In this document: positions 1-41,963 of the stretch, piece after piece | Position numbering within the stretch: the first letter of the stretch is position 1 | Layout of the letters: each line of letters starts with the position of its first letter | Source of the DNA: an uncultured Lachnospiraceae bacterium | GTDB lineage: Bacteria; Bacillota; Clostridia; Lachnospirales; Lachnospiraceae | Direction: 5' to 3' | Length of the DNA stretch: 41,963 nucleotides | NCBI GenBank assembly: GCA_902764045.1 | Contig: CACWUI010000001.1 | Span: 1-41,963, forward strand | Notes under the pieces: generated by a model | What the model saw: the letters and a program-made list of their open reading frames with translations, nothing else | Told to the model about the DNA's origin: nothing | Database searches by the model: none | Translations under genes and position numbers: made by a program

Positions 1-1
1 A

Positions 2-3000
2 GGTTATACAATAGGAGATGATGAATACTCAGGTAAGGAAGCTCAGGACATTAAGAATCATGTTCAGACCAAGCCGGAGACTTATACCGCAGGTGCAATC
101 ATCTTCACGGGTGGAAATGATCATCAGCTTAACGGTGGACTTATAGCAGGCAACAAAGCTGATGCGGGTGCGATCATAGTTAAGACAAAGAACAACCATC
201 CCTTTGCAAGCGATCCGAGCTTTAGCGGTCACAATCAGCTTGCTACATGGGCTGCAAGCGCAGCTGCTTCAAGTACAAAGGTGACTATGGGGGCCGGTAC
301 ATCAGCAGGTCCTACTATCGCAGGTAATGTAGGTATTCATGATTCAGGTGCCGTATTTGTTTGGCCGGTTGGAGACAATGACACAGCAGAAGTAGTCATG
401 AACGCCGGAAAAGTTCAGGATAATTTCTCATGGTATAAGGGTGGTGCATTTAATGTCTGCTCAGAGATAGATCCTATCGAGCACTGGAAGCAGGACAAGA
501 AGAGAGCAAACGCAAAAGCTATCTTTGACATGAATGGTGGTCTTATTGAGAACAACACGGCCGTATGCCGAGGCGGTGCTATTGAGGTTGTGTCCGATCA
601 GGTTTATTTGAAAGCCGGTATCATCAGAGATAACAACTCAAGAACGCTTGGTGGTGCGATTTATGTAGAGGGAGACTTTGCAGATCGTCTTTACACTCTC
701 TATCTTCCCAATACATATGTAAATAACAACAACGCATGGAAAGAAACAAAAGCAGGCCAGGAAGCAAGTGACTATGCTTATCTTAAGCGTAAACTTGTAA
801 GCGGGAATCGTGCGAGACTGAATGCCGATGGTACATATACTTATGATAACCCTCTCGGTAATGTGAGAAATGACAATGGTTCCATAAATGATACGGACAG
901 AAATGAAGGCAAGAAGGACTGGAGCCCTGTAAGCGATGGCGCTAAGAAATGGATCTTATCGGCTACACGTACAGGGGACTGGAGAGACTTTCCGAACCAC
1001 AGCGGTCTCGGCGGTGGTGTTTGGCTTTGTGCTCTTGGTGGTTATGCTTCCATTAACTTCTTTATTAATGACACTAACAAGCCTGACCTTGTAGGTGCAT
1101 ATATTGACGGAAACAACGGAACAAAAGGTAATGGTCAGATTGACTGGGATATGACTGCTCTTGCAAAGGACGGTGGTTTCACATTATCTAAAGCAAACAC
1201 TAACGCGCAGGATCAGTCAGAGTATGTGTACCTTGACAGACCAAGCGAGCATCTGGTATGGAATAAATTATATTCCGGAAAAGGTGCACGATATGATATC
1301 GTAAACAGCAATAATATTACGACTGATAACACCCAGGGAGGAACAAAGGGTGTTCTTATCACACAGAACAACGCCCGTGCCGGTGGTGGTATCGCATCAA
1401 ACGGTACCGTAATATTCGGTCAGAGCGGAGATATCTACAGACACAGTGCGGAGACTACCTTCACAAAGACATGGACAGGTGTTGCTTCTAAGCCTATGGC
1501 CTTCCAGGCTTATATTATTAAGCCGGATGGAACCAAGGTTGCGATTCCCGGGTATCAGTTCATACTTGACGGAACAGCCGGTGATGCACAGGGCGGAAAC
1601 GGAAGTGTGCAGTCAGTTGTTGATGAGACTTCCGGCTGGACTGCAAAGATACAGCTTCCTTACGGTTATGACGGAACTCCTGTCTTTGAGATGACTGCAG
1701 ACAATAAAACATACAATACTCTGATGTCTCTTTGGGATATTCCGGGCAGCGTTACGACGGGAACGGTAACAGACTGGAACTTTGCGGTTGAGGAGGTTCC
1801 TTCACTTCCGCATAAAAAGACCGGTCTTGTTGCTTCAAATAATTACTTCCTTCTGAAGAAAGTAGATGAAAACAGTGGTTCTGAAACAGACAGGGATCCA
1901 AACTTTAAGACAGACGGCAAATACGATGCGCCTATAAATATAGGGGCACAAACAGAGTGGCCTTATACAAATTTCCCGGATAAATACAAAAGCGGACTTT
2001 ATTTTGTTAAACAGTACAATGGTGTGACTGAGGTCAACGAGACGCTTTTTAACGGAGAATATGCACTCGTTCAGGGAAATGGAAACGTAATCGAAGAGTT
2101 TACTATAAGTGAGGGAGAGACGGAGTTTGCTTCATACAACCTCGTTGAGAAGCCTTCAACAGTTAAGCTTTCACAGACACATAAAGAGGTCGATTACAAG
2201 GATAAAGAAGGCAAAACGATAACAAAAATACATGAATACTCAACCAAGGCTTACACGGAAGGTGACAACAACAACCTTAAAATGGATAACTCCGAGCGTG
2301 AAAAGCCCGGTGTTGAAAAATATATCAACAAAAAGGTAGACCAGGATCTTGATAATATCGGTCAGCAGTTTACCTATGATATTATTGCCAAGGTGCCCGA
2401 TCAGGCTGAAGAATTCGCTATCAGCGATACTCTTGTTGACTGGATCGAGTATGTAGGCGGAACTGAAGCTATACAGATCAAGGTTCTTGATAACAACGAC
2501 CATCTCGGTAACGGCAGTGGAACAGTTGCAACAGGAAAAGTAAATAACACAGGAAACAGCGTAGTAAACCAGGCTCTTACCAGCCAGGTAAATGCTGCAT
2601 GTGAGAAGATCATACTTAATGATACTCTTACAGTCAGAGTGACAGATAAGACGGTACTTAAGAACCTTATCGGTAAATATGTACAGATAACTATTGATGC
2701 ACAGCTTGACAGTGATCATTATGATGATGTTATGGGTAAAGTGTCCAATAAGGACAGAAAAGTTACCTATAATGAGGCAAGCAATTCTTATAAGTTAAGA
2801 AACGAGTTTGACAAGAATAAGTATACATATCGTGTTTACAGAGTTTCTGACAAGACAGGTAACAATATAGACGGAGACGATATGGAGTCTCTTACATGGA
2901 ACAACAGTCTGAAGAGAAATGCCGGATATTACCTTACAGATGAAGAGTTAAAGGCCATCGGTATATCTGCAGATACCATAGTAAGAAGAACTCAGCGAGT

Positions 3001-6000
3001 AGGTCACAATCCATTAGATGCCAACTTTGATAATGGAACATTCAAAAACCTGCCTGCAGGTAAATATGTAGTTCATGTAATGAACGGAACCGAAGACGAC
3101 GGGACCAATGGTGAGCAATCAAAGTCAAGAGCAAATCTTGATCTTTGTGAGGTCTTTGAGATTATCGACGGAAACGAAGATATCAGTTGGGTAAGTGTTG
3201 CCGGAACCAGCCAGAACGGTTTACCTGAAGCTTTCAAGAACGACTCCCCATACATGGGCGAGGGCAAGCAGCAGACTGACCCGCAGGTTGTGACAGGAAG
3301 CACAACTGACAAGAAGAACACTTCTGACGATCCGCTTCATGATGGTGTCGGAAACAGAGCTACATTTACTGTTACATACCGTGGTGGACGTCAGCAGACA
3401 TTAAAGACCAATACGGTTACTGTAGAACCTCAGCCTGAAACACCAAAAATTGAAAAATATGTTAATAAGAAGGTTGATGATACCCTTGCGGGATTTGACT
3501 CCAACTTTACATATGACATCATGGCTTATATTCCTAACGGTGTATCAACGGTAGTTATCGATGATACTCTTGTGGACTGGCTTGAGTTTGCAAGCACAGA
3601 CAACACATTAAACCAGATCAGAGTACTTAGTGATAATGATCACATCGGTAACGGATCAGGAACTGTAGCTACAGGAAGTGTAAACGGAAATACAAAAGTT
3701 GTAGACGTTGCGCTTGATAACAAGTACACTGTTGAGAAGACAGGAAACAAACTTAAAGTAACTATAAATGACAGAGATACCATCACTAAGCTTTGGGGCA
3801 ACTGGGTACAGGTGACCTTTGATGCTAAGATCAAAGAGAGCGCTTATGGAAATGTAATGTCCAAGCTTAGAGAGAAGGAAGCAGCTTCTGATGACAGAGC
3901 AACTGTTACATATTCAAAAAATGTAAATAACACAAACAGAGCAACATATGTTATTAAGGATTACGAAGCAGATCACGCATCTAAAGGTGTACATTACAGA
4001 CTTTACAGAATAAGTGTTAGTTCAGCAGGACAACCATTCTTTACTGCAAATACTTGGGGTGTGAGTGGTGTAAGTACGAGTAATGCAGGAACAATACTTC
4101 CTGAGAATGCGCGTGATTTATTCGGCATTCAGGAAAGCACGTCTATTGTAAGAACGAAGAAGATTGACGAAGAACAGTCAGCACAAGATGGTTCAGGAGA
4201 AGGAAAGTACTCAGGAAACGGTAAGTTTGAGAACCTCATTGACGGTAAGTATCTACTTTACTGCTGGACCGGAAGTGATGAAAGAAACAGTAACAATGTG
4301 TTATTAAATAAATGTGAATACTTTGAAGTAAGCACTCAGAATTTCAACTGGGTCGAGGTAGATGGTTCGGTTACAACTCCTGCTTACTTAAGCACAGATG
4401 CGCCTGTACTTGATGGTGCTGATGCTATGCATGATGGTATCGGAAACAGAGCAGGTTATACACTTGGCTTCAAAGGTGGATCTACTACCGAGTTAAAGAC
4501 AAATGTTGTAACTGTAGAGCCTAAGCTTGAAAAGTTTGAGATAACTAAGATCTGGGAAGGTGATGATGTAACTGCACCTTCCGGAGAGGTTGAGACGGAA
4601 TTCCTTAAGGCGCTCAAGCTTAAGCTGGGTGGAGAGGATATTCCTGCGAACACATCCTATGACCATGAACTGAGGATCACCTCAATAGGTGCTAACGGCA
4701 GAACATGGACCATAGAGACACCTTCGCTTCCTACCTTTGAAAGCAAAAAGTACAGCCTTGAAGAAAATCTTCAGAGTTTGAAGAACAGCAGTAAAACAGC
4801 TGTGAAGAACTTCTTTAAATATTATGATGTGTCTTACAGTAACAGTGTTAATGAGTCTTATACCATTAAGGATATAGATACTGAAAGATATGCATACTAT
4901 TTAGCAAGAGGAACAAATAAAAATAGTCCCACGTCACCTTTTGATGAACTGTCCCAACAAATAGGAGCAAACGGCAGTAATATGCCTGCCGAACTGTCCG
5001 AGTTGTTTGGCAGCTTTACAAAGGCGGAACGTATTTATCTTTCCTACGAGGAGAACGGCGCGAAACCTTCTGCAGAGGTTATACAGAGCAGGCTTAATAA
5101 CATCTTAAACAGTGGAAATCTGCCTTCAGGTGATTATGTCTTGTTATGTGTCAACAGAAGCGGATGGATCGGCAACAGAGAAAGAAGTGAAAGATTCACT
5201 TATCAGGCGCCTGAAAGCTTTGCAGACCAGATCTCCAAGCAGCTTGTAGACAAGTACGGCAATACAAAGCTTCATGATAACACGATTACAATTGCCGCAG
5301 GCGCAGACAGAAAACTGTTATCCGGTACAAATCACGGTGATGGCTGGGTTGTCGCCAAACCCGGTGATACTGATCATTTGAGAGAGAAATATGGTATAAC
5401 TCCTGTTTACATAAATGATGCTTATTGGGGATACGATATTACTAATTATGTCGGACCGGGGAACTTCTCTTCGAAAGTTAAAACAAATCCTGTAGTAGTC
5501 GATCTGGATACCTTACCTTCAGGTACATATTTCGATTTGACTTATAACGGCGGATTTGGAAACTCCAGAAGAAGATATGACATTGTCGGAAGTGAACGTT
5601 TAAATACGGTAAAATATTCAGTTTACAAGAAGGGCTCCGATGGTGTAGAAGGCAAGACGCTGGGATCTGTTATAGGAACAGACTACAAGTATTCCAACGG
5701 TCTGGCGTATGAAGCTACGGACGCTCAGAAGGCGTATGGATTGTACAAGAAAGACATCAGCAGAGATGATCTTACAAATGCAATCACAGATGATGGAGAA
5801 TTTATCATTGTTGCACAGAACAATGCTGAAAGAATAATTCCCATTACTCTTAAGAAGAGATTCTCGGATGGAAATCTGGCTAGCGGAGGAACTCTCTATA
5901 ATACCAAGAAATTGTTTAAGGTCGTTATCAGAAAGATAGATCCAAACTATGTAGATCTTAGCGGTGCGACATTTGAATTACGCAAGAACAATTCAAGTGG

Positions 6001-8665
6001 TGAAAAGGTGATACTTGAAAACAGCGGATCCTACTTTACCACAGGAACAGTTTTAGAGCCGGGAACATATTATGTAAAAGAAACGAAGGCTCCAAAAGGA
6101 TATACGGCAGTAAACGAATTTACTTTTAAGCTTAACAATGACGGAAGCGTTTCCGATATAAGCAACACAAGCAACGGCAGGGTCAGCGTTGACGATGACA
6201 GAGCATTCGTTATCAATGCTAAAAACACAACTGATACTACCGAGATTGATGTTACCAAGAAATGGGATTACAGCAGTGGTGAAAGAAGAGAGAAACCCAA
6301 CAGTATCACCATATACCTTGATTCGGATGCGGAGAATCAAGACCAGTTTAAGGTGTACAGATCTTACACTATAGACAAGCCGAATCCGGATTCAGATACA
6401 TGGACTTATAAAATAGATAATCTTCCGAAGTATGTCTATAAGGCTGACGGGGTAACAATTGACAGAACCATACAATACCGTATCCGCGAGGGAGATGTTC
6501 ACGGATATATTAACTCTTCGGTAGAGATGGAAGTATCCTCAACAAGCGGTTCCTCATCAGGTGGTGTTGATAATACGACATACTATGCATATTCTACATA
6601 TGACAAAGGAAACGGTAGTTATATAGGTTCTCAGATACATTATCTGCAGACTAGCAAGGGTTACAATAATCCGAAGATTCCTGCATTTTGTATAAACTAT
6701 CCGGTACAGGGACCGAACACATTTGAGAACTCATATTACTATAATCCGTTAGAGTATAAGAAAGTAGTGGTGGGATCCTCCAGTGATCTGGCTAATTATA
6801 TAGTTAGTTCAAAGTATGCTCAAAGGTCTAATGGTATTCGTTTTGGTAATGAACCTTTAGATAATCTGTATAAACGGCTTATTGTAATAAATCTATATGG
6901 ATATGGCAACGATACTACACAGTTCAAGACACAATATGGATTGACAGACAGTCAGTTCAAGTGGATGACACAATGTGCGATCTTTGAATACGCAGATTGG
7001 TACGGAACATATAGAGGAACAGATTTCAGTAATAAGGCAAACAAAGTATTTGCATTAGATAACGGACTGGGTGGTGAAAGACCAAACGTAAATATCAGAA
7101 AAGCAGACGGAAGCAATATAACATTGCATCAGGCTTATCGCGATTTTATGAGGCTGATCCACAATGCAGATTTAACTACGTTGACAAAGAATAAGCAGTT
7201 GTATCTGTATATACCTAAATCAACAAGCAATCTGTACAGATACCAGAATCTTATCGGAGTTGAAGATATACCTGAAGTTGTAACAAATACCAAAGTAACG
7301 CTTGTTAATAAGTCTTTGGCAGACCTGACTATTCAGAAGGTAGATGAAGAAGGAAAACCTATTCAAAACAAGAATGATCTTGAAGCGGAATTCAGGCTTG
7401 TAGAGGCTTTGGATGCAGAAGATGCTAAAGAAAAAGCAAAGACAACAGGTATAGTAAGTGTTCCTGTTGAAGGTGACAACAGTGCGTTATATAAATTCCC
7501 CGGAGTAAAGACCGGAAGATATTGGCTGGTGGAGACAAAGTCACCAAAATACTATACGATAGGTGAACCTGTAGAGATTAAAGTGACAAGTGTCGAAAGC
7601 AGCGGAAATAATGGTGCAAATAATAACAGCACCACCGGAAACAGTGGTACCGGTAATGACAGCACCGGAAATAATAGTTCCGGAAATGGCAATACGGGGA
7701 ATACCGGATCAAATACCGGGAATACACAAGGGAAAACATATAAAGCATTAACCTATCTGACTGGTTCCAGAAATGTGGGATTGACTGATGCCTCAGATAA
7801 TGATACATACTCATATGCTGATGATAATAAAATGGTTTGGACTACAACCCAAGACGGAGAGATTACTATAATAGACGCCAATAATAAAACCAGATATTTG
7901 GTATATGATATTGAAACGATCTCATCTGGAGCTGAAGCCAGCGGAACAAATTATTATCCTTTGACGTGTGCATTCTGGTCTCCTATGGATAATGACGGTG
8001 AACCAGATGAAGGTGGTCAGTTTGGTATATCACCTTATACAGGAAGTGCAAATAGGTATCCTGTTTGGAAATATAATAACGGAAAACTTAAGCTTGATAA
8101 ATACAGAAATGTAGATGGAGGAAAAACTGAGACCATTTATTTAAGTAACTTAGAGTATGTGAGGACTGCAGATACAATTTGGGACTATGGAACTGCAACA
8201 CTGCAGGGAACTTTGACGGAATCAGAGGCTTCAACTGTTGTTTTACAGACATGGAACGGAAGCAAATGGGTTAACGCTTCAGGTATACAGCCTAATAAAG
8301 AGTACAGGATATTACTTGAAGAAGGAACAGGATTTGTTCCGATAACACCTTCTGATCCGGGATCGGGATCAGGTACAGGTACAGGATCAGGCAGCGGTTC
8401 ATCCGGATCCAACACCGAATTACAGGTAGAATTTGTTAATCCTGACCTTGTTGAAAACATTGCGAAGATGTCAGAATATAGTTTTGGAGTTTCTGGCTTC
8501 CATTTCAGCTATATGAACGAACTGACCAAAGTAGAACTGCCTGATACAGGTGGTATGGGAACAACATGGATCTATATCATCGGTGGTGCAGCCGCAGCAG
8601 GAGGAATAACTGCAATTGCAGCAAGAGGCAGACGTAAAAAGAAGACAGATCAGGATATAGCCTGA
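2..8665 (+). CDS. Giant LPXTG-anchored surface adhesin, 5'-partial (2887 codons visible). It has an N-terminal beta-helix/GGAI-repeat region, isopeptide-type pilin-like modules, CnaB/SpaA-like domains and a thioester domain.
   Basis: The frame of the 281..8665 ORF has no stop back to nt 2, so the gene starts upstream of the window. GGAIEV and GGAIYVEG repeats resemble Pmp/pectate-lyase-fold repeats. EKY(I/V)NKKVD...FTYDI motifs occur twice. SpaA-like segments are FKVVIRKID...GTYYVKETKAPKGY and LTIQKVDEEGKP...GRYWLVETKSPKYY. A CnaB-like segment is TEIDVTKKWD. The C-terminus has LPDTGG, a hydrophobic helix and an RGRRKKK tail. Confidence 0.9.
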   Translation, partial: GYTIGDDEYSGKEAQDIKNHVQTKPETYTAGAIIFTGGNDHQLNGGLIAGNKADAGAIIVKTKNNHPFASDPSFSGHNQLATWAASAAASSTKVTMGAGTSAGPTIAGNVGIHDSGAVFVWPVGDNDTAEVVMNAGKVQDNFSWYKGGAFNVCSEIDPIEHWKQDKKRANAKAIFDMNGGLIENNTAVCRGGAIEVVSDQVYLKAGIIRDNNSRTLGGAIYVEGDFADRLYTLYLPNTYVNNNNAWKETKAGQEASDYAYLKRKLVSGNRARLNADGTYTYDNPLGNVRNDNGSINDTDRNEGKKDWSPVSDGAKKWILSATRTGDWRDFPNHSGLGGGVWLCALGGYASINFFINDTNKPDLVGAYIDGNNGTKGNGQIDWDMTALAKDGGFTLSKANTNAQDQSEYVYLDRPSEHLVWNKLYSGKGARYDIVNSNNITTDNTQGGTKGVLITQNNARAGGGIASNGTVIFGQSGDIYRHSAETTFTKTWTGVASKPMAFQAYIIKPDGTKVAIPGYQFILDGTAGDAQGGNGSVQSVVDETSGWTAKIQLPYGYDGTPVFEMTADNKTYNTLMSLWDIPGSVTTGTVTDWNFAVEEVPSLPHKKTGLVASNNYFLLKKVDENSGSETDRDPNFKTDGKYDAPINIGAQTEWPYTNFPDKYKSGLYFVKQYNGVTEVNETLFNGEYALVQGNGNVIEEFTISEGETEFASYNLVEKPSTVKLSQTHKEVDYKDKEGKTITKIHEYSTKAYTEGDNNNLKMDNSEREKPGVEKYINKKVDQDLDNIGQQFTYDIIAKVPDQAEEFAISDTLVDWIEYVGGTEAIQIKVLDNNDHLGNGSGTVATGKVNNTGNSVVNQALTSQVNAACEKIILNDTLTVRVTDKTVLKNLIGKYVQITIDAQLDSDHYDDVMGKVSNKDRKVTYNEASNSYKLRNEFDKNKYTYRVYRVSDKTGNNIDGDDMESLTWNNSLKRNAGYYLTDEELKAIGISADTIVRRTQRVGHNPLDANFDNGTFKNLPAGKYVVHVMNGTEDDGTNGEQSKSRANLDLCEVFEIIDGNEDISWVSVAGTSQNGLPEAFKNDSPYMGEGKQQTDPQVVTGSTTDKKNTSDDPLHDGVGNRATFTVTYRGGRQQTLKTNTVTVEPQPETPKIEKYVNKKVDDTLAGFDSNFTYDIMAYIPNGVSTVVIDDTLVDWLEFASTDNTLNQIRVLSDNDHIGNGSGTVATGSVNGNTKVVDVALDNKYTVEKTGNKLKVTINDRDTITKLWGNWVQVTFDAKIKESAYGNVMSKLREKEAASDDRATVTYSKNVNNTNRATYVIKDYEADHASKGVHYRLYRISVSSAGQPFFTANTWGVSGVSTSNAGTILPENARDLFGIQESTSIVRTKKIDEEQSAQDGSGEGKYSGNGKFENLIDGKYLLYCWTGSDERNSNNVLLNKCEYFEVSTQNFNWVEVDGSVTTPAYLSTDAPVLDGADAMHDGIGNRAGYTLGFKGGSTTELKTNVVTVEPKLEKFEITKIWEGDDVTAPSGEVETEFLKALKLKLGGEDIPANTSYDHELRITSIGANGRTWTIETPSLPTFESKKYSLEENLQSLKNSSKTAVKNFFKYYDVSYSNSVNESYTIKDIDTERYAYYLARGTNKNSPTSPFDELSQQIGANGSNMPAELSELFGSFTKAERIYLSYEENGAKPSAEVIQSRLNNILNSGNLPSGDYVLLCVNRSGWIGNRERSERFTYQAPESFADQISKQLVDKYGNTKLHDNTITIAAGADRKLLSGTNHGDGWVVAKPGDTDHLREKYGITPVYINDAYWGYDITNYVGPGNFSSKVKTNPVVVDLDTLPSGTYFDLTYNGGFGNSRRRYDIVGSERLNTVKYSVYKKGSDGVEGKTLGSVIGTDYKYSNGLAYEATDAQKAYGLYKKDISRDDLTNAITDDGEFIIVAQNNAERIIPITLKKRFSDGNLASGGTLYNTKKLFKVVIRKIDPNYVDLSGATFELRKNNSSGEKVILENSGSYFTTGTVLEPGTYYVKETKAPKGYTAVNEFTFKLNNDGSVSDISNTSNGRVSVDDDRAFVINAKNTTDTTEIDVTKKWDYSSGERREKPNSITIYLDSDAENQDQFKVYRSYTIDKPNPDSDTWTYKIDNLPKYVYKADGVTIDRTIQYRIREGDVHGYINSSVEMEVSSTSGSSSGGVDNTTYYAYSTYDKGNGSYIGSQIHYLQTSKGYNNPKIPAFCINYPVQGPNTFENSYYYNPLEYKKVVVGSSSDLANYIVSSKYAQRSNGIRFGNEPLDNLYKRLIVINLYGYGNDTTQFKTQYGLTDSQFKWMTQCAIFEYADWYGTYRGTDFSNKANKVFALDNGLGGERPNVNIRKADGSNITLHQAYRDFMRLIHNADLTTLTKNKQLYLYIPKSTSNLYRYQNLIGVEDIPEVVTNTKVTLVNKSLADLTIQKVDEEGKPIQNKNDLEAEFRLVEALDAEDAKEKAKTTGIVSVPVEGDNSALYKFPGVKTGRYWLVETKSPKYYTIGEPVEIKVTSVESSGNNGANNNSTTGNSGTGNDSTGNNSSGNGNTGNTGSNTGNTQGKTYKALTYLTGSRNVGLTDASDNDTYSYADDNKMVWTTTQDGEITIIDANNKTRYLVYDIETISSGAEASGTNYYPLTCAFWSPMDNDGEPDEGGQFGISPYTGSANRYPVWKYNNGKLKLDKYRNVDGGKTETIYLSNLEYVRTADTIWDYGTATLQGTLTESEASTVVLQTWNGSKWVNASGIQPNKEYRILLEEGTGFVPITPSDPGSGSGTGTGSGSGSSGSNTELQVEFVNPDLVENIAKMSEYSFGVSGFHFSYMNELTKVELPDTGGMGTTWIYIIGGAAAAGGITAIAARGRRKKKTDQDIA
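2306..4522 (+). repeat. Two tandem ~1.1-kb coding modules (2306-3442 and 3443-4522) inside the adhesin
   Basis: The two modules align end to end. Module 1 runs PGVEKYINKKVDQDL...DTLVDWIEYV...DHLGNGSGTVATG...HDGVGNRATFTVTYRGG..LKTNTVTVEP. Module 2 runs PKIEKYVNKKVDDTL...DTLVDWLEFA...DHIGNGSGTVATG...HDGIGNRAGYTLGFKGG..LKTNVVTVEP. Confidence 0.85.
6560..7270 (+). other. Putative Cys-Gln thioester domain (TED) of the adhesin; boundaries are approximate
   Basis: The Cys lies in PAFCINYP (codon 6689-6691). The Gln lies in KWMTQCAIFEY (codon 6971-6973). These match the [YF]C-hydrophobic-N and TQxA(I/V)(W/F) signatures of Gram-positive thioester adhesins. Confidence 0.6.
8537..8551 (+). other. LPDTG sortase recognition motif
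   Basis: The sequence reads VELPDTGGMGTTWIYIIGGAAAAGGITAIAARGRRKKK and then reaches the stop within 8 codons. This is the classic cell-wall sorting signal. Confidence 0.9.
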
Positions 8666-8671
8666 CATATA

Positions 8672-8707
8672 AAGATGACTGAATAAGATTTCGGTCATCT
8701 TTTTTTG
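8672..8707 (+). terminator. Rho-independent terminator of the adhesin gene
   Basis: AGATGACTGA (8672-8681) pairs with TCGGTCATCT (8691-8700), with one G-U pair. A T7 run follows. Confidence 0.75.
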
Positions 8708-8709
8708 TG

Positions 8710-8880
8710 TTACCTTTTCTGATCAATAAGACAAAAACGGTTCTGTCTTCTGTTAAAAAACAGGAAACAGAACCGTTCCGACACTACCTTTTACTCAGGA
8801 CACGATGACGGTTCTTGAGTCCTGTTTTTCTGCGAAAAACAAGACACAAAAACCGTCCCCATGTCCCTCGGGGTCACCTT
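8710..8880. repeat. Cluster of REP-like palindromic units (GACGGTTCTGTC / GACAGAACCGTC family) plus a three-times repeated ACCTTTTCTG-like motif
   Basis: AACGGTTCTGT (8736-8746) and ACAGAACCGTT (8767-8777) form an inverted repeat. GACGGTT (8807-8813) and AACCGTC (8851-8857) form another. Motif copies are TACCTTTTCTGA at ~8710, TACCTTTTACTCA at ~8786 and CACCTTTTCTGCA at ~8874. Confidence 0.6.
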
Positions 8881-8918
8881 TTCTGCAAAAACAGGATGTA
8901 AAAAAGTTTTTAAAAAAC

Positions 8919-8947
8919 TTTACAAAAAAGCCTAAAGGATATACAAT
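8919..8947 (+). promoter_or_regulatory. Sigma-A-type promoter of a small RNA (TTTACA-N17-TACAAT)
   Basis: TTTACA is at 8919-8924, followed by a 17-nt spacer and TACAAT at 8942-8947. Confidence 0.55.
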
Positions 8948-8953
8948 ATCACT

Positions 8954-9016
8954 GTACGAAACAAAGAATCCAAGTAAAACAACGAAAACCCCTGAGCGGC
9001 AACTCAGGGGTTTTCT
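8954..9016 (+). ncRNA. Candidate antitoxin sRNA (~60 nt) of a type I TA module
   Basis: It starts about 7 nt after the -10 box. It ends in the hairpin CCCCTGAG (8989-8996) / CTCAGGGG (9003-9010) plus TTTT. It contains TCCAAGTAAAACA (8969-8981), which is complementary to the start region of the 9145..9062 ORF. A second copy is at 12490-12550. Confidence 0.5.
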
Positions 9017-9061
9017 ATTCCATTTTTGTATAAAGGAGGCTTAATCCTTTTTGCTACCAAC

Positions 9062-9145
9062 TTATTTGCCGTCCAGCCATTTGCAGATAAAGTATGCAAC
9101 GATACTTGCTGCAAGGGAGACGATAAACGAGACAAAATTCTCCAA
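9062..9145 (-). CDS. Candidate type I toxin, a 27-aa hydrophobic peptide (Fst/PepA1-like); it is too short to appear in the ORF track
   Basis: A GGAGG box is followed 8 nt later by a TTG start. The peptide is LENFVSFIVSLAASIVAYFICKWLDGK, one transmembrane-like helix with a short charged tail. It has its own promoter and a convergent sRNA that shares its terminator. Confidence 0.55.
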   Translation of the reverse strand: MENFVSFIVSLAASIVAYFICKWLDGK

Positions 9146-9190
9146 GTAAAACACCTCCTTTCTGTACCCAGTATAGAGGTGGTAGCCGAA

Positions 9191-9302
9191 TTATTGTAAC
9201 AGATGTTCGGTATTTTATCAAGAAATATTTACGGCTATTGATAAATTGTTTGAAGAAGATCGGAGGGCTATTGCGGGAGACCGGAGGACGGTTCGAGGAG
9301 AC
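9191..9302. repeat. ~110-bp dispersed repeat, copy A (promoter block plus GC-rich upstream part)
   Basis: It is about 90% identical to 12343-12455. It contains the inverted repeat TTATCAA-N16-TTGATAA and the segment GGAGACCGG(A/G)GGACGG(G)TTCGAGGAGAC. Confidence 0.85.
9193..9221 (-). promoter_or_regulatory. Sigma-A-type promoter for the toxin transcript (TTGATA-N17-TACAAT on the minus strand)
   Basis: The minus strand reads cTTGATAaaataccgaacatctgtTACAATaattcgg. The same promoter block is repeated at 12345-12373. Confidence 0.6.
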
Positions 9303-9349
9303 AGGGTGACAGTTTTCTGTCTCCCATATGGAGACTGAGAACTGTCACC
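9297..9349. repeat. Nested REP-like palindromes at the 3' end of the AraC gene
   Basis: GGAGACAG (9297-9304) pairs with CTGTCTCC (9317-9324). GGTGACAGTT (9305-9314) pairs with AACTGTCACC (9340-9349). GTCTCC-catatg-GGAGAC forms a third palindrome. Confidence 0.7.
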
Positions 9350-10199
9350 ATTGATCACCTTTCCTGTATTCCAAAGGAGTGCATCCGTATTGTCGTTTAA
9401 AGAGACGATTATAATAACTCTGATCAGTAAAACCGCAATCAAGAGCGATCTTAGCTATGCTTTCATTAGTTGTCCTGAGCATATCGCGGCTGATCTCAAG
9501 ACGATGCATATTTAAAAAATTAACAGGCGTCAAATTGGTATATTGTTTAAAAAGCTTTGAGCACTGACTCCGGCTGATATGCCCTGCGGCTGCGATATCA
9601 TCAAGTGTTATCGGTTCACTGAAGTGCTCATATATGTATTCAGCCATCTTCTGTTGTATGAATTGGTTTTCCTCTACGGGAGCAGGAGCAGGTCCCGATA
9701 CATAAGCTTTATAAAGATGCCACATTATCTTATAAAGTATAGATAGCATTTCAAGTTCGGATCCGTCTTCATCCCGTTTTTTTATTTCCTCAATTTCAGA
9801 AATATAATTATTTATTTCCGCAGCATGACTGTCGCTTCCTTCAAATCGTAAATGGGAAAAGCCTTTATCTTCTAAAAAAATCCTGATATATCTTTCATAG
9901 ACAGCAGGTATATTCTTAAGGAGATCTGCTCCGATGATAAGGATACGGTGGCTGCTGTTTTCGTCCGTAGGGTAAAGGGCATGCAGACGGTCATGATTTA
10001 TAAAGCAAATGTCGCCTTTTTTAAGGTCAAAGGGAGAATCCTCTGTCTGGCACCTGATAGAACCTTTAAGGACAGATATGATCTCAATATCTTTATGCAT
10101 GTGGGACATTTCGCTGTGTGTCTTATGCTCACCAAGACATTCTCTGCAGGTAAAGACCGGCAACTCTCTCGTGTTATAGTGAATGGTATCTATAAACAT
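9345..10199 (-). CDS. AraC/XylS-family transcriptional regulator (N-terminal cupin-like sensor, C-terminal double HTH)
   Basis: The C-terminus reads ITLDDIAAAGHISRSQCSKLFKQYTNLTPVNFLNMHRLEISRDMLRTTNESIAKIALDCGFTDQSYYNRLFKRQYGCTPLEYRK, which is a typical AraC HTH. Confidence 0.9.
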   Translation of the reverse strand: MFIDTIHYNTRELPVFTCRECLGEHKTHSEMSHMHKDIEIISVLKGSIRCQTEDSPFDLKKGDICFINHDRLHALYPTDENSSHRILIIGADLLKNIPAVYERYIRIFLEDKGFSHLRFEGSDSHAAEINNYISEIEEIKKRDEDGSELEMLSILYKIMWHLYKAYVSGPAPAPVEENQFIQQKMAEYIYEHFSEPITLDDIAAAGHISRSQCSKLFKQYTNLTPVNFLNMHRLEISRDMLRTTNESIAKIALDCGFTDQSYYNRLFKRQYGCTPLEYRKGDQW

Positions 10200-10409
10200 T
10201 AAATACTCCTTATTTTAAAAAACGTGCTAATGGCAGATATTTTAACACATTTTTACGGAAGAGAGGTCCAAATATAGAAAATAATCCTATTTTAATGAAA
10301 AAAAGTTCAATATTTATGTCGATATATGGAATATAATGCAATCATCCTTAAAACATCGAAAACAGACCGAACAACAATTTTAAAAACCAAAAAAAGGGAG
10401 GTAATTATT

Positions 10410-10646
10410 ATGAGAAATTATAACAGTACAAGCAGATGCTTACCGGGCTACAACAGCTGCGGTGTAGAAAATGGCCGAAGGAGTCAGTCAGAGGTAAAGG
10501 CGCCGGTATCCGGTAAAATGTCATGCAAGCCGGGATATAACAACTGTGCTATCGGCGGAGAGCCAAGACCAAGGACTGTACATGCAAAGGCAAGCGACGG
10601 AAACGGCAACAGGTGTAAGCCGGGATTTAACAGCTGCCATATCTGA
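10410..10646 (+). CDS. 78-aa basic peptide with three C-X6-C repeats (C[LK]PG[YF]N[SN]C)
   Basis: The SD AGGGAGG lies 8 nt before the ATG at 10410. The track ORF starts at 10326, which has no SD. The peptide is MRNYNSTSRCLPGYNSCGVENGRRSQSEVKAPVSGKMSCKPGYNNCAIGGEPRPRTVHAKASDGNGNRCKPGFNSCHI. A strong terminator lies downstream. Confidence 0.6.
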   Translation: MRNYNSTSRCLPGYNSCGVENGRRSQSEVKAPVSGKMSCKPGYNNCAIGGEPRPRTVHAKASDGNGNRCKPGFNSCHI

Positions 10647-10734
10647 TGGTCTGTGCAGGGAAAGCAGTTGTATATATAATATCAACAGAAAGGATAAAAC
10701 GAGTGGATTTTAAGGAAAAAATAAGAAAGAAAAA

Positions 10735-10767
10735 ATGATCGAAGAAGACCTTCGATCATTTTTTTTT
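10735..10767. terminator. Bidirectional rho-independent terminator
   Basis: A perfect 10-bp stem forms between ATGATCGAAG (10735-10744) and CTTCGATCAT (10750-10759). An A-run lies upstream and a T8 run downstream. Confidence 0.8.
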
Positions 10768-10768
10768 G

Positions 10769-10833
10769 AGATTATGGGGATCCGGAGAAGGTGCTTGACA
10801 TTTGGCTACCAACTTATTTGCCGTCCGGCCATT
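10769..10833. pseudogene. Relic junction: a LigT-like internal fragment fused to the 3' end of a toxin paralogue
   Basis: 10769-10805 (DYGDPEKVLDI in one frame) matches LigT at 13764-13803 (DYGNPEKVLDV) at about 31 of 36 nt. 10805-10833 matches 9053-9081, the toxin 3' end (...W(L/P)DGK stop), at 28 of 29 nt. The upstream frame is broken by stops. Confidence 0.55.
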
Positions 10834-10988
10834 ACCTTTCTTTACAGGGCACCGATGATAGAGCTGAATCCCCTTAATACCAGAGCAATGGCAGATAATT
10901 ATGTGGAAAACATCGGAATATCTGATGCCAAAGCCATTGATATGGCACGAATGACAAAGAAGTTCTTATTGACGAAAGACGACGAACT

Positions 10989-11045
10989 TTGACAAAAACA
11001 GTAAGGAACAGTAAAATTTTCTTAAAACAGTAATGAACAGAAAAG
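10989..11045 (+). promoter_or_regulatory. Near-consensus promoter TTGACA-N17-TAAAAT overlapped by direct repeats of AACAGTAA(G/A/T)GAACAG (X element, copy 1)
   Basis: TTGACA is at 10989-10994 and TAAAAT at 11012-11017. Repeats are at 10997-11016 and 11026-11045. The element is homologous to 13392-13448. Confidence 0.55.
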
Positions 11046-11111
11046 AGGAAAAATATGGAAAACAAATCAGGTTATGGCGCTGGGTAGGCCTGTTGCTTAT
11101 GGGATTTTGTA

Positions 11112-12254
11112 CTATTTATCAGTATTATCATCTAATTCCGGATGTTGCACATAAAACATTTCTTTTTGTGATTCAATTTCTGCTCGTAATTGCTCTTCTG
11201 TAGGTAGGCAAAGACGATATTTACTGGCAAAAAGCTGTTCATTTCCATGTAAGATCGAATATCGTGCGATATCCTCATCTGTCTCAGAGCACAAAACGAT
11301 ACCAAGTGTAGGATTATCCTCCGGTTGTTTTCTTAATTCGTCGTACATCCTGACATACATATCCATTTGACCCACGTCCTGATGCGTTATCTTTCCAATT
11401 TTCAAATCTACTAAAACAAAGCATTTTAAGATATAATTATAAAATACAATGTCTATATAATAATCTTCCTTCTCTGTATGAATTCGCTGTTGCCGTTCCA
11501 CAAAAGCAAAGCCTTTTCCTATCTCCATCATAAACTTTTCCAAATTTACAATAATATTTTTCTCAAGCTCCGGTTCATGATATTTTCTATTTTCTTCCAT
11601 TCCTAAGAAATCGGCAATAATAGGATTTCTTAAAAATTCATATTTTTTCCGGTAAGGGTTTACATTTTCTTTCATTTCTTCCTCGACCGACTTTTTATCA
11701 GTCGATAAAAGCGTTCGTTCATAATACTGTGTATTAATATTCCGCCTCAATGTATGTACAGACCATGACTGTTCTATAGCCTCTTTCTCATACCATGCCC
11801 TTGCTTCAGAATCAGAGACCTGAAGTAAACGTTCATAATGAGACCATGTAAGAATTCTTCTATCTTTATTAATTATTGCACTTTCACTAAATTGTGGGGT
11901 CAGCGTCCCCATAACCTTTGAATTAAAGACACTATCTGATTGTGGGGTCAGTGTCCCCACAATCTCCGGATAAGTCTGATAAAACTGCACATATCTATAA
12001 AGAGAGCGTTTATCAAAACCCTTACCATATTTTTGAGTTAGCTCTTCGGATAATTTAGATATGATACCCTCACCGTATCTTTCATTTCGTGAACCATTCA
12101 TATTTTCTCTTGAGATACGCATACCAAGGAGCCAGTTTCGAAGTACCAGTACTGTATTTACAGATGTCATTGCAGACTGTTGGGCATTTTCTACAATACT
12201 ATCTAAATCCCTTTGCAAATCATCCGACATATTGTATTCAATAAGCTCATTCAT
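11112..12254 (-). CDS. DUF1016/YhcG-family PD-(D/E)xK nuclease domain protein
   Basis: The segment EDYYIDIVFYNYILKCFVLVDLKIGKITHQDVGQMDMYV matches the D...(D/E)xK core of the YhcG family. The duplicated GTLTPQ segment and LTWSHYERLL are typical of the N-terminal DUF1016 region. Confidence 0.8.
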   Translation of the reverse strand: MNELIEYNMSDDLQRDLDSIVENAQQSAMTSVNTVLVLRNWLLGMRISRENMNGSRNERYGEGIISKLSEELTQKYGKGFDKRSLYRYVQFYQTYPEIVGTLTPQSDSVFNSKVMGTLTPQFSESAIINKDRRILTWSHYERLLQVSDSEARAWYEKEAIEQSWSVHTLRRNINTQYYERTLLSTDKKSVEEEMKENVNPYRKKYEFLRNPIIADFLGMEENRKYHEPELEKNIIVNLEKFMMEIGKGFAFVERQQRIHTEKEDYYIDIVFYNYILKCFVLVDLKIGKITHQDVGQMDMYVRMYDELRKQPEDNPTLGIVLCSETDEDIARYSILHGNEQLFASKYRLCLPTEEQLRAEIESQKEMFYVQHPELDDNTDK

Positions 12255-12342
12255 TAATTAGTCTCCATCTTTTTTAACGAGAATTTGCAACAACAAATAC
12301 CCCCCCTCCTTTTCCGTATCCGAATCGGTGGTGGTAGATGTA

Positions 12343-12455
12343 TGATTGTAACATATGTTCGCTATTTTATCAAGAAATATTTACGGCTATTGATAAATTA
12401 TTTAAAGAAGATCGGAGGGCGATTACAGGAGACCGGGGGACGGGTTCGAGGAGAC
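12343..12455. repeat. ~110-bp dispersed repeat, copy B; it carries the minus-strand promoter TTGATA-N17-TACAAT (12373-12345) that points into the DUF1016 gene
   Basis: It aligns with 9191-9302. The promoter hexamers and the 17-nt spacer length are conserved. Confidence 0.8.
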
Positions 12456-12483
12456 TTTACAATTTGACGAAGTGTTGTACAAT
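12456..12483 (+). promoter_or_regulatory. Promoter of sRNA copy B (TTTACA-N16-TGtTACAAT)
   Basis: TTTACA is at 12456-12461 and TACAAT at 12478-12483, with a TG extension. Confidence 0.5.
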
Positions 12484-12489
12484 GCTATG

Positions 12490-12550
12490 GAAACAAGGAT
12501 TCCAATATGAAACAACGAAACCCCCTGAGCAGCAACTCAGGGGGTTTCTA
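12490..12550 (+). ncRNA. Second copy of the candidate sRNA (solo; no intact toxin partner)
   Basis: The 3' half, AAACAACGAAACCCCCTGAGCAGCAACTCAGGGGGTTTCTATTCC, is nearly identical to 8976-9022. The hairpin is CCCCCTGAG (12521-12529) / CTCAGGGGG (12536-12544). Confidence 0.45.
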
Positions 12551-12655
12551 TTCCATTCTCTTACCAATTCAACCACAGGTTAAATGACATCAGCCTCCCG
12601 GTGTTTTATACTGTAAGCATGACAAGGAAATGCATTAAAAAGGGAGGAGAGAATC

Positions 12656-13042
12656 ATGGCAGATAAGATGCTGGTGACACAGGCACTTGATGAGAGAGAC
12701 CTGCTTGTAAAAAAGATCAGGGACAAGATCGCAAAGGCAAGCTTTGTGGATACCATCAAGCCAAACGAAGAGAAGGTGCTTGATGCCAGGGTGTCCCGTG
12801 ATGAATTTGCAAAGGATGCTGAGAGCATGCGGCTGTCCATTCTCGGGAAAGACACCAAGGTAAAGGAGGACAAGCCCCTTGAGGTTGTGGACGCATATGT
12901 GCGTGAAAATACCACGGAGCTTGTGGATCCCCTGGATGTGCAAAAGAAGGTGGCTAAACTGAAGGAAAAGCGGGACACACTGCTTACGGAGCTGGATACC
13001 CAGATCAAGGTGTCCAATGCCACTACATTTATAGAGATTTAA
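12656..13042 (+). CDS. Hypothetical 128-aa charged, coiled-coil-like protein
   Basis: It has a strong SD (AAGGGAGGAG, 7 nt before the ATG). I could not read a family signature. The antisense 147-aa ORF is Ser-rich and low in complexity. Confidence 0.6.
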   Translation: MADKMLVTQALDERDLLVKKIRDKIAKASFVDTIKPNEEKVLDARVSRDEFAKDAESMRLSILGKDTKVKEDKPLEVVDAYVRENTTELVDPLDVQKKVAKLKEKRDTLLTELDTQIKVSNATTFIEI

Positions 13043-13346
13043 AAATTAAATATTGTTTGCCTGCAACACGAAAACTTCAAACCCGGTTTCCCGATAACAG
13101 GGTTACGTTATAAAGGTTAAAACAGGATCCTATCGAAGGTAAAAATCGATACAGAAGATATAAACTGTTTTTTCTTTTTGGTAAATGGTGAATCGTAAAA
13201 GATTAACTGTTCTTTTCTTAAGCTTAAACCGCAAACCGAAAACTTTTTTTAAGACATAGCAATATGTTGAAATCCATGAAAAAGGTTAGGGCGCCAAACC
13301 GGTTGGTCTGAAGAGATCCTCATGGCTGTGTTGTGGGCTTTTTTTA

Positions 13347-13385
13347 TTGAGAATATTTATAGTTTTACAATTTGACGAAAAATGA
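13347..13385 (+). pseudogene. Relic of a LigT 5' end (TTG RIFIVLQFDEK stop)
   Basis: 28 of 31 nt are identical to the true LigT start region at 13627-13657 (MRLFIALQFDD). It includes the shared block TTTACAATTTGACGA. Confidence 0.55.
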
Positions 13386-13391
13386 CGAAAC

Positions 13392-13448
13392 TTGACGAAA
13401 ACAGTAAAGAACAGTAAAACTATCTTAAAACAGTAAAGAACAGTAAAA
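13392..13448 (+). promoter_or_regulatory. Promoter TTGACG-N17-TAAAAC with two perfect 20-bp direct repeats AACAGTAAAGAACAGTAAAA (X element, copy 2), upstream of LigT
   Basis: TTGACG is at 13392-13397 and TAAAAC at 13415-13420. Repeats are at 13400-13419 and 13429-13448, with the same 29-bp spacing as in copy 1. Confidence 0.55.
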
Positions 13449-13625
13449 GCGGAAGTTGGGTAATGTATGACCAATCACTATTTTCTTGTGTTCGGAAAAG
13501 AACTCGTACAAAAAAGGAATTGTTGATGGAAATACACATGGCTATGTGTCGTTTACATTGCCGCTTTTTGAAAACTATGTTTCGGATAATTTTGACGGGG
13601 AGATTTAAACGGTAAAGGATTTATA

Positions 13626-14123
13626 ATGAGATTATTCATAGCTTTACAATTTGACGACAACATCCTTGACGCCCTGACAGGCTTTCAGGATGATCTGAAA
13701 AATAAAGGAGTGACCGGTAATTTTACCCGGCGTGAGAATCTGCACATTACCCTGGCATTTATCGGTGATTACGGAAATCCGGAGAAGGTGCTTGACGTTT
13801 TGGAGCAGGTGGAGTTTGATCCGGTTGAGATAAGTCTTAAGGGAGTCGGAAGCTTCAGGGATATCTTCTGGGCAGGGATAAAGGACAGCCCGGAGCTTGC
13901 GGGATATGTCAGGAGGCTCAGACGCGAACTTTCCGCACAGGGGATCCCCTATGATAAAAAGAAATTTGCACCCCACATTACACTGATACGAAAGGCGTCA
14001 TACATTGGAGGAGGAAATATCCCCGTGGATGATCCGCCTGCGGGGAATATGACGGCAACAAGGGCGTTCCTTATGAAGTCAGAGCGCGGTAAGCGGGGGA
14101 TGATTTACACCGAGTTGGGGTGA
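13626..14123 (+). CDS. thpR: 2H-phosphoesterase: RNA 2',3'-cyclic phosphodiesterase / 2'-5' RNA ligase family (LigT/ThpR)
   Basis: Two H-x-T-x motifs are present (NLHITLAF and APHITLIR). The N-terminus is the typical MRLFIAL. The length of 165 aa fits the family. Confidence 0.85.
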   Translation: MRLFIALQFDDNILDALTGFQDDLKNKGVTGNFTRRENLHITLAFIGDYGNPEKVLDVLEQVEFDPVEISLKGVGSFRDIFWAGIKDSPELAGYVRRLRRELSAQGIPYDKKKFAPHITLIRKASYIGGGNIPVDDPPAGNMTATRAFLMKSERGKRGMIYTELG

Positions 14124-14138
14124 ATATTATATTTGTGA

Positions 14139-14175
14139 GGAGACAGGGGGGGGACGGTTTTCTGTCTCCCTTTAT
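14139..14175 (+). terminator. REP-like hairpin acting as the probable LigT terminator
   Basis: GGAGACAG (14139-14146) pairs with CTGTCTCC (14162-14169). The loop contains a G8 run and a weak T-rich tail follows. Confidence 0.45.
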
Positions 14176-14205
14176 CTATATACAAAAGAATTACTATGTG
14201 CCTTT

Positions 14206-14277
14206 GAATCAGAAACAGTAGAATTTAAAAAGAGCACTTCTGAACTGAAAGAAGGGATTATTTCTATTGCAAGCATT
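14206..14277 (+). pseudogene. Fragment resembling the N-terminus of an AlbA_2 (Schlafen-like) DNA-binding domain protein
   Basis: ESETVEFKKSTSELKEGIISIASI resembles the conserved E-x-x-x-EFK...LKE start of AlbA_2 domains. There is no start codon, and the frame ends 11 codons later. Confidence 0.4.
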
Positions 14278-14380
14278 AAGTGCTTTTTTCTGAAAATGAA
14301 CCTGTTTTATTGAAAATAGAACGAAAAGGAACTGATTACAATGGTTCATGGATTGTGAAGGAAAGAGGATAAAGAAAAAA

Positions 14381-14409
14381 ACACATTACATCAGTAGTGT
14401 GTTTTTTTG
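14381..14409. terminator. Rho-independent terminator (A-run / hairpin / T-run)
   Basis: ACACATTAC (14381-14389) pairs with GTAGTGTGT (14394-14402) and a T6 run follows. Confidence 0.6.
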
Positions 14410-14569
14410 TTGCAGAAAAATAATGCAGGTTCATGGCATAGACAACCTTTTATTGTTATGATATACTTCGTCTGCGGTATTCTCCGTATCAAATCGTGGC
14501 AATCGCCAAACTTATCGGATGTTCAAAATTTAGATAAAAGAATTAAAAGTAAAAAGATTTTCTTTTTAA

Positions 14570-14604
14570 TAGCTAATTTGTGCTATAATAATATTAGCTA
14601 ATTA
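14570..14604 (+). promoter_or_regulatory. Extended -10 promoter (TGcTATAAT) flanked by two copies of the palindrome A(T/A)TAGCTAAT; probable Phd/VapC autoregulatory operator
   Basis: TATAAT is at 14584-14589 and is preceded by TGc. TAGCTAAT is at 14570-14577 and ATTAGCTAAT at 14593-14602. Confidence 0.6.
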
Positions 14605-14620
14605 TGAAAGGGGAATCAGT

Positions 14621-14857
14621 ATGATAGAAGCATCTGCTACGGAAATGCAAAATAATTTCGGGAGGTATTTAAGTATGGTTATGGAAGGCAACGAGGTTAT
14701 CGTGACTAAAAACGGAAAAAATGTACGGCGTTTTATTCCCCAGGATGCAGTGGTGTCATTTTTAAGTGATTCACTCAAAGGTGTTCTGAAAGGGAATTAC
14801 GATCTTAAAAAAGAAAATAAGGAAAGGCTGACGAAAAAATATGAAACTTCTCATTGA
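14621..14857 (+). CDS. Phd/YefM-family type II antitoxin
   Basis: The N-terminus reads ASATEMQNNFGRYLSMVMEGNEVIVTKNGKNVRRFIP, which is typical of Phd/YefM. It overlaps the downstream PIN gene by 17 nt. Confidence 0.8.
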   Translation: MIEASATEMQNNFGRYLSMVMEGNEVIVTKNGKNVRRFIPQDAVVSFLSDSLKGVLKGNYDLKKENKERLTKKYETSH

Positions 14858-15254
14858 TGCAAATATAGTCCTTGACGTTTTACAGGATCGAAAGCCCCAT
14901 GTGGATAATTCATTGCTGATATGGAAGCTTTGTGAAGCAGGGATGGCGGAAGGGCATATTCTGACTTTGTCTTTTGCAAATCTGGTTTATGTTATGAGAA
15001 AGGAAATGGATTTTGTAAAAATAGAAAACACATTTAATACCATGGCCCGTATTTTCTCATTTGCTGAGTTGAAACAGAGGGATTTGGGAAATGCAGCAGT
15101 TCTGCATTGGGAAGATTTTGAGGATGCATTGCAAAGCGTAACCGCCGAAAGGATCGGAGCGGACTACATTATTACAAGGAATGTAAAAGATTATGAAGGA
15201 AGTTGTGTGAAGGCGATCACGCCGGAGAGTTTTTTGAGCGGTTTTCAGATGTGA
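14841..15254 (+). CDS. PIN-domain ribonuclease toxin (VapC-like)
   Basis: MKLLIDANIVLDVL contains the first acidic PIN residue. The C-terminal region reads DFEDALQ...ADYIITRN. The length is 137 aa and it is translationally coupled to the antitoxin. Confidence 0.8.
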   Translation: MKLLIDANIVLDVLQDRKPHVDNSLLIWKLCEAGMAEGHILTLSFANLVYVMRKEMDFVKIENTFNTMARIFSFAELKQRDLGNAAVLHWEDFEDALQSVTAERIGADYIITRNVKDYEGSCVKAITPESFLSGFQM

Positions 15255-15477
15255 GCCGAAGAGACAGAAAAACCGAATGTTTTATCAACCGTGACGGAAG
15301 AAAGCAAATTAAATGTGACACGCATGGCAACGGAGAGTGAGGATTCCGTTGAGAATGCAGGGGCCAAACAGGATAGCCCGAAAGAGGAGGAGGTTGTCAG
15401 TCATCTTGAAAAAAATATTTAGGTATATTCCCTAAAATAGGCTATAATGATCGTCAAACTATGTAAGAGGTCTGAAG

Positions 15478-16689
15478 ATGTTAGAAAATAAATGGATACG
15501 TGCAGCAATACCCGCCTTATTGATACATTGCTCTATCGGTTCGGTGTATTGCTGGTCAACTTTTAAAGCAACCATCGCCGAACAGATAGGGATGAGCAGC
15601 TTTGCGGTAGGATGGGCCTTCTCTCTGGCTATATTCTTCTTAGGAATGTCGGCAGCCTTTATGGGCAAGCTGGTCGAAAAAAACATACATAAGTCATCGC
15701 TTATAGCCTGTATCTGCTTCACCGCCGGAATGATCGGAACAGGTCTTTCCATACAGTTTTTAAAAGGCGTTCCGGCTCTGATAGTTATATTTATCTGTTA
15801 CGGCTGCATAATGGGGATCGGACTAGGAGTCGGTTATCTTACTCCCGTAAAAACCCTGATGCTGTGGTTTAAAGATAAAAAAGGTCTGGCGACAGGCATC
15901 TCGATAATGGGATTCGGGCTGGCAAAAGCTATCGCCACCCCCATAATGGAAGCTATTCAGAACAGTCTTGGCATTGCTCCTATGTTTTATATATTGGGCG
16001 GAGTATATTTTGCCATGATGTTTCTGGGGCATATATTATTAAAGAAGCCTGAAGGATGGAAAGAAGAAGAAGCCGGGAGCTTCAGCATTAAAGAAATGTT
16101 TAAGAAAAGAGAGTTTCTGGGGATATGGCTGATGTTCTTCTTAAACATCCACTGCGGGCTTATGCTGATAACCTATGAGAAACAGATCCTACAGACCGTG
16201 TTTGCCGGACTTGCAGTGCTTGGCATAATAGTGGCTGTCATACCTTCTGCTTCGTCTGCATTTAATGCGTTGGGAAGGATCGGATACTCAAGCCTGTCCG
16301 ACAGGTTAAAACAGAGAAATACCATTTACAAAATAATCTTTATAAGCTGTATAGGGGCATGTATACTGAGTCTCGTTACCGGAAATGCTGCAATAGGCGT
16401 GGTAATGATCATATTATTATTTGTGATCAATGCAGGGTACGGCGGCGGGTTTTCAACATTGCCCGCATTGCTTTCCGAACGTTTCGGCATGAAGAAGATC
16501 AGCAAGATCCATGGCCTGGCGTTGTCAGCCTGGGCGATAGCAGGACTTACGGGGAATAATATGTCGGAGCTGATCCTGGGAGCCACCGGGTCGACCATAG
16601 CCGGGTACAAATGGATCATCTTAGCGATATTGATATTGTATGCCGCAGCCTTAGCGATCTGCTGGATAATGGTAGGGAAGAAAAAATAA
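15478..16689 (+). CDS. MFS transporter (oxalate/formate antiporter-like, OFA/YhjX type)
   Basis: The hydrophobicity profile suggests about 12 TM helices. The N-terminus reads RAAIPALLIHCSIGSVYCWSTF, typical of OFA-family MFS proteins. Confidence 0.8.
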   Translation: MLENKWIRAAIPALLIHCSIGSVYCWSTFKATIAEQIGMSSFAVGWAFSLAIFFLGMSAAFMGKLVEKNIHKSSLIACICFTAGMIGTGLSIQFLKGVPALIVIFICYGCIMGIGLGVGYLTPVKTLMLWFKDKKGLATGISIMGFGLAKAIATPIMEAIQNSLGIAPMFYILGGVYFAMMFLGHILLKKPEGWKEEEAGSFSIKEMFKKREFLGIWLMFFLNIHCGLMLITYEKQILQTVFAGLAVLGIIVAVIPSASSAFNALGRIGYSSLSDRLKQRNTIYKIIFISCIGACILSLVTGNAAIGVVMIILLFVINAGYGGGFSTLPALLSERFGMKKISKIHGLALSAWAIAGLTGNNMSELILGATGSTIAGYKWIILAILILYAAALAICWIMVGKKK

Positions 16690-16713
16690 GACCTGCCGCC
16701 TAAGCGACAGGTC
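16690..16713 (-). terminator. Terminator hairpin of the ferredoxin gene
   Basis: The hairpin is GACCTG..CGC-ctaa-GCG..CAGGTC. On the minus strand it is followed by TTATTTTTT. Confidence 0.55.
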
Positions 16714-16728
16714 TCCGGTCAAGGTAAA

Positions 16729-16899
16729 TTACTGGGCAACAGGTGCGCCTACGGGACAGACAGATGCACAAGCTCCGCAGTCAACACAGAGATCTGCATC
16801 AACTACCATCTTGCCGTCTCCCTCCGTGATAGCTGAAACCGGGCATCCCGGTACGCACGCGCCGCAGTTTACGCAATCATCATTAATTTCATAAGCCAT
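16729..16899 (-). CDS. fdx: Clostridial-type 2x[4Fe-4S] ferredoxin (56 aa); below the ORF-track cutoff
   Basis: The protein is MAYEINDDCVNCGACVPGCPVSAITEGDGKMVVDADLCVDCGACASVCPVGAPVAQ. It has two CxxCxxCxxxCP motifs, and a GGAGG box lies 7 nt upstream. Confidence 0.9.
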   Translation of the reverse strand: MAYEINDDCVNCGACVPGCPVSAITEGDGKMVVDADLCVDCGACASVCPVGAPVAQ

Positions 16900-17123
16900 T
16901 GTCCTTACCTCCGTTTTTTATTAATAATATTAATTGTTGTTACATGGTAATTATAACATTTTTTCAAGAAAAATACAAGTGTAAAGTGTAAAAAAGCCCG
17001 TGTTTATGCGGATTGCGTTAGTTTTGACTAACCTTTCCGTTTTACAGTCATTTGTATATTGACTTTTTAACGCTCCCAACTTAACATTATAAAAATAAAT
17101 ATTTATACGGGAGGTACGAAAAC

Positions 17124-17333
17124 ATGACAAAGATTACAAAGGATACAACAATAGGCGAAGCCCTTGCAACAGACCCCGGTCTTGTGAATCTTTTCAGCGC
17201 CATCGGCATGCATTGCTTCGGATGCCACTTCAGCGCAAACGAGACGATAGAGCAGGCGGCGGCAGTTCACGGCGTGGATTGCGATGACCTTTTAGAGGAC
17301 ATAAACAACTACCTTGAGTATCAGGAAAAATAA
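17124..17333 (+). CDS. DUF1858-type small redox-disulfide domain protein (hybrid-cluster-protein-associated type)
   Basis: The sequence TIGEALATDPGLVNLFSAIGMHCFGCHFSANETIEQAAAVHGVD matches the conserved MHCxGC core of this family. Confidence 0.7.
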   Translation: MTKITKDTTIGEALATDPGLVNLFSAIGMHCFGCHFSANETIEQAAAVHGVDCDDLLEDINNYLEYQEK

Positions 17334-18430
17334 TGAGCAGAGTCAAAGAATTCTTAAAGAAAAAGGATATAGAGATATCCCTTAAAAGATACGGAGTTGA
17401 CGCCCTTGGAGCCATGGCACAGGGGCTTTTTGCTTCACTTCTTATAGGTACGATACTAAATACCATCGGTACATTTTTCCATGTGCCCTTTCTGGAAAAC
17501 CCCATAGTCACCGTAGCGGGAACGGAATATACCGTGGGAGGACTTGCCTCTGCCATGAGCGGACCGGCAATGGCGGCGGCCATCGGATATGCGCTTAAAG
17601 CCCCGCCTCTGGTGTTGTTTTCACTTATCACCACAGGCTTTGCGGCAAATGCCCTGGGTGGCGCCGGAGGTCCCCTGGCGGTGCTTGTGATAGCCATAGT
17701 GGCGGCAGAGGTCGGAAAACTGGTGTCGAAGCAGACCAAGGTTGATATCATAGTTACTCCTATTGTCACCATAGGTGCGGGAGTAGGTCTTGCCTGGCTT
17801 ATAGCTCCGCCCATAGGCGCGGCGGCCCTGAAGGTGGGGGAATTTATCATGTGGGCCACGGAACTTCAGCCCTTCTTTATGGGTATCATTGTTGCGGTTC
17901 TTGTGGGTGTCGCTCTTACCCTGCCCATATCATCAGCAGCCATATGCGCGGCATTTTCCCTTACGGGGCTTGCGGGAGGCGCGGCCCTTGCCGGGTGCTG
18001 CGCCCAGATGATCGGATTTGCGGTCATGTCATTTAAGGAGAATAAATGGGGAGGTCTGTTTTCCCAGGGCATAGGAACATCCATGCTCCAGATGGGAAAC
18101 ATAGTGAAAAATCCCCGGATATGGCTGGCGCCGATAATTACCTCGGCAATTACGGGACCCATTGCTACATGCGTGTTTCATCTGAGGATGGACGGACCGG
18201 CTGTATCATCAGGCATGGGGACCTGCGGTCTAGTGGGACAGATCGGAGTTTATACCGGCTGGGCAAAGAATATCGCGGAAGGGACCATGGAGAGCATCAC
18301 CGCCTTTGACCACATAGGAGTATGGCTGATAAGCATAGGGCTTCCTGCGGTGATATGCCCTCTGATAAATATGATCTTCCGCAGGATAGGCTGGGTAAAG
18401 GACGGAGATCTTACATTAAATAATAATTGA
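17333..18430 (+). CDS. Polytopic membrane protein, PfoR/COG3641-like (PTS EIIC-related superfamily)
   Basis: The N-terminus reads KKKDIEISLKRYGVDALGAMAQGLFASLLIGTILNTIG. About 10 Gly/Ala-rich hydrophobic helices follow. The family name is recalled from memory and was not verified. Confidence 0.65.
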   Translation: MSRVKEFLKKKDIEISLKRYGVDALGAMAQGLFASLLIGTILNTIGTFFHVPFLENPIVTVAGTEYTVGGLASAMSGPAMAAAIGYALKAPPLVLFSLITTGFAANALGGAGGPLAVLVIAIVAAEVGKLVSKQTKVDIIVTPIVTIGAGVGLAWLIAPPIGAAALKVGEFIMWATELQPFFMGIIVAVLVGVALTLPISSAAICAAFSLTGLAGGAALAGCCAQMIGFAVMSFKENKWGGLFSQGIGTSMLQMGNIVKNPRIWLAPIITSAITGPIATCVFHLRMDGPAVSSGMGTCGLVGQIGVYTGWAKNIAEGTMESITAFDHIGVWLISIGLPAVICPLINMIFRRIGWVKDGDLTLNNN

Positions 18431-18494
18431 AAGAGTGAAGCTAAGTTGATATAATGTCAAAGGTTAATTTTTAAAAGATGAGGAGAAAAAAATA

Positions 18495-18923
18495 ATGGCA
18501 GATCAGGAAATCATTGTATGCAGGACAGCAGACGGAGACCTTGTAAAGTACGGAAGCTTTGATGAGGCGGTAAGAGAGACCATCAAAGCTACGGGAAAGG
18601 ATCTTTCCGAGATAGTTATCACGGCTTCTGACAATTACAGATGCGTGACAAACAGAAAGATCGGAAGAAAGGGACTTCTTCTTCATGATATCTTAAATGA
18701 TAAGAACGCTTCCGATGAGGACAAGGCGGATGCAAGAAAGCAGCTTGATGAGATAGAGAAGGGAATGATGGAGGAGTCCGAGAGGCAGCTTACGGACAGC
18801 GTATCACCCCTTAAAATAGAAAGTGTAGAGGTTGTTTATTATCTTGGGGCATGCGATAACATTTACTATGCCACACAGGAATATTATGACGCTTATAAAA
18901 AGAGACAGGAAGCAAACAGCTGA
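18495..18923 (+). CDS. Hypothetical cytoplasmic protein (142 aa)
   Basis: It has a good SD (GAGGAG) and no recognisable motif. Confidence 0.6.
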   Translation: MADQEIIVCRTADGDLVKYGSFDEAVRETIKATGKDLSEIVITASDNYRCVTNRKIGRKGLLLHDILNDKNASDEDKADARKQLDEIEKGMMEESERQLTDSVSPLKIESVEVVYYLGACDNIYYATQEYYDAYKKRQEANS

Positions 18924-18941
18924 GATTTAGGTAATTGATCT

Positions 18942-19580
18942 ATGAGTGAAGACGAGAACAGAATCGAAGAGGAAATCGATTTACACCAGGATGAGGACTA
19001 TGAAACCGACACCATGACAGAAGAGGATTTTGAGTCGGATGAAGATTCCATCTTTGAGAACAGATTTGAGTATACTGAGAGTCTCCTGAAAGAGCTCTAC
19101 ACAGGAATGCTTAAGTGGGACAAGAGGCGAAGGGTAAATTCCATTATCATATACGTGCTTTTAACGGCAAATATAATAATGAACATTATCTTTATTATCA
19201 TGGGCAATTACGGTCTTGTGCCACTTCTTATCATCTCCGTTATACTATTGGGTATCGTGTTTGGTTTCAGGTTTTTCGAGCCCATCATCCTGTCAAAGAA
19301 TGTTGTAAAGAGTTACCGGAAGCAATACGGTAAGGACATGGATGTGTTTATCACATTCACCGAGGACTACATGACCATGCACGATATCAGCATGGGAGTG
19401 ACACAACAGAGTTCCATTCCTTACAGCAGGATCACAAACGTTCACGAATCCGAGAATTTTATCGTCCTTCGTATGGATAAAAGACAGGTAATGTCTGTAT
19501 ATAAGAAGGGCTTTACAAAGGGCACACTGGAGGATTTCAGAGTATTTATCTTTGATAAGATGAAGGAACTGAATGATTAA
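18942..19580 (+). CDS. YcxB-like membrane protein (acidic N-terminus, two TM helices, YcxB-type C-terminal domain)
   Basis: TM helices read VNSIIIYVLLTANIIMNIIFIIMG and LVPLLIISVILLGIVFGF. The C-terminus reads ...IPYSRITNVHESENFIVLRMDKRQVMSVYKKGF. Confidence 0.65.
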   Translation: MSEDENRIEEEIDLHQDEDYETDTMTEEDFESDEDSIFENRFEYTESLLKELYTGMLKWDKRRRVNSIIIYVLLTANIIMNIIFIIMGNYGLVPLLIISVILLGIVFGFRFFEPIILSKNVVKSYRKQYGKDMDVFITFTEDYMTMHDISMGVTQQSSIPYSRITNVHESENFIVLRMDKRQVMSVYKKGFTKGTLEDFRVFIFDKMKELND

Positions 19581-19593
19581 ATAACAAGACATC

Positions 19594-19623
19594 AAAAAAC
19601 CGGGCGGTCGCCCGGTTTTTTTA
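19594..19623. terminator. Bidirectional terminator between convergent genes
   Basis: AAAAAACCGGGC-ggtc-GCCCGGTTTTTTT forms a 7-bp GC stem flanked by A and T runs. Confidence 0.8.
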
Positions 19624-19839
19624 ACTTTCTTCCCATTCGTCAACGGCATCCTGAAGCATCTGCATAAGCTCTTCATCGTTCATCTTATCCGTGTGGTCGG
19701 AGATCGCCCCCAGAGTCCCGAAAAAGCTCAAGCCTTTTTTTGGTTCAGTGCTGCAGTCCGGTCCGCACGCATCAGGTCCGCAGGTGCTGCAGTTATGAGT
19801 GCAGCCTCCTGTAGAGGAAGTTGTCTTATCGTCCATCAT
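19621..19839 (-). CDS. Small Cys-rich acidic protein (72 aa from the MMDDK start)
   Basis: The N-terminus reads GGCTHNCSTCGPDACGPDC. The SD-like AAAGGGGTG precedes the ATG at 19839. The track start at 19890 has no SD. Confidence 0.5.
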   Translation of the reverse strand: MMDDKTTSSTGGCTHNCSTCGPDACGPDCSTEPKKGLSFFGTLGAISDHTDKMNDEELMQMLQDAVDEWEES

Positions 19840-20003
19840 CGTCACCCCTTTTCGTTTTGCTGGAAAACATAATATATCATAAATAGCCATACTTCAATTC
19901 ACACAATTTAAAATATGAGAAAATAAAAATTGAAAAAAGAAAAATCCTTATCCGATAAAGTGATATAATGAAAGAAAAGAAACGTGAAAAGGGGGTTGAT
20001 GGG

Positions 20004-20489
20004 ATGTCCATTTTTGATGATCTGGGGAAAAAGCTGTCCAAAGCAGGGGGCAATGCTGTTGAGAAGACCAAGCAGAGGACAGAGATAGCACGGTTCAACG
20101 GCCGCATAAAAGACGAGAACAAAAAGATAGATGAAAGCTACAGGCAGATAGGAAAGCTGTTTGTGGAGCATTACAGGGACGAGGCTCCGGAGGAGTTTGA
20201 TGTTTTTATCAGACAGATAGATGAAAGTCTTGAGAATATCGAAAAGTATCATGAGGATATCGACAGGGTAAAGGGCGTAAAGAAGTGCCCCGTATGCGGA
20301 AAAGAACTTTTGGCAGAGGATCATTTCTGCTCGGAATGTGGCGCGGATTTTGAAGAGGCATCAAAAGAGGCGGAGCATTTTTCGGAGTCTGATGATGACG
20401 GGGAGGTTGCACCCTGCCCCGAATGCGGAGCCATTATTAAAACGGGCGTTGATGTCTGCCCTGCCTGCGGAGTGAGATTTGATAAATAA
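20004..20489 (+). CDS. Zinc-ribbon domain protein (two CxxC...CxxC ribbons)
   Basis: The ribbons are CPVCGKELLAEDHFCSECG and CPECGAIIKTGVDVCPACG. An AAAGGGGG SD lies before the ATG at 20004. The track start at 19968 is also possible. Confidence 0.7.
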   Translation: MSIFDDLGKKLSKAGGNAVEKTKQRTEIARFNGRIKDENKKIDESYRQIGKLFVEHYRDEAPEEFDVFIRQIDESLENIEKYHEDIDRVKGVKKCPVCGKELLAEDHFCSECGADFEEASKEAEHFSESDDDGEVAPCPECGAIIKTGVDVCPACGVRFDK

Positions 20490-21687
20490 GAGTTTGGGGA
20501 TATATATTCATATACCGTTTTGTGAAAGGAAGTGCCGTTATTGCGACTTCCTTTCTTTTAGCGCAAATGAGGGGAAAAAGAAAAAATATGTTGATGCCCT
20601 TATAAGAGAGATAAGGGCAAGTGAGTTTTCGGGACGAAAGGCGGATACGGTGTTTTTCGGTGGAGGAACGCCTTCGGTGCTTACTGCTGAGGATACGGTG
20701 AGGATAATGGAGGCTGTAAGGGAGACTTTTATGCCGGATACCGACACTGACGGGGATGGCAATGGGAACGCGCCTGAGATCACAACGGAATGCAACCCCA
20801 AAACCGTAACCCCGGAGAAACTTGCTGCCTACAGGAAAGCCGGTATAAACAGGATAAGCTTCGGGCTGCAGTCGGCTGATGTTAAGGAACTGAAGCTTCT
20901 GGGAAGGATCCACTCCTTCACTGATTTTGAAGAAAGTCTGAATGCGGCAAAGGAAGCGGGTTTTGAAAATATAAATGCGGATCTGATGATGGGGCTTCCG
21001 GGACAGAGAGCCGGAGATCTGATGAAGACTCTGGAGAAGGTATGTGATATGGGATTAAAGCATATCTCACTTTACAGTCTTATCCTTGAAGAGGGGACAC
21101 CTCTTGCGGATAATATAGCCGGTTTTCCGCCTCTGCCTGATGAGGATGAGGAACGGAGGATGTATCACGAGGCGGTATCATTTCTTGAGAACAGGGGCTT
21201 TCACAGATACGAAATATCCAATTTTGCAAAGAAAGGCTTTGAGTGCAGGCATAATCTAAAGTATTGGGATCTTGATGAATATATGGGTTTCGGGATCGGC
21301 GCGGCTTCTTTTGCCGGGGGGAGACGTTTTTCAAATACGAAGGATTTTGAGGAATATGTTAGGAGATATGGGGGACAGGAAACCGCCCCCCGGTCTTTTC
21401 GAAAAGCAAAGGGGACGGTTTTTGTGTCTCCTGAAGGGAGACACAGAACCGTCCTCGTGTATTCGTTGATGAGTGAGTTTATGTTTCTGGGACTGCGTAA
21501 GACCGAAGGCATAAGATCTGCTGATTTTAAAGACAGGTTCGGAGAGGACGTGATCGATATTTACGGAGATGTCATAAAAAGACAGACAGAAGAAGGAACC
21601 CTTGTCAGGACAAAGGAAGGGTATGCTCTCACGGAGAGAGGGATCGATGTAAGTAATTACGTGCTTGCGGATTATATTTTAGAATGA
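20479..21687 (+). CDS. hemW: Radical SAM heme chaperone HemW (HemN-like, oxygen-independent coproporphyrinogen oxidase family)
   Basis: IYIHIPFCERKCRYCDF contains the CxxxCxxC motif. Also present are GGGTPS, the HemN C-terminal domain and FLGLRKTEGI. Confidence 0.9.
   Translation: MINKSLGIYIHIPFCERKCRYCDFLSFSANEGKKKKYVDALIREIRASEFSGRKADTVFFGGGTPSVLTAEDTVRIMEAVRETFMPDTDTDGDGNGNAPEITTECNPKTVTPEKLAAYRKAGINRISFGLQSADVKELKLLGRIHSFTDFEESLNAAKEAGFENINADLMMGLPGQRAGDLMKTLEKVCDMGLKHISLYSLILEEGTPLADNIAGFPPLPDEDEERRMYHEAVSFLENRGFHRYEISNFAKKGFECRHNLKYWDLDEYMGFGIGAASFAGGRRFSNTKDFEEYVRRYGGQETAPRSFRKAKGTVFVSPEGRHRTVLVYSLMSEFMFLGLRKTEGIRSADFKDRFGEDVIDIYGDVIKRQTEEGTLVRTKEGYALTERGIDVSNYVLADYILE
21371..21456. 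repeat. REP-like palindromic element embedded in frame within hemW
   Basis: The element reads GGGGACAGGAAACCGCCCC ... CTTTTCGAAAAG ... GGGGACGGTTTTTGTGTCTCC-tgaag-GGAGACACAGAACCGTCC. It belongs to the same unit family as 8736-8777, 9297-9324 and 14139-14169. Confidence 0.65.
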
Positions 21688-21910
21688 GGGGAATACGTCT
21701 ACAGCATCACCGTGTACCCTGCACAAGCAGACCTTATAAGGTGGTCGCAAAATTAAAATCGCAGGAATCGTTATACGAAAAGAAGGAATACTGCGAAGCA
21801 ATTTTATTCCTTCTTTTCGTGTTTATAACGATTCCTGTGATTTGTGAATTTTGCAGAGCGCCTTATACAGTCTGTGGTGCAGGGTACACGGTGATACAGT
21901 AGACGTTCCC
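21688..21910. repeat. 223-bp imperfect palindrome (two ~105-bp arms and a ~14-nt loop); a MITE-like element or long-hairpin RNA gene
   Basis: By manual alignment, the left arm (21688-21790) and the reverse complement of the right arm (21805-21910) are roughly 85% identical. Perfect blocks include ATCACCGTGTACCCTGCAC, CAGGAATCGTTATA and CGAAAAGAAGGAATA. Confidence 0.8.
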
Positions 21911-21971
21911 TGAAAAGCCATTTTGTGTTACAATAAAAGGCAACGAATTTTCGGAAAGGAATGCAATATCC

Positions 21972-22397
21972 ATGAAAAAAGACGACTGTATTTTTTGTAA
22001 GCTTGCAAACGGGGACATACCCGTGGAGCCTGTTTACGAGGACGATAAGGTAAAAGTCATATTTGACGCATCTCCTGCAAGCGAGGGGCATATGCTCATC
22101 ATACCCAAAGAGCATGTAAGCAATATCTATGAGTTGGACGACGAGCTGGCGGGCCACATCTTTAAGGTTGCCTCAAGAATTGCCAAAGCCTTAAAAGAGG
22201 TATTTGACTATGACGGACTGAATGTGCTGCAAAACAACGGCGAAGCCGCAGGCCAGACCGTGTTTCATTTTCACATGCACCTTATCCCAAGATTTGCGGA
22301 TGACGGCGTAAAGGTCGGTTGGGAGCATAAGACACCTGATGAAGAGAAACTTTCCGAATTAAGAGAAAAAATATCTAAGGAGATAAATAATGGTTAA
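21972..22397 (+). CDS. HIT-family (histidine triad) nucleotide hydrolase
   Basis: The HFHMHLIPR histidine triad is present, along with CIFCKL and [10 protein letters not shown]. Confidence 0.9.
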
Positions 22398-24645
22398 ATT
22401 AAGCGAAAGCGGAGCATTTTACACAAAGGGGAGTCTGACTCCGGAGGGTGAGGCAGCAGGGATCTCCAAAGAGGAGGGCATAAAAAAGACCATGGCCTAC
22501 GGTATCCTTGAAGCCCACAATACCTCAGGCAATATGGACAGCTTAAAGATAAAATTCGACAAGATCATATCCCATGATATCACCTATGTGGGCATCATCC
22601 AGACCGCCAGGGCTTCGGGACTTGAGAAGTTTCCCATTCCCTATGTTCTTACTAACTGCCACAATTCTCTTTGCGCGGTAGGCGGGACCATAAACGAGGA
22701 CGACCACCTCTTCGGTCTTTCCGCAGCCAAGAAATACGGCGGAATATACGTTCCCCCTCACCAGGCGGTCATCCACCAGTATGCCCGTGAGGAAATGGCA
22801 ACAGGCGGCGGCATGATCCTGGGCTCCGACTCTCATACCCGTTACGGCGCCATAGGTACCATGGCAATGGGAGAGGGCGGTCCCGAACTTGTAAAGCAGC
22901 TCCTGGACAAAACCTATGATATCCCCAGACCTGAGGTCGTGGCTGTTTACTTAGAGGGGGAGCCGGTAAAAGGCGTTGGTCCGCAGGACGTGGCTCTTGC
23001 CATCATCGGCGCAGTGTTTGACAAAGGTTTTGTGAAAAACAAAGTCATGGAATTCACAGGTCCGGGCGTGGGAAATCTTTCAATGGATTTCCGTATAGGC
23101 GTGGATGTTATGACCACGGAGACCACATGTCTTTCATCCATATGGCAGACGGATGAAAAGACAAAGGAATTCCTTGAGATCCACGGAAGACCGGAAGATT
23201 ATAAGGAGCTTACGCCGGGAGAAGGGGCGTACTATGACAGCGTGGTCTATGTGGATCTTTCCACGGTTAAGCCCATGATCGCCCTGCCATTCCATCCCAG
23301 CAATACTTATGAGATAGAAGAGCTTAATGCAAACCTTGAGGATATCCTTCATAAGTGTGAGCAGGACAGCAGGGAGCTTCTGGGTGACAAGGTGAAACTT
23401 GATCTTACCGGTAACATCAGAGACGGTAAGCTTTATGTGGAACAGGGAATAATAGCGGGATGCGCCGGCGGCGGTTATGAGAATATATGTGATGCCGCGG
23501 ATATATTAAAGGGATGCTCCATAGGAAGCGATGAGTTCACCCTTTCCGTTTATCCCGCAAGTACCCCCATATATATGGAACTTCTGAAGAACGGACGCAT
23601 GGCGGATCTCCTTGAGACAGGTGCCGTTATAAAGACTGCGTTTTGCGGACCCTGCTTTGGCGCGGGAGACACTCCTGCCAACAACAGCTTCTCCATAAGG
23701 CATACAACGAGAAACTTCCCTAACCGTGAAGGTTCCAAGCTTCAGAACGGCCAGATATCCTCTGTTGCCCTTATGGATGCCAGGTCCATTGCTGCAACGG
23801 CGGCAAATAAGGGCTTCCTGACTCCTGCCACGGAAATGGCAGATGTCAGCTACTCAAAGCCTGTCTATCATTTTGACAAGACTATTTATGAAAACAGGAT
23901 CTTTGACAGCAAAGGAGAGGCAAAGGCGGATGAACCCTTAAGATTCGGTCCCAACATCAAGGACTGGCCGCAGATGGTAAGCCTGCCTGAAAACCTTCTG
24001 ATAAAGGTAGTATCCGAGATCCATGATCCGGTTACCACCACGGATGAGCTTATTCCCTCGGGAGAAACTTCATCCTACAGATCAAACCCTCTTGCCCTTG
24101 CGGAGTTTGCCCTTTCAAGAAAGGATCCCGCATATGTGGGAAGAGCAAAAGAAGTTCAGCTGGCAGAAAAGGCAAGAGAGGAAGGTAAAGACCCGGCCTC
24201 GGCTTTCGCAGAAATAAAGGAAGTGCTTGAGAAGGTTGAAGACAGATTCGGCGCAACCCCTGAAAACACAGGCATCGGAAGCACCATATTTGCCGAAAAG
24301 CCCGGAGACGGCTCTGCCAGAGAGCAGGCTGCTTCCTGTCAGAAGGTTCTGGGAGGATGGGCAAATATCGCAAGAGAGTACGCCACCAAGAGATACCGTT
24401 CAAACCTTATAAACTGGGGAATGGTTCCCTTCATTATCGAAAAGGGCGACCTGCCCTTTGAAAACGGAGACTATATCTTTATCCCCGGCATATCCGGGAT
24501 CATTAAGGACGGCGGCGAATCAGCCAAAGCCTACGTTGTCACAAAGGACATGAAGGAATTTGAAATGACAACGGGTCTTCTTACCGGGGACGAGAGACAG
24601 ATCATCTCAGACGGATGCCTTATAAACTATTATAAAAACCATTGA
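22390..24645 (+). CDS. acn: Aconitate hydratase (aconitase family, clostridial ~750-aa type)
   Basis: Motifs present are [16 protein letters not shown] and the swivel domain [10 protein letters not shown]...[12 protein letters not shown]. Confidence 0.85.
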
Positions 24646-24651
24646 TCATAA

Positions 24652-25833
24652 GTGAGAGATATGACCCGAAAAAATGATAACGTCATCGGAAGCGAGAGTT
24701 TCAATGATGAGCTTAAGCAGATGCGCCGCAAGAAAGCACATCGCGCAAGAAAAAGAAATATGATGATAGCAGTAATTGCCGCCATTGCCGTGGCAATTAC
24801 TCTTATTGTGGTATTTATTCAGATAAACAGGTCATATTCCTCATACGCTATCGTTTCTTCCGAATCAAGAGAGGATGAGGCGGGGGCTAAGTACATTTTC
24901 TATAAGGACGGATATATCAGATGCTCCGGCGGCGGAGTGGAGCGTGTAAACTCCGACGGTGAAAAGGTGTGGAACACGGTCCATACCATGACCAACCCTT
25001 CCGTAAAGACCAGAGGGGACATCATAGGCGTCGGTGATATAAACGGAAACACCATTGAGGTATTCGATGAAAACGGGATCGTAAGTCACGCCGACACGCA
25101 GTTTTCCATACTGCAGATCGAAGTGTCTGCGGAGGGGCTTGTGGCCGCTGTCCTGCAGGACAACGAAGATAACTACATAAATATGTACGACAAGGCCGGG
25201 GAATATATCTACTCCATAAAGACCTCCATAAGAGGCGAGGGTTACCCGGTGGATATTGCGGTGAGCGATGACGGGAAAAAGCTGGCGGTGGCCTACGTGA
25301 AGGTTTCGGGAAATGTACTGGATACGGGAGTCATTCTTTACGATATGTCTGAAAAGGACGCGGACACTGCGGTGACCGGCAGATTTAATGATTTCGGTGG
25401 TGAACCGGTGGGGACGGTGGAGTTTTTCGGAAACGATAAGGTGATAGCCGTGGCAGGTAAAAGCGTGACATGTCTTTCCGCCGACAAGTCCAAAGAAAAG
25501 AACAGAAAGGATCTGGAAGAGCCGGTAAATAAGGTCATATGTGAAAAGGACAAATTTGCCCTTATCTATTCTTCCGGAAGGATCCAGGTGTTCAACTTAA
25601 AGGCCGATGTTATGAACGATATCGACATGGATACCCTTTACTCCGATTACCATTTTTACGATAATCGTATTATAATGACAACTGACAACAGCTTTGCGGT
25701 CATGGATATAAGCGGAAAGTTTGTGACAAAACAGGATACGGAGATTCCGGTGGTGGAGCTTGTGCCAAACGGCAGCAAGGACAGATATTTCTTTATAAAT
25801 GAGAGATTTATCCAAAGGATCAGGCTGACCTGA
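24652..25833 (+). CDS. Membrane-anchored hypothetical protein (basic N-terminus, one TM helix, ~330-aa extracytoplasmic domain)
   Basis: The TM helix reads MMIAVIAAIAVAITLIVVFI. The start is ambiguous between GTG at 24652 and ATG at 24661. Confidence 0.65.
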   Translation: MRDMTRKNDNVIGSESFNDELKQMRRKKAHRARKRNMMIAVIAAIAVAITLIVVFIQINRSYSSYAIVSSESREDEAGAKYIFYKDGYIRCSGGGVERVNSDGEKVWNTVHTMTNPSVKTRGDIIGVGDINGNTIEVFDENGIVSHADTQFSILQIEVSAEGLVAAVLQDNEDNYINMYDKAGEYIYSIKTSIRGEGYPVDIAVSDDGKKLAVAYVKVSGNVLDTGVILYDMSEKDADTAVTGRFNDFGGEPVGTVEFFGNDKVIAVAGKSVTCLSADKSKEKNRKDLEEPVNKVICEKDKFALIYSSGRIQVFNLKADVMNDIDMDTLYSDYHFYDNRIIMTTDNSFAVMDISGKFVTKQDTEIPVVELVPNGSKDRYFFINERFIQRIRLT

Positions 25834-25848
25834 CAAAAGGAAGATTAA

Positions 25849-26619
25849 ATGTCGATTACAGGTATTTTAGTAATAGCCATATTTGTTGTTTTAGGGCTGA
25901 TAGGTCTTGCAAGAGGTTTCCTGAAAAAAATATTTACCGTGGCGACCCTTGTGGCGTGCTTTTTCATAGCAGGGGCCCTGACGTTACCTATTTCCGACTG
26001 GGCGATAAACAATACAAAAATGACCGCGTCCATAGAGAACGCCACCTATTCACTGCTTGATTCTTCTACTGCAAAGGATCCGGTGCTTTCGTCGGACGAA
26101 GCCACACACGTTCTTACGGAAACAGAACTTTCCTATATGACGTCAGACCCGGACACGGTGATTGATACGGTAAAAAAATACACGGACAGTCTCATGCTCC
26201 CTGCAAATTTCAAAAATGAAATGACACTTTCGGCAGAAGATGTGAGAAGCTCCCTTTTGGAGCCGGGAGTGACCATAAGATCCATGGTGCTGAGATCCGC
26301 TGCAAAAAGGATCGCGGGGCACATCGTAAAGATCATCGTATATCTTTCCATATGTCTGGCGGTTTATATCGCCATGAGGATAGTCTTTGCGGTATTAAAG
26401 ATCACGGAAAAGTTCAAGGTCATATCAGCCGGGAACAGGATAGGAGGTCTTCTTATCGGTCTGGGTGAGGGACTTTTGGTGGTATGGGTGTTTATGATGT
26501 TTGTGACCGTGCTAAATCCCCTGCCCGTAGGTCAGGCGGCCATGGCACAGATAGGGGAGAATCCGGTGCTGAAAGCGCTTTATGACAGCAATCTCTTGTG
26601 GAATTTTGTGCACATATAA
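25849..26619 (+). CDS. cvpA: CvpA-family membrane protein (colicin V production protein-like)
   Basis: The N-terminus reads ILVIAIFVVLGLIGLARGFLKKIFTVATLVACFFIAG, which is typical of CvpA. It has 4 TM helices. Confidence 0.7.
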   Translation: MSITGILVIAIFVVLGLIGLARGFLKKIFTVATLVACFFIAGALTLPISDWAINNTKMTASIENATYSLLDSSTAKDPVLSSDEATHVLTETELSYMTSDPDTVIDTVKKYTDSLMLPANFKNEMTLSAEDVRSSLLEPGVTIRSMVLRSAAKRIAGHIVKIIVYLSICLAVYIAMRIVFAVLKITEKFKVISAGNRIGGLLIGLGEGLLVVWVFMMFVTVLNPLPVGQAAMAQIGENPVLKALYDSNLLWNFVHI

Positions 26620-26630
26620 GGAGGAATTTT

Positions 26631-27572
26631 ATGAAGGATGTAAAGGGCGTAAAACTCTCCGATTTTGTGGAAGAAATGGAACTTAAGGAAATTACGGAGG
26701 GAATAGACTATGATGATACGGTCATCAGAGTCCCCGATGTAAACAGACCTGCCTTGCAGCTTGCGGGATTTTTCGATTATTTTGACAATGACCGCATACA
26801 GGTCATGGGGCACGTGGAACTGGAGTATCTGAATGAATGCAGCAGCGGGACATGTCTGAAAAAATATCAGAACATTTTCGAGATAGGCATACCCTGCATG
26901 GTGTTTTGCAAAGGAGTCATCCCCCACGAAAAGGTTATAGAGGTTGCTCACGAATACCATACGCCGCTTTTTGTAACGGAGGATATCCCTTCCGTTTTTA
27001 TGGGAAAGGCTTTCAGATGGCTGAATATCATGCTTGCGCCATGCACGGTGCTTCACGGCGTGCTGCTTGAGATCTTCGGTGAAGGAGTTCTTATCACGGG
27101 AGAGAGCGGCATCGGAAAAAGTGAGACGGCCCTTGAGCTCGTCCAGCGGGGGCACCGTATAGTTACGGATGATGCCGTGGAGGTGCGCAGGATAAACAAG
27201 GACACCCTTATAGGACAGGCGCCTCCCATGACCAAGCATCTCATTGAGATAAGAGGAATAGGCATTATCGATATAAAGACTCTTTTCGGTGTCCGAAGCG
27301 TTAAAGAAACCGAAAAGATCGATCTGGTAATTAAGATAGAAGACTGGGATCCCGACAAGAACTACGAAAGACTGGGTCTTGAGGACGAGTATGAAGAGAT
27401 AATGGGAAATAAAGTAGTCTGCAGGACCATTCCCGTAAGACCGGGAAGAAATCTTGCGGTGATACTTGAAGCTGCAGCCATAAACCACAGACAAAAGAAA
27501 ATGGGTTATAATGCGGCGGAAGAGTTGTACAAGAGATTAAGAGAAGCTAAGGAACAGGAAGAAGATTATTAA
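26631..27572 (+). CDS. hprK: HPr kinase/phosphorylase
   Basis: A GESGIGKSETALELV Walker A motif is present, with RGHRIVTDD and IEIRGIGIIDI. An AGGAGG SD precedes the ATG at 26631. Confidence 0.9.
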   Translation: MKDVKGVKLSDFVEEMELKEITEGIDYDDTVIRVPDVNRPALQLAGFFDYFDNDRIQVMGHVELEYLNECSSGTCLKKYQNIFEIGIPCMVFCKGVIPHEKVIEVAHEYHTPLFVTEDIPSVFMGKAFRWLNIMLAPCTVLHGVLLEIFGEGVLITGESGIGKSETALELVQRGHRIVTDDAVEVRRINKDTLIGQAPPMTKHLIEIRGIGIIDIKTLFGVRSVKETEKIDLVIKIEDWDPDKNYERLGLEDEYEEIMGNKVVCRTIPVRPGRNLAVILEAAAINHRQKKMGYNAAEELYKRLREAKEQEEDY

Positions 27573-27584
27573 CGGAGACTTAAG

Positions 27585-28517
27585 ATGGAAAGGCATCTTT
27601 CAGATAAAGTAAAAAAATTTGTAACCGAAACAGTCGGAAAAGAAAACTGTTTGTTTGATGAGCCCATGAGTGAGCACACCACCTTTAAGATAGGAGGCAA
27701 TGCGGCCTGCTTCTGCAAGCCCCGGACAAAGGCCCAGATCCTGGCGCTTATCCGTTTTTTCTACGAAAACGATGTTGAATATTTCATTATGGGGAACGGC
27801 AGCAACCTGCTTGTAAGCGATAACGGTTTTGACGGGGTTGTGGTACAGCTCCTGGATGATTATTCCGACACCACCGTTACCGAAGAGGGTGACGTGGTAA
27901 GGGTTACCGCCCAGGCGGGGGCCCGCATGTGGAAGCTGGGCATGAGCATTGCCGAGGCCGGAGCTTGCGGTTTTGAGTTCGGAACGGGGATTCCGGGGAC
28001 CATAGGAGGCGCCGTGATGATGAATGCGGGAGCATACGGCGGAGAGATAAAGGACGTTACGGAAAGCGTTACCGTATGTGACAGACAGGGAAATGAAAAG
28101 ATACTAAAGGGCGGGGAACTGGGATTCGGATACAGGACCAGCGCCGTGAGCAGGGACGGCCTGTACGTTCTCGAGGTGGTCTTAAAACTGCAAAAAGGCG
28201 ATAAAGAAAAAATAAAGGCGAGGATAGACGAGCTTACGGAAAAGAGAAAGTCAAAGCAGCCTTTGGATGTCCCCAGCGCGGGAAGCACTTTTAAAAGACC
28301 GGAAGGTTATTATGCGGCAAAGCTCATTGAAGATGCAGGGCTGAAAGGTCTTCAGATCGGAGGAGCGAAGGTTTCCGAAAAGCATTCGGGATTTGTGATA
28401 AACACGGGGAATGCCACGGCGGCAGACGTTATCGCGCTGACGGATAAGATAAAAGAAGAAGTGTATAAGTACAACGGTGTAAAGCTGGAACTTGAGGTAA
28501 GAAAGCTGGGATTTTGA
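27585..28517 (+). CDS. murB: UDP-N-acetylenolpyruvoylglucosamine reductase
   Basis: Motifs present are FKIGGNA, GNGSNLLV, GIPGTIGGAVMMNAGAYG and SAGSTFKRP. Confidence 0.9.
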   Translation: MERHLSDKVKKFVTETVGKENCLFDEPMSEHTTFKIGGNAACFCKPRTKAQILALIRFFYENDVEYFIMGNGSNLLVSDNGFDGVVVQLLDDYSDTTVTEEGDVVRVTAQAGARMWKLGMSIAEAGACGFEFGTGIPGTIGGAVMMNAGAYGGEIKDVTESVTVCDRQGNEKILKGGELGFGYRTSAVSRDGLYVLEVVLKLQKGDKEKIKARIDELTEKRKSKQPLDVPSAGSTFKRPEGYYAAKLIEDAGLKGLQIGGAKVSEKHSGFVINTGNATAADVIALTDKIKEEVYKYNGVKLELEVRKLGF

Positions 28518-28518
28518 T

Positions 28519-29439
28519 ATGTCATTCTCGACTAAGGTTAAGGAAGAACTGGCAAAAAGAAATGACCTGCCCAGGCACTGTCGTATCGCAGAGATCGCGG
28601 CCATAGCCGCCTTTTGCGGAAATACGGAGGAGGGCAGGCTTTTTTTTAAGTCGGAAAATATCAGTGTGATAAATGCCCTTAAGGAGCTCATAGGAAAGAC
28701 CTTCGGCAGGCTCTTTGAGACGGAGGACGGAAAACGCCTGGATCTTGACATGGATACGAGCGACAACATCCTGATGTCCATCAAGTGGAAAAAGGCCGGG
28801 GATGATGAACCGAAAAAAATATTTTCTTCGGGACTTATCCTTAAAAATGACTGCTGTAAAAGGGCGTTTTTAAAGGGAGCCTTTCTCTGCAGCGGTTCCG
28901 TAAACGACCCCAACGGCGCATATCATCTGGAGATAGTCTGCAAAACAAAAGAGGATGCGGACAGGATATGTGAGATGATGAAGGGCTTTGACCTGGACGT
29001 AAAGTCTATAGAAAGAAAAGGAAATACGGTGGTCTATCTTAAAGAGGGAGCCAATATTACCGATGCATTAAATATTTTCGGGGCATATGTTTCCCAGATG
29101 GATTTTTACAATGTGATGATCCTTAAAGATATGCGAAACGACGTAAACAGAAAGGTAAACTGTGAGACAGCCAACTTAAATAAAACAGTGGAAACCGCCG
29201 TAAAGCAGATAAAGGATATTGAATTTATAAAGGAAACAACGGGGCTTGAGGCATTAAACGATAAGTTGAAGTCGGTAGCCGTATTACGTATCGATTATCC
29301 CGAGGCCAGTCTTAGGGATCTGGGTGAAATGCTGGATCCGCCCCTGGGCAAATCCGGGGTTAACCACCGGTTAAAAACAATAAGCGAATTTGCGGATAAC
29401 CTTCGCAGCGCAAAAGGCATAAATTTGCAAAAAACCTGA
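28519..29439 (+). CDS. whiA: DNA-binding sporulation/cell-division regulator WhiA
   Basis: MSFSTKVKEELA is present, followed by LAGLIDADG-like middle domains. The C-terminal HTH reads SLRDLGEMLDPPLGKSGVNHRLKTI. Confidence 0.85.
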   Translation: MSFSTKVKEELAKRNDLPRHCRIAEIAAIAAFCGNTEEGRLFFKSENISVINALKELIGKTFGRLFETEDGKRLDLDMDTSDNILMSIKWKKAGDDEPKKIFSSGLILKNDCCKRAFLKGAFLCSGSVNDPNGAYHLEIVCKTKEDADRICEMMKGFDLDVKSIERKGNTVVYLKEGANITDALNIFGAYVSQMDFYNVMILKDMRNDVNRKVNCETANLNKTVETAVKQIKDIEFIKETTGLEALNDKLKSVAVLRIDYPEASLRDLGEMLDPPLGKSGVNHRLKTISEFADNLRSAKGINLQKT

Positions 29440-29486
29440 TAATCATGCATAATATTCAGTAACTATGAACGGAGGTCAGCTCATAT

Positions 29487-30884
29487 ATGAACAATGAAGA
29501 AATGATGAAGATTACCACCATAGATGAGGAGCAGTTCGATCAGCTTGTCCGCCAGACCATGAAGATGGACAAGATAGATCCCAATCTTTACGTGGAATAC
29601 GATGTTAAGAGAGGACTTCGTGACAGCAACGGCAACGGTGTGCTTACGGGATTGACTGAGATTTCCGAGGTCAGCGGCACACAGAATGTTCGGGGAAGAA
29701 AGATTCCCGTGGACGGACGCCTTTATTTTCAGGGCTATGAGGTACGTGATCTTGTTGAGAAATTTGAAGGCGAGCGCTACAGATTTGAAGAGGTGACTTA
29801 TCTTCTTATATTCGGGGAGCTTCCCTCACAGGCGCAGCTTGAAGGTTTTGTAAGGATACTAAATGACCTTCAGGAACTTTCCGGGACATTTGTAAGGGAC
29901 GTTATCATGAAGGCCACTACTGAGAACATCATGAACTCCATGATGAAGAGTATCCTGAACCTTTATTCCTATGATGATTCACCGGAAAGCACATCCATAA
30001 GCAATGTGCTCAGGCAGTCACTCCAGCTTATAGGAAAGATGCCTCTTCTTGCGGCTTACGGTTATCAGGCATACAGACATTTCCAGTTAAATGATTCGCT
30101 TATGATAAAGTCTCCCAAGAAGGAGTATTCCACAGCCGAGAACATCCTGCACATGCTTCGCGAAAACGGTGAGTTTACGCCTCTTGAGGCAGAGATACTT
30201 GATATATGCCTTGTGCTCCACGCAGAGCACGGCGGAGGTAACAACTCCACCTTTACCACACATGTGGTTACGTCTTCCGGGACGGATACATATTCGGCCA
30301 TTGCCGCAGCCATTGCTTCCCTTAAGGGACCCAAGCACGGCGGCGCCAATATCAAAGTCCAGAAGATGTTTGAGGATATCGAGGCAAATATCAAAGACTG
30401 GACCAACAGGGACGAAGTAAGAAATTATCTGAATGATATCCTTGACAAGAAAGCTTTTGACTGCACGGGTCTTATATACGGCATGGGTCATGCAGTATAT
30501 ACCCTTTCGGATCCCAGACAGGTCATCCTTAAGGATTTTGCCCGCAGGCTTTCAGAGGAAAAAGGCAGACAGGAGGAGTTTGCCCTTTACGAGATGGTTG
30601 AAGAGGAAGCTGCGGATCTTATCATGTCAAAGAGAAACATTTTCAAGCCGGTATGCGCCAATGTGGATTTTTACAGCGGATTTGTATATTCCATGCTTGG
30701 AATACCCGAGGAATTATTTACTCCTCTTTTTGCCGTTTCCAGGATCTCCGGCTGGTGCTCGCATCGTCTTGAGGAACTGGTAAATGCAGGGAAGATCATA
30801 AGACCGGCATACAAATACGTGGGTAAACAGAAGGACTACATACCCATGGAAGACAGAAAGACGGTTCACATAAAGTTTGACTGA
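29487..30884 (+). CDS. Citrate synthase
   Basis: Motifs present are LHAEHGGGNNSTF, GPKHGGAN, GMGHAVYTLSDPR and NVDFYSG. Confidence 0.9.
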   Translation: MNNEEMMKITTIDEEQFDQLVRQTMKMDKIDPNLYVEYDVKRGLRDSNGNGVLTGLTEISEVSGTQNVRGRKIPVDGRLYFQGYEVRDLVEKFEGERYRFEEVTYLLIFGELPSQAQLEGFVRILNDLQELSGTFVRDVIMKATTENIMNSMMKSILNLYSYDDSPESTSISNVLRQSLQLIGKMPLLAAYGYQAYRHFQLNDSLMIKSPKKEYSTAENILHMLRENGEFTPLEAEILDICLVLHAEHGGGNNSTFTTHVVTSSGTDTYSAIAAAIASLKGPKHGGANIKVQKMFEDIEANIKDWTNRDEVRNYLNDILDKKAFDCTGLIYGMGHAVYTLSDPRQVILKDFARRLSEEKGRQEEFALYEMVEEEAADLIMSKRNIFKPVCANVDFYSGFVYSMLGIPEELFTPLFAVSRISGWCSHRLEELVNAGKIIRPAYKYVGKQKDYIPMEDRKTVHIKFD

Positions 30885-30892
30885 TTAAAGCT

Positions 30893-32185
30893 ATGGGACA
30901 GAAGATCATAAAAAAAGTTAATAAGCCGATTGAGGCCACGGTAAGGGTACCGGGCTCAAAAAGCATTACAAACAGGGCGCTTTTAATAAGCGCCTTTTGT
31001 GACGGAAGAAGTTATTTGAATAATGCCCTTTTTTCGGATGATACCAAGGTTTTTATCGATTCCCTGGAGAAACTGGGGATAAAGACCAGGATCAAGGGCA
31101 ATGATATCCGTGTGGACGGTGAAGGAGGTAACATACCCAATAAAAACGCAGGTATATACGTGGGAAGCGCCGGGACGGCAGCGAGATTTCTTACTGCGGC
31201 TCTTGCTTTTAGTGAAGGCACATATCACATAGAGGCCTCGGACCAGATGAAAAGAAGACCCATGAAGCCTCTTTTTGAAGCCCTTAACCGTATGGGTTCC
31301 TTTGTGGAGTGCGTGGAAAAGCCGGGATTCCTTCCCGTGTTTACGGGGGCCGGGGAAGAGATGCGCTCAGAGGTGAGCGTGGATTCCGACATCAGCACCC
31401 AGTTCTTAAGCGCCCTGCTGCTTGCGGCTCCCATAGTGACCGCCGGGACGGGAAAAGACATGGTGATAAACGTGACGGGTGCCAGGGCTGAGGGAGCCTA
31501 TGTGAAGATGACCCTGGAGATCATGAAAAGATTCGGTGTCCGGGTTAAAAGAAGTGATACGGGCTTTATCGTGGAAGAGGGACAATGTTATGAAGCGGGG
31601 GAATACGACATAGAACCCGATGTGTCCGCCGCCTGCTATTTCTACGGAGCCGCTGCACTGACGGGAGGAAGCGTGACAGTTTCCGGCGTAAAAAGAGATA
31701 CCATACAGGGGGACATCAGGTTCCTTGAGGTTTTGGAGAAAATGGGATGCGTCACGGAGGATACGGAAGATGGAATAAGACTTACGGGTCCCGCAGAGGG
31801 CAGGCTTTCCGGCATTGACATTGATATGAAGGATTTTTCCGACCAGACCATGACCCTTGCGGCTATTGCACCCTTCTGCAGTGGCTCCGTGACCATAAGA
31901 AATGTGGGTCACATACGAAAGCAGGAATCCGACAGGATAAGCGCCGTTTGTACGGAACTTAAAAAACTGGGTGTAGCAGTAGAAGAGTATGAGGACGGCA
32001 TGAAGATCTGCCCTGGGGAGGTAAAGCCGGGAGTGGTGGAGACCTACAATGACCACAGGATCGCCATGGCATTTTCCCTTACGGGGCTGAAGGCGGACGG
32101 CATAGTGATCGATAACTATGAGTGTTGTTCAAAGACATTTGTGCACTTTTTTGAAATTTTGGAAAACATTTACCAAAACACATAA
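30893..32185 (+). CDS. aroA: 3-phosphoshikimate 1-carboxyvinyltransferase (EPSP synthase)
   Basis: Motifs present are VPGSKSITNRALL, GSAGTAARFL and KQESDRI. The length is 430 aa. Confidence 0.9.
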   Translation: MGQKIIKKVNKPIEATVRVPGSKSITNRALLISAFCDGRSYLNNALFSDDTKVFIDSLEKLGIKTRIKGNDIRVDGEGGNIPNKNAGIYVGSAGTAARFLTAALAFSEGTYHIEASDQMKRRPMKPLFEALNRMGSFVECVEKPGFLPVFTGAGEEMRSEVSVDSDISTQFLSALLLAAPIVTAGTGKDMVINVTGARAEGAYVKMTLEIMKRFGVRVKRSDTGFIVEEGQCYEAGEYDIEPDVSAACYFYGAAALTGGSVTVSGVKRDTIQGDIRFLEVLEKMGCVTEDTEDGIRLTGPAEGRLSGIDIDMKDFSDQTMTLAAIAPFCSGSVTIRNVGHIRKQESDRISAVCTELKKLGVAVEEYEDGMKICPGEVKPGVVETYNDHRIAMAFSLTGLKADGIVIDNYECCSKTFVHFFEILENIYQNT

Positions 32186-32222
32186 AATTTGATAGAATAC
32201 TCTAATAGACTTAATTAACGAA

Positions 32223-33548
32223 ATGGAGGACAAGATGATGAAGGAAGTAAAGATTGACATTGTTTCAGGGTTCCTGGGAGCAGGTAAGACGACTCTCATA
32301 AAAAAGCTTATCGCAGAGGCATTTCCCGGTGAAAAGGTGGTTCTTATCGAGAACGAATTCGGCGAGATAGGAGTGGATCAGGATTTCTTAAGCGATGCGG
32401 GCATCGAGATAAAAGAGATCAATTCCGGATGCATATGCTGTTCTCTTGTGGGTGATTTTGAAAAGGCCCTGGAAGAGGTTATCAAAACCTACGAGCCCGA
32501 CAGGATCATCATCGAGCCCTCAGGCGTGGGCAAGCTTTCGGACGTGATAAAGTCAGTTGAGAATATCAAAGACGACAGGATCAGATTAAACAGCGCCTCC
32601 ACCGTTGTGGATTCCGGAAAAGCAAAGATGTACAACAGAAACTTCGGTGAGTTCTTCAATAACCAGATCCAGTCTGCGGGAACCGTGATCTTAAGCCGTA
32701 CCCAGCTTACGGATGATTCGAAGGTTATGGATGCGGCAGAGATCGTACAGGGATTAAATGAGCACTGTTCCATCATTACGACCGAGTGGGACAAGCTGGA
32801 CGGTAAAAAGATCCTTTTACAGATGGAAGGCGGCGGAGACCTTATCGCCATGCTCATGGATGAGATAAGACATCCCGAGCGTCATTATCATGACCACGGT
32901 GACGGAAACTTCCACTATCATGATGATGAGGGAAATACCCATGAGGCCGGTGAGGATGAACATGACCACGATCATGATCACGAGCATCATCATGACCATG
33001 ATCATGAACACGAGCATCATCACGACCACGACCATGAACACGAGCATGATCACGACCACGATCACGACCATGATCACGAGCATCATCATGATCACGACCA
33101 CGATCATGAGCATGAGCATGATCACGGCCACGGCCATGACCATGAACACGAGCATCATCACGACCACGACCATGATCATGAGCACCACCATGATCACGAT
33201 CATGACCATGATCACGGTGACGGCTGCGGCTGCGGACATGACCACGGCCACGACCATCATCATCATGCAGCAGATGAGGTGTTTACAAGCTGGGGAATTG
33301 AAACTCCCGCAACCATTAAGAAAGAAGATCTGGAAAAGGTCCTTGATATACTTGCGGATGAGACCACATGCGGAACTGTCCTCAGAGCAAAGGGAATGCT
33401 TCCCGATGATGCAGGAAACTGGCATTTCTTTGATGTTACTCCCGGGGAGGTCGAGATAAGAGACGGGGTTCCCGAAACAACGGGAAAGATAGTCGTAGTA
33501 GGAACGGATCTGGACATCGATAAGATCAGAGGATTATTCGGTGTGTAA
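32223..33548 (+). CDS. COG0523 (CobW/ZigA-type) G3E GTPase metallochaperone with a ~125-aa His/Asp/Glu-rich insertion
   Basis: A GFLGAGKTT P-loop, ENEFGE and a GCICC (CxCC) motif are present. The His-rich tract is at ~32880-33265. The GGAGGA box at 32225-32230 makes ATG 32235 or 32238 a more likely start. Confidence 0.85.
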   Translation: MEDKMMKEVKIDIVSGFLGAGKTTLIKKLIAEAFPGEKVVLIENEFGEIGVDQDFLSDAGIEIKEINSGCICCSLVGDFEKALEEVIKTYEPDRIIIEPSGVGKLSDVIKSVENIKDDRIRLNSASTVVDSGKAKMYNRNFGEFFNNQIQSAGTVILSRTQLTDDSKVMDAAEIVQGLNEHCSIITTEWDKLDGKKILLQMEGGGDLIAMLMDEIRHPERHYHDHGDGNFHYHDDEGNTHEAGEDEHDHDHDHEHHHDHDHEHEHHHDHDHEHEHDHDHDHDHDHEHHHDHDHDHEHEHDHGHGHDHEHEHHHDHDHDHEHHHDHDHDHDHGDGCGCGHDHGHDHHHHAADEVFTSWGIETPATIKKEDLEKVLDILADETTCGTVLRAKGMLPDDAGNWHFFDVTPGEVEIRDGVPETTGKIVVVGTDLDIDKIRGLFGV

Positions 33549-33567
33549 AAAAGGAGCGGTTTAGGAT

Positions 33568-34521
33568 ATGCCGGAGCAGGAAGAATATTTAATACCCATA
33601 TTTTTGATCAACGGACAGCTTGAGAGCGGGAAGACCACTTTTATTTCCGAACTTGTTAAGATGGGTCAGTTTGACGATGCCCAAAAGAAGCTTATCATCG
33701 CCCTTGAGGAAGGGGAGGTTGAGTACGACCTGAACCTTCTTCAGGAACACGGAGTGGACCTTGAGATCCTCACCGAAGAGGAGTTTACAAAGGAAAAGTT
33801 AGAGGAGCTGGAAGAAAAGTATAATCCCTGGGCAGTCATCATGGAGTATAACGGCATGTGGGATCCCGCAAAGATAGCCGAAGTGGGGCTGCTGGAGGGA
33901 TGGGCTCTTTATCAGACCATAACCATTATGAACGCAGAGACCTTTAAGCTCCAGTGGAGCAATATGCAGTCCATCATGGCAGAAACGGTAAAGACTGCGG
34001 AAAGCGTTGTTTTTAACCGCTGTGACTTAGAGACCATGGATCTGGGTTCTTACAGACGGAGCATGAAGGTACTTAATCCCGCCATAGACGTTATCTTTGA
34101 GGATAAGAACGGTGAGATCATTTCCGGGGTTAATGAGGTGCTTCCCTACGATATGGATGCGGATATCATTGATGTGGCGGATGTGGATTTCGGTATCTGG
34201 TTTGTGGATGCCAGAGAGCGCCATGAGGCCTATGACGGAAAGATTTTTCGGTTTAAGGCTCAGGTCTTCAGATTAAAAAACATGGACAAAAGCATATTTG
34301 TAGCTTCCAGAAAAGCCATGACCTGTTGTGAGGATGATATCGCAACGGTTGGTTTTATCACCGAAGACAGCCCGGAATGTTTCGAAAATGACCAATGGGT
34401 TTATCTTACGGTCCGTGTGGGCTATGAGCATAGAAACGAGTATAACGGGGTGGGCCCTGTTTTAAAGATCATTGAGGCGGAAAAAACAGAGCCTCCCAAG
34501 CAGGAGACAGTATTTTTTTAA
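33568..34521 (+). CDS. COG0523-like paralogue lacking the CxCC motif
   Basis: A NGQLESGKTTF P-loop is present. No CxCC motif was seen. The gene is tightly linked to the upstream COG0523 gene. Confidence 0.7.
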   Translation: MPEQEEYLIPIFLINGQLESGKTTFISELVKMGQFDDAQKKLIIALEEGEVEYDLNLLQEHGVDLEILTEEEFTKEKLEELEEKYNPWAVIMEYNGMWDPAKIAEVGLLEGWALYQTITIMNAETFKLQWSNMQSIMAETVKTAESVVFNRCDLETMDLGSYRRSMKVLNPAIDVIFEDKNGEIISGVNEVLPYDMDADIIDVADVDFGIWFVDARERHEAYDGKIFRFKAQVFRLKNMDKSIFVASRKAMTCCEDDIATVGFITEDSPECFENDQWVYLTVRVGYEHRNEYNGVGPVLKIIEAEKTEPPKQETVFF

Positions 34522-34536
34522 ACGGAGGATCGGATT

Positions 34537-35403
34537 TTGAAAATAAGAGATATATTTACACAGGATAAAAACACTCTTTCCTTTGAGGTGTTTCCTCCTA
34601 AAAAAGATACGGACTTTGCCATAGTGGAAAGAGCCGTGCTTGAAATGGCGGCAAAGCATCCGGATTACATGAGCGTGACCTACGGAGCGGGAGGATCCAC
34701 CCGTGACAACACCGTAAAGCTTGCGGGAGAGATACAGAGACTTTTCGGTGTGCCCACCATTGCCCATCTTACATGCGTGGGTGCTACAAAAGAGTCCATA
34801 CGAAAAGTCCTTGATGAGATGAAGTCCGCTGGGATAGAAAATGTCCTTGCCTTAAGGGGGGACAGACCTAAAGACTTTGAGGGCGAGCCCTTTACGGATT
34901 ATAAAAATGCGTCGGAGCTTACCCGGGACATAAAAGAATACGGAGATTTCTGTGTGGGCGGCGCGTGTTATCCGGAAGGGTATCCCGAGGATGACAGCAA
35001 AGACATTAACATTACCAACCTTAAGAAAAAGGTGGAGTCGGGCTGTGATTTTCTCACGACCCAGATGTTTTTTGATAACAATATTTTCTACAATTTTTTA
35101 TACAGGGTAAGGGAAAAAGAGATAAAGGTTCCCGTGGTCCCGGGGATAATGCCCGTTACAAAGCCCGTTCAGATAAAAAGAGCAATAGAACTCTCCGGAA
35201 CCAATGTGCCGGAGAGATTTAAGAACCTGGTTGACAGATTCGGCCACAACGATGCCGCCATGAGACAGGCAGGCATCGCTTATGCCACGGACCAGATCAT
35301 TGACCTGTATGCAAACGGGGTTAAGCATATACACGTTTATTCCATGAACAAGCCTGACATAGCCGAGGCCATAAGGGCAAATGTTTCAGAGATTTTAGGA
35401 TAA
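34537..35403 (+). CDS. metF: Methylenetetrahydrofolate reductase
   Basis: Motifs present are SFEVFPPK, YMSVTYGAGGSTR, HLTC and LALRGD. It uses a TTG start with a GGAGGA SD. Confidence 0.85.
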   Translation: MKIRDIFTQDKNTLSFEVFPPKKDTDFAIVERAVLEMAAKHPDYMSVTYGAGGSTRDNTVKLAGEIQRLFGVPTIAHLTCVGATKESIRKVLDEMKSAGIENVLALRGDRPKDFEGEPFTDYKNASELTRDIKEYGDFCVGGACYPEGYPEDDSKDINITNLKKKVESGCDFLTTQMFFDNNIFYNFLYRVREKEIKVPVVPGIMPVTKPVQIKRAIELSGTNVPERFKNLVDRFGHNDAAMRQAGIAYATDQIIDLYANGVKHIHVYSMNKPDIAEAIRANVSEILG

Positions 35404-35413
35404 GGAGGCAGGT

Positions 35414-36637
35414 ATGAACAACATACTTATTGCACAGTCCGGCGGACCCACCGCAGCCATTAATGCAGCCCTTGCGGGGATCTTAAGCGGAGCCCTGGGA
35501 TCGGAGGAGGCGGGCGAGATCTTCGGCGGTGTAAATGGTATCCAGGGAATACTTGAAGAAAATATCATCAGCCTGACGGAAAGATTCGGGGATGACAGGG
35601 ATGCCTTAAGACGCCTTTATTTTACTCCCGATATGTATCTGAAATCCTGCCGTTACAAACTTAAAAAACCGGATGAGGACGACAGCGATTATGCAAGACT
35701 TACGGAGATCTTCAAGAAATACAATATAGGCATGTTCTTTTATATAGGCGGCAACGATTCCATGGACACTGTGGCCCGTATAAAAGCATATACTGAAAAA
35801 CAGGGACTTGACATAAAGGTCATCGGCGTTCCCAAGACCATCGACAATGACCTGGTGGAGATAGATCATTCTCCGGGATTCGGTTCGGCGGTCAAGTACG
35901 TTGCAACAAGTGTAAGGGAGATAATGATGGATACGGGGCTTTACCCTTCCGAAAATGTTACCGTGGTTGAGATAATGGGGAGGGACTCCGGGTGGCTTAC
36001 GGCAGCGGCAGTACTGGCGCCTCCCGAAAACTTCCCTTCAGAACCGATCATCTGTCTTCCCGAGGTTCCTTTTGATAAGGACAGGTTTATCGACAGGGTA
36101 AACGAAGAGGTTCAAAAATGCGGTTTTGCGGTTGTGGCAGTATCGGAAGGCCTAAGAGACGATTCCGGGAATTACATTGCCGAAGCCTCAGCCGGTGTGG
36201 ACAGATTCGGTCATCCCCAGCTCGGAGGAGCCGCCACGGCACTTGCATCCATGCTGAGGGAAAAGTCAGAATATAAGATACGGACAGTAGAATTGGGCAT
36301 GGCCCAAAGGTCTGCGGGTCATATCTCATCGGAAACTGATCTCAAGGAAAGCTTCACATTGGGAGAGAATGCATTTAAGTACGCCTCCGAAGGAAAGAGC
36401 GGTATAATGGCTACCCTTAAAAGAACAGGCGATGAGCCCTACACCGTTGAGTACGGTTTTGCGGATGTAACGGAAGTGGCAAATAAAGTAAAGGATGTAC
36501 CGAAGGACTGGATGGATGAGGATAACTTCACCGTCACGGTGGAAATGGTACAGTATCTTAAGCCCCTGATACAGGGCGAGACGGAGATTGATTACAAGGA
36601 AGGTCTGCCTGATTATCTTTATGACAGACACAATTGA
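35414..36637 (+). CDS. pfk: 6-phosphofructokinase family enzyme (ATP- or PPi-dependent; not distinguishable here)
   Basis: Motifs present are QSGGPTAAINA, GGNDSMDT, PKTIDNDL and MGRDSGWL. Confidence 0.85.
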   Translation: MNNILIAQSGGPTAAINAALAGILSGALGSEEAGEIFGGVNGIQGILEENIISLTERFGDDRDALRRLYFTPDMYLKSCRYKLKKPDEDDSDYARLTEIFKKYNIGMFFYIGGNDSMDTVARIKAYTEKQGLDIKVIGVPKTIDNDLVEIDHSPGFGSAVKYVATSVREIMMDTGLYPSENVTVVEIMGRDSGWLTAAAVLAPPENFPSEPIICLPEVPFDKDRFIDRVNEEVQKCGFAVVAVSEGLRDDSGNYIAEASAGVDRFGHPQLGGAATALASMLREKSEYKIRTVELGMAQRSAGHISSETDLKESFTLGENAFKYASEGKSGIMATLKRTGDEPYTVEYGFADVTEVANKVKDVPKDWMDEDNFTVTVEMVQYLKPLIQGETEIDYKEGLPDYLYDRHN

Positions 36638-36655
36638 AGCAAGAGGTAAAAAAAG

Positions 36656-37645
36656 GTGAGGATTCACACTGAGGTCAATGAACCGGTTGTAAAACTGGAG
36701 CCGCTGTTTAAGGAATATCTCTGGGGCGGCAATCATCTCAAGGAAAAATTCGGAAAAAAGTATGCCGGTGATATTGCCGAAAGCTGGGAGCTGTCCGCCC
36801 ACAGTCAGGGCGTGAGCAAGATCGCAGACGGCGATATGAAGGGACACTTCTTTACCGATTATCTTCAGGTAATAGGTAAAAAGGGTCTGGGGACCAATGC
36901 CAACAGATACGATAAGTTTCCCATACTCATCAAATTTATTGATGCGGCAAGGCTTCTTTCCATTCAGGTGCACCCGGACAATCTTTATGCCCTTCAGGTA
37001 GAAGGTGAATACGGAAAAAACGAGATGTGGTATGTGGTTGATGCGAAGCCGGATGCCTTTCTTTATTATGGTCTTAAAGAGTCCCTTACCAAGCAGGAAT
37101 TGCGGGAACGGATAGAAAACAAGACCTTAAAGGAAGTATTAAATAAGGTCCCCGTTCAGGCAGGAGATGCCCTGTTTGTCAAGGCAGGAGTGATACATGC
37201 CATAGGAGAGGGCATGATAATCTGCGAGATACAGCAGAATTCCAATCTTACCTATCGTATTGATGATTTCGGAAGAAAGGATAAGTACGGGAACTTAAGA
37301 GAACTTCATATCGATAAGGCTCTGGCTTCCACTGATATCGATCTGAATGTGGCACTTGCAAAGATAGGTCCCATAAAATCATCTGTCGGTGAAAAAGAAA
37401 AGACCAGGCTTGTTGAAAGCATTTATTTTACCGTTGACCTTATTAAGAATCAGTCGGTGCATGAGGTGAAGGTTGACAGAACATCCTTTGTGGCGCTTGT
37501 CTTTATGAAGGGCGAAGGATTATTAAAGTCAAGTGACACGGGACTGGGGCACCACTTTAAAGCGGGAGATACTTTTTTTGTGACGGCAGGTGAAAGGACC
37601 GTAATAGTGGACGGCAGTTCAGAGTTCCTGACAGTGAGGATATAA
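36656..37645 (+). CDS. manA: Class I mannose-6-phosphate isomerase
   Basis: Motifs present are EYLWGG, ESWELS, LSIQVHPD, EMWYV and HAIGEG. It uses a GTG start. Confidence 0.85.
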   Translation: MRIHTEVNEPVVKLEPLFKEYLWGGNHLKEKFGKKYAGDIAESWELSAHSQGVSKIADGDMKGHFFTDYLQVIGKKGLGTNANRYDKFPILIKFIDAARLLSIQVHPDNLYALQVEGEYGKNEMWYVVDAKPDAFLYYGLKESLTKQELRERIENKTLKEVLNKVPVQAGDALFVKAGVIHAIGEGMIICEIQQNSNLTYRIDDFGRKDKYGNLRELHIDKALASTDIDLNVALAKIGPIKSSVGEKEKTRLVESIYFTVDLIKNQSVHEVKVDRTSFVALVFMKGEGLLKSSDTGLGHHFKAGDTFFVTAGERTVIVDGSSEFLTVRI

Positions 37646-37659
37646 CAGGTGTATTACTT

Positions 37660-37812
37660 ATGAAGAAATTTTTATTGTATCTGGCATGTGCCGGATTGGT
37701 CGCATTTTTTGTCACGGTGCTGGTACTGGGAAAAGACCTGAAGGTTACAAAGCAGTATCGTGATTTCTATATAGACCATACTGTGACCAAATGGAAATAC
37801 GAGGAGAAATAA
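37660..37812 (+). CDS. Small membrane protein (50 aa); not in the ORF track
   Basis: The protein is MKKFLLYLACAGLVAFFVTVLVLGKDLKVTKQYRDFYIDHTVTKWKYEEK. Its stop lies 1 nt before the next gene's ATG, and it has a weak AGGTG SD. Confidence 0.45.
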   Translation: MKKFLLYLACAGLVAFFVTVLVLGKDLKVTKQYRDFYIDHTVTKWKYEEK

Positions 37813-37813
37813 A

Positions 37814-38989
37814 ATGAGCACAAGATCAGGCGGAATTATTTTTCCGAAGATACTGCTGATATATATAATAACCAGAGGGATCACGGCAGGTGTTTATTTC
37901 GCATACTGTGCCATCTTTAATGAAACCGGCGGTTTTGAGCACGTATTCGGAAGATGGGATACTGAGCATTATATGGACATCGTAAACAACGGATACCATT
38001 TGCCGAACAGGGCGGACGGAATGGCCAACTGGGCATTTTTCCCCCTGTTTCCTATTTGCTGCAGGGGCGTAATGGCCATTACCGGTGGAGCCCTTTCCGC
38101 ATTTTGGTGCGGTATGATAGTGTCCAATATATGTCTCATTATCTCTTCGTATTTTGCCGTAAAGCTGATAAGAGAACGGGGGCTTACCCAAAAGGAAAGA
38201 GGTTTTGTGTTTTCCGGTCTTGCCGGGGACGGGCTTCTTCTTGCCTGGTTTCTGATGCTGGCACCCCTTACGGTGTATTTTTGCGTACCCTACACGGAAA
38301 GCCTTTTTGTGATGCTCATAGTTTTGTTCTTTTATGCTGCGCAAAAAGAGATGTTTCCTTTGGCAGGGATATTTGCCATGCTGGCAGGAGCCACAAGAAG
38401 TGTGGGACTGGTATTGGTCATCCCTCTTATCATGGCCATGTACACATCTTATAAAAATGAAACGGGTTCGGGAAATATCTTCAAATACATCGGAAGCATT
38501 TTCGCAAGACCCTCCCGGCTGCTGTCCATTCTTTTAGTGCCGGCGGGGCTGTTCGGGTATATGCTTTATCTTTATTATTTTCTGGGTGACATGCTGGCAT
38601 TTGTTCATGTCCAGTATGCCTGGAGACATGAGAAATTCCTTCCGGTGGTGGGGGTGTTTAAAAAGTACCTGTTTTCATTGGAAGAGCCCCATTATATGAT
38701 AAGCGCATGGATATGTATCGCTGTCTTTGCTCTGTATGTGTGGATGTTCGTAAAAGGATTAAGGAAAGAGGCGGTCTTCGGAGCGGTGGCTCTTCTTATA
38801 CCCTTAAGTTCACATATGATGAGCACCCCCCGTTTTATAAGCGGGTCTTTTGTGGTCTGGATGGGACTGTACTACGCTATCAAATGCATGAAATCAGGGG
38901 CTGCGCAGATGATCTCCGTCACGGCCCTGTACGCCGGGGGGATAATAACTATCGGCATGTGGTGTGCACAGGCGGGATTTGTGATGTAA
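37814..38989 (+). CDS. Polytopic membrane glycosyltransferase-like protein (PIG-V / GT-C mannosyltransferase-like)
   Basis: It has a FGRWDTEHYMDIVNNGY motif and about 9-10 TM helices. The family name is tentative. Confidence 0.6.
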   Translation: MSTRSGGIIFPKILLIYIITRGITAGVYFAYCAIFNETGGFEHVFGRWDTEHYMDIVNNGYHLPNRADGMANWAFFPLFPICCRGVMAITGGALSAFWCGMIVSNICLIISSYFAVKLIRERGLTQKERGFVFSGLAGDGLLLAWFLMLAPLTVYFCVPYTESLFVMLIVLFFYAAQKEMFPLAGIFAMLAGATRSVGLVLVIPLIMAMYTSYKNETGSGNIFKYIGSIFARPSRLLSILLVPAGLFGYMLYLYYFLGDMLAFVHVQYAWRHEKFLPVVGVFKKYLFSLEEPHYMISAWICIAVFALYVWMFVKGLRKEAVFGAVALLIPLSSHMMSTPRFISGSFVVWMGLYYAIKCMKSGAAQMISVTALYAGGIITIGMWCAQAGFVM

Positions 38990-39016
38990 AATGTTGTCAT
39001 GTTCGGAGGTTGATCC

Positions 39017-39499
39017 ATGAAGAAAATATTATCGTTTATTATATCCTCTGTTTTAATACTGATGCTGGCGGCAGGCCTCGCCGGGTGCGACCATTCGGAG
39101 CATACGGGACACACGGAGTCCATAAAGACGGTTGAATCGTCAGAAACAGTTTCCGCGCCGGATGAGAGCGGAAGCTATACCTCCATGTCCGAGGTGGCGG
39201 CGTATATCCATGAATACGGTCATTTGCCGGATAACTACATCACAAAAAGCGAAGCAAAAAAGCTGGGCTGGAAGTCACAGGAGGGAAACCTGTGGGAGGT
39301 GGCTCCGGGTAAAAGCATAGGCGGTGACACCTTCAGCAATTACGAAGGTCTTTTGCCTAAGGCTTCAAAGAGAAAATACCGGGAATGCGATATTGATTAC
39401 AACGGCGGCGCGCGGAACGGAAAACGCATCGTATATTCAAATGACGGTCTGATCTTTTATACACAGGATCATTACAAATCCTATACGCAGCTTTATTGA
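39017..39499 (+). CDS. Barnase-family secreted ribonuclease with a lipoprotein signal peptide
   Basis: The lipobox is LAAGLAGC. The sequence HLPDNYITKSEAKKLGWKSQEGNLWEVAPGKSIGGDTFSNYEGLLP...YRECDIDY...TQDHY aligns closely with barnase (KLPDNYITKSEAQALGW...VAPGKSIGGDIFSN...READINY...TTDHY). Confidence 0.9.
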   Translation: MKKILSFIISSVLILMLAAGLAGCDHSEHTGHTESIKTVESSETVSAPDESGSYTSMSEVAAYIHEYGHLPDNYITKSEAKKLGWKSQEGNLWEVAPGKSIGGDTFSNYEGLLPKASKRKYRECDIDYNGGARNGKRIVYSNDGLIFYTQDHYKSYTQLY

Positions 39500-39514
39500 T
39501 ATACGGAGAGTATT

Positions 39515-39796
39515 ATGAAAGAGATAACATTGGATTTTAAAGAGTTTATGTCGATGAAAGAGGCTCATGCATATATTGCCGGAAAGCTGGATCTTCCGGA
39601 TTATTACGGTGCAAACCTGGACGCCCTGTTTGAGTGTCTTACCGACATAAGCGAGGATGTGAAGATAAAGATAATTAACTGCGACCTGACGGACAAAGAT
39701 GATAATTCCCTGGTAAATGTTTTCTGGGATGCGGATTATGAAAATAAGAATCTGCAGGTTGAAGTTGAAAGGCGGATGATACGGAATGAAGATTGA
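39515..39796 (+). CDS. Barstar-family ribonuclease inhibitor
   Basis: LDLPDYYGANLDALFECLTD matches barstar ([20 protein letters not shown]). The gene lies immediately downstream of the barnase gene. Confidence 0.85.
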   Translation: MKEITLDFKEFMSMKEAHAYIAGKLDLPDYYGANLDALFECLTDISEDVKIKIINCDLTDKDDNSLVNVFWDADYENKNLQVEVERRMIRNED

Positions 39797-41033
39797 AATG
39801 CCAAAGGACGTGGCATCCATAATATCAAGGCTGCAGCATGCGGGGCATGAAGCCTATATCGTAGGGGGCTGCGTAAGGGATACCCTCATGGGCCGGGAGC
39901 CGGAGGATTGGGATATCACCACCTCCGCAAAGCCTGAAGAGGTAAAGGTGATCTTTATCAAGACCATTGACACGGGTATCAGGCACGGTACGGTAACTGT
40001 GCTTGTAAACGGCAACGGATATGAGGTGACCACCTACAGGATAGACGGGGATTATGCGGACGGCAGGCACCCGGATAATGTGAAGTTTACAAGAAGCTTA
40101 AGAGAGGATCTTAAGAGACGGGACTTCACCATAAATGCCATTGCCTATAATGATGAAAACGGAATAAGGGATGACTTTGACGGTATACCGGATCTGCAGA
40201 GACATATCATAAGGGCGGTGGGTGATCCCTTCGAGAGATTTTCGGAGGATGCCCTGCGCATGATGCGGGCCATAAGATTTTCCGCCCAGCTGGGATTTAA
40301 TATCGATATCGACACGTATCAGGCGATCAAGGTGATGTCGGAAGGGATCAAGAATGTGAGCATGGAGCGTGTCCAGGCAGAGCTTGCGAAGACCATTCTG
40401 TCGGATCATCCCGAGTGCGTTTCCGAGTACCGGTTGACGGGGCTTTTTGCGGAGATATTGCCAAGCATAAATGCAGTTTTGGGATCCAAGGATGCGGACA
40501 AGATCCGTTCCATGCTCCGTTATATGCCGAGCACGCCTGTCATGAGGTATGCGGCTCTTCTCGGGACACTCAGATCCGAGGAGGCACGGGAAGCCATGAA
40601 GACCTTAAAGATAGATAACAATACCACTGATACGGTGACAAAGATCATTAAGTATTCGGGTGAGGAGGAGACCTTAGGGGAGAATGAGTTTGCCGTGAGG
40701 GAAGCCATGTACCGTCACGGTCCGAGGCTTATGGAATATCTTTTTGTTTATTCCGAAGCGGAGATCCTTACCAAGGAAGAAGTTACCGGGCTTAATATGC
40801 GTGGCAGCCGGAACCATCTGAAGACCATCAGAAGATATTATGATGAGATAATGGAGAGGGGAGACTGTATCAGTCTTAGGGATCTGGATGTGACGGGGGA
40901 TGATCTTTTGGAGCGTGGCTACAGCGGAAAGAAGATAGGGGAGACCCTGGACTGGCTGATGCATATCGTTCTTGAGAATCCCAAGCTGAATGATAAGGAG
41001 ACGCTGTTGGATATGCTGGATGCGGGGATCTGA
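39786..41033 (+). CDS. cca: CCA-adding tRNA nucleotidyltransferase
   Basis: Motifs present are YIVGGCVRD, DWDITT, RRDFTINA and ED.LRMMRAIRF. Confidence 0.9.
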   Translation: MKIEMPKDVASIISRLQHAGHEAYIVGGCVRDTLMGREPEDWDITTSAKPEEVKVIFIKTIDTGIRHGTVTVLVNGNGYEVTTYRIDGDYADGRHPDNVKFTRSLREDLKRRDFTINAIAYNDENGIRDDFDGIPDLQRHIIRAVGDPFERFSEDALRMMRAIRFSAQLGFNIDIDTYQAIKVMSEGIKNVSMERVQAELAKTILSDHPECVSEYRLTGLFAEILPSINAVLGSKDADKIRSMLRYMPSTPVMRYAALLGTLRSEEAREAMKTLKIDNNTTDTVTKIIKYSGEEETLGENEFAVREAMYRHGPRLMEYLFVYSEAEILTKEEVTGLNMRGSRNHLKTIRRYYDEIMERGDCISLRDLDVTGDDLLERGYSGKKIGETLDWLMHIVLENPKLNDKETLLDMLDAGI

Positions 41034-41094
41034 GTTATAACAGTAACCGGGAACTTTGTAAGACGGAACACGGCAACGGTCTTTTCAGGATGAT

Positions 41095-41123
41095 TTGACA
41101 AACCCTTTGAATTCCTGTAATAT
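41095..41123 (+). promoter_or_regulatory. Consensus-like promoter of the rplU-rpmA operon (TTGACA-N17-TAATAT)
   Basis: TTGACA is at 41095-41100, followed by a 17-nt spacer and TAATAT at 41118-41123. Confidence 0.65.
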
Positions 41124-41129
41124 ATCAAG

Positions 41130-41200
41130 GCATGCCGCCCGGGCAGGGTCAGTAAAGCGGGATCGGACGATTCCCCCCATAACCGGCGAATAAATAGTCA
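41130..41200 (+). ncRNA. Possible L21 (rplU) ribosomal-protein leader
   Basis: A ~75-nt GC-rich structured 5' UTR (GCCGCCCGGGCAGGGTC...GCGGGATCGGACG) lies between the promoter and rplU. This is the position of the Firmicute L21 leader. The structure was not verified. Confidence 0.35.
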
Positions 41201-41210
41201 GGAGGATATT

Positions 41211-41522
41211 ATGTACGCTATTATTGCAACAGGTGGTAAACAATACACAGTCGCTGAAGGCGATGAGATTTTTGTTGAAAAGTTAGGATTAAATGAAGGG
41301 GATTCCGTTACATTTGATCAGGTTCTTTTCGTAAACGACGGCAAAGCAAGCAAGGTGGGTACACCCACTGTGAGCGGAGCAAGCGTTACAGCTACAGTCG
41401 TTAAGGAAGGACGTGCAAAGAAAATCATCGTTTATAAGTACAAGGCAAAGAAGGGCTATCACAAAAAGAACGGCCACAGACAGCCTTATACCAAAGTTAA
41501 GATTGAAAAGATCAACGGTTGA
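41211..41522 (+). CDS. rplU: 50S ribosomal protein L21
   Basis: The protein begins [25 protein letters not shown] and contains ...[17 protein letters not shown]. Confidence 0.95.
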
Positions 41523-41554
41523 TTTTTAAGAAAGATGTAAAGGAGGAGAAGACC

Positions 41555-41845
41555 ATGTTATTTTTTAACCTTCAGTTATTCGCTCATAAAAAGGGTGTAG
41601 GTTCCACAAAGAACGGACGTGATTCCGAATCAAAGAGACTCGGCGCAAAGAGAGCTGACGGACAGTTTGTACTTGCCGGCAACATTCTCTACAGACAGCG
41701 CGGTACAAGGATCTTACCCGGAGTAAATGTAGGAAGAGGAAAAGACGATACACTCTTTGCTCTCGTGGACGGAACGGTCCGCTTTGAGAGAAGAGGAAAA
41801 GATAAAAAGCAGGTTTCGGTTTATCCCAAAGAAGCTGCTAATTAA
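41555..41845 (+). CDS. rpmA: 50S ribosomal protein L27 with an N-terminal propeptide
   Basis: An AGGAGGAG SD lies before the ATG at 41555. The protein begins [30 protein letters not shown]. The track start at 41519 overlaps the rplU stop and is unlikely. Confidence 0.9.
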
Positions 41846-41873
41846 TAAAAAAACGGTGCCGGTTTGATATGTA

Positions 41874-41910
41874 CCCCCTTTCCTGGACAACCAGGGAAGG
41901 GGGTTTTATT
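41874..41910 (+). terminator. Rho-independent terminator of rplU-rpmA
   Basis: CCCCCTTTCCTGG-acaa-CCAGGGAAGGGGG forms a 13-bp stem with one mismatch. TTTTATT follows. Confidence 0.8.
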
Positions 41911-41963
41911 ATGCGTTATACGTACGAGTTTAAAAGAAGATGTGTTGAATTGTACCGGGAGGG
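41911..41963 (+). CDS. Start of a possible IS3-family orfA-like HTH protein (3'-partial)
   Basis: MRYTYEFKRRCVELYREG resembles the N-termini of IS3/IS150-group OrfA proteins. Only 17 codons are visible. Confidence 0.35.
   Translation, partial: MRYTYEFKRRCVELYRE

Follow-up and report, generated by a model that had tools for sequence, protein, structure and literature searches.

Small toxin peptides of the Fst/Ldr superfamily are characterized by a predicted trans-membrane helix, followed by a conserved Trp and then by a charged C-terminus (PMC2887945, PMC7472228), and 'the majority' of them possess a P/D/S/T-XXX-G(C) motif within that helix (Fozo 2010; Weaver 2020). In the par locus of pAD1 of Enterococcus faecalis, convergent promoters, two direct-repeat blocks and a bidirectional terminator are combined with a 5' helix that sequesters the Shine-Dalgarno (SD) sequence, a helix that sequesters the 5' end of the mRNA and an sRNA of ~65 nt (PMC7472228), and each of these features has a counterpart, read or predicted from the sequence, in the locus described here. 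SprA1/SprA1AS of Staphylococcus aureus, which encodes PepA1, belongs to the same superfamily and also possesses an antisense RNA that overlaps the toxin mRNA at the 3' end and pairs with it in trans at the initiation region (PMC7472228, PMC8594479). In Streptococcus pneumoniae, the tandem genes of Fst-A and Fst-B are located between fcsR and adcA (Fozo et al. 2010; PMC2887945). Fozo et al. also have an 'Fst-like' sequence from C. bolteae. Fst-B is toxic in E. coli when over-expressed, and an antisense RNA of 65-75 nt has been detected at the 3' end (PMC2887945), compared with ~65-70 nt predicted for the sRNA of the locus described here. F66, which is located between SP2168 and SP2169, is catalogued in pneumococcus as an sRNA (PMC3395615), and F67, the neighbour of F66, is annotated as an Fst-family toxin in PneumoBrowse (PMC12323649). 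In TIGR4, F66/F67 correspond to 2086087-2086628. The roles of chromosomal Fst loci are described in reviews as obscure (PMC7472228).

The C. difficile type I toxins (NF047374; CD2517.1-RCd8 type) resemble the putative toxins of the family described here in that both are small membrane peptides encoded in Clostridia, in association with mobile elements. They are ~50 aa in length (the NF047374 profile has 51 positions), whereas the peptide described here has 27 aa, and they end in a long Lys-rich tail. Maikova et al. are said to have described in 2018 that their antitoxins are overlapping cis-antisense RNAs, not direct-repeat sRNAs of the par type. The hok mRNA of hok/sok (plasmid R1) is controlled by fold-back inhibition and metastable hairpins. 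The toxin mRNA of the family described here is similar in its long-range 5'-3' pairing, and its 5' arm has a second, mutually exclusive local partner, which recalls the fold-back and the metastable hairpins of hok. Unlike hok/sok, the cassette has no leader ORF (mok), its antisense RNA is located on the 3' side and is predicted to act in trans via repeats, and its peptide family is unrelated.

Here we describe a region of ~300 bp, 8919-9221 of the window (i.e., the whole stretch of 41,963 nt that was analyzed, from contig CACWUI010000001.1 of an uncultured Lachnospiraceae bacterium), which is very probably, and is best explained as, a par/Fst-type type I toxin-antitoxin cassette. As such, it is an ordinary instance of an already known class of RNA-controlled "addiction" modules, and the branch to which it belongs is large, widespread among gut Firmicutes and for the most part not annotated.

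Elements and layout of the cassette

A preliminary description of this DNA had listed two promoters, an SD sequence, a TTG start codon, an ORF, a terminator and a repeated 13-mer, and direct reading of the sequence located all of them at the positions that it had given. With the elements identified since, the features are as follows.

8919-8947, plus strand: putative promoter of the antitoxin sRNA (RNA II-like), TTTACA-N17-TACAAT, 10/12 consensus matches
8954-9022, plus strand: predicted antitoxin sRNA of ~65-70 nt, a 30-nt unstructured 5' tail followed by the terminator hairpin (from the fold)
8956-8981, plus strand: interaction tail of the sRNA, with DRb' at 8956-8966 and DRa' at 8969-8981
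8976-9186, minus strand: predicted toxin mRNA of ~210 nt, from the G of GCUACC (presumed start) to the U-tract past the terminator
8984-9015, both strands: bidirectional intrinsic terminator common to both RNAs, with perfect 13-bp arms (scan, inverted repeat I6)
9032-9050, minus strand: AAAGGA-uuaagcc-UCCUUU, a small hairpin of the 3'UTR whose UAAGCC loop is conserved (minimum free energy [MFE] fold)
9053-9058, minus strand: 3' arm of the closing helix, 3'UTR sequence GGUAGC, paired with the 5' arm in the MFE fold
9062-9145, minus strand: putative toxin ORF with a TTG start, 27 codons and a stop, MENFVSFIVSLAASIVAYFICKWLDGK
9127-9137, minus strand: DRb-like target, codons 4-7, predicted to pair with sRNA 8956-8966 (duplex prediction)
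9141-9153, minus strand: DRa-like target, comprising the SD spacer, start codon and codon 2, complementary to sRNA 8969-8981
9152-9158, minus strand: SD sequence GGAGGUG, 8 nt upstream of TTG (read from the sequence)
9175-9180, minus strand: anti-SD ACCUCU, paired with GGAGGU in the MFE fold
9181-9186, minus strand: 5' arm GCUACC, the 5' strand of a closing helix like the upstream helix (UH) of par, paired with 9058-9053 in the MFE fold
9193-9221, minus strand: putative toxin promoter (RNA I-like), TTGATA-N17-TACAAT with an extended -10, 10/12 consensus matches

The layout originally likened to RNA I/RNA II of pAD1, in which convergent promoters and direct repeats accompany a small hydrophobic ORF and a bidirectional terminator used by both RNAs, is found in the window and is kept in ~125 distinct related loci. 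An independent consensus scan returned both of the proposed promoters, each with 10 of 12 matches, and a TG is located just 5' of the -10 hexamer of the toxin promoter. Three promoter-like sites were found in the region, while 1.8 ± 1.2 were expected from shuffles, which is not significant alone; the weight of the two sites derives from the conservation of their position across relatives. A -10-like hexamer is present at the site equivalent to the toxin promoter in 69/76 related loci and a putative antisense promoter at the equivalent place in 65/71, of which 57 have a -35 hexamer with at least 4/6 matches. The start of the toxin mRNA was placed from the -10 spacing and the family-conserved 5' end.

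The hairpin first reported at 8989-9010 is terminator-like on both strands, as had been claimed, and that span forms the core of a full stem at 8984-9015, which carries many compensatory changes across the family. The ORF stop lies at 9062, 46 nt from the terminator stem, and the predicted sRNA is thus clear of the ORF, as in par. The U-tract past the terminator is interrupted on the sRNA strand (UUUUCUAUUCCAUUUUU), which speaks against the par/Fst reading, as do the TTG start codon, the lack of a YUNR motif, the Ser in the helix motif of the peptide and the sub-threshold HMM and Rfam matches of the window. In par, a YUNR U-turn in the RNA I terminator loop initiates the interaction of the RNAs. 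No such motif is present in the terminator loop of the window, UUGCCG, and, unlike pAD1 par, this copy is apparently chromosomal; among the family loops, YUNR is found on the toxin strand in 12/71 and on the sRNA strand in 9/71. The sRNA, initially estimated at ~60 nt, ends in the terminator hairpin as described and is predicted to be slightly longer (~65-70 nt), with a median of 76 nt across the family. It is weakly like RefA9 of the pTEF1 par locus (PMC3166299): 8956-9014(+) gives a full-length weak match to RF02844 (26.2 bits, E = 0.15) that does not reach the gathering score of 49 and is suggestive of the same shape rather than of membership.

The 13-mer TCCAAGTAAAACA occurs in exactly two copies, at 8969-8981 and 9141-9153, where 0.08 matches are expected by chance and none of 100 shuffles yields two or more. 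Its proposed role as antisense to the toxin start codon and SD spacer is supported by the exactness of the copies, a predicted duplex and within-locus co-variation. Pairing had been described for the 13-mer; two repeat blocks, DRa- and DRb-like, are predicted to take part. The DRb block would form 6 bp and, across a 1-nt gap, a further 4 bp, and a 3-nt bulge separates it from the DRa block. Together, the sRNA tail and the translation-initiation region are predicted to form a duplex of -26.4 kcal/mol, a value that no sRNA tail reached in 1000 shuffles. All eight loci inspected by eye have two repeat blocks that are separated by a small indel, and, as in par, the two direct repeats cover the SD sequence and start codon. 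A second copy of the start-codon region follows shortly after the terminator in every locus, and the repeat varies between loci but agrees within each of them. The mean score of a locus's own start against its own post-terminator segment is 15.6, compared with 6.7 across loci, and its own segment is uniquely the best in 60/76; viral contigs replicate this result (15.6 vs 6.9; 30/49). The two copies thus co-vary and do not drift independently; independent drift is what the preliminary description had named as evidence against its proposal. For co-resident copies, cross scores are lower than self scores in three of four genome pairs, which is weakly informative for insulation.

The cassette is flanked by a plus-strand gene upstream and by the 3' end of a minus-strand gene on the other side. 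This position, together with promoter-like sites no commoner than in shuffles, would fit a chance coincidence of a repeat, a hairpin and promoter-like hexamers at an ordinary bidirectional terminator between convergent genes. Against such a coincidence, both flanking genes possess terminators of their own (8671-8702 and 9305-9349), similarity to other loci stops sharply at ~8963-9201, the 13-mer repeat is far above chance, and the whole arrangement and its co-variation recur in hundreds of unrelated contexts. Because of this family-wide conservation, chance is effectively refuted and we consider it extremely improbable. A neighbour gene of the cassette encodes an AraC protein. Rfam miRNA and leader matches in 8730-8870 were dismissed as long-hairpin artefacts.

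Predicted helices of the putative toxin mRNA

In the MFE fold of the toxin mRNA, an SD-sequestering helix is nested within a 5'-3' closing helix. The suggestion that CACCTC (9181-9176) sequesters the SD sequence agrees with this fold, in which ACCUCU pairs with GGAGGU, and with the family alignment, in which anti-SD CCCC/CCUC co-varies with SD GGGGG/GGAGG (columns 20/49: CG 17, UA 6). A counterpart of the 5' stem-loop (5'-SL) that sequesters the ribosome-binding site of par is thereby predicted. The closing helix between GCUACC and GGUAGC covers the 5' end of the mRNA and exhibits compensatory pair types (columns 11/164: CG 14, UA 11; columns 13/162: AU 12, GC 12), and we infer that it is equivalent to the upstream helix (5'-UH) of pAD1. 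Unlike in pAD1 par, the 3' partner of the 5' arm falls inside the ORF in many relatives.

When RNAalifold was applied to the alignment of the full mRNA, only the terminator and a hairpin within the ORF emerged, and the 5' helices were therefore tested with an explicit structure. In this test, 85.9 % of the cells are paired, compared with 38-58 % when the partner columns are slid, and both sides are changed in 38 cells, compared with 8-17 in the slid controls. None of 500 shuffles matches the percentage paired, the both-sides-changed cells or the covariation score, which are three of five measures. The small 3'UTR hairpin has moderate support, with 73.6 % of cells paired vs ~50 % in most slid controls and 75 % at a slide of +1. 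The conserved 3'UTR motif AAGCC(A/U)CC had been considered as a second anti-SD and was dropped, as it constitutes the loop and 3' strand of this local hairpin.

The peptide and its relation to pneumococcal Fst

The 27-aa hydrophobic peptide proposed earlier, MENFVSFIVSLAASIVAYFICKWLDGK, was confirmed from the sequence, with a TTG start codon at 9145-9143(-) and a stop codon at 9064-9062(-); the ORF finder lists the ORF from an upstream GTG that is itself within the SD sequence. Residues 4-21 are hydrophobic and are followed by K22-W23-L-D25-G-K27, by which the peptide displays the superfamily signature of a predicted helix, a Trp and a charged C-terminus. The family pattern is …SxxxS/G…ICKWLDG…, and CKWLD, including the Trp, is invariant among 73 distinct homologues. 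At the site of the P/D/S/T-XXX-G(C) motif, the window has S10-L-A-A-S14, with Ser instead of Gly; at least 90 % of the family members have Ser at position 10, and either Ser or Gly occupies position 14. The two positions align with D and G of pneumococcal DVIAG.

Rfam types RF02442 ("SpF66 sRNA") as 'Gene; sRNA', and F66 is likewise catalogued in pneumococcus as an sRNA (PMC3395615), from which the minus-strand transcript could be regarded as a non-coding RNA with an incidental small ORF. Several observations argue against this reading and make it very improbable. Of 82 parsed loci, 79 have an SD-like motif ahead of the chosen start, and the start codon is also conserved. Positional entropy in the related loci is 0.62/0.21/1.08 over the codon positions, the synonymous fraction is 0.54 in frame vs 0.18 and 0.10 out of frame, and the 73 homologous sequences vary mostly at third codon positions around the invariant CKWLD. 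The neighbouring F67 is, in addition, annotated as an Fst-family toxin (PMC12323649). Judged by these patterns, the toxin ORF evolves as a coding sequence, and its retention as such in relatives, a check that the preliminary description had asked for, is reflected in the in-frame synonymous excess.

The RF02442 consensus encodes MSLILELVLTIIADVIAGIILYFVCKWLDGKE (…CKWLDGKE), and hhalign of the family profile with this F66-encoded peptide gave a probability of 98 % and E = 1.8e-13. The covariance model of the pneumococcal RNA also fits the predicted toxin mRNAs of relatives over their full length. Scores among the relatives are 26-52 bits, and the related loci L008 (51.7 bits), L021 (43.8) and L028 (43.6) are above the gathering score of 42, whereas the window itself gives a weak full-length match at 8974-9186(-) that is below that score (20.6 bits, E = 0.019). 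By these alignments, the link to the Fst family is one of homology, beyond resemblance. The pneumococcal part of the link is drawn from the Rfam consensus and published descriptions: F66 falls in the fcsR-adcA interval, as do Fst-A/Fst-B, and the experiments concern Fst-B, the tandem neighbour of the F66-encoded gene (PMC2887945).

The family and Fst-A/Fst-B (F66/F67) have in common the C-terminal signature …Y-F/Y-I/V-C-K-W-L-D-G…, and both carry a polar-XXX-small motif at matching positions of the helix; tandem copies, as in S. pneumoniae, are found in 10/87 related loci. It differs from pneumococcal Fst in its clostridial host, in S-XXX-S/G where pneumococcus has D-XXX-G and in a shorter N-terminus of the peptide. 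pAD1 Fst possesses PXXXG and has Val where the family has Trp, and no similarity between the peptides is detectable beyond the superfamily signature. The tail had been likened to both PepA1 and Fst: hhalign and RF02442 raise the Fst part of that claim to homology, while the PepA1 part holds at the superfamily level only. The PepA1 tail …F-S-Y-W-L… resembles …I-C-K-W-L… of the family, but PepA1 has PXXXGC and an Arg/Lys-rich tail, unlike the family, and the likeness is a resemblance that has no direct sequence-search link.

Curated HMMs do not recognize the window peptide as Fst: it had no match in Pfam at E ≤ 10, including PF13955, nor to the NCBIfam Fst model NF033608, which matches 6 of 73 relatives only (best E-value 0.026). 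The Rfam F66 consensus peptide also scores below the cut-offs of the curated HMMs (18.9 bits vs 26; 14.9 vs 36). The sole NCBIfam match of the window peptide is to NF047374; it is confined to the N-terminal half of that profile and is below threshold (13.1 bits, E = 0.093; cut-off 60 bits), and 60/73 family peptides give similarly weak N-terminal matches to it (best E-value 3e-4). A PDB profile search gave no match.

Spread, proposed mechanism and significance

In species-representative genomes, the peptide/cassette family was confirmed at a minimum of 485 places, and members are also carried by no fewer than 90 viral contigs. By distant blastn, seven plasmids were found to have the same ORF and layout in unannotated stretches; Mediterraneibacter gnavus NBRC 114413 and Waltera intestinalis are examples of relatives with a plasmid copy. 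A tblastn search of the plasmids with the consensus peptide returned no matches because the query is short and of low complexity, and phage GenBank records gave spurious 30-nt matches only. Family cassettes are enriched on small plasmids and viral contigs, where they adjoin rep and mob genes, and most family loci are chromosomal or viral and have no adjacent rep gene.

The plus-strand RNA might, given that several homologues lie near rep genes on small plasmids, be taken for a counter-transcript of plasmid copy-number control left by an integrated plasmid, and the antisense strand of one relative weakly matches Rfam ctRNA_pGA1 (30 bits vs a gathering score of 45). That match derives from the terminator hairpin, the complementarity of the antisense tail is to the peptide initiation region instead of a rep leader, and in most loci, chromosomal or viral, a rep gene is not adjacent; such an origin is hardly credible.

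As a par-type toxin-antitoxin system, the cassette would be transcribed from both promoters into RNAs that differ in stability, its peptide would be toxic and the cognate sRNA would neutralize it, and we propose the following mechanism. The minus-strand promoter would give rise to an mRNA of ~210 nt for a single-helix membrane peptide of 27 residues. Its extreme 5' end would pair with the 3'UTR in a closing helix like the UH of par RNA I, presumably stabilizing the message, and the next six bases would pair with the SD sequence, like the 5' SL of par RNA I, leaving the message translationally silent. From the convergent plus-strand promoter, an sRNA of ~65-70 nt would be made that ends at the same terminator. 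The two RNAs would be complementary over the terminator and, in trans, via the two direct-repeat blocks, with which the unstructured 5' tail of the sRNA would cover the SD spacer, start codon and codons 2-7 and block ribosome binding. Should the sRNA disappear or become scarce, ribosomes would translate the stable mRNA and the peptide would harm the membrane.

What the computation displays is a conserved, translationally repressed small membrane peptide, which would also suit a small membrane protein of regulatory or accessory function that is controlled by an antisense RNA, with no addiction module; the apparently chromosomal setting of the window copy and the obscure roles of chromosomal Fst loci (PMC7472228) are in keeping with this. 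We nevertheless judge it unlikely. Over-expressed Fst-B is toxic, and its pneumococcal locus holds the F66 peptide that the family matches (PMC2887945); addiction modules are typically enriched, as this cassette is, next to rep and mob genes of small plasmids and viral contigs; and a dangerous product would be expected to be silenced twice, as predicted here through SD sequestration and antisense pairing. Where the toxin-antitoxin cassette is carried by plasmids and phages, it probably serves in post-segregational killing or mobile-element maintenance.

A wider reading, which we put forward tentatively and regard as possible, is that among the type I toxin-antitoxin families of gut Firmicutes the CKWLD clade, whose members occupy plasmids, phages and chromosomes of hundreds of species, could be the dominant one, essentially unannotated, and that its mRNA may switch between conformations in a hok-like manner. 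In that case, the extreme 5' arm would have two mutually exclusive, co-varying partners, the local one of which would free the SD sequence while the 3' one would lock it away. Where the 3' partner has moved into the ORF, as in many members, the RNA helix might set the recurrent '…(G/S)DN' C-terminal tail of the peptide; for instance, a 5' arm GUUGUC would pair with GACAAC, the codons for Asp-Asn.

The finding leaves the understanding of how type I systems work unchanged. RF02442, the 'SpF66 sRNA' of Rfam, is really a toxin mRNA and is due for re-typing. The genome of the window gains a small gene and an sRNA, both of which escape gene callers, and a very common Fst-type cassette of gut Clostridia and Negativicutes proves to be unannotated even in RefSeq plasmids. 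As the curated Fst HMMs do not reach this family, a dedicated peptide HMM and covariance model would annotate hundreds of loci. Counter-selection tools have already been made from C. difficile type I toxins. The cassettes on small plasmids and prophages of gut commensals are likely maintenance modules, a role that matters for plasmid curing, vector design and counter-selection tools.

Elements of the cassette and predicted pairing of its RNAs

Reading both strands bears out all coordinates of the preliminary description, which had proposed a par/Fst-like type I toxin-antitoxin module with the toxin mRNA on the minus strand and the antitoxin sRNA on the plus strand.

Elements of the cassette. 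All were read directly except the hairpin, which came from an independent scan; each promoter has 10/12 matches in an independent consensus scan.
9221-9193, minus strand: predicted toxin promoter, TTGATA-N17-TACAAT
9181-9176, minus strand: CACCTC
9158-9152, minus strand: Shine-Dalgarno sequence (SD) GGAGGTG, followed by an 8-nt spacer
9145-9143, minus strand: TTG start codon of the putative toxin ORF
9064-9062, minus strand: stop codon of the toxin ORF (27 codons, MENFVSFIVSLAASIVAYFICKWLDGK)
8919-8947, plus strand: predicted sRNA promoter, TTTACA-N17-TACAAT
8984-9015, both strands: terminator-like hairpin with perfect 13-nt arms

Promoter-like sites alone show no excess over chance in the region (3 vs. 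1.8 ± 1.2 expected), so the case must be made from the elements taken together and from their conservation. Exactly two copies of the 13-mer TCCAAGTAAAACA exist (8969-8981 and 9141-9153), against 0.08 matches expected by chance, and 0/100 shuffles had two. The window holds a single copy of the cassette.

Folds and duplex were predicted by ViennaRNA, with the mRNA taken as 9186-8976 and the sRNA as 8954-9022. In the predicted mRNA fold, bases 1-6, GCUACC, are paired with GGUAGC of the 3'UTR at 9058-9053, while the following six bases, ACCUCU, are paired with the SD, GGAGGU. The sRNA is predicted to consist of a 30-nt unstructured tail and then the terminator hairpin. The tail is predicted to bind the mRNA in two blocks, one of 13 bp on 9153-9141 that covers the SD spacer, the start codon and codon 2, and one of 6 + 4 bp on 9137-9127, beyond a 3-nt bulge. 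This duplex has a predicted energy of -26.4 kcal/mol, compared with -12.5 ± 2.7 for shuffled tails, 0/1000 of which were as strong. The proposed pairing of the sRNA with the toxin initiation region is retained in this prediction, whereas the single 13-mer first put forward gives way to two blocks, which makes the predicted pairing like that of DRa plus DRb of par. Among related loci, a predicted antisense promoter occupies the expected place in 65/71, and the predicted sRNAs are 65-91 nt long (median 76).

Covariation of the repeats, the reading frame and the mRNA structure

To compare the repeats in 76 distinct loci, positions -22 to +36 around the start were aligned locally with the 70 nt past the terminator. 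The mean score was 15.6 within loci vs. 6.7 between loci, and the locus's own partner was the unique best in 60/76, the exceptions being mostly near-duplicate loci. For 49 distinct loci on viral contigs, an independent set, the means were 15.6 vs. 6.9, with the own partner unique best in 30/49. The independent drift of the two copies that would have spoken against the module is therefore not seen. Two repeat blocks with a small intervening indel were present in 8/8 loci inspected by eye.

The ORF is likewise conserved as coding. Over 19 ungapped core codons in 70 distinct sequences, the entropy at codon positions 1, 2 and 3 is 0.62, 0.21 and 1.08, respectively, and the synonymous share of codon differences is 54% in frame vs. 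18 and 10% when the frame is shifted either way. Of the 82 parsed loci, 79 have an SD-like motif ahead of the start, and the start codons of 76 distinct loci are ATG (40), TTG (24) and GTG (12).

An explicit structure, consisting of the 5' arm/3' arm and anti-SD/SD helices, was tested on 32 aligned mRNAs that, like that of the window, have the 3' arm in the 3'UTR, with slid partner columns and 500 shuffles as controls. These 5' helices are paired in 85.9% of cells vs. 38-58% in slid controls, with both-side changes in 38 cells vs. 8-17; 0/500 shuffles match the observed values in three of five measures (percentage paired, both-side-change cells and covariation score). Covarying arm columns include 11/164 (CG 14, UA 11) and 13/162 (AU 12, GC 12), and anti-SD CCCC/CCUC covaries with the SD variant GGGGG/GGAGG (CG 17, UA 6). 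Across 70 loci the 5'/3' arm types covary as GCTACC/GGTAGC, GTTGCC/GGCAAC, GTTACC/GGTAAC, GTTGTC/GACAAC, GTTATCATC/GATGATAAC and GCTGTGA/TCACAGC; the variant GTTATCATC/GATGATAAC, found in L015, is fully compensated. In about half of the 70 loci the 3' arm lies within the ORF end, where GACAAC encodes the recurrent "...(G/S)DN" tail, and the peptide C-terminus seems to be shaped by RNA structure in many relatives. Arms in the last codons (GACAAC, GACAAT or GATAAC) give "...DN" tails in the related loci L019, L023, L028, L030, L032, L037, L056, L059, L079, L081 and L015.

A second partner of the 5' arm, local and also covarying, lies just upstream of the SD (74.8% paired vs. at most 57% in slid controls). 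For topological reasons this pairing excludes the SD-sequestering helix, so a conformational switch in the toxin mRNA is possible. RNAalifold alone recovered the terminator, with many compensatory changes, and an intra-ORF hairpin, while covariation support is only moderate for a small hairpin of the 3'UTR that has UAAGCC as its loop.

Relatives, spread and neighbourhood

Distant blastn with 8900-9240 as query matched seven plasmids, four of them RefSeq records, in stretches without a listed feature, the PLSDB gene table being incomplete. Two are uncultured gut plasmids (3.7 and 7.3 kb); the others are from Butyricicoccus, Clostridium perfringens, Ligilactobacillus salivarius, Waltera intestinalis (5.6 kb) and Mediterraneibacter gnavus (6.9 kb, where the match adjoins rep and mobQ). 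The encoded peptide is of one kind on all seven plasmids, and CKWLD does not vary. On the C. perfringens plasmid p21-D-5b (L003), a THF riboswitch (RF01831), strong at 91 bits, precedes a folate ECF transporter S component; it lies at 2175-2276, ~0.5 kb from the Fst-type cassette, to which it is unrelated.

Scanning one genome per GTDB species with a back-translated pattern confirmed at least 485 places. Hosts among the matches listed include Lachnospiraceae, Ruminococcus, Faecalibacterium, Negativicutes (Dialister, Veillonella, Megasphaera and Anaerovibrio), Anaerococcus and others, and at least 90 viral contigs of IMG/VR carry the cassette family. Homology between the window and related loci is limited to ~8963-9201; the cassette is thus a compact unit of ~240-300 bp amid unrelated flanks. 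Tandem copies occur in 10/87 loci, and several genomes are multicopy, with mostly distinct repeat pairs. The tandem loci (L010, L012, L015, L024, L031, L037, L042, L043, L050 and L051) have two to three same-strand cassettes 0.3-2.4 kb apart, resembling the tandem Fst-A/Fst-B of Streptococcus pneumoniae.

Features around the cassette.
8671-8702: terminator of a gene for a 2794-aa LPXTG surface protein, flanking the cassette
9305-9349: terminator of an AraC-family regulator gene, flanking the cassette
11112-12254, minus strand: YhcG/DUF1016 PDDEXK nuclease
14841-15254, plus strand: PIN_3-domain protein, type II toxin-like

Further along are the YhcG nuclease, LigT, the PIN-domain protein, an MFS transporter and PTS EIIC. 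The neighbourhood is accessory-looking but apparently chromosomal, and its GC content is below that of the remainder of the window. GC around the YhcG and PIN_3 genes is 0.37-0.41 vs. 0.45-0.49 downstream, which, with these genes themselves, suggests that an accessory-gene islet surrounds the cassette. A role in post-segregational killing or maintenance is naturally inferred for the copies on small plasmids and viral contigs only.

Adjoining the AraC regulator, a 106-aa ORF (10326-10646, plus strand) without a Pfam match has three Cys-framed repeats (CLPGYNSCGV, CKPGYNNCAIGG and CKPGFNSCHI) and may encode a peptide that is secreted and Cys-rich, or RiPP-like. Two long imperfect hairpins, 8736-8777 (19-nt arms, 89% complementary) and 8798-8866 (33-nt arms, 82%), lie in the interval from the terminator of the surface-protein gene to the cassette; the Rfam miRNA matches there are spurious, produced by the hairpins themselves.

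Relationship to the Fst superfamily and Rfam RF02442

The superfamily is recognised by a Trp that stands between the transmembrane helix and a charged tail, together with a P/D/S/T-XXX-G motif; S. pneumoniae has a DXXXG clade (Weaver, 2020; PMC7472228). The window peptide has the Trp/charged-tail signature, but the G of the motif is replaced (S-XXX-S); this position is S or G among its relatives. The par layout of convergent promoters, DRa/DRb, bidirectional terminator, 5'-SL and 5'-UH (Weaver, 2020; PMC7472228) is matched throughout by the sequence and predicted folds of the window, although the terminator loop has no YUNR U-turn. The window sRNA is a weak full-length match (26.2 bits vs. 49) to RefA9, an sRNA of the pTEF1 par locus (PMC3166299, PMC4408782).

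The window peptide has no Pfam match, and a PDB search gave none. Among 73 homologues, the commonest relevant sub-threshold matches were to NCBIfam NF047374, a C. difficile type I toxin (60/73, best E = 3e-4); they are weak and N-terminal. Others were to NF033608 (Fst; 6/73) and Pfam Ldr_toxin (5/73). The decisive link is the RNA evidence, as Rfam RF02442 ("SpF66 sRNA") aligns end to end with the toxin-mRNA strand. Three related loci exceed its gathering score of 42 (L008, at 2460-2670, 51.7 bits; L021, 43.8; L028, 43.6), eleven more score 26-42 bits, and the window scores 20.6 bits (E = 0.019, 8974-9186, minus strand). From its AUG, the RF02442 consensus reads MSLILELVLTIIADVIAGIILYFVCKWLDGKE and then a stop, a 32-aa Fst-type peptide (...CKWLDGKE) that the 73-peptide profile matches with an hhalign probability of 98% (E = 1.8e-13). 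Its best curated matches, below cut-offs, are the Fst models NF033608 (E = 1e-3) and PF13955 (E = 0.025). It also weakly matches NF047374; together with the 60/73 family peptides that do so, this hints that C. difficile type I toxins are distantly related to the Fst superfamily.

SpF66 (F66), the RNA behind RF02442, maps to TIGR4 2086087-2086325, between SP2168 and SP2169 (PMC3395615). A tandem pair of Fst homologues lies between fcsR and adcA; Fst-B is toxic in E. coli, and a 65-75-nt antisense RNA was detected (Fozo et al., 2010; PMC2887945). We take the fcsR-adcA interval to be that of F66. The adjoining F67 is annotated as an Fst-family toxin in PneumoBrowse (PMC12323649). Judged by sequence, RF02442, typed as an sRNA gene by Rfam, is the counterpart of a toxin mRNA from the Fst-A/Fst-B interval of the pneumococcus.

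[quoted passage not shown] Fst-like sequences in Clostridiales, including one of C. bolteae in an alignment, have already been reported (Fozo et al., 2010; PMC2887945), so the kind is known and the window locus is a further member. A 2019 review of type I systems in Clostridia gave such matches only in C. bolteae and C. asparagiforme (PMC6563280), and the RNA-based pipeline of T1TAdb recovers few Fst/RNA II loci (29%; PMC8594479). The string CKWLD was not found in the literature searched. How large and broad this branch is, its mRNA architecture and the identity of an Rfam "sRNA" family with its toxin mRNA appear not to have been described before. The locus itself is no surprise to a specialist; the family-level by-products are useful for annotation.
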